Source of the DNA: Candidatus Curtissbacteria bacterium RIFOXYA1_FULL_41_14
Lineage (GTDB): Bacteria; Patescibacteriota; Microgenomatia; Curtissbacterales; GWA2-41-24
Length of the DNA stretch: 64,000 bases
Direction of reading: 5' to 3'
Assembly (NCBI GenBank): GCA_001775095.1
Contig: MFCA01000029.1
Location: 153,173 to 217,172 of the forward strand
Shown here: positions 1 through 64,000 of the stretch, piece by piece
Numbering within the stretch: the stretch's first letter is position 1
Layout: every line of letters starts with the position of its first letter
The notes under the pieces: model-generated
Seen by the model: the letters and a program-made list of their open reading frames with translations, nothing else
Databases searched by the model: none
Told to the model about the DNA's origin: nothing
Made by a program: the position numbers and the translations under genes

Positions 1-324
1 GAAATAAGTACCAATAACTATTAATACCCCAAATGTTGCCGTTGCGGTTCTTACAGCAAATACATTTAGTCCGAGTATTTTTACAAATAAAGCCGTGACA
101 TAAAATATTGCGGCATGCCTATAATCCTCGCCAACTCTGATGAAATCCGGTAAAAAATTACCAAACTCATCCCTCAGATTATTTGATAAAAAATAAGAAT
201 TAACACCTACTGTGACTTCATCAAAGAAAAAGCCCGCAGGTATTTGAGCAATTCTATAAAATCTTAAAAAGAAAGCTAAAAATACAATAGACAAAAAAAT
301 CAGGAAAGTTTGCTGAGTTTTCAT
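1..324 (-). CDS. Partial CDS (N-terminal ~108 aa, continues beyond window start) of another GT39/PMT-like membrane glycosyltransferase paralog
   Basis: Hand translation of minus strand from ATG at 324 is stop-free to position 1: MKTQQTFLIFLSIVFLAFFLRFYRIAQIPAGFFFDEVTVGVNSYFLSNNLRDEFGNFLP.... It shares the DE loop motif and TM pattern with the downstream paralogs. The ATGA start/stop overlap with 321..1925 matches the rest of the array. Confidence 0.5.
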   Translation of the reverse strand, partial: MKTQQTFLIFLSIVFLAFFLRFYRIAQIPAGFFFDEVTVGVNSYFLSNNLRDEFGNFLPDFIRVGEDYRHAAIFYVTALFVKILGLNVFAVRTATATFGVLIVIGTYF

Positions 325-1925
325 CTAGGGTGGCCGATTTTGATCGCCTCGGTACCATTTGGATAGTAAATCGTTTTAACTACTTCAAAGCCACCTGGAA
401 AATTTCCGACATCGGCAATGAAAAGTTCATTTGGATTTTCTGGTCTTTTAGCGTCAAAGTAATATTTGTCGAAATGGTATCTTGATCCTTCTTTCTGATA
501 AGTTTTAGGATCGTATTTTGTATTGAAAAGCCAAAAGACATAGGCTTGTTCTATGGAATGATCAATATTTATTTTTTCATATTGATTTTTAACCTTTTCT
601 GATTCAACAACAGCTTCCTTATAACCATATTGCCAAAAATCTGCTTTGTTAAATGGGTAGTGAGTAAAATAGTTGTGGATATAAAGGCCAACCGAAAGTA
701 TTATCCATCCAGTATAAGCACTAAGGAATATTTTTTTAAAGAAAAATTTGTTCGAAAAGATTTGAAAAAATGCATAGGCCGAAATAATCTCTAATGGAAT
801 TATCATAGGGAGAGACCGGTTGGCATGAGGATTTGGATGAGCAGGTATTGCGGCTAAAGGGCCAAGAAGAAGCCAAGCAAGAATGAAGGCCGATTCTTTA
901 TTTTTGTTTTTAACCAGAAAATAGATTCCAAATAAGAAAAGAGGTAGTTCGAAAAGATAAAGCATACCCATGCCTTCAATGTGATGTCTAAAATTGTCAT
1001 CACCTTTTGTAAATAAGAAGTTGAAATCAAAATGTGAAAGATAGTTACCAAACCACGTTTGGCCAATAACAAATCTCCTATTGTGGATATATTTCCCCAG
1101 TCTTAATCCTAAATCTTGGTCTTGTAAAATATATTTTATTGATTTTTCGGTATCTTCAAGTCTTGGTTTGCCTGTGGTAACTTCAAATCTTTGCAAGATA
1201 ACTTTAGGCGGAATCAATATTGCTAGCGGTAATCCAATCAGGATGGTGATGATAACAAAAACAGCTAGATATTTTTTAGAAACGGCCAGTATCTCTTTTC
1301 TATAAATAATGAAGGTTCCAGCAAAGAGTAGCGGGACGAATATTCTTTCAGAGTGATAGCTGTAAGCTGATATTCCAAGTAATATGGCACTTACAATTAG
1401 CCATTTTTTATCTTTAAGACTGTATAGAAAAGCGATGATTGATCCGACAGCAAAAAAAAGGCCGACAGTTGATTCGAAACCGATCCTTGAAACTTGCAGG
1501 TGCCAGGGAGAGATAGCCAACAGAAACATTGCGCAGAGCGCAATTGTTTGTGAATTTCCATTTACCATTTTCCATTTACTATTTTCAGTCTTATCAAAAA
1601 GTTTTTTGGCCAAAAAATATATTAATGGCACAGTGAGGAATCCGAAAAAAGCTGATGGAAGTCGAGCGGCAAAAGGGGTTAGTCCAAAAATTGCCACTGT
1701 GGGCACATCCAAATACATATAGAGAGGCGGTTTGTAGTCATCAAAGGAGCGATTGGTGATTGGTAAAAAGACTCCATATTCATCTCGGCCAGTTTTAAGA
1801 ATCGAGTAGGCATTGTAAGCATTACTGTTTTCGTCCCAATCGAGGCTTGGAGGAACAGTGCTTAATTTGTAAAACCTTAAAATAAAAGCTAAAACTAAAA
1901 TTGCCCAAAAGATTTTTTTTGTCAT
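321..1925 (-). CDS. GT-C fold membrane glycosyltransferase, GT39/PMT_2 (ArnT/PMT-like) family, paralog A1
   Basis: 534 aa. N-terminal TM, then the conserved loop 'DWDENSNAYNAYSILKTGRDEYGVFLP' (DE motif of PMT/ArnT-type polyprenol-phosphate-sugar dependent transferases), multiple TM helices and a soluble C-terminal domain. Four paralogs sit in tandem. Confidence 0.7.
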   Translation of the reverse strand: MTKKIFWAILVLAFILRFYKLSTVPPSLDWDENSNAYNAYSILKTGRDEYGVFLPITNRSFDDYKPPLYMYLDVPTVAIFGLTPFAARLPSAFFGFLTVPLIYFLAKKLFDKTENSKWKMVNGNSQTIALCAMFLLAISPWHLQVSRIGFESTVGLFFAVGSIIAFLYSLKDKKWLIVSAILLGISAYSYHSERIFVPLLFAGTFIIYRKEILAVSKKYLAVFVIITILIGLPLAILIPPKVILQRFEVTTGKPRLEDTEKSIKYILQDQDLGLRLGKYIHNRRFVIGQTWFGNYLSHFDFNFLFTKGDDNFRHHIEGMGMLYLFELPLFLFGIYFLVKNKNKESAFILAWLLLGPLAAIPAHPNPHANRSLPMIIPLEIISAYAFFQIFSNKFFFKKIFLSAYTGWIILSVGLYIHNYFTHYPFNKADFWQYGYKEAVVESEKVKNQYEKINIDHSIEQAYVFWLFNTKYDPKTYQKEGSRYHFDKYYFDAKRPENPNELFIADVGNFPGGFEVVKTIYYPNGTEAIKIGHPR

Positions 1926-3571
1926 GGTACTTTAACTTGGCTGACATCGTAAACTTCAAAAATTGTATCTCCTCTTAAATCGCTAATTACATGAATGGGT
2001 GCCTTTGGAAATTCAATCTCTTTTTGTCCAGTGACTATTAGGGTCTTTGTTGGCAGACGATCAATACCGGGGACTGACGACACAAAATCATATTTTCCGA
2101 TGCTATCAAAGACAACCCAATTATTTTCCTTATGCCTCGCGGCATTGGCTAAAAAGAAATTAGGGTCAACTTTTGCAAAATACAGATACTGCATATATTG
2201 ATGACCATAGTCGATTTTTCTTGAAATGACGAATTTATCGTACTCTTGTTCTTTTGAGGTAAGGTAGCTAAAAAGTTCTCTGTAGCCATATCTTTGATAA
2301 CGACTGGTAAAATATGGCTCCACCAGAAACAAATCAGATACAAATCCGATTGTAGAAACGATTACTATAATAGAAGCCAGAAGAATAAAGGCTTTTCTGG
2401 CAAAATTATTTCCTAGGTGAAGAAACGTTGCTACTAGTCCATAAGCTGCGATAATTTGGGGAACGGGCATGAAGAGGTTTATCCTGCCATAATTCCCAAT
2501 TCCCGCGATAGCTGCTCCCAATGGAAAGAAGACTATCCAGGGCAAAATAACTTTTAAACCGGGACTTTTGGCCTTAAAAAGAAAAATTAAACCAAGTATT
2601 GCCAATGGAAGCTCAAATAAATAAAGAACGCTCCGGGTCATAAAAGACTGAAATCCTGTTGGGGTTGCATTATTAAAATAAGTTTTGATCGATAAATTGC
2701 CGAAGTAGTTATTCAGATAAATCTTGGAAAATACGAGAACTTTATTGTAGCTAATTTGGCAAATGATATCGGGAAAACTCTTTCTGCATGCTCCTCTTTG
2801 TTCATTTATATCGTTATTAATTCCTACTCTGGCAATTCCAGCGACAAAACTTTCCTGTAAGAATCGAGATTGCCCTTTGAAGGTGAAAACGGTTGAAACA
2901 AGGGGTAAAAGCATAACAATACCAATGACTAGAGTTTTAACAATATAGAATTTAGGAAGCTTGAGGTTTGCACGATAGAAATATAAAAGGCTGGCAAGAA
3001 ATAAAGGGACAAAAGTCCAGGCAGATCGATAAATATAGAAAGAAAGCGCAAATCCTAAAAACGAAAAGAGGAAGAATTTTTTACTTCTTAAACCTACTAA
3101 GAAAAAATACGTTGAGATGGTTATAAAGAAAACTAACAAATCAGACTCAAAGGCATTTCTCGACGCCACTATGTGCCAAGGAGAAATTGCCAGAAAAAAA
3201 GCGGAAAAAAGTGCAATTCTTTTGTCAAAAAGTTCTTTGGAAAGTAAATAGCAAGCTATGACTGCCAAAACTCCAAACAAGGCAGATGGAAGCCGTGTTG
3301 CCAATTCATTGAGGCCAAAGAAAAATTGAGATACAGCTGTGAGGTAAAGATAAACTACAAGCTTCCAGTCTCCAAAACTCTCGAAAACCGGAAAGGGCAA
3401 AAATCTACCCCATTCATCCTTACCGGTTTTAAGAATAGAGTAAGCATTGTAGCCAAAAGCTGCTTCATCATCATTAAAGCCAATGGGAATGTTTGCAAGA
3501 TTTACAAAACGAAAGATAACTGCAATAACAATTATCGAAATTAAAGGCAGGTTATTTTTGAGATACTTCAT
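1922..3571 (-). CDS. GT39/PMT_2-like membrane glycosyltransferase, paralog A2
   Basis: 549 aa. 'FNDDEAAFGYNAYSILKTGKDEWGRFLPF' loop motif. 4-nt overlap with neighbours suggests translational coupling. Confidence 0.7.
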   Translation of the reverse strand: MKYLKNNLPLISIIVIAVIFRFVNLANIPIGFNDDEAAFGYNAYSILKTGKDEWGRFLPFPVFESFGDWKLVVYLYLTAVSQFFFGLNELATRLPSALFGVLAVIACYLLSKELFDKRIALFSAFFLAISPWHIVASRNAFESDLLVFFITISTYFFLVGLRSKKFFLFSFLGFALSFYIYRSAWTFVPLFLASLLYFYRANLKLPKFYIVKTLVIGIVMLLPLVSTVFTFKGQSRFLQESFVAGIARVGINNDINEQRGACRKSFPDIICQISYNKVLVFSKIYLNNYFGNLSIKTYFNNATPTGFQSFMTRSVLYLFELPLAILGLIFLFKAKSPGLKVILPWIVFFPLGAAIAGIGNYGRINLFMPVPQIIAAYGLVATFLHLGNNFARKAFILLASIIVIVSTIGFVSDLFLVEPYFTSRYQRYGYRELFSYLTSKEQEYDKFVISRKIDYGHQYMQYLYFAKVDPNFFLANAARHKENNWVVFDSIGKYDFVSSVPGIDRLPTKTLIVTGQKEIEFPKAPIHVISDLRGDTIFEVYDVSQVKVP

Positions 3572-5058
3572 TTAGAAACCACCTCATAAAACCTCATAAA
3601 ACTGTTACCTATCCCCTTTTGGTATTTGCCAATTAATTTAAGATGGGGATTACCTGGATCATCCGGAAGTTTCTGGTTTTCGTTGAAAATAAAAAATGTC
3701 TTTTTAACTTTGGCTGCGTCCAAGACTTGCTGTGGAATATCACTTACAGGCCAGAAACCATGTATCTCGATATTTTTTTCGCCGTAAAAGTAAATTAAAA
3801 GTGAATAAGGTAAAAGCCCAAAGGTACCTTCAGTCCCAACATAGACTGGCTGGCTTTTTGTTTCATGTTTTAGGATCGTCACAATTTCCTCTATACCATA
3901 ACCGGCTGGCCAGTCATTTAAATATTGACCAAGATCTGAATCGGCGATATTTGCCTTTGGAGGGTTTGTTAGCAATTTATACGAATTTATAGCTGGAAAA
4001 ATAAAAATGACTGCAAAAATCATCCACAAATATTTCGAGTAATTTTTCCACTTAATTAAATTTATGACACCAAAAGATACTAGGATAATGATATAAGGAA
4101 AATAAAAAAGCATAAAACGGGGGTATAGGACTTTATTAAAAATGCTTTCAGCCAGAAAGGGTGCCAAAACATAAACTGAAAGCAGAATAACTGGAAGATT
4201 TCGTTTAATTAAACCCCAGACAATAACCAAAATAGCAATTAAGGTCAGTGGCCAACCATTATATTGGACAAGCCATGAAATTAAGGCGTGAGGATTGCTG
4301 AGTAACTGGATAAATGGGTTATTTATAATTTCGCTCACGCTTCTAATAAATTCTGAGTTTTTGCGTGCAATCATGTAGAAAAGTGGGGATAGGCGCAAGG
4401 AGTTATAAATTACAAATGCCAATATTGCGGTAATTAAAGTCAAAAATAACCACCTTATAAATCTTTGAGACCTATTCTTTTTGCTAAAATCGAAAAGCAG
4501 TAAGGAGAATGGTAATAGATAAAGAAAGAAATTTGCGGATGATTTGGTAATCATACCAAGCCCAATGGCAAATCCGTTTAACAAGGCTGTATCAAGTTGT
4601 GGCGACTTTATCATTTTCGCGGAAAAGTAAACCGCCCAAATGCCTAACATGGTAAGCAATGAATCAAAAAGAGCCATCCGATCATAGAGAAGAGTGAAGG
4701 GCAAAATAATATAAAGCAAACAGGCCAGAATTGCTGTTTTTTTATCAAACAAGTATTTGGACAGGAAATAAATTCCGACTAGCGAGCCGAAACCGGCAAA
4801 AACTGAAACAAGTCTTGAGGCTACAAGTGGATCGGATATGAATTTCTGAAAAATCGCCGCAATCCAAATAAACAAAGGCTGTTTCCCATCCTCAAGAGAA
4901 CTAAATCTATTAGCAGGATCATGAAGTGCTACTTGAGCCCAATATGTATAAATAGCTTCATCAGTAAAAATTGGAATTATCTTTAGGTTTATTAGTCTGG
5001 TTATAAAATAGGTGCTAACCAAAACAAACCAAATTAAAAGCTGGAGTTTCGACTTCAT
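3568..5058 (-). CDS. GT-C membrane glycosyltransferase, ArnT/GT83-like variant of the GT39 family
   Basis: 496 aa. 'FTDEAIYTYWAQVALHDPANRF...DGKQPLFIW' resembles the ArnT DE...KPPL arrangement. 12 or more predicted TM segments. Confidence 0.55.
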   Translation of the reverse strand: MKSKLQLLIWFVLVSTYFITRLINLKIIPIFTDEAIYTYWAQVALHDPANRFSSLEDGKQPLFIWIAAIFQKFISDPLVASRLVSVFAGFGSLVGIYFLSKYLFDKKTAILACLLYIILPFTLLYDRMALFDSLLTMLGIWAVYFSAKMIKSPQLDTALLNGFAIGLGMITKSSANFFLYLLPFSLLLFDFSKKNRSQRFIRWLFLTLITAILAFVIYNSLRLSPLFYMIARKNSEFIRSVSEIINNPFIQLLSNPHALISWLVQYNGWPLTLIAILVIVWGLIKRNLPVILLSVYVLAPFLAESIFNKVLYPRFMLFYFPYIIILVSFGVINLIKWKNYSKYLWMIFAVIFIFPAINSYKLLTNPPKANIADSDLGQYLNDWPAGYGIEEIVTILKHETKSQPVYVGTEGTFGLLPYSLLIYFYGEKNIEIHGFWPVSDIPQQVLDAAKVKKTFFIFNENQKLPDDPGNPHLKLIGKYQKGIGNSFMRFYEVVSK

Positions 5059-6830
5059 AGAGTTTTCTCTCCAATATCAAAAACTGGTGATAGGGAAAGA
5101 TCATAAATAGTACGAAGTTTTTTGGCATCCTGGGGAAGTTGGCCTGATTGAACTACATACAAAGTCCTACCCACAACAGGAATTTGGCCGGGATTATCTG
5201 AGAATTTAAATTTATCAAAACCTTCAACATCGATGAAAAAGAACTGGTTTTTGGTGACTTGAGCACTTTGCCAATATTTTTTGGGGTCAAACTGCGTGTA
5301 CAAAAGGAAGTAAATATAAGGTCTCCCAAGAGCTTTGGTAACTATAATCTGGTCAACTTGATCATATAAAGGCTTGATATCCTGTACTGCTTGTTTATAA
5401 CCGTATTGCCAATCCCCCGAATAATTTATTGGCCAGTGGAGATAGTACATATGTAAATAGTACAGAAAGTTAAGAGTCAAAAGTCCCGCCGTCGCTAAAG
5501 CTATGGCGGACAAGAAAAAGGCAGGAGTAATTAGTAGTTTTTTATATCTGATCACTTGATAAAGACTATAGAGACCAATTGCAGAGAGTATCTGGTAAGT
5601 TGGCAGAATATGAATCATTCTTAGCGCATGAGGCGTTTCTCGTGCCGTCGCGGGTCCAAGAGGCGAAATAAGTAACCACCCAATAATTAAAAAGCGATAC
5701 TTTTGTTTAGTAGCAAACAAAAAGTAGATTCCTACAAGAATAAGCGCGAGATCTATATAATAAAGCTCTCCTGTATCTTGGACAGAGAGCCGCGGATTAA
5801 CATCACCTTTCGTAAAAAGAAAACGCGGATTGAACGCATCAAAATAATGAGTGAGATATTCATATGAATAGAAAAGGCGGCGATTATGAATAATATTTGA
5901 CCACCATGAAAAATTATCTTTTTGGCGATAATGAGTTGATTGATTTATAGGATCAAGATCTTTAAAAATTGTAACTTCATCGAATCGTAATCTGCCTTCG
6001 ATAGTTTGCGTGATAAAGACAAAAAGCGGCCAGAGCAGAAAGGCAGCAATCAAAGCTGTTGCCACGACAACTTTGGTTTGGGTAAGAATCTGTTTTCGAA
6101 ATTGGATCACCAGCACTATAAGTATGAAAGGAACAAACAAACGTTGCCCGGTAAAAGTATATATTCCGGCAAGAAATGAGAGCATCGATGGAAGAATCCA
6201 AATGGGGTGATCTTGGGCGAATTTTACAAAGAGGAAAATTCCTAAAACAGAGAAAAAGAGGCCTAGATTTGCTTCGAAAGCTCCCCGGGAAAACTGCAGG
6301 TGCCAAGGGGAGATTGCAAGGAAGAAAGCGGATAGAAGAGCAATAGCTTCTGGATTTCCAATTTCAAATTTCAAATTTCTAATTTCAAATGCAAGCAAGC
6401 CAGCTTGATTCACTCCCGGAGTGTGCCAGGGCTTAACTTTGCGCACTCCGGGAGTGTGCAAAGACTGCCACCCGCTACCATTCTCGAGAAGTTTTTTGGT
6501 TAGCGGATATGTCAGCAGGACAGTCAAGACCCCGAAAAATGCTGATGGAAACCTTATCGCAAATTCATTGAGGCCAAAGACGGCAATTGAGGGCACCGTT
6601 GCATAAATATATCCAGGAGGCTTGTAATCGCCAAAGGCCGCAAAATTTGTAAAAGGCAGAAATTTTCCATGTTCATCGCGAGCTGATTTTAAAATTGAAT
6701 AAGCGTTATAGCCAAGTGACGCTTCGTCCCAATAAAGAGAGGGTGGAACGGATGCAAGTTTATAAAATCTCAATACTGCGGCAATAAAAATGATAACAAC
6801 GAGTAAATAAAAATTTAAACTTCTTGGCAT
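5055..6830 (-). CDS. GT39/PMT_2-like membrane glycosyltransferase, paralog A4, carrying a ~45-aa repeat-derived loop insertion
   Basis: 591 aa. 'YWDEASLGYNAYSILKSARDEHGKFLPF'. Insertion 'GSGWQSLHTPGVRKVKPWHTPGVNQAGLLAFEIRNLKFEIGN' lies before the conserved 'EAIALLSAFFLAISPWH'. Confidence 0.7.
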   Translation of the reverse strand: MPRSLNFYLLVVIIFIAAVLRFYKLASVPPSLYWDEASLGYNAYSILKSARDEHGKFLPFTNFAAFGDYKPPGYIYATVPSIAVFGLNEFAIRFPSAFFGVLTVLLTYPLTKKLLENGSGWQSLHTPGVRKVKPWHTPGVNQAGLLAFEIRNLKFEIGNPEAIALLSAFFLAISPWHLQFSRGAFEANLGLFFSVLGIFLFVKFAQDHPIWILPSMLSFLAGIYTFTGQRLFVPFILIVLVIQFRKQILTQTKVVVATALIAAFLLWPLFVFITQTIEGRLRFDEVTIFKDLDPINQSTHYRQKDNFSWWSNIIHNRRLFYSYEYLTHYFDAFNPRFLFTKGDVNPRLSVQDTGELYYIDLALILVGIYFLFATKQKYRFLIIGWLLISPLGPATARETPHALRMIHILPTYQILSAIGLYSLYQVIRYKKLLITPAFFLSAIALATAGLLTLNFLYYLHMYYLHWPINYSGDWQYGYKQAVQDIKPLYDQVDQIIVTKALGRPYIYFLLYTQFDPKKYWQSAQVTKNQFFFIDVEGFDKFKFSDNPGQIPVVGRTLYVVQSGQLPQDAKKLRTIYDLSLSPVFDIGEKTL

Positions 6831-6867
6831 ATTGATCGAAAATACTAATTAATGATAACAAATTTAC

Positions 6868-7452
6868 TTAGTTAAAAAAGATTTCATCGCAAATTAATTT
6901 CATTTGCCAATCGAAAATAAAATAGCATAAGGATAAAAATGCCAAGAGGACAAAAACTATTTTTGCCAATTTTGTTTTTAAAAAAAAATCGATTCCCCAA
7001 AGAGAAAAGCTATACCAGAATATTGCTAAGAGAAAGAAAGAAATTTTAGAATTTAGCGTAGAAATTGCAATCAATGAGGTAGTCAAGATAACTGCGAAAT
7101 GGAATTTAGGTAAATATCTTCTCTTTTCAAATACTTTCAAAAAGGCAGCGGTTGCTAAAATTAAGCCCACCGGTCCTAAAATAACCATTAACAACTTGGG
7201 TTGAAAAGCGGAAGCAAAATTTTTAGAAAATTCAAAAATGCCAACAGTCGCTTTATTGTGGAAAAACCGGGAAATATTTCTATCCATACCGAAATCGGTA
7301 TTGACGTTTGACTCGACACTAACTTTTATAGAGAGAGGATTAAAGTAAAAACTTGAAAACTGTTTGCATCCAGTTGTCTGCCAAATTCTAAAACCAAAAA
7401 GGACAACTAAAATGATGATAAAAAATATCCTGAATTTATTTGAAGGTTTCAT
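6868..7452 (-). CDS. Small polytopic membrane protein, hypothetical
   Basis: 194 aa with about 5 hydrophobic segments. It sits between two GT39 paralogs in the same orientation. No recognisable motif. Confidence 0.4.
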   Translation of the reverse strand: MKPSNKFRIFFIIILVVLFGFRIWQTTGCKQFSSFYFNPLSIKVSVESNVNTDFGMDRNISRFFHNKATVGIFEFSKNFASAFQPKLLMVILGPVGLILATAAFLKVFEKRRYLPKFHFAVILTTSLIAISTLNSKISFFLLAIFWYSFSLWGIDFFLKTKLAKIVFVLLAFLSLCYFIFDWQMKLICDEIFFN

Positions 7453-9196
7453 TTAAATCCCACAAAGAATATATATGTCTGCCTGTCGAATCATTAGCTG
7501 CTGCTAACCATTTACCATCAACCTTCTCCCACGAGGGTGCAACATAAAGAATTCTTACCTGCCGCCTGTCGGCAGTCAGGATCTGATCATATATATTGAC
7601 ATCATCCGGAATAAAGACATATTTATCAAAATAATCCCTGTTTCCCCCAGAATTTATGAATTTCTCAGGATCATATTTCCCGTAAAAAAGCAGGTAAATA
7701 TAAGGAACCTGATTGATATTTGTTATATAGACTTTATCAAAATGATTCTGATATTTTTGCACTTGAGTCACCATTTCTCTATAACCATCTTGCCAGTCGG
7801 CAGCGAATTTTTTAGGATAATGCACGAATAAAAGGTGCAAGTATGTCAAAAATGTATAGAAAATAACAAAAGTTAATAGCACTTTAATTATCAATAATTT
7901 TTTGTTTGAAAAGATCCAGTATGCTCCAAGCGCTGAGAAAAAGGCTAGAGGTACAGACATCTGTAAAGTTCTATAAGCATGAGGCGTCGGGTTGACAATC
8001 ATTGCCGGAATTGGCGCTAAAATCAGCCAGGATAACATAATTTTAAGAGATTTTCCGCTCAGCTTTTTTAGAGCGAAAATGGAACAGACCAATAAAATCC
8101 CATCAAACAGATAAATCTGGCCCATGTCGACCTGTGAGTGTCTACCTATCTGATCGCCTTTATAAAAAAGGAAGACGGGAGAAAAGTGGTCGATGTAATT
8201 ATTAAATGCCAGATAAACATTGTATAGGGAAAAAGACCAGTATTTAGACAGAAAGCGTAAAGGTGGCTTAGAATTTTGATCATAAAAAATTCTGGCTGAC
8301 TCGTATGTATCTTGACTAAAGGCTGACTGAGAACTTGCCCTTGATTGACCTTCTGGTGAAAATGTAAAAATTATAATCGGTAAAGCCAATGTTAATGCTA
8401 AAAGTACAGGTAGTACGAATTTTGTGACTATTTTTTTGACAGCCTTAAAATGAATTAGGAGAAGTACGATCACGAACAGAGGTGTGAAAATGCGATAAGC
8501 ATGATAAAAATACATAGATAAAGTAAAGAGCAAGAAGGCCAAAGTTAAAGTTATGACTTGCTTTCTCTCGATTCCCTTAAGAAACAGATAGAGACCAAAC
8601 GTCAAGAAGAAAAGGCCTGTGGTTGATTCAAATCCACCTCTGGAAAATTGAATGTGCCAAGGGGAGATGGCCAAAAAGAAGGCGGACAAAAGAGCAATTG
8701 GTTCGCTTTTGACAACTGACCACTGACCCTTCGGTGGACTCAGGGTCATCTCTTCGACCCTAAGCCCTTTGGGTCTGAGCTCTTCGAGTCCGAGTCTCAG
8801 AGTCGAGGACCTCACGGTCGAAGACTCGTCGAATGGATGACCACTGACATTTGACTTTTCGAAAAGTTTTTTGGTCAAAAGATAAATTAATGGCACAGTG
8901 AGGAATCCGAAGAAAGCTGATGGAAAACGAACGGCAAATTCATTGAGGCCAAAAATCGCAATAGAAGGAACCAGCAGATAGTGATAACCTGGCAATTTCC
9001 AATCACCGAAACTTTCAAAGAATAGTGGCAGAGTTACTCCGTGATGGTCCTTGCCCGTCTTGAGAATCGAATAAGCGTCATAACCAAACACTGCTTCATC
9101 CCAATAAAGTCCGGGCGGATTTATCCCGAGTTGATAAAATCTAAGGATGAAGGCTAGCAAAATAATAAGTACAAGCAGAGTTTTTCTAAGGTTCAT
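7436..9196 (-). CDS. GT39/PMT_2-like membrane glycosyltransferase, paralog A5, with ~55-aa GC-rich loop insertion
   Basis: 586 aa. 'YWDEAVFGYDAYSILKTGKDHHGVTLPLF'. Insertion 'NVSGHPFDESSTVRSSTLRLGLEELRPKGLRVEEMTLSPPKGQWSVVKSEP' lies at the same loop position as in 5055..6830. Confidence 0.7.
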   Translation of the reverse strand: MNLRKTLLVLIILLAFILRFYQLGINPPGLYWDEAVFGYDAYSILKTGKDHHGVTLPLFFESFGDWKLPGYHYLLVPSIAIFGLNEFAVRFPSAFFGFLTVPLIYLLTKKLFEKSNVSGHPFDESSTVRSSTLRLGLEELRPKGLRVEEMTLSPPKGQWSVVKSEPIALLSAFFLAISPWHIQFSRGGFESTTGLFFLTFGLYLFLKGIERKQVITLTLAFLLFTLSMYFYHAYRIFTPLFVIVLLLIHFKAVKKIVTKFVLPVLLALTLALPIIIFTFSPEGQSRASSQSAFSQDTYESARIFYDQNSKPPLRFLSKYWSFSLYNVYLAFNNYIDHFSPVFLFYKGDQIGRHSQVDMGQIYLFDGILLVCSIFALKKLSGKSLKIMLSWLILAPIPAMIVNPTPHAYRTLQMSVPLAFFSALGAYWIFSNKKLLIIKVLLTFVIFYTFLTYLHLLFVHYPKKFAADWQDGYREMVTQVQKYQNHFDKVYITNINQVPYIYLLFYGKYDPEKFINSGGNRDYFDKYVFIPDDVNIYDQILTADRRQVRILYVAPSWEKVDGKWLAAANDSTGRHIYSLWDLNETFK

Positions 9197-9299
9197 TTTT
9201 AACGCCTTTTTACAATTGCCCTATTGCAAGAAGCAATACTAAAGGCGAGAAAGTGGAGGCATTTCACTACTTGCAAATTCTAGCATATAATAGGCCTTT

Positions 9300-10682
9300 A
9301 TGAAGTATTTTTGTCTTTGGCTAATTATATTTTTGATAGGCGGACAATCTGTGCTGGCCGTAAACGATCCTGGCGCAAACCCTAATAATAAGGTAGGAGT
9401 TGGAACTCTTTCACCGAACTCCGAAGTTGAGGAAATTGATTCCATGGTTAATGCCAACGGTGACTGGGGATGGGTGGTAATTTTAGTCAAAAAGAGTGAA
9501 ATGAATTTAGACAGATGGCAAGGCGTATTCCACTTACTTACTAAGCATCATCTGATTCCAATTGTTAGAATTGCCACCGAATTTGACCAGCAGGGTTTCT
9601 GGCAAAGGCCTGCTGATGAGGACGCAAAGGCCTGGGCTAATTTTTTATCATCTCTTTATTGGCCGACAAAAAACCGCTATGTCCTGGTTTATAATGAGGT
9701 AAATAGAGCTGAAGAATGGGGAGGAAAAGCGGATGCCGCAGATTATGCCAAAGAACTTGAAAAAACAATCAATGTTCTTAAGGAAAAAAGCGCTGATTTT
9801 TTCATTTTACCTTCCCCTCTAGATTTATCACTTAATACGCATAATGGGTCTCTTGATGCGTCAATTTTTTACAAAACGATGGAGTCAACCACGCCACAAA
9901 TATTTACAAGAATTGACGGGTGGTCTTCACATTCTTATCCAAACCCAAATTTTACTTCTAGTCCTTTTAGATCAGGACGCCTGAGCATTAAAGGTTACGA
10001 ATGGGAACTTTCACAAATCGAATCTTATATAAAGGGGAGAAATTTGCCGGTGTTTATTACTGAGACCGGATGGAAGAGAAAAATACAAAACGGAGAGGGA
10101 GTTAACGAAGACCTTATAAGACAATATTATAAGATTGCATTTGAGAAAGTCTGGAATGATAAAAGAGTAGTCGCAGTCACACCATTTATTTTTAATTACC
10201 CCGAGTCTCTATACTATCCATTTTCTTTCAAGACAAACGAGGAAGATTCCGCAAAAGAATATTTTGATTATTTTTTTGCGATCCGTGATTTACCAAAAGT
10301 AAAGGGAGAACCGCAAAGAGAAGATTTGGCAGCGGATATTCAAACTGATCTGCCGGGTATTATTATAAAAGATTCGACTAATAATACCGTTGTTACTTTT
10401 AAAAATACAGGCAATTATATTTGGAAAACAGATGATTCTCTAAGGGTTAATATTGACGCACAACCGGATATTCAGATTGAAGAAATTAAATGGGAAAAAG
10501 GTGAAATCTATCCGGGAGAGACTGCGGTAGGCAAATTAAAATTTGAAAGCAATTCAAAAGGCCCCTTATCTTTAGCTATTAGTATCAAGAATAATGATCA
10601 ATTATTGGCTCAAGAGACAGTAACTACCACAAGTGAAACCTATTTTTCTTTGATCGCAAGAGGGATCAAAAATCTATTTTAG
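9300..10682 (+). CDS. Secreted clan GH-A (GH5-like) glycoside hydrolase with C-terminal Ig/CARDB-like domain
   Basis: Signal peptide MKYFCLWLIIFLIGGQSVLA. 'VYNEVN' (acid/base NE on strand 4), 'HSY' and 'FITETGW' (nucleophile TE plus Trp) match the clan GH-A catalytic signature. Confidence 0.5.
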   Translation: MKYFCLWLIIFLIGGQSVLAVNDPGANPNNKVGVGTLSPNSEVEEIDSMVNANGDWGWVVILVKKSEMNLDRWQGVFHLLTKHHLIPIVRIATEFDQQGFWQRPADEDAKAWANFLSSLYWPTKNRYVLVYNEVNRAEEWGGKADAADYAKELEKTINVLKEKSADFFILPSPLDLSLNTHNGSLDASIFYKTMESTTPQIFTRIDGWSSHSYPNPNFTSSPFRSGRLSIKGYEWELSQIESYIKGRNLPVFITETGWKRKIQNGEGVNEDLIRQYYKIAFEKVWNDKRVVAVTPFIFNYPESLYYPFSFKTNEEDSAKEYFDYFFAIRDLPKVKGEPQREDLAADIQTDLPGIIIKDSTNNTVVTFKNTGNYIWKTDDSLRVNIDAQPDIQIEEIKWEKGEIYPGETAVGKLKFESNSKGPLSLAISIKNNDQLLAQETVTTTSETYFSLIARGIKNLF

Positions 10683-11749
10683 ATAGGATAAATTACTTCA
10701 CCTTGAGGATGGCCTTGAAATTTACCATTTTCAAAAACCGTTTGACCGCGTATAACGACTTTTTTAATCTCTCCCCTACCCGGCAGTCCCACAAAAGGGG
10801 TCCAGCCGCATTTAGTGAATAAACCTTTGTTTGTGATCTTAAATTTTTTACTTGGATCGACAATCACAAAGGTATTTGGCTGGACAGGAAGGTGAAAAAT
10901 GTTGCGAGGATTAACACTTGTCATCTGAATCAGCCGATCAAATGTCAACAAGCCCCTAGATACTGCTGTCAACATTAATGGCAAAGTTGTTTCCAGTCCT
11001 GGAACCCCAAATGGAGGCGATTTACTATACTTCTCCGCCAATGTGTGAGGAGCATGATCTGTTGAAATCATGTCGATGCTGTCAATATTGTCCCAAAGTT
11101 TTTTCTGAGTTGTCTTTGTCGGAAGTGGCGGTTTCATGATGCCGAGTGGACCGAGCTGCCTGACATCGCTTTTTGTTAAAAATAAGTGATGAGGGGTAAC
11201 TTCACAACTTATTTTGACTCCTTCAGATCTGGCTTTTCGGATTGAGTTAATTTGATGATTATCAGCAATATGACAAACATGGAGATTTTTTTTGTACTTT
11301 TTAGCAAGTTTAATTGCTACATCAACGGTTTCCCCTTCGGCATGAACCATAATCGGTAAATCACTTTGCCAGGATTTAAAAATCAAATCGCGATCCGCCA
11401 GTTTATCAATAAGTAAGGTTCCGGTTGTTTGATTCATATAGACTTTAAGGCCAAATACCTTTTTTGAAATTTGAAGGAAATACTTTGTAGAGTCAGCAGT
11501 TGCACCAAAATTAAATCCAAGATCGCACCAGATTCTTTCATTGGCGCGATTAAATTTGTCGTTAAGAGCTCCTGAAGATATTGTTGGGGGAATACTATTT
11601 GGCATATCAAGAATCTGGGTGTATCCTCCGGCAACAGCTGCTTTTGTTCCTGTCTCGAAATCTTCTTTCTGCATTCCGCCCGGTTCTTTCAAATGCACAT
11701 GAACATCTGCCATGCCTGGAAGTTCCAAAAGGTTATTCTTACGATTCAT
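10679..11749 (-). CDS. pyrC: Dihydroorotase (short type)
   Basis: 'DVHVHLKEPGG' metal-binding HxH and 'STDHAPH' motifs of dihydroorotase/cyclic amidohydrolases. 356 aa. Confidence 0.7.
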   Translation of the reverse strand: MNRKNNLLELPGMADVHVHLKEPGGMQKEDFETGTKAAVAGGYTQILDMPNSIPPTISSGALNDKFNRANERIWCDLGFNFGATADSTKYFLQISKKVFGLKVYMNQTTGTLLIDKLADRDLIFKSWQSDLPIMVHAEGETVDVAIKLAKKYKKNLHVCHIADNHQINSIRKARSEGVKISCEVTPHHLFLTKSDVRQLGPLGIMKPPLPTKTTQKKLWDNIDSIDMISTDHAPHTLAEKYSKSPPFGVPGLETTLPLMLTAVSRGLLTFDRLIQMTSVNPRNIFHLPVQPNTFVIVDPSKKFKITNKGLFTKCGWTPFVGLPGRGEIKKVVIRGQTVFENGKFQGHPQGEVIYPI

Positions 11750-11769
11750 TGAAAGTAATTATTCATCCT

Positions 11770-11845
11770 CTTGCGTCATCCCGCACTTGATGCGGGATCC
11801 AGATTTAATTGTATAGATTCCCGCTTTCGCGGGAATGACATGGAG
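11770..11845. repeat. Pair of GC hairpins of the 'GTCATCC...GGATGAC' palindrome family
   Basis: gtcatcccgcacttgatgcgggatc and gattcccgctttcgcgggaatgac have stems of 7-8 bp. A related copy gtcatcctgaacttgattcaggatc lies at 62597-62622. Confidence 0.6.
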
Positions 11846-11895
11846 GAAACTATTGATAAGATTTTAACACAGGAGAATTTAATGTATATAATAAG

Positions 11896-12465
11896 GTGGT
11901 GGTAGAAGCGAAGGCCATTAGGCGCAAAAAACTATTTCGAGACGGGACAGTAATATCAGTCAGTGTTCTAGCCGCTGTTATCCTCTATCAATCAAATTTT
12001 CTTATAGAATTTCTCAATTCTTTCTCCGGAATTTACTTTGTGATGGGTGCTTTTTTAGCCGGAATCCTTTTTGCATCAACATTTACTGTGGCTGTTGCAA
12101 GTTCAGTCTTTCTGCTTTTGACAAAAACTCACAATGCTTTCGCAATTGCCCTCATTGGCGGTTTGGGGGCGCTGGCAGGCGATACACTGATTTTTAAATT
12201 TTTAAGGGATGATTTGATTGCGGATTTTGAGTATTTAGAAAAACATTTTCCAAATAAATTGGCCAAGAGGATTATTCACTCTAAATTAATTTTCTGGTTT
12301 TTGCCAATCATCGCCGCTCTTGTGATTGCCTCACCATTTCCCGATGAGGTTGGTTTGCTTTTACTTGCCAGCATCAAGTTAAAATACCACCATTTTTCAA
12401 TCCTCTCATTCACTTTTAATACGATCGGGATATTAATTCTTTCTATTGTGGGAAAAGCAATTTAA
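11896..12465 (+). CDS. Small polytopic membrane protein, hypothetical
   Basis: 189 aa with about 5 TM segments. Confidence 0.45.
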   Translation: MVVEAKAIRRKKLFRDGTVISVSVLAAVILYQSNFLIEFLNSFSGIYFVMGAFLAGILFASTFTVAVASSVFLLLTKTHNAFAIALIGGLGALAGDTLIFKFLRDDLIADFEYLEKHFPNKLAKRIIHSKLIFWFLPIIAALVIASPFPDEVGLLLLASIKLKYHHFSILSFTFNTIGILILSIVGKAI

Positions 12466-12494
12466 GAGAAAAGTATTATAATAAATATCATTTC

Positions 12495-13715
12495 ATGGGG
12501 AAAATAAATCTTTCTTATCTTGCTCCACTTACAGTATTTATTTTCGCTGTATTTTCCGGCTTCATAATTCATCAGGCTACCTGGTTTAATGTTGATAAGC
12601 ATTTTTCACTGCTTGCCGAAAGTTTTCTTCATAACGATCTCTTTTTGAGTCCTAATAATTTACCAAATGGGGACTTCGTAGATTTCTTTGGAAAACAGTA
12701 TTTATTTTTCGGCCCCATTCCTTCAATTCTGCTTATGCCTTTTGTTTTTATTTGGGGAAAAAATTTTCCTCAAATAACTTTATCGATTACATCCCTTGTC
12801 ATAGTTTATCTGTCAATATTCTTATTATGCAGGAAATTGCAATTTACGAAAATTGATGCTTTTTGGCTTGCCAACTTTTTTGTTTTTGGGACAGTTTTAT
12901 ATTTTGTGGGACTGGTTAATATCTCTGCTTATGTTGTCCAGACTATCGGTACCGCCTTTGTTGTACTTGCGCTTTTGGAGTATTTTACAAAAAGGAGATG
13001 GTTCGTAATTGGCCTATTGATAGCTGCAGCCGGCGCTACACGAATTACATTATTTGGAATGACAGTTTTTTTCCTTTTCGAGATTATACGTTTGCGCCAG
13101 AAACTCCATTTAGGACGCAGTTTCATTTTTCTTTTAATTCCAATATTTTTTTCTGTAAGCATGTTAGGTCTTTATAATTTCCGTAGATTCCACTCCGTTT
13201 CTGATACAGGATATACAAGGAATGTTACAGTACTAGATAAAAACTATTTAAACAATCAAGAGGGATTCTTTAGTTTAAAGCATATACCCGCTAATTTATA
13301 TGTTCTTTTGTTGATGCCACCTGAACCTGTACTAAAAGATGGAGTTCAGTTTGTACTAAAGTTTCCTTATCTTAAAGTTAATCACCTTGGGATGGCAATT
13401 TTGTTTACTTCTCCTTTATTTCTTTATCTACTCAAAGCAAGAAAGGCTCCTTATACAATGCCAGCTATCATTGGCATCATCGTTCTTCTAATTCCTTCTT
13501 TAGTTTACTTTGGTATTGGTATAAGTCAATTTGGGTACAGATATAGTTTGGACTTTCTGCCCTTATTATTTTTACTCTTGGCTACCAGTTTCAAAAACGG
13601 ATTACCCGTTTTTGCAAAAATATTAATCACTTTTGGAATTATTTTTGACGTTTTCTATATGTCAAATATTTGGGGTACTTATCCACTGCTTTCATTTTTT
13701 GATTATTTGAGGTAG
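12495..13715 (+). CDS. Polytopic membrane protein, possible GT-C fold glycosyltransferase
   Basis: 406 aa with about 11 TM segments. Lies between the GT-C array and the GT2 genes. Confidence 0.45.
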   Translation: MGKINLSYLAPLTVFIFAVFSGFIIHQATWFNVDKHFSLLAESFLHNDLFLSPNNLPNGDFVDFFGKQYLFFGPIPSILLMPFVFIWGKNFPQITLSITSLVIVYLSIFLLCRKLQFTKIDAFWLANFFVFGTVLYFVGLVNISAYVVQTIGTAFVVLALLEYFTKRRWFVIGLLIAAAGATRITLFGMTVFFLFEIIRLRQKLHLGRSFIFLLIPIFFSVSMLGLYNFRRFHSVSDTGYTRNVTVLDKNYLNNQEGFFSLKHIPANLYVLLLMPPEPVLKDGVQFVLKFPYLKVNHLGMAILFTSPLFLYLLKARKAPYTMPAIIGIIVLLIPSLVYFGIGISQFGYRYSLDFLPLLFLLLATSFKNGLPVFAKILITFGIIFDVFYMSNIWGTYPLLSFFDYLR

Positions 13716-14494
13716 CTTGAGGTTTTCGTTCGAAATAGAACACTTTTTACTATTCCCAATTCGTGTAAAAGATAGATAAATACTGTCCAGAGAGTTAAAA
13801 GACCGTATTTGGTTGAACGTGTGAGATTGATTGATGATGCTTCGGGGAAATATTTGCAGGGAACTGGAATTTCGGAGATATTAAATCCGAAAGACAGGGT
13901 AGAGATCAAAATCTGCTGGTCAAAAATAAAATCATCAGAAAATTTGTGGTAAGGAATGTTTGCTAAAACTTGGCGTGAATACGCACGGAAGCCGGTGTGA
14001 TACTCGGAAAGATTCAATCCCATTGCCAGATTTTCGACCAATGTTAAAAATCGATTGGCAAAGTATTTCCATAAAGGCATACCACCTGCCAAAACTTGAC
14101 TGCGGGTTTGAATCCGTGAACCGAGCATTATATCCGCCCGGCTGTTAACAATCGGTTCGCATAATACTCCAACAAGTTTGGCATCATATTGGTAGTCCGG
14201 ATGAACCATAACAACAACGTCTGGCTTTCTTTTTAAAGCTTGATCATAACAGGTTTTTTGATTAGCGCCGTAACCTTTATTCCTTTTATGAATATAGACT
14301 GTGATACCAATTTTTTTCGCTTTCTGGACAGTCTCATCACTGGAGGCATCATCGACCAGAATTACTTCAGAAATTAAATCTTTGGGCAAATCATCAACAG
14401 TTTTTTTAATAGTCTTTTCGGCATTGTAAGCCGGCATAACGACAATTATTTTGGGACTTTTATTCGGATTCCAAAGGATATTATGGTTTTGCAA
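13703..14494 (-). CDS. GT2 family glycosyltransferase
   Basis: 'VVMPAYNAEKTIKKTVDDL...ILVDDASSDET' GT-A N-terminal signature. TTG start in the ORF track. Confidence 0.7.
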   Translation of the reverse strand: MQNHNILWNPNKSPKIIVVMPAYNAEKTIKKTVDDLPKDLISEVILVDDASSDETVQKAKKIGITVYIHKRNKGYGANQKTCYDQALKRKPDVVVMVHPDYQYDAKLVGVLCEPIVNSRADIMLGSRIQTRSQVLAGGMPLWKYFANRFLTLVENLAMGLNLSEYHTGFRAYSRQVLANIPYHKFSDDFIFDQQILISTLSFGFNISEIPVPCKYFPEASSINLTRSTKYGLLTLWTVFIYLLHELGIVKSVLFRTKTSSYLK

Positions 14495-15401
14495 ATTTGT
14501 TTAGAACCTCCCTGTCGGACAATTGACAATTGACAATTGACAGCTGACAACTGACAACTAAGCTGGGAATCTGGGATAAAGCCCAGAGGAAGCCGATGAA
14601 GAAGGCCAAATCAAGAGTAGCTAGCGCTTTGACGAGATGATAAGGGAACCACGCTAGATGCTGGATAAGCCAAAGCAGGTCAGAAATATTTTTCCAGACA
14701 AAGAGAAATTGGTTTTTGTAGGAAACAGTTCTGATATAAAAATCCGATTTTGATTTTTTAATTGTGCCTTCCTGATGAAAGTGGTTTACTTTGGAATTTG
14801 GCTCAAATAGACACAAATACCCTTTTTTCCAAGCTTTGAATGAAAGATCGATGTCTTCCCAATAGAATGGAGCAAATATTTCATCAAACCCGCCGAGCTC
14901 TAAAAACTTTTCTTTGTCAAAAAGTCCGGACCCCCCAGAAACCCAGAGAGTCTCGCCAGATTCTGCCACCAGTGCAAAGTGTTCAAGGAAACCCTTTTTG
15001 AAGACTCCGCCTCCCCTTCCTCTTACCACAATTTTCCCTTTCTCGTGACTGTAATCTGCAAGACCAATGGCAAAAACTTTATCGTGAGCGAAGAGAGAAA
15101 GAGCTGGTTTCAAAAAGTCCGCTCGCGGCGCAACATCGGAATTTAGAAGTAGAACCAAATTGCCATCGGCTGCTTTTATTCCCGCATTCGCGGCATAAGC
15201 GAATCCCTTATTTTTAGGAAGTTGAATTAATTTTATCTTTTTAAAATTTTTATTGATAAAATTCACCGAATCATCTGCAGAAGCATCGTCAACGACAATT
15301 ATTTGACAATTGGGGCAATGTTTTATGACACTTGGCAAATTTTTTGCCAACAAATCACAACCATTGAAATTTGGAATAATTACTGATATTTTTTGTGCCA
15401 T
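14481..15401 (-). CDS. GT2 family glycosyltransferase with heptamer-repeat-encoded C-terminal tail
   Basis: 'ISVIIPNFNGCDLL...IIVVDDASADDS'. The C-terminal 'VVSCQLSIVNCQLSD' is encoded by the (ACAATTG)n repeat at 14518-14559. Confidence 0.7.
   Translation of the reverse strand: MAQKISVIIPNFNGCDLLAKNLPSVIKHCPNCQIIVVDDASADDSVNFINKNFKKIKLIQLPKNKGFAYAANAGIKAADGNLVLLLNSDVAPRADFLKPALSLFAHDKVFAIGLADYSHEKGKIVVRGRGGGVFKKGFLEHFALVAESGETLWVSGGSGLFDKEKFLELGGFDEIFAPFYWEDIDLSFKAWKKGYLCLFEPNSKVNHFHQEGTIKKSKSDFYIRTVSYKNQFLFVWKNISDLLWLIQHLAWFPYHLVKALATLDLAFFIGFLWALSQIPSLVVSCQLSIVNCQLSDREVLNKFAKP
14518..14559. repeat. Heptanucleotide tandem repeat (ACAATTG/ACAGCTG/ACAACTG) x6 inside the 3' end of a GT2 gene
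   Basis: gacaattgacaattgacaattgacagctgacaactgacaac. Confidence 0.8.
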
Positions 15402-17860
15402 AAATAAAGTGAAAAAAATATTGTTATAATAATGCCTACTATCGAAAGATAAAGACCATTATAGAATGATTGTGGCCTGAATTTAAATTCGGCTTCATGC
15501 TCTCCTCTGGGTATTAGAACGGACTGAAACATGTAGTTTATTCTTTTAATCTCATCTTTTTGGCCATCGATATAAACCTGCCAGCCGGGATAAAAAACGT
15601 TAGAGATAACAAGAGGGGCTTCGTCATCTGTTTTTGTTCTGAGTGTTAGCGACTGATCAGAGTACTTTATAAAGTTAACTGAGGCTTCGATTCTTTGCTT
15701 TGGGAATCCAAAATCCGACGAGACTGCAGTTGATCTAATATCAAAATGAGGGTCTAAAAGTTGTTCTAACTCTTGGTTTTGATCCCCAACTCTAATCACT
15801 TCTTTCACGAAAAACGCACGGGGTAGAGCATTGTCATTTCTAAAAATTTTAGTCTCCCCTTCTTGGAAGACTTTTTCAAAACCGGGCTCGGAAAGTTCGT
15901 CAAAAGTTGCTATGTAGCGCACATTCAGAAAATCGGCAATTTTTGAGAAGTACTTTTGGGGTGTTACTATTCTGTTAAAAGATCCGGCTTGGGTTACTTT
16001 TTGAGATTCCCAGGCAGTTACCAGCATTGCGTAATCTTTAAGATAAAGTGGATCATAACCATTAACAGCTTCAATCTGATAAACACTCGGTGTATTGCCA
16101 TTAAAGATTCTTCTGTCGGTGGTCATTATTCTAAAAGGTTTTTCCTGACTTGATAAGTATTTTGTAGTCTGTGTTTGAGGAAAAATCCAGGAAAGTTTTG
16201 AAAAAGGAGTGAACTTATAGCCGAATCTGAACAGTTCAAATAGCGTTAAGGCAAAAATCGCCAAAAGTAAAATAGTTTTTGGAATTTTGGCGATTTTTAA
16301 AATTATAAGTGCAAGCATTGAGAAAGAGATTAGTATTGGAAATATTAAATTTCTCAGGGCAACTTTAAATGAGTCAATATTTCCAGTAATAGGGAAAACA
16401 TCTTTAAAGATTAATGTGTAGGCTGCAAGAACAAATAGAACTGATAGAATTAAAACTGCCGGGATAATATGTTTCTTTTCGCGTTTCTTTTCGATAAAGT
16501 AATTTACTCCATAAGCGGACAAAACCGAAAGCGAGAATATAAAAAGAAATAGGATTCTTGAGGGTTGCATTGAAGAAATTAGAGGGAAATTAAAGATGTA
16601 GGGAATTTTTGAAATTGGATTTGCGATCGCAAAAACCAAGGAAAAAATTGCCAAAAATATAAAATAGATCGCCCTTTTTTCTCTTGACAAAAGTGCGAAG
16701 ATTACAAAAGCAAGAGGAACGATGCCGACAAAGCTGACGAATTCAGCCCAGTTCCAGATTCCCCAATAATTATAAGTTGCGGGATTACCAAAAAAATCCG
16801 GAGCCACAAGTTGAATCAAATTCTGAACTGGCAGAAACCAGTCAGTTCTTCCCGTAAAATACCCTTGATCAATTTCTCTTGCAGACAATCTGACAAACTC
16901 TAATGCCGGTAAAAGCTGAACCGCAGATATTAGAATACCTAAGGCCAATCCGCAAACTATAATCGTTAAGATTTCCAGCTTTTTTGATTGAAAAGTTTGA
17001 AAAATGACATAGAAGAACGTTGCGATAAACACGTAAAAGGCGGTCTGCCAATGACCTGACAGGATAGTTTGAGAGGCTGCAACTACTAAAACAATAAACC
17101 ACAGCGGGGATTGCCGAGTGAATAACTTATATTCGCTCGCAGAATGCCCTGTACTCTTGGTCCACGGATGAATGCTGGAGCGAATAGATACTTTCGAGGT
17201 ATATTCTGCTCGCTCATGTAAACTTTTAGGACAATATCGAGAGCTTTCAGCTCTCGAAAGTTTATTGACCGCAAGAAGAATTAAGGGAAGCCACATGGCA
17301 CAAGTAACGATAGTTCCCCAGGTCATCCAAGCAATAAAAAATCCGGTGAAGGGTAAAACAAGGGCTCCAAACATAGAGGCCATAATTGAAAGTTGCAGGC
17401 CTGTCTTGCCGGCAGGCAGGCTTCTCAAAAACAGGAACATAAAAAGTCCCGTTAATATCACAGGTAAAATTATTGCCAGCGTCCAAGCTATGTTAAACGG
17501 AAAGATGAAAAAGAGAAAATTAAATAACTGAAATGGCGATGACTGAATATTTGCTAAAAGTGGCTGACCCGAGAAACTATAAGGATTCCATAGAGGCAAA
17601 TTTCCTTCCTTTATATCATTCACTGCCAAATATCGCCATGGATATGTTTGCAAGACTGGATCAGTAATCAGAGGATTTTTAACCGGAAATTTACCCGCAT
17701 TGAAACCATCATATGTTTGGTCCCTCCAGGGATGATAGAGTCCCAAAAGGTCATCGGCACCAATTGGAACTTTTCCCATTAATAAATTTGGCAGGAAAAA
17801 AAGAAATACTATGATACAAATAACTATTGCACCAAAAGTATTAGAAGATAATTTTTTCAT
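15380..17860 (-). CDS. YfhO-like large polytopic membrane protein (putative GT-C glycosyltransferase), paralog Y1
   Basis: 826 aa. N-terminal 'LWNPYSFSGQPLLANIQSSPF' block shared with 37097..39529. Size and topology match YfhO-family proteins. This is family assignment by resemblance only. Confidence 0.5.
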   Translation of the reverse strand: MKKLSSNTFGAIVICIIVFLFFLPNLLMGKVPIGADDLLGLYHPWRDQTYDGFNAGKFPVKNPLITDPVLQTYPWRYLAVNDIKEGNLPLWNPYSFSGQPLLANIQSSPFQLFNFLFFIFPFNIAWTLAIILPVILTGLFMFLFLRSLPAGKTGLQLSIMASMFGALVLPFTGFFIAWMTWGTIVTCAMWLPLILLAVNKLSRAESSRYCPKSLHERAEYTSKVSIRSSIHPWTKSTGHSASEYKLFTRQSPLWFIVLVVAASQTILSGHWQTAFYVFIATFFYVIFQTFQSKKLEILTIIVCGLALGILISAVQLLPALEFVRLSAREIDQGYFTGRTDWFLPVQNLIQLVAPDFFGNPATYNYWGIWNWAEFVSFVGIVPLAFVIFALLSREKRAIYFIFLAIFSLVFAIANPISKIPYIFNFPLISSMQPSRILFLFIFSLSVLSAYGVNYFIEKKREKKHIIPAVLILSVLFVLAAYTLIFKDVFPITGNIDSFKVALRNLIFPILISFSMLALIILKIAKIPKTILLLAIFALTLFELFRFGYKFTPFSKLSWIFPQTQTTKYLSSQEKPFRIMTTDRRIFNGNTPSVYQIEAVNGYDPLYLKDYAMLVTAWESQKVTQAGSFNRIVTPQKYFSKIADFLNVRYIATFDELSEPGFEKVFQEGETKIFRNDNALPRAFFVKEVIRVGDQNQELEQLLDPHFDIRSTAVSSDFGFPKQRIEASVNFIKYSDQSLTLRTKTDDEAPLVISNVFYPGWQVYIDGQKDEIKRINYMFQSVLIPRGEHEAEFKFRPQSFYNGLYLSIVGIIITIFFSLYLWHKKYQ

Positions 17861-18890
17861 ATTCCCTGAAAAAAACCTCTTGGCTAAATCTTCGACTATT
17901 CTTTATTGCCGCTTGAGAAAGTTTTAAAAATTGTTCTGGGCTGTTAATAAGATTTATAGTTGTTTCGTAAAGCTGGGTTTTCGTAGACCAGAGCAGTCCA
18001 TTCTTACCGTCTTCTACTATTTCTTTTTGTCCTCCTTTATCTATGACGATGGGAACGGCACCTGCAGCTTGTGCTTCGACCGTTGAAATACCAAAATGTT
18101 CCATTTTTTGAGGTGCTTTTATCTCGTCTTCTCCAAAACCGGTCGCATGCCAATAAATGGAAGCAGCAGAGTATAGCTTTCTCAATTTATCTATTTGCAA
18201 ATTTTCGAAAATTCTAATGCCATATCCTCTGGTTGTTTTTTTTAACCCTCTCACATACTTATAATCTTCTTTTTTGGATTGTCCCACTAAGATCAGTCGC
18301 CAAGCAGGCGCTTTTTTGTAAACCTCTTTGAAGACCTCAATTAAAACTTCCTGTTTTTTGGGGTGAAGTTGGTTCCTACTAAATCTACCTACTGAAAGTA
18401 TTATCTTCTCTTTTTTACCGGGCTTTATATTTTCGATATCTACCGGAGGATAGATGACCTTTGAATCTATTCCAAAACTTTTATCTATATAATTTTTTGT
18501 GAAATTTGAATTGGTAACCACCCAATTAAAACGTGAGAGTTTTAATTTTGTTGTAAAAGAGGCAGATGGAAAATTGAACGGAACCTGGAAATGAAGAATG
18601 TTTTTTGAAGCCATGGTTAAGGGGACACTCCCGTCTGACAGAATAAAAATACAATTGTAGCCAAATGTAGTAAAAGCTTTTTGAAATAAGTTTGATTTAA
18701 ATATATCATTTACAAATCTTGTCTTGGTTAGATCAATTTTTAAAAAACGTGCAAGGGGTGGTTTGATGGCAGAGTCATCCCAAAAAATATCAACTAAATG
18801 ATCTTTTGACAGATAGGAGGCAAGAGCCAACATATATCTTTCTCCCCCGCCGAAAGTATCAAGATATGGACTGTAAAAACCAAATTTCAT
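17841..18890 (-). CDS. GT4 (GT-B fold) glycosyltransferase
   Basis: C-terminal 'EHFGISTVEAQAAGAVPIV...G..E.V' E-x7-E donor-binding motif. Confidence 0.65.
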   Translation of the reverse strand: MKFGFYSPYLDTFGGGERYMLALASYLSKDHLVDIFWDDSAIKPPLARFLKIDLTKTRFVNDIFKSNLFQKAFTTFGYNCIFILSDGSVPLTMASKNILHFQVPFNFPSASFTTKLKLSRFNWVVTNSNFTKNYIDKSFGIDSKVIYPPVDIENIKPGKKEKIILSVGRFSRNQLHPKKQEVLIEVFKEVYKKAPAWRLILVGQSKKEDYKYVRGLKKTTRGYGIRIFENLQIDKLRKLYSAASIYWHATGFGEDEIKAPQKMEHFGISTVEAQAAGAVPIVIDKGGQKEIVEDGKNGLLWSTKTQLYETTINLINSPEQFLKLSQAAIKNSRRFSQEVFFREYEKIIF

Positions 18891-19642
18891 TAGGATACCT
18901 TTTCGATAATTAAATAAGCTCTGTTTACTGTATCGGCAAATTTACGATTTGATAAAAAAGCATAAAGAATTGGATTAGACAAAAAATTAATAAGGAGCTT
19001 TGTAAAATATACTATCTGGCGAATAAATTTAATTTGAGGGTCAAACATATAAAAATAAAATAAATATTTATTTATGTAAATATTTCCTGAATAGACAATT
19101 TGAGTTTTTTTCAGATTAGTTAATTTCTTAATTTCTTTTGGTCTCGGCAAATGATACTTGATATGTTCCTCCAGATATTGTACATTTTTGCCTTTTTTCT
19201 TAAGCCATCTAATAATTTTCTTTTCTTGCAAATTGTGCATTTTTGTGCCTATCGGGAAAGATAAAATTATTTTTTTCGCAGCAACGCTGGTTAGTCTTGC
19301 AATAAATTTCTTTCTTTCGGCAGTCGGTAGGTGTTCCAGAACATCGATTGAACAAACGATATCAAATGAATTTTTATCAAACGGCAGATAATCTTCAGAA
19401 ATAATAACATCACCGCTTTTTAAATTCGCTACTGTTACTTTGACTCCACTTAAGAACTGAGATAGATGTCCAAGCTCCCCGCCAATATCTACCACAGTTT
19501 GACCTGTTTCGATGAAACTTGCTACTTTTTTGTGTCTCTCGTATACATCATAGGGCAAAAAAAATCTACTCATCATGAGTTTGCAACTCCCATAAATAAG
19601 TAAGAACCATTGCTTTGTGATATGCCTGATAGATGGACTCAA
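18890..19642 (-). CDS. Class I SAM-dependent methyltransferase (true start probably near 19576)
   Basis: 'VVDIGGELGHLSQFL' glycine-rich motif I and 'CSIDVLEHLP' motif. Confidence 0.6.
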   Translation of the reverse strand: MSPSIRHITKQWFLLIYGSCKLMMSRFFLPYDVYERHKKVASFIETGQTVVDIGGELGHLSQFLSGVKVTVANLKSGDVIISEDYLPFDKNSFDIVCSIDVLEHLPTAERKKFIARLTSVAAKKIILSFPIGTKMHNLQEKKIIRWLKKKGKNVQYLEEHIKYHLPRPKEIKKLTNLKKTQIVYSGNIYINKYLFYFYMFDPQIKFIRQIVYFTKLLINFLSNPILYAFLSNRKFADTVNRAYLIIEKVS

Positions 19643-20315
19643 TTAAACCAACCGTACCGTCCAAGAAACCTTTCTTGACAAAGTAACGGTTAATAAATTC
19701 GAAAAGCATTCCTTTAACAACTTTCAAAATCGTCACTTGTGGATGTTTATCCTTGAGGGAAAGTTCTGCTTCGATTTTTGCCCATTTGATACTTTTATTG
19801 AGCATTTTAGACATGCTTTGAGCTGTAAAATGTGAAAGAGGCATTTTAAAATAACCGAAGTTACCCGTAATTTGCGGGCTTTCATGGACTTTTCCGTACC
19901 ATTTTACGAGATTTGTGCCCCTAAATAACCTAGGGACATAATCTGGCCAGAATCCTGTGTGCCTTAGCCATTTTCCTAATATAATGTTTTTTCTTGGAAA
20001 ATAGTAAGCAGCATATTTATCCTCATAAATTGCAGTTTTAATCTCTTTAACTAAAGTCTCGTTTAGCCTTTCATCAGCATCAACATAAAGCAGCCAATCC
20101 CCTTTTGCCATTTTTGCTAAAGTGTTTCGATTTTTATCAAAACCTTCCTCTTTGGTCTCAAAAATATCCTTTGTATATTTCCTGGCAATCCCGACAGTTT
20201 TGTCGCGGGAGTTTTGATCTAAGACTATAATCTGGTCAGCAAAACTGAGCTGTTTTAGGCAGTCATCAATCATTTCTTCTTCATCTTTTGTGAGGATAAG
20301 CGCTGAAATCTTCAT
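19566..20315 (-). CDS. GT2 family glycosyltransferase
   Basis: 'ISALILTKDEEEMIDDCLKQLSFADQIIVLDQNSRDKT'. Confidence 0.7.
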   Translation of the reverse strand: MKISALILTKDEEEMIDDCLKQLSFADQIIVLDQNSRDKTVGIARKYTKDIFETKEEGFDKNRNTLAKMAKGDWLLYVDADERLNETLVKEIKTAIYEDKYAAYYFPRKNIILGKWLRHTGFWPDYVPRLFRGTNLVKWYGKVHESPQITGNFGYFKMPLSHFTAQSMSKMLNKSIKWAKIEAELSLKDKHPQVTILKVVKGMLFEFINRYFVKKGFLDGTVGLIESIYQAYHKAMVLTYLWELQTHDE

Positions 20316-21214
20316 TTTGAAAAACTGCCTTTGCCAAAGTTAAAAGTCGCAAAATCAACAAGCGCCTTCCGTTTGGCTGGTATATTTATTTGACTTAATG
20401 TTTGCTTGAGTACTGCAAGTTTAGTTCTTAAATTGGCGTATTTAAAAGCAAAAATCAGCCGATTGCGAGTGATAAAATAGTCTTGAAGTACAGAACCGGA
20501 TCCTCCGGCAGATCCTGCATTTTTGTGCCAAATAATTGCTTTTGGTTCAAAAAGTATTTTAAAGCCTGCTTTTAGTGTCCTAACACAAAAATCCATGTCC
20601 TCAAGATATAAAAAGTATTTTTCATCGAAAAAACCTATTTTTTCAAAAACTTCCTTTTTGACTAACATACAGGCACCCGTGGCTAAATCGACTTCTTTTC
20701 TTTTAGAAAATTGGCCGCGATCCACATCGTCAACGCCTATGTGTTTACCGATAATATCTCCCCAATCAATCTTGCCGCCTGCGTACCAGATTACTTTACC
20801 GCGCTGACTTTTAGTATATCGCGATTTGTGGAATTCAAAGCCGGGAGCAAAATAAATTTTTGGTGAAATAATATCGCCATATTGAGAGGACTTTACCAAA
20901 TTCAAGAGAAAAGATTTATCGACTATCGTATCATTGTTTAAAACTAAAACGGCATCTGCATTTTGCCCAAGGGCCTTTTTGATTCCAATATTATTTCCAC
21001 CTGCATAGCCAAGATTTTGGTGATTTTCTATAAAATCAATGTCCTTGATTTTCGAAAGTGCCTCAGAAGATCCGTCATCTGAGTTATTATCAACAACAAT
21101 AACTTCCATTTTGGTTCCATCTTTATCGCACTTCTTTAGGGAATCCAGACACGCAAGGGTATTTTCAAGACCTTTATAATTTAAAATGATAGCTTCTATT
21201 TTTAATTTACCCAT
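20312..21214 (-). CDS. GT2 family glycosyltransferase
   Basis: 'EAIILNYKGLENTLACLDSL...VIVVDNNSDDGS'. Confidence 0.7.
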   Translation of the reverse strand: MGKLKIEAIILNYKGLENTLACLDSLKKCDKDGTKMEVIVVDNNSDDGSSEALSKIKDIDFIENHQNLGYAGGNNIGIKKALGQNADAVLVLNNDTIVDKSFLLNLVKSSQYGDIISPKIYFAPGFEFHKSRYTKSQRGKVIWYAGGKIDWGDIIGKHIGVDDVDRGQFSKRKEVDLATGACMLVKKEVFEKIGFFDEKYFLYLEDMDFCVRTLKAGFKILFEPKAIIWHKNAGSAGGSGSVLQDYFITRNRLIFAFKYANLRTKLAVLKQTLSQINIPAKRKALVDFATFNFGKGSFSK

Positions 21215-24018
21215 GGTTGCCGACTTTCAATTAGGCTGGAAGGAGATAAGAATTTTGAAAATGACTGAAATTCAAAACTAAATATACCCGGAGTATAACC
21301 TTTAAAGCCAATCAATTTTGAGTCAGGAACTGACAAACCAAAAGTTGGTGTAGAATCTATTCTCGAATATTTAAAAATTTTTAAAAGAGATTTAATAGGG
21401 AACATTATTTTATTATAGTAAGTTAGTAGCGTTAATTTATTCATGTTTAAGTCGTGGTCTTGAAGTGAAGATTTGGCTACATCTTTCCCGTCAATTGTAA
21501 TGCCATTCGTATTGATTTGCACTTCCCTATTATCAAACTTCAAAGTTATACGATCAAATTTTTCTTTAAATTCAATTTTTCTTGTCGAACCTAGACTAAT
21601 TTGATTCCAAAACATCAAATTATCAATAACTGCTGGAATTTTTCTATCAAGATACGTGTTCTTATCAGCATAAAGATAATCTCTAAGTGGCGTATTGGAG
21701 TAATAACGCAAATCTTTTAAGATATAATTTGATCCTTCTTTAAAAATTGCTGCTCTAAATTTTGGAGACATATACCAAAAGCTGTCATCTTTAAATATAA
21801 AGTGGGACGGAGAAATGCCCGGATATTTACTTTGATACCAATCTGCAAAACCACCCATTGTGACATCTTTAATGATATTTTGCTCTTTAAGAAATTGAGT
21901 TTTGACAAGTTGTTTATCAAATTCTTCTTTAAATCTGACAGCCTCCTGACCAGCTTCAAGGCCGATTGTTATTTGAACAAAATCATTTCTTTGATTTCCT
22001 AAATATATGGAGAGTAAATTTTCAAAATAGGAAAAATTAAACCCATTGCTAATGTAGTCATTTGCTTGAAAACTCTGCCTCGAATCTTTAATTTCTTTGC
22101 CATAACCTGAGATCGGGTCTCTTTGTGCCCATTGGATATTGACAACTGGAATTTTATTCGACTGATTTGACGCTGGTTCAAGGGCATTAAATTTTGCAGG
22201 ATAAAAAGGCATCCCCCAATATTTTCCCCAGATAGAGGCTGCATCGGTATCGTATTGGTCAGCTACCGTCAATGCAGATCTGACACCGAATTTGACAAGG
22301 TAGGCTTGGGAGTTAGCATCAATATACCAGGCTCCAACTGACTGAGGTAACTTTTTAAAAATTGTTTTAAATTTTGAAAAGTAAGTTTTTATTAATTTTT
22401 GGCGATCATTGGGGGTGTACCCAGATAAGAATACTTTATCCGGACGATAATAATCCCCATCAGCAAACTTATATGAAACTTTTGCATCTGTTGCCCATTT
22501 CTCACTAACTTCTAAAAAAGCGCCTATTTCCTGATTTTTATTCAATGATTTAAAAATATCAATTAGTTCATTATCTGACAAATTATCATATTGTAAAAGC
22601 CAAGTTGCTGAAAGATTTTTATCCTCAATTGCCTTTATTTGACTTGAAAGAGCATTCGTAGATCCATCAATCCAAAGCTTTCGATCTCTGACTGGATTAA
22701 CGATAGTTATAAAATTTTCCTTTTGTTGGAGTGCTTCTTCTTTTTTGGAAAGTTTAACCAGTCGCATGTCACTTTTTATTTCCCAAACTTTGGAAATGAC
22801 AGATGGCTGAAAACTGGCAATTTCAAAAAGGGTATTTTCCTGGACTACTCTGGCTGGATCACGAGTAATCACATAAAGACTGTCAACTTTATTATAATTC
22901 TCAACGTCTTGGGGCTTTTTACCAAAGATTTCTACCAAATACCGATAAGGCATTGCGCGGGAGTCACCATCAAGGTTAGATGCAATGTTAAAAGAATCAC
23001 CATTAACATCATTGGTAATTAGTTTGGAAATTTTTATCAACTCAACGATTGTTAAATCTTCTGGCATACGAAACCCATGATTTGGTTTGGGAGGGTATAT
23101 TGCAAGAGAAGTCACTAGTAGAAATAGAAACAAGAATAAAATAACTTTCAAATTAATTCTATTTCTTAATAAGTAGGTGAGAAAAATAAATAAAAATAAA
23201 GAAAAAGTTAAAAAGTAATGCGGCATATATATATTACTACTTTCGCTTAATGCACCGAGATTTTGTGAAAATAAAACGAGAGTCCTAAAGTTATAAAAAT
23301 TATGTCTTAGTTCGAATAGAATTATAGGAAAGAAACCTAAAATAAAACCAGTAATGAAGATGGCTCCAAAATAATACTTACGCTCTTGGGTTAGAAGGTA
23401 GAATATTAAAATCCCTATTGCGATGAGTATAAATTGATAATGAAACTGAGTCAGTAGGCCTGTATAAAGCGCTATCGAAAAAAAATACCAAGCTTTTCGT
23501 CTAACTCTAAATATCCCCATCAAAAAAATCAGGCCCGTTAATAGGACAAACTCGTACGTGGAATTCCATAGAAATCTCGTGTAATTTATGTAAAATGGCA
23601 GTAAACTATAAAGTGTGACTATAACAATGGCAGCGGATTTATTAACTAAAAATTTAACTCCAAAATATAAAGGGATGGTCATTACGGCTGCAAATAACAT
23701 AAATATGTAGGATGCAGTTATTGGATTAAAGTTGCCAAGAGTTAGAAATATTAGATGAAAATAATAAATCGCTGGCCCTTGAAAAATTTCTCTTCCTTCA
23801 AAACTTAGAGAGGAAGGTGGTCCGATTAATGTTGGCGATTTTTCTCTAAATATTTCTTGGCTTTTTATAGAGAAAACAGCTTGGTCTGTAGAAAAGGTTA
23901 AGTAAAGAGGAAAATGAATATTTCTTATGAGAATGAACAGGGAAACAAAAAATATAAGTATTACTATTTCTTTGCGCATAATTCTTTTAACAATCGGTCT
24001 GAAAATGTGGTTACACAC
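21202..24018 (-). CDS. Large membrane protein: family-B GT-C-like TM domain fused to ~600-aa extracytoplasmic domain
   Basis: 938 aa. N-terminal 'FSTDQAVFSIKSQEIF...PTLIGPPSS...GPAIYYF' matches the DQG...LIGP...GP motif of ORFs 39529, 42237, 46454 and 47762. The C-terminal half has no TM. Confidence 0.5.
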   Translation of the reverse strand: MCNHIFRPIVKRIMRKEIVILIFFVSLFILIRNIHFPLYLTFSTDQAVFSIKSQEIFREKSPTLIGPPSSLSFEGREIFQGPAIYYFHLIFLTLGNFNPITASYIFMLFAAVMTIPLYFGVKFLVNKSAAIVIVTLYSLLPFYINYTRFLWNSTYEFVLLTGLIFLMGIFRVRRKAWYFFSIALYTGLLTQFHYQFILIAIGILIFYLLTQERKYYFGAIFITGFILGFFPIILFELRHNFYNFRTLVLFSQNLGALSESSNIYMPHYFLTFSLFLFIFLTYLLRNRINLKVILFLFLFLLVTSLAIYPPKPNHGFRMPEDLTIVELIKISKLITNDVNGDSFNIASNLDGDSRAMPYRYLVEIFGKKPQDVENYNKVDSLYVITRDPARVVQENTLFEIASFQPSVISKVWEIKSDMRLVKLSKKEEALQQKENFITIVNPVRDRKLWIDGSTNALSSQIKAIEDKNLSATWLLQYDNLSDNELIDIFKSLNKNQEIGAFLEVSEKWATDAKVSYKFADGDYYRPDKVFLSGYTPNDRQKLIKTYFSKFKTIFKKLPQSVGAWYIDANSQAYLVKFGVRSALTVADQYDTDAASIWGKYWGMPFYPAKFNALEPASNQSNKIPVVNIQWAQRDPISGYGKEIKDSRQSFQANDYISNGFNFSYFENLLSIYLGNQRNDFVQITIGLEAGQEAVRFKEEFDKQLVKTQFLKEQNIIKDVTMGGFADWYQSKYPGISPSHFIFKDDSFWYMSPKFRAAIFKEGSNYILKDLRYYSNTPLRDYLYADKNTYLDRKIPAVIDNLMFWNQISLGSTRKIEFKEKFDRITLKFDNREVQINTNGITIDGKDVAKSSLQDHDLNMNKLTLLTYYNKIMFPIKSLLKIFKYSRIDSTPTFGLSVPDSKLIGFKGYTPGIFSFEFQSFSKFLSPSSLIESRQPWVN

Positions 24019-24093
24019 TATGAAATTATATCAGGGGATAGTTGAGTGTGGAAAATTGACAGATCGTGGAGTTATCTAATACACTAGTTACAC

Positions 24094-24693
24094 TTGATGA
24101 AAAATCTGGCGATTGCAACCGTAGGACTCATAATCGTCATTGTTCTTGTATTTTTGTTCTCGTCAAAACAGAAGGGTGTTAATGAGGAAAATTCACCATC
24201 GCCAATTCCATCAGAAACACCTACATTAAACAGCATGGCAAACTTACCATTCTCTGTTCTTACAAAAGAGGAGATTGAAAGTAAAAAAGTGAGAATTAGT
24301 ACCGCGAAAGGTGATATCGTCTTTGAACTCTTTGGAGATGCTCCTATTGCATCATCAAACTTCATTTATCTAACGGAGGGGAAATTTTATGACGGCTTGA
24401 CTTTTCATCGACGAGAAGAGGGGTTCGTCATCCAAGGTGGAGATCCTAAAGGCAATGGAACAGGTGATCCAGGATATAAATTTTCGGACGAGCCAGTCAT
24501 CCGCGATTACACCCGCGGAATTGTAGCTATGGCCAACTCGGGTCCTAACACTAACGGCAGCCAATTTTTCATAATGCTTGCTGATACATCTTTACCTAAA
24601 CAATACACAATTTTCGGAAATGTAACTAGTGGTATGGAAGTAGTCGACCAAATACAAGTCGGGGACGTGATGGAAAAAGTGACAATTGAGTAG
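24094..24693 (+). CDS. Membrane-anchored cyclophilin-type peptidyl-prolyl cis-trans isomerase
   Basis: N-terminal TM plus 'FHRREEGFVIQGGDP', 'MANSGPNTNGSQFFI' cyclophilin signatures. Confidence 0.8.
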   Translation: MMKNLAIATVGLIIVIVLVFLFSSKQKGVNEENSPSPIPSETPTLNSMANLPFSVLTKEEIESKKVRISTAKGDIVFELFGDAPIASSNFIYLTEGKFYDGLTFHRREEGFVIQGGDPKGNGTGDPGYKFSDEPVIRDYTRGIVAMANSGPNTNGSQFFIMLADTSLPKQYTIFGNVTSGMEVVDQIQVGDVMEKVTIE

Positions 24694-24694
24694 T

Positions 24695-25615
24695 TTAGCC
24701 TAATTTTCTTCGAATTTTATAGTAGAGTTCTCTGGCAGGATTTTCGATAATTAATGTCTGAAATATCCAATATCTGATATCTTTGGCCGTTTTTGAAAAT
24801 TCCTGGATAACTTCAGAGAGGAAATTGTCAGGCGTTAAGTCCTTAAATTTTTCTTTTCTTTCCCAGACTTTGGCAAAAAAAACAAATGCATAGAAGGCTT
24901 GAAATATGGAAAGAACCAGTCCATGTAAGCCGTCCTTATAACCTTTTTCAAAGAAAAAAGTTTTAGCAAAATCTGCAACTGGCCAGCGAATAGAATCGTA
25001 CCAATTGATAGATTTACCGGATTTAATAAAATTTTCCGTCTCCGACTCCGTATAAGTCGTGTCTAACTTTTTAATAAATTGAGAGACAGTTTGATAATTA
25101 TAATGAACCATCGGGTTCCTGAGTTTACCTACTTCTCCTCTAACTTCCAGTTTTTCATGGACATGTTTTTGGGGAAATTTACCCATCCCCCTTCTAAAGA
25201 GTCTCAAGTTATAATCGGGCCACCAAATGGAGTGCTCTATCCATTTACCGAAAATTATATTTTTCCTGGGGATCTCATATCCCGCCTTCGCTGAAGCTTC
25301 GGCGGGCAAGCCTGAAATTACTTTCCGTATCTCTTCAGTGAGTTTTGGGGTAATTCTTTCATCAGCGTCAAGTGAAAGAATCCAGTCACTAGTTGCCTTC
25401 CCAAAACCAAAATTTTTATTTTTATTTAGCATGACGGGATCATTGGGACGAATAAATATTTTATCGGTATATTTTTTGGCTATTTCAACAGTTTTATCAG
25501 AGGAAGTATTGTCAACAAAAATAATTTCGTCAGTTAAACTTTTAATCGACTTGAGGCAATCTTCGATTGTTCTTTCTTCGTTGTAAGCGGAGATAACGGC
25601 ACTAATTTTTTTCAT
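24695..25615 (-). CDS. GT2 family glycosyltransferase
   Basis: 'ISAVISAYNEERTIEDCLKSIKSLTDEIIFVDNTSSDKT'. Confidence 0.7.
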   Translation of the reverse strand: MKKISAVISAYNEERTIEDCLKSIKSLTDEIIFVDNTSSDKTVEIAKKYTDKIFIRPNDPVMLNKNKNFGFGKATSDWILSLDADERITPKLTEEIRKVISGLPAEASAKAGYEIPRKNIIFGKWIEHSIWWPDYNLRLFRRGMGKFPQKHVHEKLEVRGEVGKLRNPMVHYNYQTVSQFIKKLDTTYTESETENFIKSGKSINWYDSIRWPVADFAKTFFFEKGYKDGLHGLVLSIFQAFYAFVFFAKVWERKEKFKDLTPDNFLSEVIQEFSKTAKDIRYWIFQTLIIENPARELYYKIRRKLG

Positions 25616-27096
25616 CTTGAAAACAAAGATCTAATAATAATTATTGCATCTTCGGTGAGGTGTCTTTTGAAAACGGCAAATGAAAGCGCAAAATATATTA
25701 TAGCACCAATAATAATTGTCAAAATCAAACCGAAAATATCCTTTACCAGAACATTAACGGTAATTTTAACTAATAAAAACATAAGGGCAGAAATTGCAAA
25801 TGGTCCGAATATGTTTTTGCCCACCGACACCGGTATTTCCTTTTTAACAAAATAGATAATGGCAATGGAGGTAGCAGCAACTATTGCTGAGGCAAGGCCA
25901 ACTCCGATATATCCAAATTTTACAACTAACGGGTAAGTCAGCACCCATGTTGCTACTGTCCAAAAGACCATAAATTTTAAAACGATCTTGGGTCTGTTAA
26001 TTGCGAATAAACTGTTTGTAAATGTGGTTGATACTGCCGAGAAAATGCTATTGACAGCAAAAAAATAAAGCAAAGGCAATGCTGGCTCCCATTTGTTGTA
26101 TTTTGGAATAACCTCAAGCAGTTTTGGAGCTATTGCTGCCATGCCAAAAACTGAAGGGTAAACGAAATAAGTTACAAAAAACAGAGATTTCTCAACGGCC
26201 TTGCTCAGTTCATTAGTGTGAGATTGGAGCCGGGAGTATGCTGGAAATGTGACTTTATTGACATTGTCCATAAAAAAGCGCAGCGGTATAAATGCCCATT
26301 TTTGGGCCCAGCCGATGTAGCCGACTTGGGCGAAAGGCAAAATTTTCCCGAGAAATGCCGTTAGAAGATCGTCTTTTAAAAGAGCAAGGACACTATTTGC
26401 CTGAAAGGGTATACCAAAGGAAGTTAATCTTTTGGCATTTTTCAAACTTATGCCTATTGCCGGACGCCAGGGTGAAAGAATATATATTAGAACTAGGCCA
26501 ACTATTCCTCTTGCTAGAACAGCCCATGTAAATGCTGCAATGCCGAATTTTAAATATGCTAAAACAACTGCTACAGTATAAAAGACAATATTCTCGGCAA
26601 TTTGCGGAATAACTAAAAGCGTAAAGTTTAGTTTCCTCTCAAGGAGGATAGAAGGAATTGTTTTTAGAGAGGATAAAACCAAGGAAAAGATGAGTACTCT
26701 AAGAAGTAATAACCCTTGGTAATCAAGTTTATAAAAAGCGGCAATTTTCGCGGAGATCATTAAGCCAATTACAACCAAGGAGAAAATAATAAGTTGCTGA
26801 ATTGTAAATGTTGAAACTAAATCATCTCGAGATGGTTCTTCTTTCTTTTGAATTAAGGCAGCAGCGAGCCCAACATCCGAAAAATAGATGAAGAGATTAA
26901 TAATTGCTGAAACGACAAAGAAAATCCCAAAAATTTCCGGTGCAAGAAGTATTGTCAGGATGAAAGTTGCCAAGAAAGTAAACGCCTGAACAAAAAAAGT
27001 CCTTAAAGTAAACGTAACAACTCCGGCAATCGCCTTCTTTTTAATCAGTTCAATATCAAGTAAGGAATCCGTCTCTGTCATCGAATATTTCTCCAT
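25612..27096 (-). CDS. Wzx-like polysaccharide/oligosaccharide flippase (MOP superfamily)
   Basis: 494 aa with about 12-14 TM segments. Typical size and position within a glycan cluster. No soluble domain. Confidence 0.55.
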   Translation of the reverse strand: MEKYSMTETDSLLDIELIKKKAIAGVVTFTLRTFFVQAFTFLATFILTILLAPEIFGIFFVVSAIINLFIYFSDVGLAAALIQKKEEPSRDDLVSTFTIQQLIIFSLVVIGLMISAKIAAFYKLDYQGLLLLRVLIFSLVLSSLKTIPSILLERKLNFTLLVIPQIAENIVFYTVAVVLAYLKFGIAAFTWAVLARGIVGLVLIYILSPWRPAIGISLKNAKRLTSFGIPFQANSVLALLKDDLLTAFLGKILPFAQVGYIGWAQKWAFIPLRFFMDNVNKVTFPAYSRLQSHTNELSKAVEKSLFFVTYFVYPSVFGMAAIAPKLLEVIPKYNKWEPALPLLYFFAVNSIFSAVSTTFTNSLFAINRPKIVLKFMVFWTVATWVLTYPLVVKFGYIGVGLASAIVAATSIAIIYFVKKEIPVSVGKNIFGPFAISALMFLLVKITVNVLVKDIFGLILTIIIGAIIYFALSFAVFKRHLTEDAIIIIRSLFSR

Positions 27097-28811
27097 CTTA
27101 GCCGAAGGATATATATAATTATCATAGTAATTATTGTACCAATTGTTATTGTGTTTGCTTGCGTCCGAACAGGAGTGTTGGTAAATACTACCTCAATCTG
27201 ATGAGATCCTTCGGGAACATCTATCGTTATCAATTTATAAGGATTGTTGTCCTGAATTATTGTCTTTTGACCATCAATCTTGGCTTGCCAACCGGGAAAA
27301 TTGAATACGTTTACTCTGACTGGGGATGTTTTTTGAGCATTTGACGTGAACTGGATCTTAGAAGGACTGCCTTTGAGATTTTCTATCTTAGTTGTTCCTT
27401 GAATTAATCGAACTTTTTCTCTAGGAATTTGGCATGTCCCGATCCTTAAAAGGTTAGTATCGTTTGGACTTTTATAAAGGGGCAGACCGACAGGAACGTA
27501 CTCGAAAGACGACCTGGAAACATCCCAATTAATAATCTTTTTTGACGTTGCGATCTCATCTGTTAAATCCGGACGATATGTCTGGGGTTTAAAAAGTTTA
27601 AAGTTTGTGACGACAAGAAGGGTTATTAGAATTAAAGAGGCTATCAGTCTTAATATAGGTAGTTTTAAAAGATAGATGAAGGCACCAGCCAGAATTGATG
27701 AAAAAAGAGATGTGAATATTAAGAAGCGCCATGGGAATTGGAGATAACCAAGAGGGGTGACTAAATCCCAAATTAGTTTGGAGTAACTGGTGGTCATGAA
27801 AGCACTAAAGACAAACAAGAAAAAATTGAAAATTGAAAATTGAAAATTGAAAATTTCTTTTCGAGTATAGGACTTTAATTTGTTTCTAACTAAATAAATT
27901 ATGGCAAAAAATAAAGACATTACGGACAAGACTATGTGGAGCTTGCCGATTTTAAAGGAAATTCCATCAGCAAGCCCAGCGGCTGACCCGCCAAAACCCC
28001 AAGGCCAATTCCAAAGCTGCTGTGGAAAAACGAAATGAATATTGTAATTGGCAAGATTCACCAAAAGTAATTGGTCAACAATTGTAAATTTTTTCTCTAA
28101 AATTGCCGGGGCCCAGAAAAACGCCGACAGTCCTAAAGCCAAAACAGTAGACAGTAGACAGTGGGCAGTGGACAGAATTTTTGTATTCGATTTCCATATT
28201 AAAAATAATAAATAGAAAGGTAGGATGAGCATAAATGGTAGAAAGATAAGATTATGAGTGATCATTAAAAGTGCCAGAAATACAGCTGATAGATAGATAT
28301 AAATTGTTTTGTTCGTTTTAACTAATTTATAAAATGACCAAAGAATTACCGGGAGCCAAACGAAAGAAAAAGATTCTGCCAGTGCTCCTCTGATGTAAAC
28401 GTCTATAGCTCTATAAGGAACCAGTATGTAAAAAAACGCGCTGACAATTCCGGCATATCTGCCCCAAAACTCTTTTACCAAAATATACATCGCTAAACCC
28501 GAAGCAAATATTGAGGTAAAAAAAACAAGCTTTATTGAATCTATGAAACTAAAACCTATTAAATGGAATAATTCTCCAACCATATAAACTAGAGGCGGAT
28601 AAAATACAAATAAGGGATAACCAAAACCAAATCCCAGTTCGTCAACCCAACGAGGCGGAAATTGACCGGCTTTTAGGGCCTGATCAAAAAGAAGAAGACG
28701 GGCAATCTGCTGATCATCGTGGATTATAAAAAGTCCGGGTTTAAGAAGAGGTAATGACACCAGGATACTGAAGAAAAGAATTAGTAATATAGGAATCAAG
28801 CCTTTTTTCAT
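27078..28811 (-). CDS. Polytopic membrane protein family C (putative GT-C), paralog C1. Contains two internal heptamer repeat tracts.
   Basis: 577 aa. 'HDDQQIARLLLFDQALKAGQFPPRWVDELGFGFGYPLFVFYPPL...GFSFIDSIKL' is shared with 35496..37100. Confidence 0.5.
   Translation of the reverse strand: MKKGLIPILLILFFSILVSLPLLKPGLFIIHDDQQIARLLLFDQALKAGQFPPRWVDELGFGFGYPLFVFYPPLVYMVGELFHLIGFSFIDSIKLVFFTSIFASGLAMYILVKEFWGRYAGIVSAFFYILVPYRAIDVYIRGALAESFSFVWLPVILWSFYKLVKTNKTIYIYLSAVFLALLMITHNLIFLPFMLILPFYLLFLIWKSNTKILSTAHCLLSTVLALGLSAFFWAPAILEKKFTIVDQLLLVNLANYNIHFVFPQQLWNWPWGFGGSAAGLADGISFKIGKLHIVLSVMSLFFAIIYLVRNKLKSYTRKEIFNFQFSIFNFFLFVFSAFMTTSYSKLIWDLVTPLGYLQFPWRFLIFTSLFSSILAGAFIYLLKLPILRLIASLILITLLVVTNFKLFKPQTYRPDLTDEIATSKKIINWDVSRSSFEYVPVGLPLYKSPNDTNLLRIGTCQIPREKVRLIQGTTKIENLKGSPSKIQFTSNAQKTSPVRVNVFNFPGWQAKIDGQKTIIQDNNPYKLITIDVPEGSHQIEVVFTNTPVRTQANTITIGTIITMIIIYILRLRWRNIR
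27822..27856. repeat. (AAAATTG)x4.7 heptanucleotide tandem repeat inside CDS 27078..28811
   Basis: aaaattgaaaattgaaaattgaaaattgaaaattt encoding FNFQFSIFNFF. Confidence 0.85.
28145..28176. repeat. (CAGTRGR)x4.5 heptanucleotide tandem repeat inside CDS 27078..28811
   Basis: cagtagacagtagacagtgggcagtggacaga. Confidence 0.8.
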
Positions 28812-30197
28812 TTATCTGTAAATTGTTCGAACCTCATCATTATTATATATAACTTTGAGTGCATTTTGGTCCATGAGTGATTGCTTAACTTGATCGTTTG
28901 AACCTGTGATGACTACAATCTTCGAATCCGGTAAGTTTGGGTATTCATTTAAAACTTTCTCGATGTATTTTTTAGATATAGCCTGTTCTCCTGATATCCA
29001 ATGGGTTTTTCTTGTAAATGAAATCGTCGTTAGTGATGCGAAAAACCACCCCCCTACAAGGCAGATTATAGCTAATCTGCTGACATTCGTAACATTGGTT
29101 AAGACCTGAGTTAAAACATATGCAATAAAAACAAAAAAACCGATGGAGGAAATTGTCAAATAATATGGGAAGCTGTGTTGAGGCAAGAAGATCACAGGCA
29201 AAAGGCCTAAGACTAAAAGAATAAGTGCTCCAAAAAGTTTTTTGAATAGTTTCTGCTTAAATGTTTTAGTAAGAAGGTAATTCGCGGAAAATAAAAAAAC
29301 TGATAATGAAAATAGAAGTGGCAGAAAATATGGTTTAAAGGGTTCAAGAAATGTGGGGTCTTTTGAAAATGAAAATTGTGAGGCTTGAACTTGATACTTA
29401 AAAACTTCTGGCACATTCACAAGCCAAGCCCCATACCAAAAAATATTATTGATGACTTTTAAATCAATTATCGGGACATATTCTCCTGTGGCGGGAATTG
29501 GAACTATTATAAATCTAACTAAAATGTATAAAAAATCAATTAACAATATCGGAAAGATAAAAGTCAAACCCTTAAGAATTTTAACAATATTCTGTTTTCC
29601 GTAAAACAACTCAAATAACAATATAAATACCGGAAAAGCCAACGCAAATTCGGAAGATGTTATCGCAATGCAAAAGAAAAAGATAGTCATGGCTAATATT
29701 AGCTTACTTTTTAGTCTTTTAAATAAATAAAATGAAATAAGTGCCAGCAAGAAAAAAGTTGAGCCGATGACATTCCAGGTTAAAGATAGCCAGCTTAATG
29801 TCATGAAATGAAAAGCGGCAGTCGAGTATAAAAAAGCTGCTATGATTGCGGCTAATTTATTTTTAAAAAGAATAAAAGATAAATAACCAATGAGAAAACT
29901 ATTGATAAGATGAAAAAATATGGATATTAAATGAAATCCAAAAGGATTGAGTCCAAATAAATTTTTGCCGATAAAGAAAAACAAAAACATGCCGATTGGG
30001 CGCCAGTATATAATATCTGTTCTGAATTTAAACAAATTAATTAAATCACCAGTTGTAACATTGCTGACTTCATTTAACACAAACCAATCGTCCTGGAAAA
30101 AATAATAATTTAGGCTGGATCTAAACAAAAAAAATGAAATGAAAAAAATTAGCCCCGTTGTTAAAAAAAGATAATTTTTTTGGAAAAATTTAATCAC
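28812..30197 (-). CDS. Polytopic membrane protein family D, paralog D1
   Basis: 461 aa. 'YYFFQDDWFVLNEV...IIYWRPIGMFLFF' is shared with 30194..31609. Confidence 0.5.
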   Translation of the reverse strand: MIKFFQKNYLFLTTGLIFFISFFLFRSSLNYYFFQDDWFVLNEVSNVTTGDLINLFKFRTDIIYWRPIGMFLFFFIGKNLFGLNPFGFHLISIFFHLINSFLIGYLSFILFKNKLAAIIAAFLYSTAAFHFMTLSWLSLTWNVIGSTFFLLALISFYLFKRLKSKLILAMTIFFFCIAITSSEFALAFPVFILLFELFYGKQNIVKILKGLTFIFPILLIDFLYILVRFIIVPIPATGEYVPIIDLKVINNIFWYGAWLVNVPEVFKYQVQASQFSFSKDPTFLEPFKPYFLPLLFSLSVFLFSANYLLTKTFKQKLFKKLFGALILLVLGLLPVIFLPQHSFPYYLTISSIGFFVFIAYVLTQVLTNVTNVSRLAIICLVGGWFFASLTTISFTRKTHWISGEQAISKKYIEKVLNEYPNLPDSKIVVITGSNDQVKQSLMDQNALKVIYNNDEVRTIYR

Positions 30198-31609
30198 TTT
30201 TCAATCCTTGGTCTTATTTCAATAACCGGCATACCTTCTGGTAATTTGGGATCATCTTTGAAAGTTGCAAAAATGCTTTTAAGAGTAGGTTCGTTGTAAA
30301 TTACTTTAATTGCATCTTGATCACCTAAAGATTGACGAATATTCTCTTTTTTTGTGTAAAAACCTTTGTCCGCTTCCTTAAAAAGAAAAATAGAATTAGG
30401 CTGTGGATCTGGTGCCACTTTTTTGGCATAAGCAGTGTAGGCTTTAGATATTGCCTGTTCGTTGACTATCCAATGTGTTCGTCTCGTGAATTGTAAATTT
30501 GCCCAACTTGAAAAAACCCATAGGATCACAAAAGCCACCCACCAGATTCTGTTGGAATCTCTGAAGATTATAGAAATAATGTATAGTACTCCTAAGCCTG
30601 CGAATGACAGATAAACAGAATATGAATGACTAGGAAGGGCAATAACCGGCAGGAGACCTAAAATTATCCATGAAAAACCGAATATAAATAATCGTAATTT
30701 TTTTCTAGAATGGGAAAGAATTTGTTGAATTAATAAAACTATTATTAGGATAACTGGTAAGGAAATTTTCCAAAATTGTATTAGAACTTTTATTGACTGA
30801 ACTGGTCGGCTTTGATCAATCAAATCTTTAAAGCTCTCGGGAAAATTTAAAGCCCACCCTAAATACCAAATCAAATTGTCAAATATTAAATGATTTATAG
30901 TTATCTGATACTGGTGCTTTGCCGGTATGGGGAAAATGAAGAATCTGACAATAAGATAGATAGCGATAATGGCCAAATATGGCCTAAGTTCTTTTAAGTA
31001 ATTTTTATTTTTAATTAAATAACCCCAGCCGAATATTATTAAAGGTAAAACTAATGCTAACTCAGATGATGCCAATGCAAGAAAAAAAGCTGCGAAGCTG
31101 ATTGATAAAAGGTGCTTTTTAGTATTTTGTGTATATTTGATGAAGTATATAAAAGATATTACCTGGAAAAATGGACTGATGATATAAGATGAGGTGGAAA
31201 GCCAGCTCAAGCTCATAAAATGTATTGGCCAAACCGCATAGAGAGATGGGGCTATAAGTGCAATTTTTCGATCTCCAACTAATAGTACAAACAGTTGATA
31301 AACACACAAGATCAGCAGGAAAAATATTCCAAAGACGATAAGATGATATCCAAAGGGATTTAATCCAAAAAATATTTTATTAAAGGCGAAAAAAATCGGC
31401 ACGGAAAGAGGGCGCCAGTAAATAACATCTGTATGGAAAGAAAAAAATGATTTTAAGTCACCTGTTCTAACCCAATTTAAAACAGACCAGTCATCCTGAA
31501 AAAAATAATAATTGAGGCTTGGGTAATATAAAAAAAGACTCGCGGTAAAAATAATCAAGAAGGAAATAATCCAAATTAAATTATTCTTCGAGTGATTGAT
31601 GAGTGTCAT
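30194..31609 (-). CDS. Polytopic membrane protein family D, paralog D2
   Basis: 471 aa. 'NYYFFQDDWSVLNWV...VIYWRPLSVPIFF'. Tandem with D1 and a 4-nt overlap. Confidence 0.5.
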   Translation of the reverse strand: MTLINHSKNNLIWIISFLIIFTASLFLYYPSLNYYFFQDDWSVLNWVRTGDLKSFFSFHTDVIYWRPLSVPIFFAFNKIFFGLNPFGYHLIVFGIFFLLILCVYQLFVLLVGDRKIALIAPSLYAVWPIHFMSLSWLSTSSYIISPFFQVISFIYFIKYTQNTKKHLLSISFAAFFLALASSELALVLPLIIFGWGYLIKNKNYLKELRPYLAIIAIYLIVRFFIFPIPAKHQYQITINHLIFDNLIWYLGWALNFPESFKDLIDQSRPVQSIKVLIQFWKISLPVILIIVLLIQQILSHSRKKLRLFIFGFSWIILGLLPVIALPSHSYSVYLSFAGLGVLYIISIIFRDSNRIWWVAFVILWVFSSWANLQFTRRTHWIVNEQAISKAYTAYAKKVAPDPQPNSIFLFKEADKGFYTKKENIRQSLGDQDAIKVIYNEPTLKSIFATFKDDPKLPEGMPVIEIRPRIEK

Positions 31610-32316
31610 TTATTAGGTAGACCTTTAAGCCTTTTCACTATTGCCCAAAGATACCATTTGAGATATTTGGGCAACCATTTGGCTAGGTAAAACCTGGACT
31701 CTTTCGCAAGATATGTCCAGGTTGTAGGAACTTCACCAACCTTATAGCCGCCAAAGTGAGCTTTGACTGTGAGCTCTATAGCCAGCTCAAATCCCCCATC
31801 TGATTCAACCTCCATGTTTAGTAAAAATTTTCTCGAATAAAGACGGAATGAATTGGTTGCATCATGAGTCGGGAGTCCAACAACATAATGGAGGCTTATT
31901 CCGGCAACACGGGACAAAATTTGCTTAATGAGTGGTCCGCCTATCTGGTGTCCGCCTTTCATATATCTTGAAGCTGCCACAACATCAAAACCTTTTTCAA
32001 ACTTTGCCATCATTTCATTTAGAACTTTTGGGTCATCCGTAAGATCTGCCATCATTACACAGACTGCATCTCCTTGAGCCTTTTTAAGACCCGTTTTGAG
32101 TGCATTCAATGCTCCCCTGCCGTAAATATTTTTGACGAGTTTGATGCTGGGGTATTTTTTTTGAAAGTTTTTGACGGGAGTAATGGTAGTATCATCATCC
32201 ATGTCATAAACTATCAGCAGTTCGTGGGGAATTTTAACTGTCGATTCAACCTGTTTTAGAGTTTCGCCAATGATATCGCCTTCGTTATAGACAGGCATCA
32301 CAATTGAAAGCTGCAT
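31606..32316 (-). CDS. Polyprenol-phosphate mannose/glucose synthase (Dpm1/GtrB-like GT2)
   Basis: 236 aa soluble GT2. 'LSIVMPVYNEGDII...VCVMMADLTDDPKVLNEMMAKFEKGFDVVAASRY' is typical of dolichol/polyprenol-phosphate mannosyltransferases. Confidence 0.65.
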   Translation of the reverse strand: MQLSIVMPVYNEGDIIGETLKQVESTVKIPHELLIVYDMDDDTTITPVKNFQKKYPSIKLVKNIYGRGALNALKTGLKKAQGDAVCVMMADLTDDPKVLNEMMAKFEKGFDVVAASRYMKGGHQIGGPLIKQILSRVAGISLHYVVGLPTHDATNSFRLYSRKFLLNMEVESDGGFELAIELTVKAHFGGYKVGEVPTTWTYLAKESRFYLAKWLPKYLKWYLWAIVKRLKGLPNK

Positions 32317-32353
32317 GGATAGATTGTAATGGAGAAAAACTAGCTAGTCAAAA

Positions 32354-32986
32354 TTAAGGTTTACAACCCCACTGGTACCAAGGGGGGTTTCCTACTTCAA
32401 GGTCGCGAAGATAGGTTTTGTAGGCAACTTGTGCATTAATCACCGGATCTGACCAGAGACTAAAGTCTACTCCGAATTCATGGAACCAATCCTCACCAAG
32501 TTGAAATAAGCCGTACCAAGGGCCTTTAGGATTTATTTTATCCGGCTGGTTAGTACTTTCACAGAATACAACCGATGCCGCTTGTCCCTGCAATTCTGCC
32601 GGCCAACCTGCGCTAGTTAGCCAGTTAAAAACAATACCGGGTGGATGCTGTGTTTCTGCTGACAAAGCCTGAACAGGTAGATTTTCCTCAGTCGGAGTTG
32701 ATTTTATAGGAATGGGAGTAGCCCTGGTAATAAGTTGCAGGTCAATTTTAATAGGGCCTTGGGTGAGTTGTGGGATTGAAAAAGATCCGGAAAGAGCTTT
32801 TATTTCTCTAGCTGTTAATACTCTGTGGGCTTTACTTGCTGAATCTTGATTTTGATTGCTTGTATTCTGATTCTCGGTGTATACTGCTGCTGAAGCAGCA
32901 AGAACCATAACGGCCAACGGCCGCCAAAGGTTAGTTGCTTTGAATTTTTCCGCGCCCGGCGCGCGTTTTTTGGTTTCAGGTCCCAC
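32354..32986 (-). CDS. Secreted lytic transglycosylase (SLT domain). GTG start assumed. The start may instead be the internal ATG near 32908.
   Basis: 'VVFCESTNQPDKINPKGPWYGLFQL' matches the SLT E-S...NP...GLMQ motif. The N-terminus has a basic n-region plus a hydrophobic stretch. Confidence 0.55.
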   Translation of the reverse strand: MGPETKKRAPGAEKFKATNLWRPLAVMVLAASAAVYTENQNTSNQNQDSASKAHRVLTAREIKALSGSFSIPQLTQGPIKIDLQLITRATPIPIKSTPTEENLPVQALSAETQHPPGIVFNWLTSAGWPAELQGQAASVVFCESTNQPDKINPKGPWYGLFQLGEDWFHEFGVDFSLWSDPVINAQVAYKTYLRDLEVGNPPWYQWGCKP

Positions 32987-33030
32987 TGATTCCTTTCTGT
33001 GTACCGGGCGCGTTTTTTATGGGAAAGAAT

Positions 33031-33060
33031 CAAAAAACCTCTCCAGAAACTTGGAGAGGC
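33031..33060 (-). terminator. Intrinsic terminator (minus strand) about 190 nt downstream of the dehydrogenase gene
   Basis: Minus-strand RNA ggccucuccaaguuucuggagagguuuuuug: 8-bp GC-containing stem plus U6. Confidence 0.55.
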
Positions 33061-33247
33061 CGAGTGAAGATTTGAAACTTCCTTGCACCCGGCGTGCACC
33101 TTGTGCTTCGGGTTGCGGATGCTTAAATCTTGCGGTGGAAGTACCGCGCTTGCCCTTCGACTATGCTGAAGGACAGTTCTAGCATCACTGTATTTCGTTT
33201 TTAAAACTTTTTAATACTAACAAAAATCTCCTTAAAATGCAATTCTT

Positions 33248-34582
33248 TTAGAGGTCGCGCCATTTGGTTTCGAAGATTTCGCCGAGGCCTTCTGAGGACT
33301 TGCTTTGTGTCAAATGATTTTCCAGTGATTTGATTGTAAAAATAATCTTGTTAGTTTTGAATACATTCCAAACATCACAGATTATGCAGTTTGTAGAAAC
33401 GAGTTTTTTTACTTTTGCGATATCTAATTTTTTGTAATAAGAGTGGTTCGTTGCCAAAAATATAAAATCAGCATCTTTTAAAGTCTCATTCAAATCATTT
33501 TGATATCCCGACACGTAGGGATCATGAAGACAAACCTTTGCTCTTTCCCTTTCTAGTGCCTTTTTAACCTTGAAAGCCAGAGACTCTCTAATATCATCTA
33601 TTTCCGCTTTAAAAGCTAAACCTAAAATTACTGCCTTTTTACCCTCTAGCTTTCGTCGGTTTTTGATCTTTCCTATCAGAAAGAGAGGAATCGATTCATT
33701 GATTTTCCAGCTTGTTGTGATCAGGTCAGCAAAAGGGACATCACCTACCAAAAAGAAACCGTCTTTAAAAAGACATGGCCCACCTGTTAATCCGGGAAGC
33801 GCTAATCCTCCTCTTTTATAATTTTTATTAACTAAATCAACAATTTTGTAAATGTCCCGATTATGATTACCGGCCAAAATCATGAATTCATTAGCAATCG
33901 CAAAATTAATATATCTGTACATATTTGTAAAAAGTTTGGCAAGTTCGGCCGAGACATCGTCGGTTTTATTTACTTTTATTCCCAGGCTTTCAAAAAAATC
34001 GCAGGCTTTCTGGGTGCTGGCCCTGTCCACGCCGCCAACAATTTGGGGTATTTCGGCAAGTTCGGTTAAAGATCTTCCTTCTGCGATTCTTTCCGGACAG
34101 AAAGCCAGGAAAAAATTAATGCCAACTTTGAGTTTGCCCAGATCATTAAGGTAAGATTTGACATAACTTGTTGTGCCCGGTGAAACTGTTGATCTTAATA
34201 TCAAAAGTTGACCGGCTGAAAAGTGGTGACGGGCCGTCTCGAGGGCTTTGTCTATTTGGACCAGAGAAGGATTCATGTTTTCATCAACCGGAGTTCCAAG
34301 AGTTAAAATTATTACCTTGGACTTCGCAATATGAGCAAAATCTGTGGAGAAAAAAAGATTCTTGTTTACATGCTTCTTTAGGAGAGAATCAGCTCCTTCT
34401 TCCACAAAGGGCATATTCCCGTGCGACATTAAGCTAATCCTTTCTTCGTTAACGTCCAGGCCGATAACTTGATGTCCTCTGTCTGCCAGAAAAATCGCCA
34501 GAGGCAGACCGACTCGGCCGACGCCGACGACTGCGACGGTTACTTTTCTAATTTTCCTTGGGCTCTTTGTGCTTTTAGCCAA
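33248..34582 (-). CDS. Nucleotide-sugar 6-dehydrogenase (UDP-GlcNAc/UDP-ManNAc dehydrogenase family)
   Basis: 'VAVVGVGRVGLPLAIFLADRGHQVIGLDVNEERI' Rossmann motif, 'GGPCLFKD' catalytic Cys, 'GLAFKAEIDDIRES'. Confidence 0.75.
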   Translation of the reverse strand: MAKSTKSPRKIRKVTVAVVGVGRVGLPLAIFLADRGHQVIGLDVNEERISLMSHGNMPFVEEGADSLLKKHVNKNLFFSTDFAHIAKSKVIILTLGTPVDENMNPSLVQIDKALETARHHFSAGQLLILRSTVSPGTTSYVKSYLNDLGKLKVGINFFLAFCPERIAEGRSLTELAEIPQIVGGVDRASTQKACDFFESLGIKVNKTDDVSAELAKLFTNMYRYINFAIANEFMILAGNHNRDIYKIVDLVNKNYKRGGLALPGLTGGPCLFKDGFFLVGDVPFADLITTSWKINESIPLFLIGKIKNRRKLEGKKAVILGLAFKAEIDDIRESLAFKVKKALERERAKVCLHDPYVSGYQNDLNETLKDADFIFLATNHSYYKKLDIAKVKKLVSTNCIICDVWNVFKTNKIIFTIKSLENHLTQSKSSEGLGEIFETKWRDL

Positions 34583-35517
34583 TTTATAACCTCCTTTAAT
34601 CCTTCTTCAAATTTTACTTGCGGCTCCCAATCTAGAAGTTTTTTTGCTTTTTGGACGTCCGGGACCCTTCTTTTGATATCAAATTTAAATCCTCTTACAA
34701 AATTAACCTTAAATGGCTTTGTAATTTCCATTACTTTCCAGATTTTCGCAGCCAAGTCGATCATTTTTATTTCCTTGTCCGTTCCAATATTGAAATCTTC
34801 ATTCTCCCCTTTCGGATTGAGAGAGGTAGTAATAATTCCCCGGGCAATATCGGAAACATGAGTAAAACAGCGGGTTTGTTGCCCATCACCCAACATGTCC
34901 AGCGGGTATTGATCTGATAATATTTTTCTTATAAGATCCGGAATAACATGGGCATAGCCAACTTCTCTTTCGGGAAACTCGTTTACTCCGTATGCATTAA
35001 ATGGTCTGCAGATAGAAAACGGTAATTTATATTGATCATAGAATGAACGACAATACCATTCACCCGTTAGCTTGGAAAACCCATAAGAAGAAATTGGTGG
35101 AGGAATTTTTTCCACATCTCCCTCTTTCGAGGGAAAATGATCCGCAGACTCAAAAACCATTGAGGATGAAATATAGACCATTCTTTTGATATTGGCGGCA
35201 ACCGCCGCTTCAAAAGTACTTGAGTAAATTTTATTGTTTTCGGAAAGAATTGTTGCAGGGTATTTATGGAAATAACCAATACCGCCGATTTTGGCCGCGG
35301 TGTTAATGCAAATATCAATTTGCGCAAATGCCTTTTTTGTCTTTTGAAGGTCAGTGAGGTCAATCTTGATAAACTCTGCTCTCGGATCGACTTGAGCGTC
35401 TTTTTTTGAAAGATTATCGGCAACACGAACAGAGTATCCTTGATCTATAAGTTGACGGACAATTTCGGATCCGATAAATCCGGCTCCGCCAGTGATTAAG
35501 AATTTTGCTTTCGCCAT
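34540..35517 (-). CDS. NAD-dependent sugar epimerase/dehydratase (extended SDR)
   Basis: 'FLITGGAGFIGSEIVRQL' plus 'YGFSKLTGE' YxxxK. Confidence 0.7.
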   Translation of the reverse strand: MAKAKFLITGGAGFIGSEIVRQLIDQGYSVRVADNLSKKDAQVDPRAEFIKIDLTDLQKTKKAFAQIDICINTAAKIGGIGYFHKYPATILSENNKIYSSTFEAAVAANIKRMVYISSSMVFESADHFPSKEGDVEKIPPPISSYGFSKLTGEWYCRSFYDQYKLPFSICRPFNAYGVNEFPEREVGYAHVIPDLIRKILSDQYPLDMLGDGQQTRCFTHVSDIARGIITTSLNPKGENEDFNIGTDKEIKMIDLAAKIWKVMEITKPFKVNFVRGFKFDIKRRVPDVQKAKKLLDWEPQVKFEEGLKEVINWLKAQRAQGKLEK

Positions 35518-37100
35518 TGAAAATAGAAAAAAATGCCAGTTGCGATTAAAGCTATCAATGAAATGATTTCGCTGCCTAAGTGAACCGGCGATCTTTTGTA
35601 TTTGATTATAGCTGTGTGTTCACCGACAGGCAAGTCAAAATTTATCAAACCAAGGGAATTTTGATAATTAATAGGGACTTGACTGTTATCGATTGTTACT
35701 TTCCACCCGGGAAAATAGACTGTATTAACTCTAATCTTTGATTCTGATGAGGCAAGTATTGATGCTTGATAGAAAGAAGGTTTTACGATAACTTGCTCAA
35801 TTTTTGCGTCACCTTCAATAACTTCAATTTTTTGATTTGCCCGGTTTGCCGGTTTTTCCTGCGCCCAAACTGGCAAATATTCGTCTCGTACAGCTGTCGA
35901 GTCTTCGTTGGTTGAATAAAACCCCTCTCCCCTGTTAACAAAAGCCGAGGGCTTGGTATAGACAATCGTTGAAATAATACTTGCGGAAATAATCAGCAAA
36001 GAAAGTACAGTCTTTTTCCCCTTTGCGCAAGTTATGACATAAGCTGCCAAAAAGGCTGATATAAAAACTATTAAGGAAAGCAGTCTCCATGGAAATTGAA
36101 TAACGTCAATAAAAGGTAAATTTTGCCAGATAAACAATGAGGATTTTGTCATTAAGAAAAAAATAAGCAAAGAGATAACAAGAGAGATATCGACAGTTAA
36201 ATTATTAGTCTTTATTTTCCGGCGTAAATATAGAGCTGATAAAAAAATCGCCAACGTAACAATCCCAAATTGGACGGAAAGTCCAGACGAATCGTTTGGA
36301 TTTGGGCCATAACCCCAAGAAGGCACTACTAAATTCAATGGAGCGACTAGATGATCAGCAATATTTGAAACGTCAATCTGGGAAAGACGAACAAATCTTA
36401 AATCATATAGTGCCGGCAACCAAAAAAAGGTAGAAATTAGTATTCCGAGTATAAAAGAGCCGACTACCTTGATCCTTTCTCTCTTTTTAAAGACGAGAGA
36501 AATAATCATGAAAAGAGGTAGAAATAAAATCGCAATTACATTATGGGAAAGAATTAAGCTAGCAGTGGAAATGGAAAGAAGCGGCAGAAAGAGCTTACTG
36601 CCATTAGCAATCTTAAAAATGCAGCCGGCCACCAACGGAATAATGGCAAATGCCAGACTTTCTCCTAAAGAACCTCTGACATATAAATCAACGAATCTGT
36701 AAGGGACAAACAGATAAACAATTGCACCCGCAAGACTGGCTCTTGCGCTAAAAACTTGCAAAAGCGCCCAGTACATTGCCAGCGACGAAGTTACTGTAGA
36801 AACAACAAAAATGATTTTAATACTGTCAACAAAACTAAAACCTAAAACTTTGGGGATTTCGGCAAGATAAAACGGTAACGGATAAAGAAAATTTAAAACA
36901 GGATAGCCGTAATTATTATTAAGCCGATCGACAAATCTAACAGGAAATTGACCACTTGTTAATGCTTGATGGAAAGCGGAAAAACGAATGACCATCCATT
37001 CGCCATCGTGACTTTCAAAGTAGCCTTTTTTAAAAAATGGCCAGAGGCAAATTAGCGAAAGAATTATTATTATTACCAGCGGAAACCATTTTTTCATCAA
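35496..37100 (-). CDS. Polytopic membrane protein family C, paralog C2
   Basis: 534 aa. 'HDGEWMVIRFSAFHQALTSGQFPVRFVDRLNNNYGYPVLNFLYPL...GFSFVDSIKI'. Confidence 0.5.
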   Translation of the reverse strand: MMKKWFPLVIIIILSLICLWPFFKKGYFESHDGEWMVIRFSAFHQALTSGQFPVRFVDRLNNNYGYPVLNFLYPLPFYLAEIPKVLGFSFVDSIKIIFVVSTVTSSLAMYWALLQVFSARASLAGAIVYLFVPYRFVDLYVRGSLGESLAFAIIPLVAGCIFKIANGSKLFLPLLSISTASLILSHNVIAILFLPLFMIISLVFKKRERIKVVGSFILGILISTFFWLPALYDLRFVRLSQIDVSNIADHLVAPLNLVVPSWGYGPNPNDSSGLSVQFGIVTLAIFLSALYLRRKIKTNNLTVDISLVISLLIFFLMTKSSLFIWQNLPFIDVIQFPWRLLSLIVFISAFLAAYVITCAKGKKTVLSLLIISASIISTIVYTKPSAFVNRGEGFYSTNEDSTAVRDEYLPVWAQEKPANRANQKIEVIEGDAKIEQVIVKPSFYQASILASSESKIRVNTVYFPGWKVTIDNSQVPINYQNSLGLINFDLPVGEHTAIIKYKRSPVHLGSEIISLIALIATGIFFYFQWRKQNS

Positions 37101-39529
37101 AACACTTTTTTTCTTATTGTGTAAGCTGTCATGATTATTAGAATAATAATTGATAAGGCGCTAAGCCCGGCACCAAGAATGAAAGATTTCGGCTGGTATT
37201 TAAACTCAACCTGATGATGGTTTTGCGGGACCGCAACGCTTCTAAAAGCATAGTGAGTACGCATAAGTTCTGACTTTTGTCCGTCAATATACACATTCCA
37301 GTCTTGGTCATATGTGTCTGAGATGAAAAGCAAAGAATTATAATCCAGATTAGTAGCGATAGATATCTCATTGGGTTCGTAGTTTATTATTTTTGGTTGA
37401 ACAATAGGCAAATTTTCTTTTTCAATTTTTATTGGGGGTTCTTGTTCTAAGATTAGAGTTTCCAAGTTAAAGCTTGGATCATAGATTTTTTGAATTATCT
37501 CCTGGTCGTTTTTGGCAATGAGGTAATTTGTAGTAAGAAATATTCTTGGCAGAACAGGTCTTCTTTCATAGACTTGAAACTTCTCTTCTTGCCATACCCC
37601 CGTGACATTATCATTTGGAAAATGTTCATAGTGCCAATCGCTATCAGTCTTTGGATTATCTTCTTTGTCCAATAGATATTTAACACCCAAAAGATCAAAA
37701 ATTCTTTTTCTGTAACCGTTTTCTTCGTTGGGGACAACACCGTCAGACCTTAAGTACGAAGACGGAACGCTGCCGTTAAAACTTGAGGCAAGAAGTTCGG
37801 CATATCTTTTGTTTCTCAAAGTGTCATAGCCCTCAATACCATATACCTGGTAATGGGTTGGGAAATTAAAGTCGATATGAGTTGTTCCTGCTCCGTAAAA
37901 TCTATATAAACCGCTATTGTCTCTTAACCAGTCGAAAAGCATATGGTCGGGGAAAATAAACTGCTTCGGGGCAACCGGCAAAAATTTATTAGTATAGTAG
38001 ATTCCGCCAACAAGCATTACCATAAACATGCTGGATACAAGAAAGATTTTCAACATGTTATTTGATAATTTAATTTTTGTTACTATGATTTGAATCATAG
38101 TAACAATTAAGGGTATTGAAACAAACATCAAAGTCGGTAGGATAAGATTTCTGCGGGTTACTGAAAGATTAGTCTGCCAAATTTCTTGAGGCTTTAGGAA
38201 AAACTTTCCTAAGATCGCAAAAAGCCAAAGCAACGCATAAATAACTCCAAGCAGCATGAGGAATTTTGAAATTTTTTTCAGATAAGTTTTGTTTTGGAAA
38301 TTTTTAACAAAATCTTCAAATCCGAAAGCGGCTAGAATGACCAGTAGAAAAATTGAAATTGAAATAAATCTTGAGGGCGTGGTTGCATCCAAAAGCGGAA
38401 TCTTTAAGGTTTTAATAAGATATGTTATCGGTCCGTGAACTGCGACTAGTATAAAAAAAGCCGATGTGAAAGCAGCAAACTTTGTAAAAGAAACCTTCCA
38501 TAATTTAACAATTGCCCAAAGAGCAAAAACCAAGGGAATAACCCCAAAATAAGGGGTAAAGTCTCCATAACTTTGACTCCAAAAATTATTGTTGGCGGGA
38601 TGACCAAAAAAATCGCTGGCAAAAAAGGTTATTAAGTTTTTAAAAGGTATGATGGATCTCTCAAATACTTCTTTGGAAAAAGGTAGCGAGATTGGTGAAT
38701 TTTTGTAAAACCCGTAAGTTGGGACCAATTGGATAGCACCGAGTAAAAGTGATGTTAGCACAGATATTATATAAATAAATAAATTTGCAAAAACTCTTTT
38801 ATTGGCGGATTTAAAAAGCCAATAAATAAATGTGGCCAGGTATAGATAAATTGCTGTTTGGGGATGACCAGCAAGAGTCGATAATGTAAGGGACAAAATA
38901 AGGATTAAAACATAACGCCATTTACCCGCCGGCTGCTCCCCTTCAAAGTAATTGTTGATCGCCCAAAATGATAGGGGCAGCCAGATGTAACTGTGGGCAA
39001 TATTGACATTTTCCATCCATGTAACAAGATAACTGGAAAACATAAAAGCAGTTGAGCCAAATAGTGAAGCGACCGAAGAAAGCCTAAAACTCCTTAAAGC
39101 CAGATACATAAAAATTCCTCCTAACAGCGGCTGGATTACGACAAGAAGGATCCAGGTATTTTGGGTACTGGTTAAAAAATATAAAAGGTTAAGGGGGAAA
39201 AAGACGCTAGACTGGAAATTCGCAAGAAGCGGTTGTCCGGAAAACGTATATGGATTCCAAAGCGGAAATTGGCCGTTTTTAAATTGTGAGATAGCAAATT
39301 CTTTCCAAAGATAAATCTGACGAATTGCATCCGCGTTCAATAGCTCTTTATGAGTAGTCCAAGGGTTATAACCTTCCCAACCGCCTGAATACCAAGGGAA
39401 ATAAAAAGAAACTAATAAATCGGCCGGAATCGGATATAGCCCTTTAAGAAAAATCTTAAAAAAAATAAAGAGGGTAAAGATACAAATTACGGCAAGGGGT
39501 AAAAAAAATGAAAATTCCTTCTTTTTCAT
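37097..39529 (-). CDS. YfhO-like large polytopic membrane protein, paralog Y2
   Basis: 810 aa. 'LWNPYTFSGQPLLANFQSSVFFPLN' block is shared with 15380..17860. Confidence 0.5.
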   Translation of the reverse strand: MKKKEFSFFLPLAVICIFTLFIFFKIFLKGLYPIPADLLVSFYFPWYSGGWEGYNPWTTHKELLNADAIRQIYLWKEFAISQFKNGQFPLWNPYTFSGQPLLANFQSSVFFPLNLLYFLTSTQNTWILLVVIQPLLGGIFMYLALRSFRLSSVASLFGSTAFMFSSYLVTWMENVNIAHSYIWLPLSFWAINNYFEGEQPAGKWRYVLILILSLTLSTLAGHPQTAIYLYLATFIYWLFKSANKRVFANLFIYIISVLTSLLLGAIQLVPTYGFYKNSPISLPFSKEVFERSIIPFKNLITFFASDFFGHPANNNFWSQSYGDFTPYFGVIPLVFALWAIVKLWKVSFTKFAAFTSAFFILVAVHGPITYLIKTLKIPLLDATTPSRFISISIFLLVILAAFGFEDFVKNFQNKTYLKKISKFLMLLGVIYALLWLFAILGKFFLKPQEIWQTNLSVTRRNLILPTLMFVSIPLIVTMIQIIVTKIKLSNNMLKIFLVSSMFMVMLVGGIYYTNKFLPVAPKQFIFPDHMLFDWLRDNSGLYRFYGAGTTHIDFNFPTHYQVYGIEGYDTLRNKRYAELLASSFNGSVPSSYLRSDGVVPNEENGYRKRIFDLLGVKYLLDKEDNPKTDSDWHYEHFPNDNVTGVWQEEKFQVYERRPVLPRIFLTTNYLIAKNDQEIIQKIYDPSFNLETLILEQEPPIKIEKENLPIVQPKIINYEPNEISIATNLDYNSLLFISDTYDQDWNVYIDGQKSELMRTHYAFRSVAVPQNHHQVEFKYQPKSFILGAGLSALSIIILIIMTAYTIRKKVF

Positions 39530-41034
39530 TAATTTGTGAATTGATGTTTTTCGACTACAAGGTCACCGGGGAATTCTTTTCTCGTCAGAACCACTGTTTT
39601 ATCTCTTGTTTTATCACCATACCAGCCGCCTTTATGGTATTTTTTGGAGGATTCTTCACGAATGACAAGGTACATAATATTCTGGTTTTTCTTTGGATTT
39701 TCCAACAATCCACGCCTATTGTACCAGTAAACTAGATAGTCAAAAGGGTAGTCAAAAATCGCGGGACTATATGCGTAGAAAGTGTAATTTTGGGGATTTT
39801 GTGAAGCAATATAATCCATGACCATTTTTTGATTTCGGTATGTACCTCCATCACCTAACCAACTAATTTTAAAAGGTGATATAAGCCCGCTGTTAAAATT
39901 TAATACAACCAATATCAGTATTAAAATGCTTATGGGTATTTTCAATTCTTTTATTGAGTAAGCATATAAAAAAATTTTCGAGAGGATAACTATAAATAAA
40001 ATAGGCAATCCTATTAAGTAATAGTTCCAAACTATGTCTTTGAAGATAGTAAAGAATACTAAGGAAAAAGCTAAAATTACTAATAAATATCTCAGGAAAA
40101 AATCGTTTTTCAACAGGTGCCAACTTCTCTTATCCCTTGAGATAATGAGAATTAAGACACCTATCGCAATTATTAAGGCTAAAGCGAATATTTTATTATT
40201 TTTCGTAAATGCCTGAGAAAAGATTTCCCAATAAAGATCCAGCCGATTATATAATCTATTAATTATTGGTACCTCTTGCCCATAATTTATAGGGTGAATT
40301 ATGTATGAGGCAATAGATTTTGAGATTAAGAAGTTATGTTTAATATCAAATATAATTCTCGGCGAAAGTATAGCTGCCATGCCTAAAAATGTTAATAAAA
40401 AGTGTTTCTTGTAAAAAATCTTCCTAAAAAGTAATAGCGATATTAGTACATTCAGAGACAACATCAACCCAAAAGGGAGTTCTGAATCCATAATCAAAAA
40501 TGCAATAATGCCCATAAAGAAAAATAGACTGTAGGAGGGCTTATTTGAAATTCGAAGTATAACGTAAAAGAAGGCTATGAGTAAAACAGGTGTCAAGGAG
40601 GTATTCCAGATTAGAGTTGGTCCAAGCATCCACGACGATGACATGGATGCGATGAGTGCTAAGGAGAATGCCAGAATTGATGATCCAGTGACTTTTCTTA
40701 ACAAGAAGAATAAAAAAATAACAGTCAGCACCGCCAGGAGTCCGAAAAAATTTGCGACTCCTTGAGGGTTACCTTTAGAAAAAAATAATATAGGTGATAG
40801 AAAATAATACCACCATGGACCATAAAAGATACCTTGAAGTCCACTGGTAGGACCAATTAAGGTTGGCTGATGTTCAAAAACTATCTGGGCTACCTTTAAC
40901 AGATCTCTTCCCTGATCATATGTGAACGCAAAAAAGCCCTGAGCGGTGATCGGTATTTTAAGAAGTAAATTAACAAGCGTAAGGATTAATAGTCCAATAT
41001 AATCAATCCTTGATAATTTTAGTGTTTCCTCCAT
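39529..41034 (-). CDS. Polytopic membrane protein family B (GT-C-like), paralog B2
   Basis: 'FAFTYDQGRDLLKVAQIVFEHQPTLIGPTSGLQGIFYGPWWYYF'. Confidence 0.5.
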   Translation of the reverse strand: MEETLKLSRIDYIGLLILTLVNLLLKIPITAQGFFAFTYDQGRDLLKVAQIVFEHQPTLIGPTSGLQGIFYGPWWYYFLSPILFFSKGNPQGVANFFGLLAVLTVIFLFFLLRKVTGSSILAFSLALIASMSSSWMLGPTLIWNTSLTPVLLIAFFYVILRISNKPSYSLFFFMGIIAFLIMDSELPFGLMLSLNVLISLLLFRKIFYKKHFLLTFLGMAAILSPRIIFDIKHNFLISKSIASYIIHPINYGQEVPIINRLYNRLDLYWEIFSQAFTKNNKIFALALIIAIGVLILIISRDKRSWHLLKNDFFLRYLLVILAFSLVFFTIFKDIVWNYYLIGLPILFIVILSKIFLYAYSIKELKIPISILILILVVLNFNSGLISPFKISWLGDGGTYRNQKMVMDYIASQNPQNYTFYAYSPAIFDYPFDYLVYWYNRRGLLENPKKNQNIMYLVIREESSKKYHKGGWYGDKTRDKTVVLTRKEFPGDLVVEKHQFTN

Positions 41035-42230
41035 TTTGTTACGCCTCTATCGAAAAATATTACAATGAATAATGTCAGGATAAGGGGAGCAACTGTTACC
41101 GCCTGCATGAAATTAATTGTATTGGGATGCGACCAATCGCCATAAAAAAGATATGGAAGATAGCGTAAGCTGGCCCCGACAGACAAGGTAATTGATATCA
41201 TAACAAGATTTAATCTTGGTAGAAGGGCAACAAATGGTAAAGTCCAGAATAAGTACCATGGTTGAAATTGGACTTGAGTGGCTCCGGCTGAGACAAAAGG
41301 GACGGTAATTCGAAATGAGGAAAATAAATACGTAAAGATTGCCATTGTTAGCAAATTTGCCAATACGAAGGAGTTAATTTTTTTCATTTTTCCGATACTG
41401 GCAAACAACAGCCAAGGTAAATTTAGGATCGGGATGTACTTAATCAAAACCCCTGCAAAAAGAATTGCCAATGACCAAAGGTTCTTACCGATGGCAAAGA
41501 AATATAATGATCCGAGCATAAAAGTTGCCAGAACCACATCGTTATGAGCGTTGGCCACGCCTTCTATCAGAAAAAGTGGGTTGAAAGTATAAAAAGCAGT
41601 CCCAAAAGTTGCCATCTTAATATTAATTCTTTTCAAAATTTTCCAAATTAAGTATGCATTGATTAAATGGAAAGAAGCGATAAAAATTTTAAATGTTAAG
41701 AAATTCAGAGTAAATTTTCCTAAGCCTAAGAACGCTGGAATGATTGACATACCAAGCCATAATGGTCCATATGGCGACAAGCGGTGCACCCAGCGCATAA
41801 ATCTTAACCAGTCATCATTTGGAAAATCCAGTGGTCTATAAGTGTAGGGACTTGCATGATAGTTGAGAATTATCTTAGCGTCAAAAAGATAATTAAAAAG
41901 ATCAGACGATAAAAAGGGGTAAGCCAAGATTAGTACTGACGTGTTGGCAATGGTTGATAATCTTAAATATCGTAAGCCAATTTTATTTCTGTAAAACAAC
42001 CACAAGTTAATAATGAAAAACGAAAAAGTAGTAATTATCAAAATCAAATAAATCAGAGTTGCTTGTGGCCGATGATAGTACCCCAGTTGTTGCATCAACC
42101 TGATAAATGAGAGCAGTTGAGGATTTTGAGATAGGGTCAGATTAAGGTCAACATAAGCATATGAAAACACTGTCAAGAAGCCATAAAGGGTAACATTAAT
42201 GCCGAGAAGAATCTTTTCGAGTTTTGACAC
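41019..42230 (-). CDS. Polytopic membrane protein, hypothetical (possible GT-C)
   Basis: 403 aa with about 10 TM segments. Confidence 0.45.
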   Translation of the reverse strand: MSKLEKILLGINVTLYGFLTVFSYAYVDLNLTLSQNPQLLSFIRLMQQLGYYHRPQATLIYLILIITTFSFFIINLWLFYRNKIGLRYLRLSTIANTSVLILAYPFLSSDLFNYLFDAKIILNYHASPYTYRPLDFPNDDWLRFMRWVHRLSPYGPLWLGMSIIPAFLGLGKFTLNFLTFKIFIASFHLINAYLIWKILKRINIKMATFGTAFYTFNPLFLIEGVANAHNDVVLATFMLGSLYFFAIGKNLWSLAILFAGVLIKYIPILNLPWLLFASIGKMKKINSFVLANLLTMAIFTYLFSSFRITVPFVSAGATQVQFQPWYLFWTLPFVALLPRLNLVMISITLSVGASLRYLPYLFYGDWSHPNTINFMQAVTVAPLILTLFIVIFFDRGVTKWRKH

Positions 42231-42236
42231 TTGCCA

Positions 42237-43619
42237 TTATTTTACAGAAACAACTTCGATAAAGCTAATAGTTTTGATTTCAACTTGTTTATCAGGAAAA
42301 GCTTTCTGATATTTTAATTTTAAAAAATACTCCGGTATATTATTTTCCAGGATGTATAGATTTTTTCCGCCTTCCCGGGGCTCTTTTTTTGATAATTTAA
42401 AAAGTGTTGGATAGCCGGTATTAAGTGAGATGGGTAAGTTATTGTAAAGATTATATGTCTGATTGTTGGTGTCGTTAATTATCAACTCGACAACCTTTTT
42501 TTTAGTTTCATAATTAACCCATGAGCTATAATTTATGGCTCTGCTAACGTTAGTGAATAGAAAAATTACTGCAAATGTTAAAAAAATCCAAAAGAATTTC
42601 CTTGCCGAAATGGAAACAAGCAAGATCATAGGTAATAAAACCTGTTGAAAATAATAATTCGGTACCCACCCTTTATAGAAAACAAAGCCCACAAAAGTAA
42701 AAATAATCCAAAATGGCAAAAATAGAAATAAACGGTTTTTTGACTTTAAGACTAGATAAATTCCAGAACCTATTAGGACAAGCGTTATTAGCGAAAAAAT
42801 TAATGAACTTGATTGGAAGAGATAAAAGGAAAAAAACGGAGTTAAGACATCTCTGAATAAAAACATGGATCTGAAGAGATAATCTTCGCTAGTAATATTT
42901 TGGTGAATAAAGTTAAGAAAGTTATTCAAAAGGATATTGTCATGACGGAAATTGAAAACAACCAGAGGTAAATAACTGGCCAAAAATGCCAGCGCAGCAG
43001 CGATAAAGACAAGCACGCTTCTTTTTGGTCTAATTAAGGCAAACAGGAAAAATGCTAAGGCTGAAAAAATAAAGACCGGATTAAAATTGACTACAGCAAT
43101 ACCAGCGATAAAGGCTCCAAAGACAATATATTTGTTTTCACCTAAAAAATATTTATAAAAGCAAAACAAAAGACCAGTAGAGGCTAGAAACAGGAAATAG
43201 TTGCTGTTGACACCTCCTTCAAATGAAATTTGGGCAAAAGAAACAGCATAAATTAAGCAAGTAATTGTTGCTGTTTTAGTATCAAAAATTTTTTGGGCAA
43301 TAAAATAAAGAACGGCTATGGTTATGACACCAATGATGAGGTAAAAATAAGGAACGCAATCAGGTGAAAGTTGGCAAATTCCGTATGGAATAAATTGTAT
43401 CCAGTTATGTAAGGGCCCCAAAAAAAATCCTTCAAATGATAACTCTTGTCCGACAAGTGTTATTTTATGGTACGTAAAAAAATCAAAGGCAGCCTCGGCT
43501 GGTACTTGTTGGTCGAAATCAAATGGGAAAATTTCTTCTATTTTGTAAAGTCTTAAAAATAAAGCGGCAATAAGAATAAGGGCGAGAACGAAATAACGTA
43601 TTTTGAATTTCGGAGGCAT
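42237..43619 (-). CDS. Polytopic membrane protein family B, paralog B3
   Basis: 'FDFDQQVPAEAAFDFFTYHKITLVGQELSFEGFFLGPLHNW'. Confidence 0.5.
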   Translation of the reverse strand: MPPKFKIRYFVLALILIAALFLRLYKIEEIFPFDFDQQVPAEAAFDFFTYHKITLVGQELSFEGFFLGPLHNWIQFIPYGICQLSPDCVPYFYLIIGVITIAVLYFIAQKIFDTKTATITCLIYAVSFAQISFEGGVNSNYFLFLASTGLLFCFYKYFLGENKYIVFGAFIAGIAVVNFNPVFIFSALAFFLFALIRPKRSVLVFIAAALAFLASYLPLVVFNFRHDNILLNNFLNFIHQNITSEDYLFRSMFLFRDVLTPFFSFYLFQSSSLIFSLITLVLIGSGIYLVLKSKNRLFLFLPFWIIFTFVGFVFYKGWVPNYYFQQVLLPMILLVSISARKFFWIFLTFAVIFLFTNVSRAINYSSWVNYETKKKVVELIINDTNNQTYNLYNNLPISLNTGYPTLFKLSKKEPREGGKNLYILENNIPEYFLKLKYQKAFPDKQVEIKTISFIEVVSVK

Positions 43620-44275
43620 TAGTCTTTTTGAGCAACTATTAATGATTGTTTCCCGAATATTAAATGTAAGGGTGTCAGCTTTAAGTAGAATCGTACAAGT
43701 ATGGGGATCTTGGGTAAATTGCCTTTTGTAGAATAAGGTAAAAATTTGCTCTTTTTCTCAATAATTCTGAAACCCTTTAACTCTAAAAGCTCAATCATAC
43801 TTTTATCGGAAAGCGGTAGTTGATGGTCTAAAAAATCCCAATATGCGGATCCCACGTACCTAATATTTGGCATTAAAATTATTAATCTTCCTCTTTTTTT
43901 TAATACCTTCCTAATTTCATCGACAGTAATTACCAGTTCTTCCTTGGTTGGAAGATGCTCAAAAAAATTGCTGGCAAAGACTACATCTAATTTATCTTTA
44001 ATTTTTTGGGCGAGATTAACACTTTTGCAGGCTACGACTTGCACATCACTTGCCGCGTATTTACGGGATTCCGGGTTAACATCGATAGCAATTTTATTTT
44101 GGGCTTTGATGTTATTTATAAATTCACAAAAGCCTGCGCCAAGATCACAAATTGTATCGGTGGTTTTTATGTATTTTTGGAAGAAATCCTGGCAAAGAAC
44201 TTTCCAGATTTCATTGCGAATTTTGATGTCTTTTTCGAAACGAAGTCTATAAAGCCTTGCAGTGGTATATTCCAT
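43619..44275 (-). CDS. Class I SAM-dependent methyltransferase
   Basis: 'ICDLGAGFCEFINNI' motif I, 'VVFASNFFEHLP'. Confidence 0.6.
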   Translation of the reverse strand: MEYTTARLYRLRFEKDIKIRNEIWKVLCQDFFQKYIKTTDTICDLGAGFCEFINNIKAQNKIAIDVNPESRKYAASDVQVVACKSVNLAQKIKDKLDVVFASNFFEHLPTKEELVITVDEIRKVLKKRGRLIILMPNIRYVGSAYWDFLDHQLPLSDKSMIELLELKGFRIIEKKSKFLPYSTKGNLPKIPILVRFYLKLTPLHLIFGKQSLIVAQKD

Positions 44276-45031
44276 TTAGCGATAAACGCCACGAAGGTCG
44301 TTTAGACGGACTTTAACTACGTCACGAAACATTCTCAAGGAATCTTTAATGGGATTAACTCGAGAAGTGGCAACGTGATGCCAGATAATCGGTACTTCTT
44401 TAATTTTGTAGCCTGATTTTTGGGCAAGAAATAACAGTTCAACATCAAATGCGGTGACTAAAGCGCCTTTAACCTTTTTACCTTTTGCATAAACTTTTAG
44501 TTTTTCAAAAAGCTTTTTGGCAACATCGGCCTTGAAACATTTAAAGCCGGCTTGCGTATCCCAAATTCCCCGAACCGCAATCGTCTGGACAACAAGATTA
44601 AATACTAAGCCCATTAAGTGGCGGTGAAATGGTTCTTTTTCTCTTTTGGCACCAGGGATTTGTCTGGAACCAATTACCACATCATAATCGGGGAAAAATG
44701 GAAGTAGTTTTTCAATTTCAGAAAGGGGCGTAGCTTGATCAAAATCAGTAAACAAGATCAATTCCCCTTTTGCTTCCCGGACTCCGGTCTTGACTGTTTC
44801 TGCTTTTCCCTGGTGCGGATTCTTAATAACGCGGATATTTTCGAATTTTTTTGCAAATTCACCGGCTAACTTGGCGGTTTGATCATCCGAACCGTCATCA
44901 ATAATTAAGGCCTCGTATGAATAATCTTGTTTTTCTAAATATTTCGGAACCTCATCCAAAATTCCTTTTTTAAAATTCGGCTCCTCGTTGTAGGCCGGGA
45001 TAATAACAGAAAGGTAAGGCTTTGTGGACAC
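44276..45031 (-). CDS. GT2 polyprenol-phosphate glycosyltransferase (dolichyl-phosphate beta-glucosyltransferase-like)
   Basis: 'LSVIIPAYNEEPNFKKGILDEV...ALIIDDGSDDQTAKLA', 251 aa soluble. Confidence 0.65.
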   Translation of the reverse strand: MSTKPYLSVIIPAYNEEPNFKKGILDEVPKYLEKQDYSYEALIIDDGSDDQTAKLAGEFAKKFENIRVIKNPHQGKAETVKTGVREAKGELILFTDFDQATPLSEIEKLLPFFPDYDVVIGSRQIPGAKREKEPFHRHLMGLVFNLVVQTIAVRGIWDTQAGFKCFKADVAKKLFEKLKVYAKGKKVKGALVTAFDVELLFLAQKSGYKIKEVPIIWHHVATSRVNPIKDSLRMFRDVVKVRLNDLRGVYR

Positions 45032-45070
45032 CTTAATTATTATGCTTGTTAAGACTTGTCCTTGTCAAAG

Positions 45071-45493
45071 CCCCGTTAGAGACTTTGTGAGAAAAAGAAT
45101 TTTAGCCTGTTCTTTAGATATCTTCTTCCCATGCCTGACTTAAGATACTTCTCCCTTGCCCTAGCATCTTCCCTATTTAAACCAACTTCAAAGTAAATTA
45201 TTTTCCAAGGTATTCCATGTTTAGTTGATCTATTCTTACCAGAATTATGCTGTAAAATTCTTTTTCTCAAGTTATTTGTCGATCCGATATACCAGTGACC
45301 ATTCTTTTTACTAACTAACAAGTATACGTACCACATCCCGTTAGAAGTTGACCTCAAGGATTAAGGCTCCTTATTAAGGAGCTTGAGATAATTTTTTATT
45401 GCAATCTAGATTGTATCTCAAAACAACGAAAATTTCTTCGAGATTTTCGTTAACAGACTTTTAACGGGACACATAAATTAGTCTCTAACGGGG
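45071..45493. mobile_element. Candidate GIY-YIG cassette delimited by 14-bp perfect inverted repeats (ccccgttagagact / agtctctaacgggg)
   Basis: IR-L is at 45071-45084 and overlaps the GIY-YIG stop. IR-R is at 45480-45493 and overlaps the pyrB stop and its last 4 codons. A 14-mer inverted match within 430 bp is very unlikely by chance. Confidence 0.45.
45076..45357 (-). CDS. Stand-alone GIY-YIG nuclease-domain protein (UPF0213/YhbQ-like)
   Basis: 'WYVYLLVSKKNGHWYIGSTNNLRKRILQHNSG' GIY-YIG signature. 93 aa. Confidence 0.7.
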   Translation of the reverse strand: MRSTSNGMWYVYLLVSKKNGHWYIGSTNNLRKRILQHNSGKNRSTKHGIPWKIIYFEVGLNREDARAREKYLKSGMGRRYLKNRLKFFFSQSL

Positions 45494-46395
45494 TCAAAGA
45501 GATAAAGAAGGAGTGCCATTCTGACATAAAGGCCATTTTGTGCTTCTTCAAAATAAATCGCACGCGGGTCTTTGTCGACATCTTTAGTAATTTCATTGAT
45601 TCTTGGTAATGCATGCATAATAACTGCATTTTTTTTCATCAGTTTTAAAGAATTTTTGTCAATGACATATACCCCAAAATATTTTTTATAATCCGATTTT
45701 GTCAATCTTTCTTTTTGTATTCTAGTCTGATAAATTACATCTGCTTCCCTTAGTCCATCTACTAATTTATCTGTCTCAGTAAATTCATTACCGGATTTCT
45801 TAAGTCTTTCTCTTAATTCTGGGAATATTCTCAGTTTATCGGGCGAGACAAAAATGAATTTAACCCTTGGATAAAGCGTCAACAAATACGATAGTGAGTG
45901 GACTGACCTATAAGTTGCCAGATCACCAACCATAGCTACGGTAAAATCAGGATTTTTAAACTTTGAAAAGATTGTGTAAAGATCAAGTAGTGCCTGAGTA
46001 GGATGTTCATGACTGCCATCTCCCGCATTGATAACCGGGACTTTTGAATATGAAGCGGCAATTTCCGAGGCTCCGGATACAAAATGTCTCAAAACTACTA
46101 CATCACAAAAAGAATTAACGACACGAATCGTGTCTTCAAGAGTTTCCCCTTTTATTGCCGAGGAGAACTCTGCCGCGTTATCTGTGGCAACTACAGATCC
46201 GCCAAGTCGAAGCATGGCTGATTCAAAAGAAAGCCTGGTCCTGGTTGATGGCTCATAAAAGAGAGTTGCCATAATTTTCCCTCTCAAGGCATTTTTGGGG
46301 TATTTTTTAGCTTTGATTTTATCAACAATGGAAAAAAGATTTGAGAGGGTATTTTTATCGAATTGTTTGGCAGAAATTATGTGCCTGAGTTTCAT
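45478..46395 (-). CDS. pyrB: Aspartate carbamoyltransferase catalytic subunit
   Basis: 'STRTRLSFESAMLRLGG' carbamoyl-phosphate binding motif, 'HPTQALLDLYT' and 'HALP' motifs. Confidence 0.85.
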   Translation of the reverse strand: MKLRHIISAKQFDKNTLSNLFSIVDKIKAKKYPKNALRGKIMATLFYEPSTRTRLSFESAMLRLGGSVVATDNAAEFSSAIKGETLEDTIRVVNSFCDVVVLRHFVSGASEIAASYSKVPVINAGDGSHEHPTQALLDLYTIFSKFKNPDFTVAMVGDLATYRSVHSLSYLLTLYPRVKFIFVSPDKLRIFPELRERLKKSGNEFTETDKLVDGLREADVIYQTRIQKERLTKSDYKKYFGVYVIDKNSLKLMKKNAVIMHALPRINEITKDVDKDPRAIYFEEAQNGLYVRMALLLYLFDPVRD

Positions 46396-46453
46396 CGGAG
46401 AAAATTATACACCAGTCGTTGTCATAATTTAAGACCCCTGCTTAGTTTATATC

Positions 46454-47761
46454 CTATTGTCTGGTGAATCTATAAAACCAAATCCTGTCGCCTAAATCGA
46501 TTGAGTAATCATACTTGCGGTTGCCAATTGAGGAAACTTCCCATTGGGGCAGATCGAAACCGCTTTTTGTTTCTCCCCAATCAACTAAATAAAGAGTATC
46601 TGCAAACGGGTAACCATCATAACCCAATGGTATATCACCACACTGCCTTACCCACCAACGCAATTCAAATCCTCTAAGGTCACCAATGGCGGTAGCAACT
46701 TCAAAATTTCTCTTTTGTTTATCATCACAGATAATTCCGGCCACATATTTCTGTTTGGTAACCGTCCAACCCGGTTGCATAGTGATCCCATATTTAGGTA
46801 AAGGGAAATTGTAAAGTAATAAAACTATAGTAATTGCCCCAATTAACAGTAGTCTAAAAAGAAATTTTATTCTGCGGGTGGTAAAGAAGAAGATTAATGC
46901 TATAAGCCAAAACATTACCGCTAAGAATCCAAAAGAAAAGTAATATGTGAGCCAGAGGTCTGAATTTGGATTGACACCGTTAGCAATGAAAGTCTTAAAG
47001 TTGTAAAAATTGTGTCTTAGGTCAAATATCAAATAAGGTAAATCACCAATAGTAGCACCAATCAGGAAAAATATTAAATGAAAAATATTAAAGATTCTTC
47101 TGATAAATCCCACAAACCATATGAAACCAATTAAGATAAACCAAGCTAAAATTGAGAAATGGAAACTGAAAGCTATTCCTGTAAAAATACCCGTCAAAAA
47201 CCAATATTTATTTTCCTTTTTGCTTAAAGCCTTCCAGAGAAAATAAACCAAGAATACGGAAACCAGGGGAAGAAAATTTGGATTGATAATCATTTTATTA
47301 AACTGGACCAAATAAGGATGAGTGGCAAATATTCCATAGACTAAAACCCCTGCCAGCCAATCTAATTTTCTACCTATCCACACAAAAAGAATTAATGAGC
47401 TTAAAAACCAGTAAAACAACATAAATTTTGTTATAGCAATAACATTCCAGCTGAAAATTACCCCAAGTACGCCAAGAATATAGTAATAATAAGGTCCAAT
47501 AAAATATCCCTTACCCTCGACAACGCGAGTCCCGACAATTGGGCCAATTAATCTCGGTTTTTTCAGAGCAACCATCTCCTGGACTTCTTGCATGTGCTCA
47601 CCCTGGTCAAGACTAAAAACCATAGTATTTTCGAAATTATAAAGTCTTAAAATCCAAAAGATTGAAGTAAATATGCAAAACAAAATTGCTATTGCAAACC
47701 CTTTAGGGGTTTTCAACTGGCTGATTAACTTTTTGACTTTTAAGTTTCTATTTTTTTTCAT
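46454..47761 (-). CDS. Polytopic membrane protein family B, paralog B4
   Basis: 'FSLDQGEHMQEVQEMVALKKPRLIGPIVG...GYFIGPYYYY'. Confidence 0.5.
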   Translation of the reverse strand: MKKNRNLKVKKLISQLKTPKGFAIAILFCIFTSIFWILRLYNFENTMVFSLDQGEHMQEVQEMVALKKPRLIGPIVGTRVVEGKGYFIGPYYYYILGVLGVIFSWNVIAITKFMLFYWFLSSLILFVWIGRKLDWLAGVLVYGIFATHPYLVQFNKMIINPNFLPLVSVFLVYFLWKALSKKENKYWFLTGIFTGIAFSFHFSILAWFILIGFIWFVGFIRRIFNIFHLIFFLIGATIGDLPYLIFDLRHNFYNFKTFIANGVNPNSDLWLTYYFSFGFLAVMFWLIALIFFFTTRRIKFLFRLLLIGAITIVLLLYNFPLPKYGITMQPGWTVTKQKYVAGIICDDKQKRNFEVATAIGDLRGFELRWWVRQCGDIPLGYDGYPFADTLYLVDWGETKSGFDLPQWEVSSIGNRKYDYSIDLGDRIWFYRFTRQ

Positions 47762-49273
47762 TTAACTACCCTTAATCGCCGGCTTACCGGCAGGGTTGGG
47801 GGCCCCGGACCAGTGTGTAAGTTTAAAAACTTTGATGCCGATATTGGGCAATTCCCATTCCCCTGCTATTTCTCCTCTGCCAAAGCCGGCTATTTCCCAA
47901 ATTGGATTTCCAAGCGGCGCACATTGCTGTGATTCGCAAACAACCAGCAATTGATTGGTAATCATTGTTTCAAGATCAACTGGTCTGTATCCTTTAAATT
48001 CCAGAAAATACCGATAGGCATGATCACTATTATGTTCTGAGATTAGAGCGAAATTAAACTGCTCTTCATTCGATTTTTGGATGATAAAATCGGCAACTGT
48101 TTCTGTTTGGTTGATAAGGCGATTCGGAGGTGTCTTGTAAAAACCGTTAACTGAAAAATAGATTAGTGCCAAAATAGTTACAATAACAACGGATAATCTG
48201 TAGAAAAGATTGTACCAGAAAGTGGAAAAAACAAGTCCAGCTAGCAAAAATGGCGCGGGAAACAAAAATCCGAAATAATAATCATGGACTTGCCCTTTAT
48301 AAAAACGCAGTCCTGCAAGACCGCCTAAAAACCAAATAACGGCTATTGAGAAAATTAATCTCTTTTCATAGTTTTTCCAGTGTTTGACAAGTCCGAATAA
48401 TCCGCTAAAGGTTAAAATCCAAAAAGCCAACCTGGTAATAATTGTTCCTTTAAGTCCGGTTATCCATTCTAAAAAGATATTGCCGCCATTGGATATCAAC
48501 CATGAATAACTTTTTGTCTGGTAACCGACTGTTGATCCGCGGGTTACAAATTCAAGTATCGTTTTAAAGTTTGGAAACCCGTGACGAATTTCAAATATCA
48601 AAAATGGGGAAAAGGTGATAATTGAACCGAGCAAGTAAATCAGAAATATCACCGGCCACCTTTTGAAATTGGAACTCGTAATAACAATAAGGCCAAAAAT
48701 CGCGATTAAGATTGTTGCCAGATAGTGGAGTTGAATGGCAATACCAAAAGATGCACCAGCTGCCAGAAAATACAGAATCTTCTTTCGAGTAACTCCTAAA
48801 TAAATTAAATAAATCATCAGAAGCGAGAAAAAGGGTAATGGATTCGGATTCCATGATGATCTTGAATATCTAACAACCAATGGTGCGATAGCATAAAGCG
48901 AACTTGCTAAAATCGCCGGCCAAAATCCTGCTGTCTCCTTTAAAAATTTATAGAGAAGAAGGACAGTTAAGACGCCAAAAATCGCAATCATATATGAGGG
49001 GCCAACTGGATCAAAGCGCCAAGCCCACAAAAACGGGGCTGCCATCCAGTAATAGATTGGTCCGAGATAAAAACCGCCAACCGATGCTGTCGGACCAAGA
49101 AAAGGCAGGTGGCCTTGGGTAAAAATCTCGCGCATGACTATCATGTCCCGGCCTTCATCACCAAGAAAAACAACATAATCGCCAATTTGCCAAAAACGGA
49201 AGAAGGTTGCAACGAGGATGAGTAAAATAAGTAAAGTTAGTTGAATTGGTTTGGGAAAATTAAATAGAGTCAT
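47762..49273 (-). CDS. Polytopic membrane protein family B, paralog B5
   Basis: 'FLGDEGRDMIVMREIFTQGHLPFLGPTASVGGFYLGPIYYW'. Confidence 0.5.
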   Translation of the reverse strand: MTLFNFPKPIQLTLLILLILVATFFRFWQIGDYVVFLGDEGRDMIVMREIFTQGHLPFLGPTASVGGFYLGPIYYWMAAPFLWAWRFDPVGPSYMIAIFGVLTVLLLYKFLKETAGFWPAILASSLYAIAPLVVRYSRSSWNPNPLPFFSLLMIYLIYLGVTRKKILYFLAAGASFGIAIQLHYLATILIAIFGLIVITSSNFKRWPVIFLIYLLGSIITFSPFLIFEIRHGFPNFKTILEFVTRGSTVGYQTKSYSWLISNGGNIFLEWITGLKGTIITRLAFWILTFSGLFGLVKHWKNYEKRLIFSIAVIWFLGGLAGLRFYKGQVHDYYFGFLFPAPFLLAGLVFSTFWYNLFYRLSVVIVTILALIYFSVNGFYKTPPNRLINQTETVADFIIQKSNEEQFNFALISEHNSDHAYRYFLEFKGYRPVDLETMITNQLLVVCESQQCAPLGNPIWEIAGFGRGEIAGEWELPNIGIKVFKLTHWSGAPNPAGKPAIKGS

Positions 49274-49280
49274 CTTTAGT

Positions 49281-49366
49281 AAATTTCTAATTTCTAATTC
49301 CTAATTTCTAAATAATTCCCAAATCCCAATCTCCAAATTGTTTAGGTCAATTAGTAATTAGGGCAA
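49281..49366. repeat. Intergenic heptamer/decamer repeat block: (TAATTTC)x4 then AATTAGGTCA-like units
   Basis: aaatttctaatttctaattcctaatttctaaa...ggtcaattagtaattagggcaattaggtcaatt. Confidence 0.75.
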
Positions 49367-50566
49367 TTAGGTCAATTTTGAAGGTGGGGCTTTCCAAATC
49401 CAAAGAATATTAGCCAAATAATTAAAGACGAGACCTACTAGTACTCCAGTCGCTAAACCGATTTGTTCATGAAGATGTAAAACTCTGACAAATATCAAGA
49501 TGCTGGCAAGTTGAATGACCGGACTTATGATAGAAGTTAGATTAAATTTCAAAAATCTGAGAAGCACAAATCCCTTATGTGAACGTTCTTTAAATGTCCA
49601 GTTTTCGTGGAAAATAAAATTAAAAACAATCGAAAGTTCAATGGAAATAAGCGATGCGACGAATAGTCGATCCAGTATTAAGAAAAATAATTTTGGGGCC
49701 CCAGTTTCCGGGATCATCGATAAGAGAGGTTTTGCAAAAACCGTTAGGGCATAAATTTGACCGCGATTTAAAAGGCCAAGTGCAATTGCATTCAAAAAAT
49801 AACTAACGGCTCCGACAGTCAAAAATTTAATTAACATTTTGGATTTTTGAAGGCGAGCTTTTATGCCAAACTTAATAACATCAATGGTGTAGGCAATGAT
49901 TTTCGCTTTAGAATAACCTTTTTTGCGGTCCACAAAGGTTATGGGCACTTCTTTGATTTTGGCCCCGGAGGTCATAGCAGCATACAAAAAAGCAGGCTGA
50001 ATAATGTATGTTTTTGCGCGCCAGGGAATTTTGTTGATATCAATCTTTTCAAAAAGTTTTTTTGTAAAAACTCGATAGGAATTAGTGTATTCTGACAAAC
50101 GAAACGTTCCCCAACTTAGTTTGCAATAAAGCGATGACCCTTTGGTAAAAAGTCTCCGATGCCATCCCAGTAAATTTTTTCCGCCTTTAGTCAGTCTTGA
50201 CCCATTTACCAGATCGTATCCATCATTAATAAACCCAACCATTTTTGGCAGGGTCGAAGGATCATGCGAAAGATCACCATCCATCTGGGCTAAAATATCT
50301 GCTTTAAGTCTACCAATTGCAAAACGATGGCCTTTGATTATACCTACGCCAAGTCCTCTTTGTTTTACATCGAGGTAATGAACTTTGGGATTTGTTCTCG
50401 TGATCCTCTTGACGATCTGGTCAGTACCATCAGGAGAATGGCTATCAGCAACTAATACGTGAAGATCGATTTGCGGCATAAATTTTGCCTGGGAGAGAAT
50501 CTTGGTAATTAGTTCTTCAATATTATCTTTTTCGTTGTACGTGGGAATATTAACGACAAGTCTCAT
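49367..50566 (-). CDS. GT2 polyprenol-phosphate sugar synthase fused to C-terminal GtrA-like 4-TM domain
   Basis: N-terminal 'VVNIPTYNEKDNIEELITKI...VLVADSHSPDGT' GT2 domain plus a C-terminal about 120 aa with 4 TM segments. Confidence 0.65.
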   Translation of the reverse strand: MRLVVNIPTYNEKDNIEELITKILSQAKFMPQIDLHVLVADSHSPDGTDQIVKRITRTNPKVHYLDVKQRGLGVGIIKGHRFAIGRLKADILAQMDGDLSHDPSTLPKMVGFINDGYDLVNGSRLTKGGKNLLGWHRRLFTKGSSLYCKLSWGTFRLSEYTNSYRVFTKKLFEKIDINKIPWRAKTYIIQPAFLYAAMTSGAKIKEVPITFVDRKKGYSKAKIIAYTIDVIKFGIKARLQKSKMLIKFLTVGAVSYFLNAIALGLLNRGQIYALTVFAKPLLSMIPETGAPKLFFLILDRLFVASLISIELSIVFNFIFHENWTFKERSHKGFVLLRFLKFNLTSIISPVIQLASILIFVRVLHLHEQIGLATGVLVGLVFNYLANILWIWKAPPSKLT

Positions 50567-51540
50567 ATGGTATTTTTCTTAAGTAGTTCGATATCCGCCT
50601 TAACCATCATCTCCACTAGTTGAGGAAAAGAAACTGTCGGCTTCCAGTTGAGAATTTTGGCGGCACGGGTGGCATCACCGACTAGAAAATCAACCTCAGC
50701 CGGACGAAACAGGTCCTTAGAAACCTTGACATGTTTTTCCCAATTCTTGATGCCGATAACCCCGAATGCTTCTGTTACAAATTCTGCCACGGAATGATTT
50801 TCACCCGTGGCAATAACAAAGTCGCTCGGTTTATTCTGCTGCAACATCATCCACATGGCCTTGACGTAATCACCGGCAAAACCCCAGTCGCGCTTAGCAT
50901 CCAGGTTGCCGAGTGAAATATGATCGGCTTGTCTGAGATGTATTCTAGCAATACCGTGGGAAATTTTGCGGGTAACAAATTCCAGTCCCCGTCTTGGCGA
51001 CTCGTGGTTGAAAAGAATACCGGAAATTGTAAAAAGTCCATATGACTCACGGTAATTGATAGTTATCCAATGGCCGTAAACTTTGGCAACGCCATAGGGG
51101 CTTCTGGGATGAAAAGGCGTTTTTTCGTTTTGAGGAGACTGTTCTACTTTACCAAACATTTCAGATGAGGAGGCCTGATAAAATTTAGCGTCCGGTTTTA
51201 CCTGTCTTATGGCCTCAAGCATCCGAGTAACCCCCAGAGCGGTAAATTCCCCGGTCAGAACAGGTTGAGACCAGGAAGTAGCCACAAAACTTTGGGCTGC
51301 CAAATTATAAACCTCATCTGGTTTTGAATGACTGACAGCATAAGTTAGGGATTGTTGATCCAAAAGATCGCCGGGGATTAACTCGATTTGGTCTTCAATA
51401 TGTTTGATGCGTTCGTAATTGGGAGTAGAAGTTCTTCTGGTTAAGCCAAAGACTTTGTAACCTTTGGACAGAAGAAATTCAGCAAGATAAGAACCATCTT
51501 GGCCAGTAATACCAGTAATTAAAGCGCGCTTTTGGGCCAT
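50563..51540 (-). CDS. gmd: GDP-mannose 4,6-dehydratase
   Basis: 'KRALITGITGQDGSYLAEFLLSKGYKVFGLTRRTS' and 'SPYGVAKVYGHWIT' match the canonical Gmd N-terminus and YxxxK. Confidence 0.85.
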   Translation of the reverse strand: MAQKRALITGITGQDGSYLAEFLLSKGYKVFGLTRRTSTPNYERIKHIEDQIELIPGDLLDQQSLTYAVSHSKPDEVYNLAAQSFVATSWSQPVLTGEFTALGVTRMLEAIRQVKPDAKFYQASSSEMFGKVEQSPQNEKTPFHPRSPYGVAKVYGHWITINYRESYGLFTISGILFNHESPRRGLEFVTRKISHGIARIHLRQADHISLGNLDAKRDWGFAGDYVKAMWMMLQQNKPSDFVIATGENHSVAEFVTEAFGVIGIKNWEKHVKVSKDLFRPAEVDFLVGDATRAAKILNWKPTVSFPQLVEMMVKADIELLKKNTI

Positions 51541-51544
51541 TGAT

Positions 51545-51650
51545 TAAATTCGAAATTCAAATATCGAAATCCAAAACAATTTCTAAATTCTAAATTCAAA
51601 TGATCAAAAACTTTTTTTTGAATTTTGAAAATTTGAAAATTTGAATTTGT
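51545..51650. repeat. Palindromic heptamer array: (AAATTCN)n arm facing a (GAAAATT)n arm
   Basis: aaattcgaaattcaaat...aatttctaaattctaaattcaaatgatcaaaaacttttttttgaattttgaaaatttgaaaatttgaatttg. Confidence 0.7.
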
Positions 51651-52628
51651 TTAGTGTTTCGTGCTTCGTGCTTCGAATTTTAATTTACTTCTTTCGTATT
51701 CAATTGTATCAGAAAGCGTTTTCAAAAGGGGTATTCTGGGTTGCCAACCGGTTTGTTTTTTAAACTTGTCAAAATTGCAGTAGATTTTTTCAATCTCAAC
51801 CGGGCGCAGTAAACTTGGATCTTTTTCGATTTTGATTTTGGCCGAGGAGAGTGAAAGTAACATGTCAAGTATCTTACGGATCTGAATCGATTTTCCACAA
51901 CCAATGTTGTAAACTTCACCGGGTATACCACTGTCAAGTGCTAAAAGATAGGCACGGACCATATCTCTTACGTCAGTGAAATCACGAAACGAGTTAAGAT
52001 TGCCTACTTTCATTGTCCCTTTACCTTGTTTCTCTAAAGAGACGATTCGTGAAGCAAATGCTGATACTACAAAATTAACAGACTGTCTGGGACCGATATG
52101 ATTGAAGGGTCTCACGCGTACTATATGAAGCTTATGATGCAGGAAAAATTGTAAACCCAGCATATCCTGAGCGACTTTCGAAACTGCATATGGAGAATTT
52201 GGCTTTAGGGGCGTATTTTCATCTGCCGGTAAATACTTTTCATCAATCTGGCCGTATTCGTCTGCCGAGCCGATAACCAGAATTTTTGCTTTTGATCTTA
52301 TTTTAACTAACGATTCTAAAAGATTGATTTGGCAGAAAATATTATTCTGTAGAGTTTCTTTGGGGTTTTTGAAGCTATCGGCCGGAGATGAAAAAGCGGC
52401 TAAATGAAAAACGTAATCTGGATTTATAAGTCTAACTTCTTTTTCTACTGCCTTTGTATTTTGTAAATCGCAGGCAACTACTTTTATTTGAGCTTTGATT
52501 TGCTTTAGATTACCTGTTGGATGACTTGAAAGAAAAAAACCGCAAACTGAAATTTTTTGAGAAAGTAACAATTCTGCCAGGTGACTGCCGGCAAACCCAG
52601 CAATACCGGTAATTAGGGCTTTTTTCAT
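51651..52628 (-). CDS. rmd: GDP-4-dehydro-6-deoxy-D-mannose reductase (Rmd-like)
   Basis: 'ALITGIAGFAGSHLAELL', 'SPYAVSKVAQD', 'RPFNHIGPRQ', 'YNIGCGKS' closely follow Rmd signatures. Adjacent to gmd. The 3' end carries a (GTGCTTC)x3 repeat at 51655-51676. Confidence 0.7.
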   Translation of the reverse strand: MKKALITGIAGFAGSHLAELLLSQKISVCGFFLSSHPTGNLKQIKAQIKVVACDLQNTKAVEKEVRLINPDYVFHLAAFSSPADSFKNPKETLQNNIFCQINLLESLVKIRSKAKILVIGSADEYGQIDEKYLPADENTPLKPNSPYAVSKVAQDMLGLQFFLHHKLHIVRVRPFNHIGPRQSVNFVVSAFASRIVSLEKQGKGTMKVGNLNSFRDFTDVRDMVRAYLLALDSGIPGEVYNIGCGKSIQIRKILDMLLSLSSAKIKIEKDPSLLRPVEIEKIYCNFDKFKKQTGWQPRIPLLKTLSDTIEYERSKLKFEARSTKH

Positions 52629-52717
52629 GGTTCGAATTCCTCACCATGACACTGAGCGAAAGTCGAATATGTCATGGTTCGAATTCCTCACCATGACACT
52701 GAGCGAAAGTCGAATGT
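52626..52717. repeat. Perfect-ish 46-bp tandem duplication (x2) between ugd and rmd
   Basis: catggttcgaattcctcaccatgacactgagcgaaagtcgaatrtgt x2 with one mismatch. Each unit contains an 8-bp inverted repeat (gtcatggt...accatgac). Confidence 0.85.
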
Positions 52718-52718
52718 G

Positions 52719-54020
52719 TCATCGGCCAATACCAAAGTAAGAAAATCCGCTTTCTTTTACTTTTTCGCGGTCAAACATATTGCGGCCATCGATAATAATT
52801 GGCCGCCTTAAGAGTTTTTTAGCACGCGCTAAATCTATTTGGGAAAACTGGGGCCATTCGGTAACAACTACCATCACATCCTTGTCTTTGATTGCGCTAT
52901 AAACATCTTTGGCATATTCAATTTTTGGCAGTATCCTTTTAGCGTTTTCCATCGCCTGAGGATCGTAAGCAGTAACCTGGGCGCCTAGATCTAAAAGATG
53001 ATTGATAATTTTGACAGATGGTGCATCACGCATATCATCAGTATTGGGTTTAAAAGCCAAACCCAATACTGCAACCTTCACTTGGGAAAGATTACCAATA
53101 TCGCCTTTTAGTCCTAAGGCCTTTTTAACTTTATTAATAAATGATTCGATTTGTCCTTCATTAATATCATCAACAGCCTTTAAAAGCTGAAAATCATAGT
53201 CAAAATGCCGAGAAGTAGCGATAAAGGCCAAAACGTCCTTGGGTAAGCAAGAACCGCCATACCCAACACCGGGGTAAAGAAAAGAACGACCAATCCGTTT
53301 GTCTGCCCCTACTCCTTCCAAGACTTTCTCAACGTCGGCACCGGTTTTTTCGCACAGAGTAGCAATTGCGTTGGCAAAAGAGACCTTAGTAGCAAGAAGG
53401 GAGTTTGAGGCATATTTAATAAGCTGGGCGCTTCTGATATCACAAATGATTCGCTGGCCGGAAATGGGTGCATGCAACTGTAGCAGAATTTTTTGCCCCT
53501 TTTTGCTTGCCGTGCCAATAACTATTCTATCGGGGTGAAGCGTATCCTCAATGGCTGTTCCTTCCCTTAAAAATTCAGGATTAGCTGCGAATTCGAATTT
53601 AACTTTGGCATACTTTTTGACAGTGTCTTCCAGATCATCCTCAAATCCAATCGGGATGGTGCTCTTTATAGCAATCAGTGTATACCCTTTGAGATTTTTG
53701 GCTGTCTGCTCAACGGCTGCAAATAAATAAGAGAGGTCTGCTTCGCCATCACTTTTCGGGGGAGTACCGACGCAAATAAAAACTACTTGAGAATTTGGAA
53801 CAGATTCTCTATAGCTCGTTGTAAAAAACAATCTTTTATTTTTAATATTTCTGTCGATGTATTCTGCCAAAGACGGTTCATAAAAGGGAATTTGGCCTTT
53901 CTTGAGCATCTTGACTTTTTGAGGAACCACATCAACGCAGAAAACTTTATTGCCAAGTTGGGAAAAAACTGCTGCAGTAACTAAACCTACATAACCGGCA
54001 CCGACAATTGTTAAAGTCAT
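52719..54020 (-). CDS. ugd: UDP-glucose 6-dehydrogenase
   Basis: 'MTLTIVGAGYVGLVTAAVFSQLGNKVFCVDV', 'GGSCLPKD' catalytic Cys, 'GLAFKPNTDDMRDAPS'. Confidence 0.8.
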   Translation of the reverse strand: MTLTIVGAGYVGLVTAAVFSQLGNKVFCVDVVPQKVKMLKKGQIPFYEPSLAEYIDRNIKNKRLFFTTSYRESVPNSQVVFICVGTPPKSDGEADLSYLFAAVEQTAKNLKGYTLIAIKSTIPIGFEDDLEDTVKKYAKVKFEFAANPEFLREGTAIEDTLHPDRIVIGTASKKGQKILLQLHAPISGQRIICDIRSAQLIKYASNSLLATKVSFANAIATLCEKTGADVEKVLEGVGADKRIGRSFLYPGVGYGGSCLPKDVLAFIATSRHFDYDFQLLKAVDDINEGQIESFINKVKKALGLKGDIGNLSQVKVAVLGLAFKPNTDDMRDAPSVKIINHLLDLGAQVTAYDPQAMENAKRILPKIEYAKDVYSAIKDKDVMVVVTEWPQFSQIDLARAKKLLRRPIIIDGRNMFDREKVKESGFSYFGIGR

Positions 54021-54179
54021 AGGTTAAAGTTGCGAAATTTAAATATCAAAACTCAAGATACTTGTATTAGTATAATTAGTATGAATTAGTATATTAGCAT
54101 CGATACCAATATACGAATGGATACTAATCATACAAATCGTTTCTACAAAAGTTAATCTATTTTAGCTAAATATTAACTT

Positions 54180-55085
54180 CTAAATCAATTTGCCACTCGA
54201 TTGCTCATAGATGGTCTTTATCCCCTGCTTCCAATCGGTTGGAGTAAATCCGATTTTGGCAATCTTCTCAACAATCATTCCACCCTTTATCGGCCGGGGA
54301 GTAACGTTTTCTTCCTTCAACAATTCTGCAAGTTTAGCTTTGTCAATATCCGGATTTTTACCGGTAAAAGTCAAAATCAGATATTTCGCAAAATCATAGG
54401 GATTAGTCGGACCGGGACTACACAAATGAAAAACGCCTTTCAAGTCCTTTCTGATAAGCATTGATACTGCAGGTGCCAAATCATCAATAAAAGTTGGTGT
54501 AATAATTTGGTCGGTAAACATCGGGTAAAGCGAACCTTCTTTATATTTTCTAAGTATGCTTTTGGCAAAATCTTCTTTTTGGGGAAAATTTGCTCTATAG
54601 GGATAAGATATGCGAAGGATAATAAATTCGCTAAGACCCTGGACGATTTTCTCTCCTTCTATTTTTGTGATTCCATACCAGGAAACTTTATCAAGATCAG
54701 GGCCAATCGGATCATCTTCACTGTATGGGCTGCTTTTGCCATCAAAAACAAAATCTGTTGAGATGAAAATTAATTTTCTATTATTGGACTTGCAAGCGTC
54801 GACAATATTTTTGACTCCCCTGACGTTGATATTCCAGCAAGTACCATTTTTGTCTCCTCTTTGCTTTTCGGCCCCATCAACATCAGTGAAAGCCGAAAAT
54901 AAAATAAGCCAGGCAAAATCATTTTGAAAAAAATTATCGACTGACTCTTTGTCTGTGATATCGATTTTGGGATCGGTAGAAAAATCCGCGCTTAAAAGGT
55001 CAAAGTCCCTACCCGCCAGTTCGCAGAATCGTGACCCGACCATTGACGAACAGCCAACAACAGCAAGTTTAGTTTTAGTATTCAC
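54180..55085 (-). CDS. rmlD: dTDP-4-dehydrorhamnose reductase
   Basis: 'LAVVGCSSMVGSRF', 'ISTDFVFDG', 'YGITKIEGE' match RmlD motifs. Confidence 0.8.
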   Translation of the reverse strand: MNTKTKLAVVGCSSMVGSRFCELAGRDFDLLSADFSTDPKIDITDKESVDNFFQNDFAWLILFSAFTDVDGAEKQRGDKNGTCWNINVRGVKNIVDACKSNNRKLIFISTDFVFDGKSSPYSEDDPIGPDLDKVSWYGITKIEGEKIVQGLSEFIILRISYPYRANFPQKEDFAKSILRKYKEGSLYPMFTDQIITPTFIDDLAPAVSMLIRKDLKGVFHLCSPGPTNPYDFAKYLILTFTGKNPDIDKAKLAELLKEENVTPRPIKGGMIVEKIAKIGFTPTDWKQGIKTIYEQSSGKLI

Positions 55086-55098
55086 TTTATAGTCTTAG

Positions 55099-55160
55099 CC
55101 CACCCCTGGGGTGAGCGTAGTTTTTCCTGGAGCACACCCCAGGGATGTTGCTGGACACCT
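55099..55160. repeat. 57-bp REP doublet: CACCCCTGGGGTG and its inverted partner
   Basis: ccacccctggggtgagcgtagtttttcctggagcacaccccagggatgttgctgg. Near-identical to 61340-61397. Confidence 0.8.
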
Positions 55161-55201
55161 CGTTTCGCAGGTGAAGCGGGCATGAATGATATAGAGTAAG
55201 G

Positions 55202-55723
55202 CTATTTCGATAAAAAATCTTCACGAACCTTTTGCCACTTGAGAATGTCGTTTTGCACCCTGCCTTCATCTTCTGGATTGTAAAGTTGGGTTGGAAAATT
55301 GAGAAGATATCCGGGCTCTTTGGAAACTACCATAAAGCCGTGATAAGTTTCCCGGGGTATGACAACCATAAACATTTCCTCATCTTTTTCCGGTCCCATC
55401 AAAAAAAGATTTAGGTTATCTTTGGTCCTTGATTTTTCCCGGGGGTCATAAACCGCGACGACGATTCTTCCTTTAGCGCAAATGAAACGGTCTTCCTGAT
55501 ATTTGTGGACATGCCATTTGTCTTCATCGCGAGCGATCCCGGAGGGCGTAACTGAAAAGTATTGCATGGCGAATGGCATCTCTTGACCAAATACATCTTG
55601 CCAGTCAGTTCGCAAAGTTTCGACTAAGGTGCCAGTGGGATCCTTGTGAATTATTAATTTTCGCAAAACCACTCCATCGATTAGATTATTTTGATTGGAA
55701 AAAATAAGGTAAGGATAATTCAT
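55202..55723 (-). CDS. rmlC: dTDP-4-dehydrorhamnose 3,5-epimerase (divergent RmlC cupin)
   Basis: Collinear with E. coli RmlC: 'YFSVTPSGIARDEDKWHVHKYQ' aligns with 'SFSYKGVLRGLHYQ', and 'TYHGFMVVSKEPGYLLNFPTQLYNPEDEGRV' with 'FAHGFVVLSEYAEFLYKTTNYYHPESERGI'. Sits between rmlB and rmlD. Confidence 0.6.
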   Translation of the reverse strand: MNYPYLIFSNQNNLIDGVVLRKLIIHKDPTGTLVETLRTDWQDVFGQEMPFAMQYFSVTPSGIARDEDKWHVHKYQEDRFICAKGRIVVAVYDPREKSRTKDNLNLFLMGPEKDEEMFMVVIPRETYHGFMVVSKEPGYLLNFPTQLYNPEDEGRVQNDILKWQKVREDFLSK

Positions 55724-55729
55724 ATTTTT

Positions 55730-55869
55730 GAAAATTTACAATTTACAATTTTTAATTTTTATTGAATTTTCAATAATTTAATTTTCAAAATTGATAAGAA
55801 AATATTTTAGAAAAATATTTTGAAACATTTAGATTTCATTTCAAATTGAAAATTTCAAATTTCAAATTA
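55730..55869. repeat. AT-rich spacer built from AATTTAC/AATTTCA heptamers and their inverse
   Basis: gaaaatttacaatttacaattttt...tcaaattgaaaatttcaaatttcaaatt. Confidence 0.7.
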
Positions 55870-56880
55870 TTATCTTGTGACATATTGCCTTTTATAATAA
55901 TCTTCAAATTTCTTGTCTTTCAACTTTTGCCACCAATCTTTATTGCCCTGGTACCATTTGACGGTTTCCTCAAGGGCCTGGTCAAAGTCGTATTTTGGCT
56001 GCCAGCCTAGGTCCTTCTTTATTTTAGTCGCATCGATTGCATAACGTCTATCATGGCCGGGTCTGTCTTTAACATATTCGATTTTTTCTTCCCCAAAGCC
56101 TAAAGTTTTGAGGATTTTTTTGATGATTAAAATATTGGGAATATCGTTATCAACCCCGATGCAATATGTTTCCCCTATCTTACCTTTTTCAAGCACCAGA
56201 TCAATTGCACGGCAATGATCTTCGACATACAGCCAATCCCGCACGTAAAGGCCGTCTCCGTAAACAGGAATCTTTTTGCCTTCCAAAAGATTGGTGATAG
56301 CAAGGGAAATCAATTTTTCCGGAAATTGATAGGGGCCAAAGTTGTTAGAGCAGTTAGTAATGGTAATCGGAAGAGAAAAAGTGTGAAAGTAAGCTCGAAC
56401 CAAATGATCGGAGGCTGCTTTTGAAGCGGCATACGGACTATTAGGGCTGTATTTTGTCTCCTCATTGAATCTGTCTTTCGAGTCGAGAGTAAGCGCTCCA
56501 AAAACCTCGTCGGTTGACACGTGATGAAATTTCCTGACCTTGTTTTTCAAAGCAGCGTCCAAAAGTATTTGGGTGCCGACAACATTGGTGGTGATAAAGG
56601 GCGCGGGATCAAGGATTGATCTGTCAACATGCGACTCGGCAGCAAAATTGACAACAATATCAATACCAGCCATTGCTTCTTTGACCGATACCGGATCGGA
56701 AATGTCGCCTTTTATGAAATTGTAATTGGAATTTTTCTCGAGGTCCTTTAAACTTTCTAGATTACCAGCATAAGTCAGTTTGTCAAAATTTGTTACTTTA
56801 TCTTGAGGATGATTTTTAAGCCAATAATGGATGAAATTCGAACCAATAAAACCAGCTCCGCCCGTTACTAATATCTTCAT
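55870..56880 (-). CDS. rmlB: dTDP-glucose 4,6-dehydratase
   Basis: 'MKILVTGGAGFIGSNFIHYWLKNHPQDKVTNFDKLTYAGNLESL', 'SPYAASKAASDHLV'. Confidence 0.85.
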   Translation of the reverse strand: MKILVTGGAGFIGSNFIHYWLKNHPQDKVTNFDKLTYAGNLESLKDLEKNSNYNFIKGDISDPVSVKEAMAGIDIVVNFAAESHVDRSILDPAPFITTNVVGTQILLDAALKNKVRKFHHVSTDEVFGALTLDSKDRFNEETKYSPNSPYAASKAASDHLVRAYFHTFSLPITITNCSNNFGPYQFPEKLISLAITNLLEGKKIPVYGDGLYVRDWLYVEDHCRAIDLVLEKGKIGETYCIGVDNDIPNILIIKKILKTLGFGEEKIEYVKDRPGHDRRYAIDATKIKKDLGWQPKYDFDQALEETVKWYQGNKDWWQKLKDKKFEDYYKRQYVTR

Positions 56881-57608
56881 TATTCTTTCTTGATTTCCTT
56901 GGCAACCAAAACATTGGCGCGTAGAAGTTCATCAAAAGAAGTCCCGGCATCGACCCACCAGCTCGTAAGAATTTTGCAGATCATAGTTCCTTCTTCTACA
57001 TATTTATTATTTAAATCGGTTACTTCCAATTCGCCGCGGGTGGAAGGATTTTGCTTTTTGATAAAGTCAAAGACCCGGCCGTCATACATGTAAATTCCGG
57101 TTTGACCAATATCGCTTTTGGGCTTTTGGGGTTTTTCTTCAATAGAAACTACTTTGCCGTCTTTAACTTCAATTACCCCATATTGTTTGCTTTCGGTTGC
57201 CATATGTTTACCGTAAACAACTGCACCTTTTGCAATCTTTTCAAACTCATCAACATCTGGCTTTAGAGATTGGGTGAAGATATTGTCTCCCAAAATAACC
57301 AAAATTTTGTCATTATCCGAAAAATCGCAGGCTAAATTAATGGCTTGGGCAATTCCGCCTGCTTCTTCCTGGATCTCGTAGGAAAGCCGGAGGTTAAAAT
57401 CTTTGCCGCTTTTAAGAAGATTTATGAAAGAGCCGCTGTGGCTTGGGCCGGTAATAACCAAGACATCTTTGATGCCGGCTCTGGCCATGGCCTCAAGGGG
57501 ATAAAAAATCATTGGCTTATCGTAGATGGGAAGAAGATGCTTATTGGTTACCCAAGTTAAGGGCCTGAGGCGCGTAGCATTACCGCCGGCCAGAATAACG
57601 CCTTTCAT
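56880..57608 (-). CDS. rmlA: Glucose-1-phosphate thymidylyltransferase (short form)
   Basis: 'MKGVILAGGNATRLRPLTWVTNKHLLPIYDKPMIFYPLEAMARAGIKDVLVI' is near-collinear with the E. coli RmlA N-terminus. Confidence 0.8.
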   Translation of the reverse strand: MKGVILAGGNATRLRPLTWVTNKHLLPIYDKPMIFYPLEAMARAGIKDVLVITGPSHSGSFINLLKSGKDFNLRLSYEIQEEAGGIAQAINLACDFSDNDKILVILGDNIFTQSLKPDVDEFEKIAKGAVVYGKHMATESKQYGVIEVKDGKVVSIEEKPQKPKSDIGQTGIYMYDGRVFDFIKKQNPSTRGELEVTDLNNKYVEEGTMICKILTSWWVDAGTSFDELLRANVLVAKEIKKE

Positions 57609-57653
57609 ATAGAGTAATTATATCTTTTGTGCTCCTTTTTTTCTAACTGAAGA

Positions 57654-58407
57654 CACCCCTGGGGTGGATTTATATTGGCACATCAGGTAAAATAGGTCAG
57701 TTACTATGCCTCGAAGAAATCTTGTCCTGGCAAAGGATGAAATTTATCACATATTCAATCGATCCATTGCTCGAGAAAACATCTTCTCTAATAAGATTAA
57801 TCTTAAAAAGGCGTTGGAAATTCTTCATTTTTATCGTTTTCCTCAGCAGCTGAGGCTTTCTAAATTTAAGACTTTGACTGAAATCCAAAAAAAAGATTAC
57901 CTTCTGGCATTGAAAGATAAGTCACCTCTTGTTGAGATATATAGTTTTGCTTTAATGCCAAATCACTATCATTTATTGTTAAAACAACTTCAGGATAATG
58001 GCATTGTTCGATTTATTGCAAACTTCCAAAACAGTTTTGCTAAAGTATTCAATCTTAAAAATGAACGAGATGGGGCAGTTTTTCAAAATTCCTTTAAGGC
58101 AAAAAGGGTTGAAACCGATGAACAATTTATCCATATTTCGCGCTATATACATTTGAATCCAGTAACTGCTTACCTGATTAACTTTAACCAGTTGGCAAAT
58201 TATCCCTGGACATCTTTCCCAATATATGTAAATGAGGATAAAAATTCATTTGTAGCTGTTAATTTTCTCCTACACTTATTTGGATCTAAAGACAAATACG
58301 CTGATTTTGTTGCAGATCAGGTAAGCTATCAGCGGGAATTAGCTTCGATTAAAGATTTGATTATCGATTAAATCCTGGTGTGTCAATATAGAGTCACCCC
58401 TGGGGTG
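57654..58407 (+). mobile_element. RAYT/IS200-like Y1 transposase gene bracketed by two same-orientation REP palindromes (CACCCCTGGGGTG)
   Basis: REPs at 57654-57666 and 58395-58407. CDS 57706..58371. Confidence 0.6.
57706..58371 (+). CDS. REP-associated tyrosine transposase / IS200-IS605 TnpA-like (HUH Y1) protein
   Basis: 'LMPNHYHLLLKQ' HUH motif. 'SRYIHLNPVTAYLI' has the catalytic Tyr in a Y-x2-NP context. It is the only plus-strand gene in a ~24-kb minus-strand block. Confidence 0.65.
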   Translation: MPRRNLVLAKDEIYHIFNRSIARENIFSNKINLKKALEILHFYRFPQQLRLSKFKTLTEIQKKDYLLALKDKSPLVEIYSFALMPNHYHLLLKQLQDNGIVRFIANFQNSFAKVFNLKNERDGAVFQNSFKAKRVETDEQFIHISRYIHLNPVTAYLINFNQLANYPWTSFPIYVNEDKNSFVAVNFLLHLFGSKDKYADFVADQVSYQRELASIKDLIID

Positions 58408-58421
58408 TGTTAGTAAGGTGA

Positions 58422-60752
58422 TTGACATGTACAGGGAAGATAGTGTTTGCTGGAAATAGGTTGATTTTTAAAGTAATTTTAACAGTCCTAATAGCCCTTT
58501 CTATCACATTAACCAAACCGACAGATTCTCTTGGCATAGATTACAATTTAACAGGACAATGGGCTTGGTCAGACAGAACCTCAGGAGGCAATTATTTTTA
58601 CGGAACGGCAGAGATAAGGCATGACGGGACTACGTTAACCCTTACATGGATATGGCATGACCAATTCCAATCTGAATGGACAGGAGGAGGATTTACTCAA
58701 AACGAAACTTTTTTCCTTGATGGCACTTATAACAACGGTCAACTCACTGCTCACTGGGATGGGGTTATTTTACAAAATGGTAACCGGTTAGAAGGAACAT
58801 GGGCTCAATTCGACAGCGCAGGGAATCCTGGCGGCAACGGAACTTTTACTGCTCAAAAATCGGGCCCTTTACCAAGTGCAACACCATTACCGACCCCAAG
58901 TCCATCGCCTTCCCCAAGCCCCAGCCCCAGTCCTACCCCTACCCCATTTTTGGATTTGCCGTGGGATTATGAGGGGGAGAAGTTGAGCTTTAACGATGCG
59001 GCTTTGGCGATCAATTCATACTTTGATCATACTTATCCATTGCTCAGCTTAAGCTTATCTGAGCCAGATGTTAATAAAAACCAAATAACTACCTTCGAAA
59101 ATGAAAATAGTACTTCGAAAAGCTATTCTAGCCATGACGGATATGATTATGGTAGAAGTGCAGGAGCAACTATTGGCGATCCAGTCTTAGCAGCAGCAGG
59201 CGGTTGCGCTTCGTATTTAAAAACCGGAGCAGGCGGTAACACAATCAGAATTGATCATGGCAATCATTATCAGACAAGATACTTGCACTTACAGGACGAT
59301 GGTTTAATCACCAAATCAACCGCTTGCGTAAATGTTATTCAGGGCCAGCAAATCGGCAAAATAGGATCAACCGGTAATTCAACAGGAGCCCATATTCACT
59401 TCATGGTTGTAGAGGACAAAAATGGAGACGGAGATTTTGATGATAATATCCCGGACGGCGTAACCGACCCCTTTGGTTGGCAAAGCGATGCAACCGATCC
59501 GTGGCCGGATTATTCATGGAAATACGAAGGCGAAGAAAAAGATCGGACAGGCAATGCCAGTTTCTATCTCTGGACAACGGCAATTGCCAACCTTTCTGAC
59601 CAGTTAACTTCAAACGGCGGATTCTTTGAACTTGAGCGCTACAGGTTAAATTTTCCTCAAGACGCAACTGGCCAAGATCTAAACCTGGAAATTCAAGCAG
59701 AACCAAATGCCAAGCCTTCAAATTTGCTTCATTCTATTGGTTCTACAATAAAAGTCACAGCCAAAGACTTATCCGGTAACATTGTTGACAGTTTTGCGGA
59801 TTTCTTCACAGTGACAATTGATTTTAACCCCTTTGACATAAGCAGTTATGACCCGAACTCGCTTGCTATTTACTCAAGCGAAGATGGTGTCAATTGGACA
59901 AAAGAGGAAACGACTGTCGATCTAAACGAAAAGACTGCATCCGCGCAGCTTAATCATTTAAGCTATTTTGCACTCATGGCCCAAAGGCTGGATACTACTG
60001 CTCCAATTACAACTGCTGTTTTGGTTGGTAATCAGGGAGAAACTAATTGGTTTCGATCTGACGTTCAATTAACTCTCGACGCTGCGGATAATCCGGGCGG
60101 TTTAGGAATCGATTACACCATGTACAAAATCAATGATCAAGACTGGCAACAATATACGCCATCTCTCACATTTAATACCGAGGGCAGTTATGAAATCGAA
60201 TTTTACTCGGTCGACAATGATGAAAATATCGAGGATGTAAAAAGTATTACTTTTGACATTGACAAAACTGTCCCCGAAGCAAAAGTATTTATTGATCAAA
60301 ACTTAAATGACCTGGTAGTTATTGGGGTTGACCAAAACCAGACTATAGTTACGAGAGCCAGCAACCATGAAACAAAGAAAAGAGACGACGCAATTTACAC
60401 GATCGCGGACCAGGCCGACAACACCCTGAAACTTGATGTACGAGACCGCGACAGGTTAAAGCGGGATAGATTTGAAATATTCTCGTTGACTTATAATCAG
60501 GATCTTGAAGTTACCACCTCTGATAATCATTACAACGTGTTTTACCAAGGTAGGAAAGACAAACTCAATGTCAAAGAGCAAAATTTTGAAATCGACGGAG
60601 AAGTAAGGATAAGAATTAAATATGACAGGAAAAAAGACCAAAGCACTATTATCACTAAAGAGGCCGGTATGGAAAAAGTTAAAGAGATAAAAAGCGGGTT
60701 AATTCTATTGTTGCTTAATACTAATAGTGGTAATCTGGAATATGGATACTAA
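58422..60752 (+). CDS. Secreted multidomain M23 (LytM-type) peptidase with (PS)n/(PT)n linker
   Basis: Signal anchor. 'PSPSPSPSPSPSPTPTP'. 'HDGYDYG...IDHGNHYQTRYLHL...GSTGNSTGAHIHFMV' has the HxxxD and HxH M23 motifs. About 450 aa extra C-terminal. Confidence 0.7.
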   Translation: MTCTGKIVFAGNRLIFKVILTVLIALSITLTKPTDSLGIDYNLTGQWAWSDRTSGGNYFYGTAEIRHDGTTLTLTWIWHDQFQSEWTGGGFTQNETFFLDGTYNNGQLTAHWDGVILQNGNRLEGTWAQFDSAGNPGGNGTFTAQKSGPLPSATPLPTPSPSPSPSPSPSPTPTPFLDLPWDYEGEKLSFNDAALAINSYFDHTYPLLSLSLSEPDVNKNQITTFENENSTSKSYSSHDGYDYGRSAGATIGDPVLAAAGGCASYLKTGAGGNTIRIDHGNHYQTRYLHLQDDGLITKSTACVNVIQGQQIGKIGSTGNSTGAHIHFMVVEDKNGDGDFDDNIPDGVTDPFGWQSDATDPWPDYSWKYEGEEKDRTGNASFYLWTTAIANLSDQLTSNGGFFELERYRLNFPQDATGQDLNLEIQAEPNAKPSNLLHSIGSTIKVTAKDLSGNIVDSFADFFTVTIDFNPFDISSYDPNSLAIYSSEDGVNWTKEETTVDLNEKTASAQLNHLSYFALMAQRLDTTAPITTAVLVGNQGETNWFRSDVQLTLDAADNPGGLGIDYTMYKINDQDWQQYTPSLTFNTEGSYEIEFYSVDNDENIEDVKSITFDIDKTVPEAKVFIDQNLNDLVVIGVDQNQTIVTRASNHETKKRDDAIYTIADQADNTLKLDVRDRDRLKRDRFEIFSLTYNQDLEVTTSDNHYNVFYQGRKDKLNVKEQNFEIDGEVRIRIKYDRKKDQSTIITKEAGMEKVKEIKSGLILLLLNTNSGNLEYGY

Positions 60753-61286
60753 ATGACTAAAATTCTCCTGTCGGTCTTAATCATTACTGCTGTTTTAGTA
60801 GGCGGTTATTTTGGCTATAAACAAATTAGCCAGACGCCAGAAGGAAAAACAACACCTGCCAGTACAATAACGCCCGTAACCAGCCCAGGGAATCAAGAAC
60901 TAAAAACTTTCAAATCAAAAAATATTCAATTCGCTGTTCAAGTTCCTAAAAATTTTGAAGTCCAAGAAAAAATTGCCTATGTCGATTTAATATCTAGTGT
61001 GGGAAGGATAAATTTAAGCAGGAATGCAACAAATTTTGATTCGATCAAAGATTACTTAAATGATTTTGATTCTAAAAGAGAAGTAGAGGTGAGTAATGAA
61101 GTAATTATAAATATCGGTGCTTATGATTCTATAAAAAGAATTGAGAATTTTAATATAGGCCCTATTGATGAACAAAACTTATATTTTATCTATGTAGATA
61201 ATTGGGTCTATTCAATCTCTACATCTACCCAATCCCTTTACCCTGTCCTTGACCAAATTGCCCAGTCCTTCCGCTACATACCATAA
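60753..61286 (+). CDS. Membrane-anchored or secreted small protein, hypothetical
   Basis: 177 aa. N-terminal TM 'ILLSVLIITAVLVGGYFGY'. Confidence 0.4.
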   Translation: MTKILLSVLIITAVLVGGYFGYKQISQTPEGKTTPASTITPVTSPGNQELKTFKSKNIQFAVQVPKNFEVQEKIAYVDLISSVGRINLSRNATNFDSIKDYLNDFDSKREVEVSNEVIINIGAYDSIKRIENFNIGPIDEQNLYFIYVDNWVYSISTSTQSLYPVLDQIAQSFRYIP

Positions 61287-61339
61287 AGAACCAGAATTGG
61301 AATTAGGTTCTTTATATTAAACGATTTACAGCCTTATGG

Positions 61340-61397
61340 CTCACCCCTGGGGTGAGCATAGTTTTTGCTGAAGCGCACCCCAGGGGTGTTGCTGGGT
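61340..61397. repeat. 57-bp REP doublet, second copy
   Basis: ctcacccctggggtgagcatagtttttgctgaagcgcaccccaggggtgttgctgg. Confidence 0.8.
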
Positions 61398-61409
61398 AGA
61401 AAATTTTTG

Positions 61410-62561
61410 TTATATTTCGCAAGAAATTTCGGTTTCGGCGTCGCAGGTATCTCTACCTAGATTACCATTAGCTTTGTCTGTGTCTTGTCCTCCTAAAAGA
61501 GTATCATTACCATTCCCGCCACTCATCTGATCATTTCCCTCATTCCCCTCTATGTAATCATTGCCGTTTGAGGCGTCAAATTTATCGTTGCCCAAGCCGC
61601 CGATCATATAATCATCACCGTTAGAACCGTCAAAAACGTCATTGCCATCTTCTCCAAACATCCTGTCATTGCCGTTTGAACCATCAAGTTTATCGTCACC
61701 GGAGCCAGCAATTAATAGATCGTTACCGTTTGAACCATCGAGTTTGTCATTACCTTCATTACCAAAAACTACGTCATTGCCATTTGAAGCATACAGCTTG
61801 TCATTACCCGGTCCGCCGATAATGCAATCATTTCCGTTTGAGCCGTTTATTTTGTCGTTGCCTTCAAAGCCGAAGATTAGATCATTGCCGTTGGTGCCGT
61901 GGAGATTGTCATTGTTTTCTGTGCCGAAAATCGGATTGCCGGAAAATCTTATATTTTGACATTCGTCTGGTACATGAATTGCAATGCCGATCACAAGATC
62001 GAAAACGACACTTGCACCCTGAAAATCATTATTGGCGGATGCGTTGAAAGTTACTTTGAATGTGTAGGTTGTTGTTTGCGATGGACCAAGAGTAGAAAGA
62101 GGAATTCCGTCCGGACCGGCGCTGTCTGCGAAAAATTGGGAAAGGGTGCTGGAATAAAGAATCGTGGCGCCTTCTGTGATAACGATATCAAGGACTGTTG
62201 AAAGATCACCGGTTTCTGAGGTTTTAACCCCGCGAACCCCAACCGGTCTTGCGGTTGAGGCGTTGTTAATAACGTCTACTGATCTTTCTTCGGTTTGGCC
62301 GGGCATCATGTTGGTAACCACAAAAATCGGATCACCGTCGGTCACCCCCCAGTTAACGTTCAGATCGCCGATTGCCCTAACCGTGCTGTCACTTTGTAAG
62401 AAATTTGGAGAGGCGAGATTAAATGCTAAGGCAGCAACTATGCCTATTACAAAAATCTTTACTATTCTAAATTTGATTTTGGTTTTCATAATTTGTTCTT
62501 TCCCGAGGTCCAACCTCCGGGAGGTCGGACCTCCCCAAAACCTATCTATCCCGATATGCAA
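61410..62561 (-). CDS. Secreted protein with TasA/camelysin-like N-terminal domain and ~15 RTX-type Ca-binding nonapeptide repeats (likely start at 62489)
   Basis: Repeats 'GTNGNDLIFGFEGNDKINGSNGNDCIIGGPGNDKLYASNGNDVVFGNEGNDKLDGSNGNDLL...' follow GGxGxDxux. The upstream domain ends 'NNDFQGASVVFDLVIGIA', resembling the TasA 'NKYQGNS..FSFEA' block. Confidence 0.65.
   Translation of the reverse strand: MHIGIDRFWGGPTSRRLDLGKEQIMKTKIKFRIVKIFVIGIVAALAFNLASPNFLQSDSTVRAIGDLNVNWGVTDGDPIFVVTNMMPGQTEERSVDVINNASTARPVGVRGVKTSETGDLSTVLDIVITEGATILYSSTLSQFFADSAGPDGIPLSTLGPSQTTTYTFKVTFNASANNDFQGASVVFDLVIGIAIHVPDECQNIRFSGNPIFGTENNDNLHGTNGNDLIFGFEGNDKINGSNGNDCIIGGPGNDKLYASNGNDVVFGNEGNDKLDGSNGNDLLIAGSGDDKLDGSNGNDRMFGEDGNDVFDGSNGDDYMIGGLGNDKFDASNGNDYIEGNEGNDQMSGGNGNDTLLGGQDTDKANGNLGRDTCDAETEISCEI
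62505..62532. promoter_or_regulatory. 28-nt near-perfect palindrome in the 5' leader of the RTX-repeat gene
   Basis: gaggtccaacctccgggaggtcggacctc gives a stem of about 12 bp, 16 nt upstream of ATG 62489. It contains two GGAGG motifs. Confidence 0.4.
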
Positions 62562-62596
62562 ACCTATTTCACTTCCGAAGTGTAATAGCTTGGCAC

Positions 62597-62622
62597 TTCG
62601 GGTTTCCCGTCATCCTGAACTT
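62597..62622. repeat. GTCATCC...GGATGAC-family hairpin downstream of the LTD gene
   Basis: gtcatcctgaacttgattcaggatcc. Confidence 0.6.
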
Positions 62623-62653
62623 GATTCAGGATCCAGAAATGTAATTGTTGTTC

Positions 62654-63931
62654 TCATGGCGAGCAAAAGTTGTTATTTGTTGTACCTTTTGTCGCTGTCG
62701 CGCAATTCAGGAAATTACCTGATCCGTCTGTTTCTCTACCTATTGATTGACCAACTGTAACCGATCCGTAAGTATGCGAATCGATCACTGTATTTGAAAG
62801 GTCTTTTAAGTAGAAGGTATCCCCATCATTGTTTAAATAAGCATCATTTATATCCAGGGTAGCAAAAGAATTAGGAGAGATAGTTCCTAGTCCTGTAAGG
62901 CTTTTTGTTGTAGCGGTGAGATCTTGAATATACCAACCTGTTAAATCAACAGGGATGGATCCAGCATTGTAGATTTCTACCCACTCCGGATTTCCATTTG
63001 CAACAAATTCATTGATAACAACTCCTTGGGCACTTGGTGACGCACTTGGCGTTGGCGTAGGTGCCGGGGATGACCCCGGACTTGCGCTTGGTGTCGGACT
63101 CGGTGTTGGTGATGGGTTGGGGCTAGTCCTAACACATAGAGTAATTGCATCAACAGCATCAAGATCGTAACCGTCGGCATCACTAGCGTGAATTGCCGGA
63201 TCTGTAGTATCTGTTATACGAATATAATTAATCTGTGAAGGTACTCCCGAGGTGTTAGAAAGATCGATCAAGATTACTCCGTTTACACCTGATTGACTAG
63301 TTATTTCATCATCCAGAAGTATCCAAGTGTCATTATCAACGCCCACCTCAACCATAGCTTTTTCTAAAGGATAACTATTGCGGCTATTAGTAATTTCGTG
63401 GAATGACAGATCTGGTCCTTCTCCGTTTAGGACAGGGCTGGAAAAATGCAAAACAATGTTGCCTCCGAAACCTAAACTAAAAAATCCTGATGCAGGATTT
63501 CCTACACCATCTGGTGAATCTAGCGCATCATTGGGATCACTTCTTTCTGATAATACCGGTGTGCCATTTTTACGCAGACCTTGACTGGAACTTATGACAG
63601 TGGATGCCCAGAAAGTGCCTGTTTGCGGCTCGCAAAAACTTTCTGCTGCCTGGAAGATGTTGCCGGTTGAGGTTTCTGTATCGGAAAAATAGGCAAAGGC
63701 ATTGTTCATAACCATTACGCTCATAAAAACCGGAATGATAACTTTAAGGCCGGCGAAGTTTTCCTTGGGAGCGGGAACCTGCACAAGCCGGTTTTGCCTT
63801 TTAATTTCCTTATAGATATTGACCATTTCCAAAATAATAACCAGAAGGGCCGGGAAAATTACCAGAAGGGGAAAGCCGATGTTGCTTTTGGCGAAGGCGA
63901 AAAGCTTGCCAAAATGGGGTAATCGGAACAT
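62654..63931 (-). CDS. Secreted lamin-tail-domain (LTD) protein with SipW-cognate-type signal and P/S/T linker
   Basis: 'NNAFAYFSDTETSTG' matches the SipW-cognate signal motif. 'PNPSPTPSPTPSASPGSSPAPTPTPSASPS' linker. C-terminal 'VVINEFVANGNPEWVEIYNAGSIPVDLTGWYIQD' is the LTD signature. Confidence 0.65.
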   Translation of the reverse strand: MFRLPHFGKLFAFAKSNIGFPLLVIFPALLVIILEMVNIYKEIKRQNRLVQVPAPKENFAGLKVIIPVFMSVMVMNNAFAYFSDTETSTGNIFQAAESFCEPQTGTFWASTVISSSQGLRKNGTPVLSERSDPNDALDSPDGVGNPASGFFSLGFGGNIVLHFSSPVLNGEGPDLSFHEITNSRNSYPLEKAMVEVGVDNDTWILLDDEITSQSGVNGVILIDLSNTSGVPSQINYIRITDTTDPAIHASDADGYDLDAVDAITLCVRTSPNPSPTPSPTPSASPGSSPAPTPTPSASPSAQGVVINEFVANGNPEWVEIYNAGSIPVDLTGWYIQDLTATTKSLTGLGTISPNSFATLDINDAYLNNDGDTFYLKDLSNTVIDSHTYGSVTVGQSIGRETDGSGNFLNCATATKGTTNNNFCSP

Positions 63932-64000
63932 GCTTTTGCCGACAACGTTTTCCTCGGCAACCAGATTTTCATCCGCAGAATCGTTAGCGTCGCCCTTTGT

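Follow-up and report, generated by a model that had tools for sequence, protein, structure and literature searches.

How does a gene for a small GIY-YIG nuclease come to lie between perfect inverted repeats, one of which runs into the end of a housekeeping gene? The question is raised by a segment of 423 bp at the 3' end of pyrB in the window, the whole stretch of 64,000 nucleotides of Candidatus Curtissbacteria DNA that was analysed. The original prediction was that pyrB had received, at its 3' end, a cassette bounded by the inverted repeats, which re-templated that end, and every test that could be run agrees. The locus is probably a member of a family of IS-like mobile elements, very small and widespread in Patescibacteria (CPR), that has gene-less (MITE) derivatives; the GIY-YIG nuclease is the probable mobility enzyme, acting by a mechanism that we infer. 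The features of the locus are collected in Table 1.

Table 1. Features of the insertion at the 3' end of pyrB, in window coordinates.
Feature	Position	Strand	Remarks
Whole composite insertion, 423 bp	45071..45493	-	GIY-YIG element of ~285 bp + nested 134-bp gene-less element + its 4-bp duplication
pyrB (aspartate carbamoyltransferase)	45478..46395	-	Pfam OTCace_N + OTCace; last four codons and stop element-derived
Target-site duplication CTTTGA, upstream copy, 6 bp	45494..45499	-	pyrB codons ..L-F-D
Target-site duplication CTTTGA, downstream copy	45065..45070	-	With next two bases gives TTGACA, the -35 box
5' TIR (gene sense)	45480..45493	-	CCCCGTTAGAGACT on minus strand; encodes pyrB P-V-R-D + first base of stop
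3' TIR	45071..45084	-	AGTCTCTAACGGGG on minus strand; holds GIY-YIG stop TAA (45078-45076)
GIY-YIG nuclease gene, 86 aa + stop	45076..45336	-	Slx1/UPF0213-type; Pfam PF01541
Helix H2, 5' arm	45253..45269	-	Codons L-R-K-R-I-L; half of perfect 17-bp inverted repeat in the ORF
Helix H2, 3' arm	45088..45104	-	Codons L-K-F-F-F-S; a few bases inside the 3' TIR
Nested gene-less element (MITE), 134 bp	45336..45469	-	Ends TCCCGTTAAAAGT / ACTTCTAACGGGA, 12/13 complementary
TGTG duplication of nested element, upstream copy, 4 bp	45470..45473	-	Read directly from the sequence; also in the reconstruction
TGTG duplication, downstream copy	45332..45335	-	Bases 2-5 of the nuclease ORF, A|TGTG|G
Subterminal hairpin of nested element	45425..45451	-	AACGAAAAT / ATTTTCGTT; 18 nt from nested 5' end

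The terminal inverted repeats (TIRs) are present as claimed, a perfect 14 bp reading CCCCGTTAGAGACT at the lower coordinates with its exact reverse complement at the higher. The stop codon of the nuclease gene does lie inside the left arm (TTA on the plus strand, 45076-45078). The right arm was said to span the last four codons and the stop of pyrB; it covers the codons P-V-R-D (45481-45492), but only the first base of the stop (45478-45480). Nor do the two arms both contribute a TAA, as had been supposed, because in the frame of pyrB that of the right arm reads GTT AGA. The repeat had also been described as far beyond chance. For length alone this is wrong: in second-order Markov simulations of the window, a perfect inverted repeat of 14 bp within 600 bp occurs on average 0.61 times, and at least one of 14 bp or more is present in 44% of them. 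These simulations favour the view that the repeat arose by coincidence, or that it serves as an ordinary terminator or attenuator, placed between pyrB and a housekeeping nuclease gene. Against this, the 9-mer core CCCGTTARA occurs four times in the 64-kb window (expected 1.18) and every copy lies inside the 423 bp. There is no terminator-like site between 44950 and 45600, and searches of the window for tRNA, tmRNA and Rfam families found none.

Judged from the sequences, it is conservation across loci and not length that is decisive for the reality of the repeat. Further copies had been looked for within the window, where the 14-mer with up to three mismatches gave none above chance level and there is no second GIY-YIG gene; they were found elsewhere. 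We collected 80 homologous loci from other metagenomes, 68 of them non-redundant. In 75 of the 80 the same ends (CCCCGTTAGAA… / …TTCTAACGGGG, with the stop codon within the right end) bracket an 86-aa GIY-YIG gene, and in the remaining five the right arm is slightly degenerate. The right arm overlaps the stop codon of the gene in most of the 80. The perfect TIRs of these 75 loci are mostly 14-16 bp long (range 9-18). Homology between loci ends exactly at CCCC/GGGG, and TIR positions 11-14 covary between the arms across the family. Pure chance is thus dropped on the comparative data and not on the simulations; the same arms, with compensatory changes, refute a terminator or attenuator too, and we attach practically no probability to either.

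The element inserted into the last codons of pyrB, duplicating CTTTGA, and the tail ...KDKS became ...PVRD. When 45071-45493 is deleted together with one CTTTGA, the encoded end ...LFDPVRD* turns into ...LFDKDKS*, and most of the 60 closest pyrB homologs compared at their C-termini end ...LFDK.... A scan of reference genomes gave no pyrB relative above 49% identity; closer ones came from a protein search and contig look-ups. In two syntenic relatives (L090, with pyrB 80% identical, and L089, 89%) no element is present and the glycosyltransferase gene comes straight after pyrB. A relative having the same pyrB C-terminus but no GIY-YIG gene would speak against the insertion, and the opposite is seen. 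At a further locus, L092, a gene-less element occupies the very same pyrB site. The insertion left intact the promoter-like site of the glycosyltransferase gene, which stands on the second CTTTGA duplicate (TTGACA, 18 nt, CATAAT; 11 of 12 matches in a promoter scan, minus strand, 45068-45039).

Within the composite there is a second insertion. A gene-less member of 134 bp inserted later, at the nuclease's own ATG, duplicating TGTG. The last base of the nested element, A, and the TG of the duplication rebuild the nuclease ATG, and taking out the nested element plus one TGTG yields the canonical spacing CCCCGTTAGAGACT-AATTT-ATGTGG. The nested element has the attributes of a MITE, being short and non-coding, with TIRs, a target-site duplication and ends shared with a gene-carrying partner. 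Gene-less elements of the same size class, with the same ends, occur at eight other loci, among them L012, L022, L033, L048, L065, L067 and L092. The weak hairpin that had been noted between the repeats is real and is the subterminal hairpin of this nested element. Six of eight gene-less elements of 131-134 bp have a hairpin of 9-14 bp placed 18-19 nt from one end, and in a seventh (L022) it is 32 nt from an end. The hairpin may sit at either end relative to local transcription. Still shorter forms are found at L096, where there are gene-less elements of 126 bp and 36 bp, the latter with 14-bp ends that are the same as those of a gene-carrying copy 2.5 kb away. Neither the nested element nor the target duplications had been noticed in an earlier reading of this DNA, which also missed the conserved internal helix and how large the family is.

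Without its nested part, the window element can be aligned end to end with 64 canonical elements. Members of the family are 280-287 bp long (~285 bp), and consist of the TIRs, one 86-aa GIY-YIG gene and a second conserved stem of 16-17 bp. In other genomes the gene with its inverted repeats is found, flanked by target-site duplications, at dozens of sites that are unrelated to one another. Exact direct repeats of at least 4 bp are found at 51 of the 68 non-redundant junctions (75%), against 14% when flanks are re-paired between loci. The duplication is usually 4 bp (range 3-6), with the consensus TNNR, position 1 being always T and position 4 always R. In one sub-family the elements are 87-91% identical in nucleotide sequence while their flanks match at random level only. 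Of the attributes of an IS, the family has TIRs, a target-site duplication, presence and absence at orthologous sites, and copies at unrelated sites.

The sites of insertion across the family are host start codons (ATGAA, TATG), -35-like TTGACA boxes and the ends of tRNAs. At all three the terminal G's or A of the element together with the duplicate rebuild the host signal, and the element always has the orientation of the host gene whose start signals it uses. One sub-family lacks a start codon and depends on the host ATG for its translation. The strong preference for start codons and -35 boxes could be due to survivorship in gene-dense genomes instead of targeting. Several insertions are common to diverged relatives (e.g. 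L035, L074, L083), indicating long residence. In the species of the window the element is at the identical site in all 24 contigs that carry the exact protein, and there is thus no sign of current activity there.

The junctions also bear on the possibility of an integron-type gene cassette with GTTRRRY / RYYYAAC core sites, moved by an integron integrase. The GTTAGAA / TTCTAAC of the arms is superficially like such core sites, but both GTTAGAA and GTTAGAG fail the last position of GTTRRRY. There is no attC after the gene, host sequence starting right after GGGG; the insertions are single and scattered, with 4-bp duplications, and the neighbouring genes include no recombinase. We regard this origin as scarcely credible. 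An IS200/IS605 or REP-RAYT identity was rejected, there being no HUH (Y1) protein while TIRs and target-site duplications are present. Carriage by phage was rejected as well, since no relative was found in IMG/VR viral contigs, and a defence system was set aside, with only weak partial-domain matches in PADLOC.

What kind of protein does the element encode? The ORF had been given as 93 aa. This is a mechanical call from a TTG at 45357; family members start at the ATG (45336), giving 86 aa. The alternative TTG start does have AAGGAG 9 nt upstream, within the nested element. The match to PF01541 scores 65.2 bits against a cutoff of 22.6 (E = 6.7e-18). There are at least 763 homologs, 71-85% identical among the 120 matches listed, and ~1,245 clusters (at 50% identity) match at E ≤ 1e-10. 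Y5, Y16, R26 and E50 do not vary among 71 sequences, in which the conservation of H30 and N76 is at least 90%; we take these catalytic residues to correspond to Y6, Y17, R27, H31, E75 and N90 of I-TevI. An AlphaFold model (pLDDT 85.8) has the order E-E-H-E-H-H, a sheet of three strands flanked by helices as in the GIY-YIG fold. Its top matches in the PDB are 1zg2, Slx1 (4xlg, 7cq3) and I-TevI (1ln0), with weak E-values of 2.6e-3 to 0.4. Among solved structures, the closest by sequence are UPF0213 BH0048 (1zg2, E = 5e-5) and Slx1 (4xlg, E = 2e-3), ahead of other GIY-YIG families. By these comparisons the protein is a member of the Slx1/UPF0213 (URI) branch of structure-specific nucleases. The ratio pN/pS is ~0.21, with synonymous sites near saturation; taken with the invariant catalytic residues and the UPF0213/Slx1 matches, this indicates that the protein is functional and of the right type.

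The coding sequence itself forms a conserved helix. H2 is kept with compensatory changes in 65 elements, with its 3' arm ~7 nt inside the 3' end, and a similar helix recurs as the hairpin lying 18-19 nt from one end of gene-less copies. Over the two long-range helices 97.9% of positions are paired, and 13 of 30 pairs have compensatory changes. None of 500 shuffles comes up to the values observed, and pairing in slid registers does not exceed 65%. In the 3' arm of H2 there is almost no freedom of codon choice, the normalised codon entropy being 0.25 compared with 0.78 elsewhere, and synonymous differences in the helix codons are reduced to half. The minimum-free-energy fold of the window element contains all three nested stems, with z = -5.6 as DNA and -4.9 as RNA.

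These stems could be viewed differently, as mRNA structures controlling translation of a free-standing homing endonuclease gene that spreads by cutting its cognate site followed by homologous repair. GIY-YIG is a classic homing-endonuclease fold, and selfish genes for GIY-YIG nucleases are known in the T4 Seg proteins and I-TevI. On the sense strand G:U-type cells exceed A:C-type cells (~30 against ~12, counts that are not independent events), and the constant co-orientation with the host gene points the same way. There is also a weak match to TIGR01453 (group I intron endonuclease), but at 34.9 bits it is below the family cutoff of 56.05. Homing enzymes carry large DNA-binding domains, act at one long cognate site and leave neither inverted repeats nor duplications. 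Here the protein is an 86-aa catalytic domain only, with no DNA-binding domain, and the insertions are in many unrelated genes, with 4-bp duplications. Moreover, the gene-less copies keep the ends and the hairpin, at either end, with nothing to translate. We consider homing very unlikely.

We return to the reading of the locus as an IS-like element. The only ORF of the element is a GIY-YIG domain and not a recognised transposase (DDE, DEDD, HUH, serine or tyrosine recombinase, or Cas1), and for this reason we assign the element to no existing IS family. Should the nuclease be the mobility enzyme, it would be expected, as a structure-specific enzyme, to recognise the paired ends and the subterminal stem in single-stranded or extruded DNA, and to cut at the base of this end-plus-stem structure. 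It would also make a 4-nt staggered cut at TNNR targets, and the joints would be completed by host polymerase and ligase. Gene-less copies, having the ends and hairpin only, would be moved in trans.

A stronger proposal is that we have here an autonomous DNA transposon of a new class and, at ~285 bp, the smallest known. An 86-aa Slx1-like GIY-YIG nuclease would be the transposase and would recognise the folded ends, i.e. the terminal stem and a subterminal stem within its own reading frame. Start codons, -35 boxes and tRNA ends would be the targets of the element; the host signal would be regenerated from its terminal bases together with the target duplication, and host translation would be relayed through the element. 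We put this forward tentatively, and judge it slightly less probable than its negation. A nuclease domain of 86 aa with neither a DNA-binding domain nor a known strand-transfer activity is unlikely to be a stand-alone transposase, and a duplication varying from 3 to 6 bp is unusual for a single one. We know of no GIY-YIG enzyme that joins DNA.

The same difficulty of crediting a lone nuclease with strand transfer lends some weight to a different division of labour, in which an unrelated transposase acting in trans moves the TIR element and the GIY-YIG gene is cargo, perhaps a nuclease for retention or 'drive'. Such a nuclease might cut empty sites so that recombination copies the element back, by analogy with TnpB for the IS605 family. 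Copies that do not carry the gene move, or did so in the past, and the fixation of the element at one site in the window's species would fit as well. Against this, no conserved partner gene is found beside any of the 68 non-redundant loci, whose flanks are unrelated from locus to locus. IS elements are scarce in the genomes of Patescibacteria, which are small. The gene fits the element exactly, its stop codon is in the TIR and its codons build the cis helix H2; thus gene and element have co-evolved long and tightly, as the saturated synonymous sites and the low pN/pS show. We think cargo an unlikely role for the gene.

The family resembles known systems in different respects. With TIR insertion sequences and their MITEs (IS630/Tc1-mariner, IS5; Correia, RUP) it shares perfect TIRs, short target duplications, a presence at many unrelated sites, derivatives that lack the gene but keep the ends, and insertions by which promoters are supplied or preserved. 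Unlike these, its sole protein is a GIY-YIG nuclease and not a DDE, HUH, serine or tyrosine enzyme, a long-range conserved stem is made from its own coding sequence, and one sub-family borrows the host start codon. The smallest known IS elements are ~0.7 kb, and an element of ~285 bp is under half that size. IS200/IS605 and REP/RAYT elements are likewise very small, with hairpins near the ends that are apparently a cis signal, and with short gene-less hairpin-bearing derivatives scattered in the genome. However, they use a HUH tyrosine transposase, have no TIRs and make no target duplication, and such chemistry is not encoded here.

The nearest relatives of the protein in sequence and fold, the Slx1/UPF0213 proteins (YhbQ, BH0048), have catalytic residues in common with it. 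The substrates of Slx1 are branched and stem-loop DNA, and by analogy this specificity would suit an element whose ends fold into stems. These proteins are, however, viewed as host repair factors, not known to be carried on repeat-bounded mobile units, and Slx1 works with Slx4 and has a RING domain. In Penelope-like retroelements a GIY-YIG nuclease does serve integration, and target duplications vary in length; but these are eukaryotic, encode a reverse transcriptase and have another terminal architecture, whereas the window element has no reverse transcriptase. In the openly accessible full-text literature on GIY-YIG with transposons, MITEs, inverted repeats, Patescibacteria/CPR or UPF0213/COG2827/YhbQ we found no description of such an element. 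One paper (PMC12455944) does no more than list a GIY-YIG protein with other genes that were transferred from Patescibacteria.

If mobility is indeed the work of the nuclease, this would be a new catalytic class among the few known for transposases, and would set a new lower limit to the size of autonomous mobile elements. The element may then be of use as a compact insertion tool. A function would be provided for part of the very large uncharacterised group of UPF0213 or 'GIY-YIG nuclease family' proteins. The family would also account for odd N- and C-terminal extensions (MNPVRSQ, TPLET, SNGV…) that recur in Patescibacteria gene calls, among them the changed ends of pyrB and other housekeeping genes. 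With ends that restore start codons, promoters and tRNA termini, and with an ORF that doubles as a cis-acting stem, the design of the element would be a means by which a parasite persists in very gene-dense genomes.

The GIY-YIG gene lies between pyrB and a family-2 glycosyltransferase gene downstream, and is flanked by 14-bp inverted repeats exactly where the original prediction had placed them. As also predicted, the TAA stop codon of the nuclease lies inside the left arm. The right arm covers the codons for P-V-R-D at the end of pyrB, but shares just one base with its stop codon, so the suggestion that both repeats contribute a TAA was wrong. Nor is the length of the repeat far beyond chance. 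In simulated windows of second-order Markov composition, perfect inverted repeats of ≥14 bp within 600 bp occur at a mean of 0.61 per window, with at least one in 44% of windows, and repeat length by itself is of no significance. The 9-mer core CCCGTTARA is found four times in the 64-kb window (1.18 expected), all four inside the 423-bp element, arranged on the gene strand as two forward copies and then two reverse. Further perfect 14-bp inverted repeats at 16253-16298 and 38077-38106 have short spacing and the look of ordinary hairpins, and are unrelated to the element motif. Between 41019 and 49273 pyrB stands alone among membrane glycosyltransferase genes (PMT_2, GT2, MptA/B-like, methyltransferase), with no other pyrimidine-synthesis genes in the cluster. 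The sequence is also present as the Rifle aquifer groundwater contig Ga0208245_1000017 and as NCBI MFCB01000049 (Patescibacteria).

Features of the element in the window and of two short units at locus L096
Feature	Position	Strand	Description
Left arm	45071-45084	+ (reading)	CCCCGTTAGAGACT; read from sequence; includes nuclease TAA
Right arm	45480-45493	+ (reading)	AGTCTCTAACGGGG; read from sequence; covers pyrB P-V-R-D
GIY-YIG ORF	between both arms	minus	Pfam PF01541, 65 bits
pyrB	upstream of GIY-YIG ORF	minus	Pfam OTCace_N + OTCace
Target duplication	45065-45070 and 45494-45499		CTTTGA, 6 bp
Nested unit	45336-45469		134 extra bases between 5' end and ATG; ends TCCCGTTAAAAGT, ACTTCTAACGGGA; TGTG on both sides
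Helix H1			terminal repeats paired; RNAalifold, 65 units
Helix H2	45088-45104 / 45253-45269		L(R/Q)KRIL codons paired with LKFFF(A/S) codons; in the window a perfect 17-bp inverted repeat inside the ORF, found by repeat search
126-bp unit	L096:658-783		duplication TTTA
36-bp unit	L096:7179-7214		duplication CACA; no more than a pair of 14-bp ends with an 8-nt loop

The 86-amino-acid protein has at least 763 homologs, the best 120 listed being 71-85% identical; their source names are from Levy-, Jorgensen-, Pace- and Wildermuthbacteria and Parcubacteria. It matches 1,245 clusters (50% identity) at E ≤ 1e-10, and 7,872 if the limit is set at E ≤ 1e-3. Homologs carry odd gene-call extensions (N-terminal MNPVRSQ, TPLET or TSNG, C-terminal SNGVEFKFSV) that are one DNA motif translated in different frames and orientations; pyrB in the window ends in DPVRD. 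These extensions gave the initial clue to the element ends, and those of MNPVR type persist in some relatives of only ~50-60% identity. Eighty metagenome loci with encoded homologs were compared (L-numbers denote loci). In 75 the gene is bracketed by CCCCGTTAGAA ~17 nt 5' of the ATG and TTCTAACGGGG overlapping the stop codon, and in the remaining five the right arm is altered by one base. Units measure 280-287 bp, and their perfect terminal repeats are mostly of 14-16 bp (range 9-18); similarity between loci reaches precisely to the outer CCCC and GGGG and no further. In L040 and L073 the nuclease ORF is a pseudogene (TGG to TAG) with the terminal ends still perfect. Two protein representatives of 205-214 amino acids, P0241 and P0253, each contain two stretches of GIY-YIG sequence, suggesting that units are in tandem or fused.

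Target duplications were counted in 68 non-redundant loci, using left and right flanks re-paired between loci as the control. In 51 (75%) both ends adjoin an exact direct repeat ≥4 bp long, compared with 14% in the control. The duplicated 4-mers include TGAA (16 loci), TTGA (11) and TATG (8); the first position is invariantly T, and the fourth is A in 78% and G in 20%. Within one sub-family (L041, L056, L063, L065, L066, L073, L077 and L080) the elements are 87-91% identical in nucleotide sequence while their flanks match at the random level, which is evidence for movement between sites. Insertions are also found at the 3' end of a tRNA-Ala gene (L038:860-1213, duplication TCCA) and at the 5' end of tRNA-Pro (L088:2485-2836), where the element end supplies the first five tRNA bases. 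In three diverged genomes (L035, L074, L083) one site is occupied, after the K-W-stop of the upstream gene with duplication TGGTAA or TGGTAG, which suggests either that the insertion has long been retained vertically or that the site is a recurrent hot spot.

Removal of 45071-45493 together with one CTTTGA gives a pyrB ending in YLFDKDKS and stop. Among the 60 closest pyrB homologs compared at the C-terminus, most end in LFDK and a few residues, and one of 89% identity ends in LLLYLFDKA. At L089 (pyrB 89% identical) the glycosyltransferase gene directly follows pyrB and the insert is absent. At L090 (80% identical, PMT_2-pyrB-GT2 order conserved) pyrB likewise runs straight into the glycosyltransferase gene. 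The restored terminus and these empty sites bear out the proposal that a repeat-bounded cassette inserted at, and re-templated, the 3' end of pyrB. The more distant L092 (pyrB 67%) carries, at the identical pyrB position, a gene-less unit of 133 bp with like ends. The second CTTTGA and the next two bases form TTGACA, followed after 18 nt by CATAAT (11/12 match in a promoter scan), a promoter-like sequence standing before the glycosyltransferase gene. The insertion thus altered four pyrB residues and kept the downstream signal intact. In one assembly, of a strain variant of the contig (L003:3184-4634), the PMT_2 gene, which is the second gene upstream of pyrB, is broken into two ORFs; this may be due to strain variation or to misassembly.

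Many insertions lie at host start signals. All 16 TGAA insertions lie at the host start codon, in ATGAA (once GTGAA), and the right-hand copy, GGGG-TGAA, gives the host gene a GTG start from the last G of the element and the duplicate. In most of them (L027, L041, L043, L056, L065, L077 and others) the nuclease frame lacks its own ATG and is read from the host ATG outside the element on its left (MNPVR...WYVY). The 12 insertions with a left flank ending in ATG, eight with an exact TATG duplication, all leave a three-codon ORF (MPR-stop, once MSR-stop) followed by the nuclease ATG, with the host ATG 5-8 nt past the nuclease stop. Almost all TTGA insertions lie within TTGACA boxes. This bias could reflect either targeting or, in gene-dense genomes, the persistence of insertions that do no harm.

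The window copy contains a second unit, to which the weak hairpin noted in the original prediction belongs. Deletion of this unit and one TGTG leaves CCCCGTTAGAGACT-AATTT-ATGTGG, the canonical family spacing; the nuclease ATG is rebuilt from the A that ends the nested unit and TG of the duplicate. Further gene-less units are found near or inside other copies (L012, L021, L022, L024, L033, L036, L048, L065, L067 with two copies, L092). They share these ends and have 4-bp duplications, and their sizes cluster at 131-134 bp. L096, in an NCBI Parcubacteria genome, has three units in 14.6 kb, one carrying the gene. The gene-carrying unit and the 36-bp unit, 2.5 kb apart, have identical 14-bp ends. 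A second unit lies within 2.5 kb in 9/68 loci. At L033:1643-2059 a gene-less and a gene-carrying unit adjoin with TGAA common to both, and at L067:263-520 two gene-less units are in tandem.

From an alignment of 65 canonical units, RNAalifold predicted two long-range helices, H1 and H2. Compensatory double changes occur in 13 of 30 helix pairs and 97.9% of cells are paired, values equalled by none of 500 shuffles; when the partner is shifted by 1-3 columns, only 40-65% remain paired. Certain compensations alter the protein, such as Q/R/H versus F/Y. Codon choice in H2 is near-frozen (normalised entropy 0.25 versus 0.78 elsewhere), and synonymous difference is 0.41 in helix codons versus 0.81 elsewhere. 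Folding of the window element yields all three nested stems (z = -5.6 as DNA, -4.9 as RNA). Sense-strand G:U-type cells (~30) exceed A:C-type (~12), which hints weakly that folding takes place in the sense strand. Six of eight gene-less units of 131-134 bp have a perfect 9-14-bp hairpin 18-19 nt from one end, and a seventh (L022) has one at 32 nt; the hairpins are similar in sequence (G-C/T-A-GAAAAAATTT, GCAAAAAGAAAG). The ends and a subterminal stem are thus common to all members, gene-carrying or not, which suggests that their cis role is in mobility and not in translation of the nuclease.

A pN/pS of ~0.21, with synonymous sites close to saturation, marks the protein as an old one kept under purifying selection. 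Four residues (Y5, Y16, R26 and E50) are invariant, and two more (H30 and N76) are conserved in ≥90%. By sequence the closest solved relatives are UPF0213 BH0048 (1zg2) and Slx1, and the structure, predicted with confidence (pLDDT 86), matches the same two folds best, followed by the I-TevI catalytic domain. Its score against the group I intron endonuclease model is under the cutoff, PADLOC gives weak partial matches only, and IMG/VR yielded no relative.

Together, the terminal repeats and target duplications, the empty sites and the derivatives of MITE type show an IS-like mobile DNA family, of which the window holds one copy in the 3' end of pyrB with a second member nested within. We infer that the GIY-YIG nuclease serves as the mobility enzyme: it would act on the folded element ends by structure-specific cutting of the Slx1 type, cleaving TNNR with a 4-nt stagger, and host enzymes would finish the joints. 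However, we know of no joining chemistry for the GIY-YIG fold, the duplication length varies and the element is fixed in the species of the window, all of which argue against this role; a trans-acting transposase elsewhere in the host genomes may move the elements instead. In openly accessible full-text literature we found no description of a GIY-YIG gene with terminal repeats and target duplications. In kind it is a TIR/TSD transposon with MITEs; if the nuclease were confirmed as its transposase, this would be a new class of transposon.

Follow-up and report, generated by a model that had tools for sequence, protein, structure and literature searches.

We consider it likely that the DNA analysed here, which comes from Candidatus Curtissbacteria, a bacterium of the candidate phyla radiation (CPR; Microgenomates), carries a system of the 'REPtron/TIRtron' kind, in which a single-copy, selectively maintained gene for a class-2 Y1 transposase lies within 38-nt palindromic inverted ends and is accompanied by a few REPIN-like doublets nearby. 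Systems of this kind are known, but this lineage seems not to have been reported to have one; in the literature that we searched for RAYT, REP or IS200 elements in CPR/Patescibacteria, we found no description of this clade. To our knowledge, work on RAYTs and REPINs has so far concerned almost only Proteobacteria and Cyanobacteria, and has been based on complete genomes.

It is important to note that the finding does not overturn current understanding. We give it moderate weight, which comes from the size and regularity of the clade and from the doublets that reside in frame within coding regions. The clade is a large one in ultra-small, gene-dense CPR bacteria, and it combines a very regular cassette architecture with strong purifying selection. 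It also offers a small, naturally occurring collection of proteins with their cognate palindromes, in which hairpin recognition by Y1 enzymes can be studied, and it draws attention to REPIN-like doublets as elements from which proteins of reduced genomes may acquire in-frame insertions.

A Y1 transposase with class-2 motifs

The window (the whole 64-kb stretch of DNA that was analysed) includes a plus-strand gene for a protein of 221 aa (Table 1), to which a first-pass annotation had attributed an HUH motif and a catalytic tyrosine within the context RYIHLNPV. Both are present, with NHYH at residues 86-89 and RYIHLNPV at 146-153, and the protein also has FQ at 126-127 and YIHLNP at 147-152. 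The same annotation had proposed a comparison with Pfam, and this gave a match to Y1_Tnp (PF01797) at 34.7 bits, which is above the gathering score of 23. At E <= 1 the Pfam scan returned no family besides Y1_Tnp, and there was no HTH or Bac_DnaA_C match in the tail. Across 45 homologues, residues H87, H89, Y147, N151, P152, V153 and S170 are invariant, and W168 and T169 are conserved at 90% or more.

Sequence searches of the PDB with this protein, made both with the single sequence and with a profile, gave nothing useful, and only fold comparison worked. The AlphaFold (AF2) model is confident (pLDDT 91) and predicts that strands 1 and 2 are separated by an extended helical insert and that there are three C-terminal helices at residues 186-218. 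Its top Foldseek match in the PDB is E. coli TnpA-REP with a REP hairpin (4ER8; E = 3.2e-8, TM 0.68 on the target), and the TnpA proteins of ISDra2 and IS608 rank behind it with E values of about 1e-5. When the protein is aligned with E. coli RayT by hhalign, PNHYH is paired with PEHMH, FQ with WQ, RYIHLNPV with DYIYINPV and PWTSF with PFSTF, at an identity of about 25% over 96 columns. By its Pfam match, its HUH and tyrosine residues and its TnpA-like fold, the protein is a member of the Y1 HUH transposase superfamily.

Quentin et al. 2018 (PMC6006769) split TnpA-Y1 proteins into 12 subclasses, and the tyrosine motif in their Table 1 is Y-x3-NP for class 2 (RAYT/TnpA-REP) and Y-x3-Q for IS200. 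The designation of the protein as RAYT-type, as made at first pass, is supported, with caveats. The protein has the class-2 form Y-x3-NP and its best fold match is 4ER8, but it scores only 49.4 bits against the NCBIfam RAYT equivalog model NF047646 (REP_Tyr_transpos), whose cut-off is 80. Five further members of the clade reach 41-53 bits and are likewise all below the cut-off, and E. coli RayT scores 179.

The transposase gene is under strong purifying selection, with a dN/dS of 0.11 against a 94%-identical relative and of 0.08 in another pair. Exactly the same protein and locus are found on many groundwater metagenome contigs and in NCBI GCA_001775235.1. The gene had been thought to be the only one on the plus strand within a long minus-strand run, which is incorrect given that a Peptidase_M23 gene and a 177-aa gene follow it on the plus strand.

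Table 1. Positions in the window of the transposase gene, its palindromic ends, the doublets and the two genes that follow downstream.
Feature	Position	Strand	Remarks
Variant doublet, CACTCCCGGAGTG...CACTCCGGGAGTG	6411-6456	.	Arm spacing as in the cognate doublets; in ORF 5055-6830(-)
REPIN-like inverted doublet, cognate palindrome	55099-55160	.	Arms 55101-55116 and 55132-55147
Left inverted end	57650-57687	+	CACCCCTGGGGTG (57654-57666), 8-nt spacer, then TTGGCACATCAGG
Y1 HUH tyrosine transposase gene, RAYT/TIRYT type, 221 aa	57706-58371	+	ORF list, Pfam, motifs, model, hhalign
HUH histidines H87/H89	57964-57972	+	Residues of the 57706-58371 ORF
Predicted catalytic Tyr, Y147, within RYIHLNPV	58144-58146	+	Residue of the 57706-58371 ORF
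Right inverted end, mirror of the left	58374-58411	-	CCTGGTGTGTCAA, spacer, then REP palindrome (58395-58407)
Peptidase_M23 gene	58422-60752	+	Directly downstream of the transposase gene
177-aa gene	60753-61286	+	Next after the Peptidase_M23 gene
REPIN-like inverted doublet	61339-61397	.	Arms 61342-61357 and 61373-61388; between convergent genes

Palindromic ends and inverted doublets

Exact copies of the 13-nt palindrome CACCCCTGGGGTG are located 39 nt upstream of the ATG and 23 nt downstream of the stop codon of the transposase gene. The bracketing of the gene noted at first pass is therefore correct, but the flanking repeats are longer than was claimed: the two palindromes are the cores of 38-nt inverted repeats that are 82% complementary. 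Further exact copies begin at 55101 and 61342, and they are joined by a copy in the complement form at 61376 and by one with a single mismatch at 55135. When up to one mismatch is allowed, there are 11 strand-matches to the palindrome in the 64-kb window, compared with 0.01 expected from 100 shuffles.

The copies at 55.1 and 61.3 kb form inverted pairs, in which arms of 16 nt enclose a loop of 15 nt, and a 57-nt element is common to both. The 55.1-kb doublet is intergenic, with an rmlD-like gene on one side and rmlC on the other, on the minus strand. According to the first-pass annotation, further copies of the palindrome occur only as inverted pairs in these two elements. Both doublets are real, but there is also a third, at 6411-6456, that is made from a compensated variant palindrome of the form CACTCCSGGAGTG. 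The suggestion that the REP forms a hairpin applies to the doublets, which fold as single-stranded DNA with energies of -15 to -20 kcal/mol and z values of -3 to -5.6, but not to the lone 13-mer, whose fold is weak and no better than that of shuffles (5 bp, -4 kcal/mol, z about 0). A search of the whole window with Rfam at gathering thresholds gave no match, and the doublets therefore do not correspond to any known RNA family. A tRNA scan of a T-arm-like repeat at 52.6 kb was also negative.

The canonical REP foot GT[AG]G was looked for at the hairpins of the window and is absent. The 5' neighbours of the palindrome arms are GAAGA, AGAGT, GCC, GCT and CAGCAA, none of which includes it. The consensus GGGGWSAS agrees with the arms of the doublets (GGGGTGAG) and with the right end, which reads GGGGTGAC inward on the minus strand. 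The left end (GGGGTGGA) has one mismatch to this consensus, and many members of the clade carry GGTGG or GGTGT instead. With the caveats that GT[AG]G is absent and that copies are sparse, the REP/RAYT-type organisation proposed at first pass is supported by the Y1 protein, by the inverted flanking palindromes, by the doublets and by the family-wide association described below.

It is reasonable to ask whether the palindromes might be regulatory or terminating elements, such as the operator of a dimeric protein, insulators or intrinsic terminators, that lie beside a Y1 gene with some other role and are never mobilised. Terminator-like scores are indeed obtained for the two palindromes beside the gene and, in the 61.3-kb doublet, for the first arm (+ strand), each being followed by a T-rich tract, and a lone palindrome that makes a poor single-stranded hairpin is compatible with this proposal. 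However, in the 55.1-kb doublet the T-run lies on the non-coding strand of the operon, and the catalytic HUH and tyrosine residues are invariant. We consider a purely regulatory or terminating role very improbable, and we return to it where the family and the doublets bear on it.

Association of the gene with palindromes across CPR

Eighty homologous loci were fetched from metagenomes, and several more were added by exact-protein look-up. At least 2,138 clusters at 90% identity match the protein at E <= 1e-3, and the best 120 of these are mostly 221-225 aa long. In a library of 50%-identity representatives, the number of matching proteins rises from 239 at E <= 1e-30 to 15,828 at E <= 1e-3. 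Nearly all copies of the gene in the 80+ CPR loci are bracketed, at like distance, by a GC-rich palindrome that is specific to the lineage (examples are CACCCCWGGGGTG, CCACCTTCGAGGTGG, AACACCGGGTGTT, CGATCCCGGATCG and CCGAGCCTGGCTCGG). This palindrome usually ends 40-47 nt upstream of the ATG and occurs again just downstream of the stop codon.

A strict test, which demands a perfect-stem palindrome common to both flanks, was passed by 55 of 78 flank pairs (and by 52 of 74 in another run), and most of the pairs that fail this test pass by eye. In 821 kb of CPR loci, nearly all exact copies of CACCCCWGGGGTG belong to pairs that enclose the gene, with about 750 nt from one copy to the other. At locus L197, two paralogues that are 5 kb apart each have their own palindrome. 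Thus, the association between gene and palindrome holds over a large CPR family.

Covariation was evaluated in an alignment anchored on TTGAC, a motif that is independent of the palindrome. Double compensatory changes are seen in 8 of 8 stem pairs, and 81.5% of stem cells are paired, compared with 66% after shuffling. The covariation score of 0.43 (0.18 for shuffled data) was reached by none of 500 shuffles, and slid controls gave 0.08-0.18. Covariation of the arms would suit a symmetric double-stranded site, as expected for a regulatory element, equally well as it suits a hairpin. However, the palindromes vary across the family in both loop (1-5 nt) and stem (5-12 bp) and keep their symmetry, which fits a structure better than it fits a site of fixed dimensions for a dimeric protein.

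The boundaries of the unit are best seen in loci L136 and L137, whose proteins are 92% identical and whose genomic contexts are unrelated. Nucleotide homology between them is 86% over about 800 bp, and its limits are exactly the upstream and downstream palindromes. Because the homology is confined to the stretch from palindrome to palindrome, the unit is a discrete cassette. Relatives at 62-71% identity occupy four different contexts, which are rml/M23 (this window), VWA/mraY-ftsW, a position upstream of L11-L1-L10-L12, and TPR/yebC-ruvC. Synteny is kept in three closer pairs at 75-94% identity (WIN/L213, L169/L174 and L210/L212).

These data invite the proposal that the unit is an active, autonomous and minimal IS200-like insertion sequence of about 0.8 kb, not a domesticated RAYT-type gene, and that the palindromes are its ends and the doublets its deletion derivatives (MITEs). 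The discreteness of the unit, the variety of contexts among relatives, and a size and single-ORF layout like those of IS200 are all arguments in its favour. We nevertheless judge it quite improbable for several reasons. The tyrosine motif is of class 2 and not of the IS200 form (PMC6006769, Table 1), TnpA-REP provides the best fold match, and the ends are inverted and are not same-strand hairpins. When the window is extended by 9.7 kb on its upstream side and by 8.5 kb on its downstream side, the resulting stretch of about 82 kb has only one copy of the gene, and the paralogues on long contigs are all divergent, with no near-identical duplicates found on one contig. Furthermore, a dN/dS of about 0.1 and the synteny kept among the closer pairs speak against this proposal. 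Finally, a comparison of doublet loops with the inner ends of the cassette revealed no similarity beyond the 13-16-nt arms, and the idea that doublets are deletion derivatives of the cassette was rejected.

A putative promoter signal in the upstream end

Throughout the family, the upstream palindrome is followed in order by TTGACA(CC), a gap of 16-18 nt, and TAnnnT, the end of which is 5-10 nt upstream of the ATG. Of 82 distinct flanks, 50 have exact TTGAC (1.5 expected) and 44 have TTGAC together with TAnnnT (0.14 expected). A Shine-Dalgarno-like motif was sought in the same 82 flanks and was found in none. Given that the promoter is only 5-10 nt from the ATG and that no Shine-Dalgarno-like motif is present, the mRNA is probably leaderless. 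The pattern suggests that a leaderless mRNA might be produced from a promoter that is built into the end of the cassette. In this window the -35 element is TTGGCA and there is no good -10 element at 17 nt, and therefore the argument for a promoter rests on the family. A conserved -35 element that adjoins the upstream palindrome also counts in favour of a regulatory role of the palindrome.

The last segment of the left end, which has the family form TTGACACC..GG, consists of a -35-like hexamer and a degenerate REP. The sequence that follows TTGA covaries with the arm of the palindrome (L190, L199, L204), and in this way it resembles a degenerate second copy of the palindrome. A mirror of this segment is located on the other side of the gene, after the stop codon and before the downstream palindrome.

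Dispersal and mobility of the doublets

In the DNA examined, dispersed satellite copies are sparse, and the population of REPIN-like doublets is small. The 82 kb defined above hold five doublets. Two are cognate and lie no more than 3.5 kb from the gene. The other three are variants, namely the one at 6411-6456 and two that lie just beyond the end of the window (one of these inside a 205-aa ORF). Only 7 extra cognate copies are present in 413 kb of long homologous loci. The matches listed from a contig scan with CACCCCTGGGGTGNGC were chance hits in genomes of high GC content and included none from CPR genomes of this lineage. We also sought insertion polymorphism among contigs from eight nearly identical strains (identity of 99.7% or more) and found none, as all six palindrome copies are fixed.

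Insertions relative to homologues provide evidence that the doublets do move. The doublet at 6411-6456 is in frame within an ORF for a PMT/GT39 glycosyltransferase, where it falls in an insert of about 48 aa that is missing from most PMT homologues. Similarly, locus L212 has a cognate doublet in frame within a variable loop of TGT. The variant doublet in the 205-aa ORF beyond the window is a further case. Such insertions of doublets into coding regions also argue against the view that the palindromes serve only in regulation or termination.

Relation to known systems

One of the closest published counterparts is subclass 2.1 of the classification by Quentin et al. (PMC6006769), which is the same as RAYT group 1 of Bertels et al. 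2017 (PMC5581495) and is largely the TIRYT/TIRtron of Di Nocera et al. 2013 (PMC3733652). Its second signature is NH[YF]H, FQ (or W[EQ]) and Y[IV]HLNP, and the median length of its proteins is 238 aa (PMC6006769). TIRYT genes are RAYT-like genes with inverted repeats at a fixed distance that share GGGGWSAS; some of these repeats are self-complementary and dimeric, and dispersed copies are few (PMC3733652). Subclass 2.1 has been reported to be without REP-like hairpins (PMC6006769), and the CPR lineage is absent from the surveys of TIRYT, subclass 2.1 and RAYT group 1 (PMC3733652, PMC6006769, PMC5581495).

The resemblance to this type extends to several traits. The motifs NHYH, FQ and YIHLNP match the signature exactly, the length of 221 aa is comparable to the median, and the C-terminus is extended and includes a conserved serine (WTSF). 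The inverted repeats are likewise at a fixed distance from the coding sequence, the copy number of the flanking repeat is low to moderate, and the self-complementary, dimeric repeats of some TIRYTs have their parallel here. However, each end has at its core a perfect palindrome that undergoes compensatory evolution across the clade, unlike what has been reported for subclass 2.1. Other differences from the type, for which a C-terminal HTH or Bac_DnaA_C-like domain is characteristic, are that Pfam gives no such match in the tail, where the model has three helices, and that the left end departs at one position from GGGGWSAS. By motif comparison, and not by phylogeny, the protein matches the TIRYT/subclass 2.1 type and would be a relative of RAYTs but not a canonical RAYT.

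E. coli TnpA-REP/RayT (4ER8), which belongs to subclass 2.2 or RAYT group 2, is the best structural match, and it aligns with our protein at the HUH, W/FQ, Y-x3-NPV and PxS/TxF motifs. The E. coli system, with its REP and BIME/REPIN elements, further resembles the one described here in having a single-copy gene, inverted cognate palindromes and inverted doublets that form long hairpins. The two proteins nonetheless differ in sequence, as seen from their low identity and from NF047646 scores of 49 and 179 bits, and in size, with 221 aa here and 165 aa in E. coli, and the helical insert and three-helix tail are features of the protein described here. The repeats differ as well, in that the short, perfect 13-nt palindrome has no GTAG guide at its foot, whereas E. 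coli REPs have a long imperfect stem. Furthermore, a handful of copies is seen here, compared with hundreds in E. coli. With perfect, covarying palindromes, yet without a GT[AG]G foot or a long imperfect stem, the clade stands in that respect between the published descriptions of REPtrons and TIRtrons.

Similarity to the TnpA proteins and elements of IS200/IS605 (IS608 and ISDra2; subclass 1.1) includes the Y1 HUH fold, an element of about 0.8 kb that has hairpins close to both ends, and a cassette that behaves as a discrete unit. Aside from the tyrosine motif and the orientation of the ends, the differences are the lack of tnpB and the presence here of a single copy under strong purifying selection.

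Proposed mechanism

Our proposals for catalysis, for the substrate strand and for the cleavage sites are drawn by analogy from E. coli TnpA-REP and IS608 TnpA. The protein would bind the single-stranded DNA hairpin of the palindrome, and above all that of the doublet. Residues H87 and H89 would hold a metal, and the strand would be cut and rejoined via a 5'-phosphotyrosine link at Y147. As an outcome, doublets would be moved or copied and, on rare occasions, so would the whole palindrome-gene-palindrome cassette. The upstream palindrome abuts the conserved TTGACA-17-TAnnnT promoter, and binding of the protein at this end could permit the transposase gene to regulate itself.

A bolder possibility is that these proteins constitute a CPR-wide class-2 clade that works unlike E. 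coli TnpA-REP and would be set apart by four features. We regard this combination as rather unlikely. First, the gene and its palindromic ends would constitute a relocating cassette of about 0.8 kb. Second, the promoter built into the end would give rise to a leaderless mRNA, probably with autoregulation that depends on the hairpin. Third, satellite doublets would settle repeatedly, and in frame, in the surface loops of proteins encoded by gene-dense genomes. Fourth, the enzyme would nick within the loop of the hairpin, as do rolling-circle Rep proteins, and not beside the hairpin. Nicking inside the loop is suggested by tandem duplications of the outer half-palindrome, whose junctions are in the loop.

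Expression of the transposase unit

The promoter-like sequence TTGACA-17-TAnnnT is conserved upstream of the transposase genes of this family (upstream flanks of L128-L216; window 57667-57705, where the -35 reads TTGGCA and the -10 is poor) and ends 5-10 nt before the ATG. Given this spacing, and given that a Shine-Dalgarno sequence was found in 0 of 82 upstream flanks, sequence comparison suggests that members of this transposase gene family in CPR bacteria would be translated from leaderless transcripts. At the other end of the plus-strand three-gene unit headed by the transposase gene, the palindrome in the 61.3-kb doublet's first arm (window 61339-61366) has a stem lengthened to 9 bp, GCTCACCCC.GGGGTGAGC, and is followed by ATAGTTTTTG. 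By its score in the terminator scan, which counts 8 pairs and a 3-nt loop, this arm qualifies as an intrinsic terminator of the unit, and any such role may be an exaptation.

Variant palindromes and divergent paralogues

The variant palindrome CACTCCSGGAGTG flanks divergent paralogues (41-43% identity) in three other CPR loci (L184, L186 and L206), and thus a second transposase paralogue may exist elsewhere in the genome from which the window derives. Some contigs carry two divergent paralogues, separated by 5-30 kb, and in L197 each has its own flanking palindrome (AACCTCGGAGGTT versus CCACCCTTGGGGTGG). Two more CACTCCSGGAGTG doublets are present past the window, one within a 205-aa ORF and the other directly beyond it, so that the variant doublet family is locally at least as frequent as the cognate family. 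A CACCCCWGGGGTG doublet in L212 encodes TPGV...HPRGV and stands in place of a variable segment present in its syntenic partner, L210.

Several lineages carry mutually unrelated in-frame inserts in a single loop of a PMT/GT39 glycosyltransferase, C-terminal to KKLFE. The insert in the window contains the variant REP doublet and a FEIRNLKFEIGN repeat, those of L217 and L218 are themselves long inverted repeats, and the majority of homologues have no insert in this loop. Hairpin elements seem to have landed at this site repeatedly.

Repeats outside the doublets

On the outside of flanking palindromes, the outer half-palindrome and its outer flank are in places duplicated in tandem, with junctions within or adjoining the loop. 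Extra half-palindrome copies in 54 loci match the same arm in 10 cases (an estimated 0.3 or so expected) versus the opposite arm in 2. Either nicking within the loop or slippage at hairpins could have left such duplications behind.

The window also holds a tandem repeat (unit TCATGGTTCGAATTCCTCACCATGACACTGAGCGAAAGTCGAATrTG), for which ARAGORN reported no tRNA. Both copies contain a palindrome, TCATGGT...ACCATGA, together with a GGTTCGAAT motif that resembles a tRNA T-arm. A separate AT-rich palindrome lies nearby.

Coordinates of repeats and associated genes (L-numbers, homologous or neighbouring CPR loci)
Feature	Location	Details
PMT/GT39 glycosyltransferase	window 5055-6830 (-)	insert around 6330-6470
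PMT/GT39 homologue	L217 10001-11716	
PMT/GT39 homologue	L218 1985-3748	
PMT/GT39 homologue	L219 1607-3361	
CACTCCSGGAGTG doublets	L221 3154-3190 and 3326-3371	~5 kb past window 3' end
CACCCCWGGGGTG doublet	L212 6125-6163	in frame within tRNA-guanine transglycosylase gene of a relative
Contigs with two paralogues	L197 189-827 and 5975-6610; Ga0209515_10000006 (L131, L153); L142 20307-20660	
Outer half-palindrome duplications	L136 5960-6000 and 6760-6800; L213 3095-3135; also L146, L184, L189, L205	
Tandem repeat	window 52625-52715	two copies of 45-nt unit; intergenic, directly downstream of UDP-glucose dehydrogenase stop
AT-rich perfect-centre palindrome, 72 nt	window 54066-54137	arms 36 nt, 81% complementary; between UDP-glucose dehydrogenase start and rmlD-like gene end
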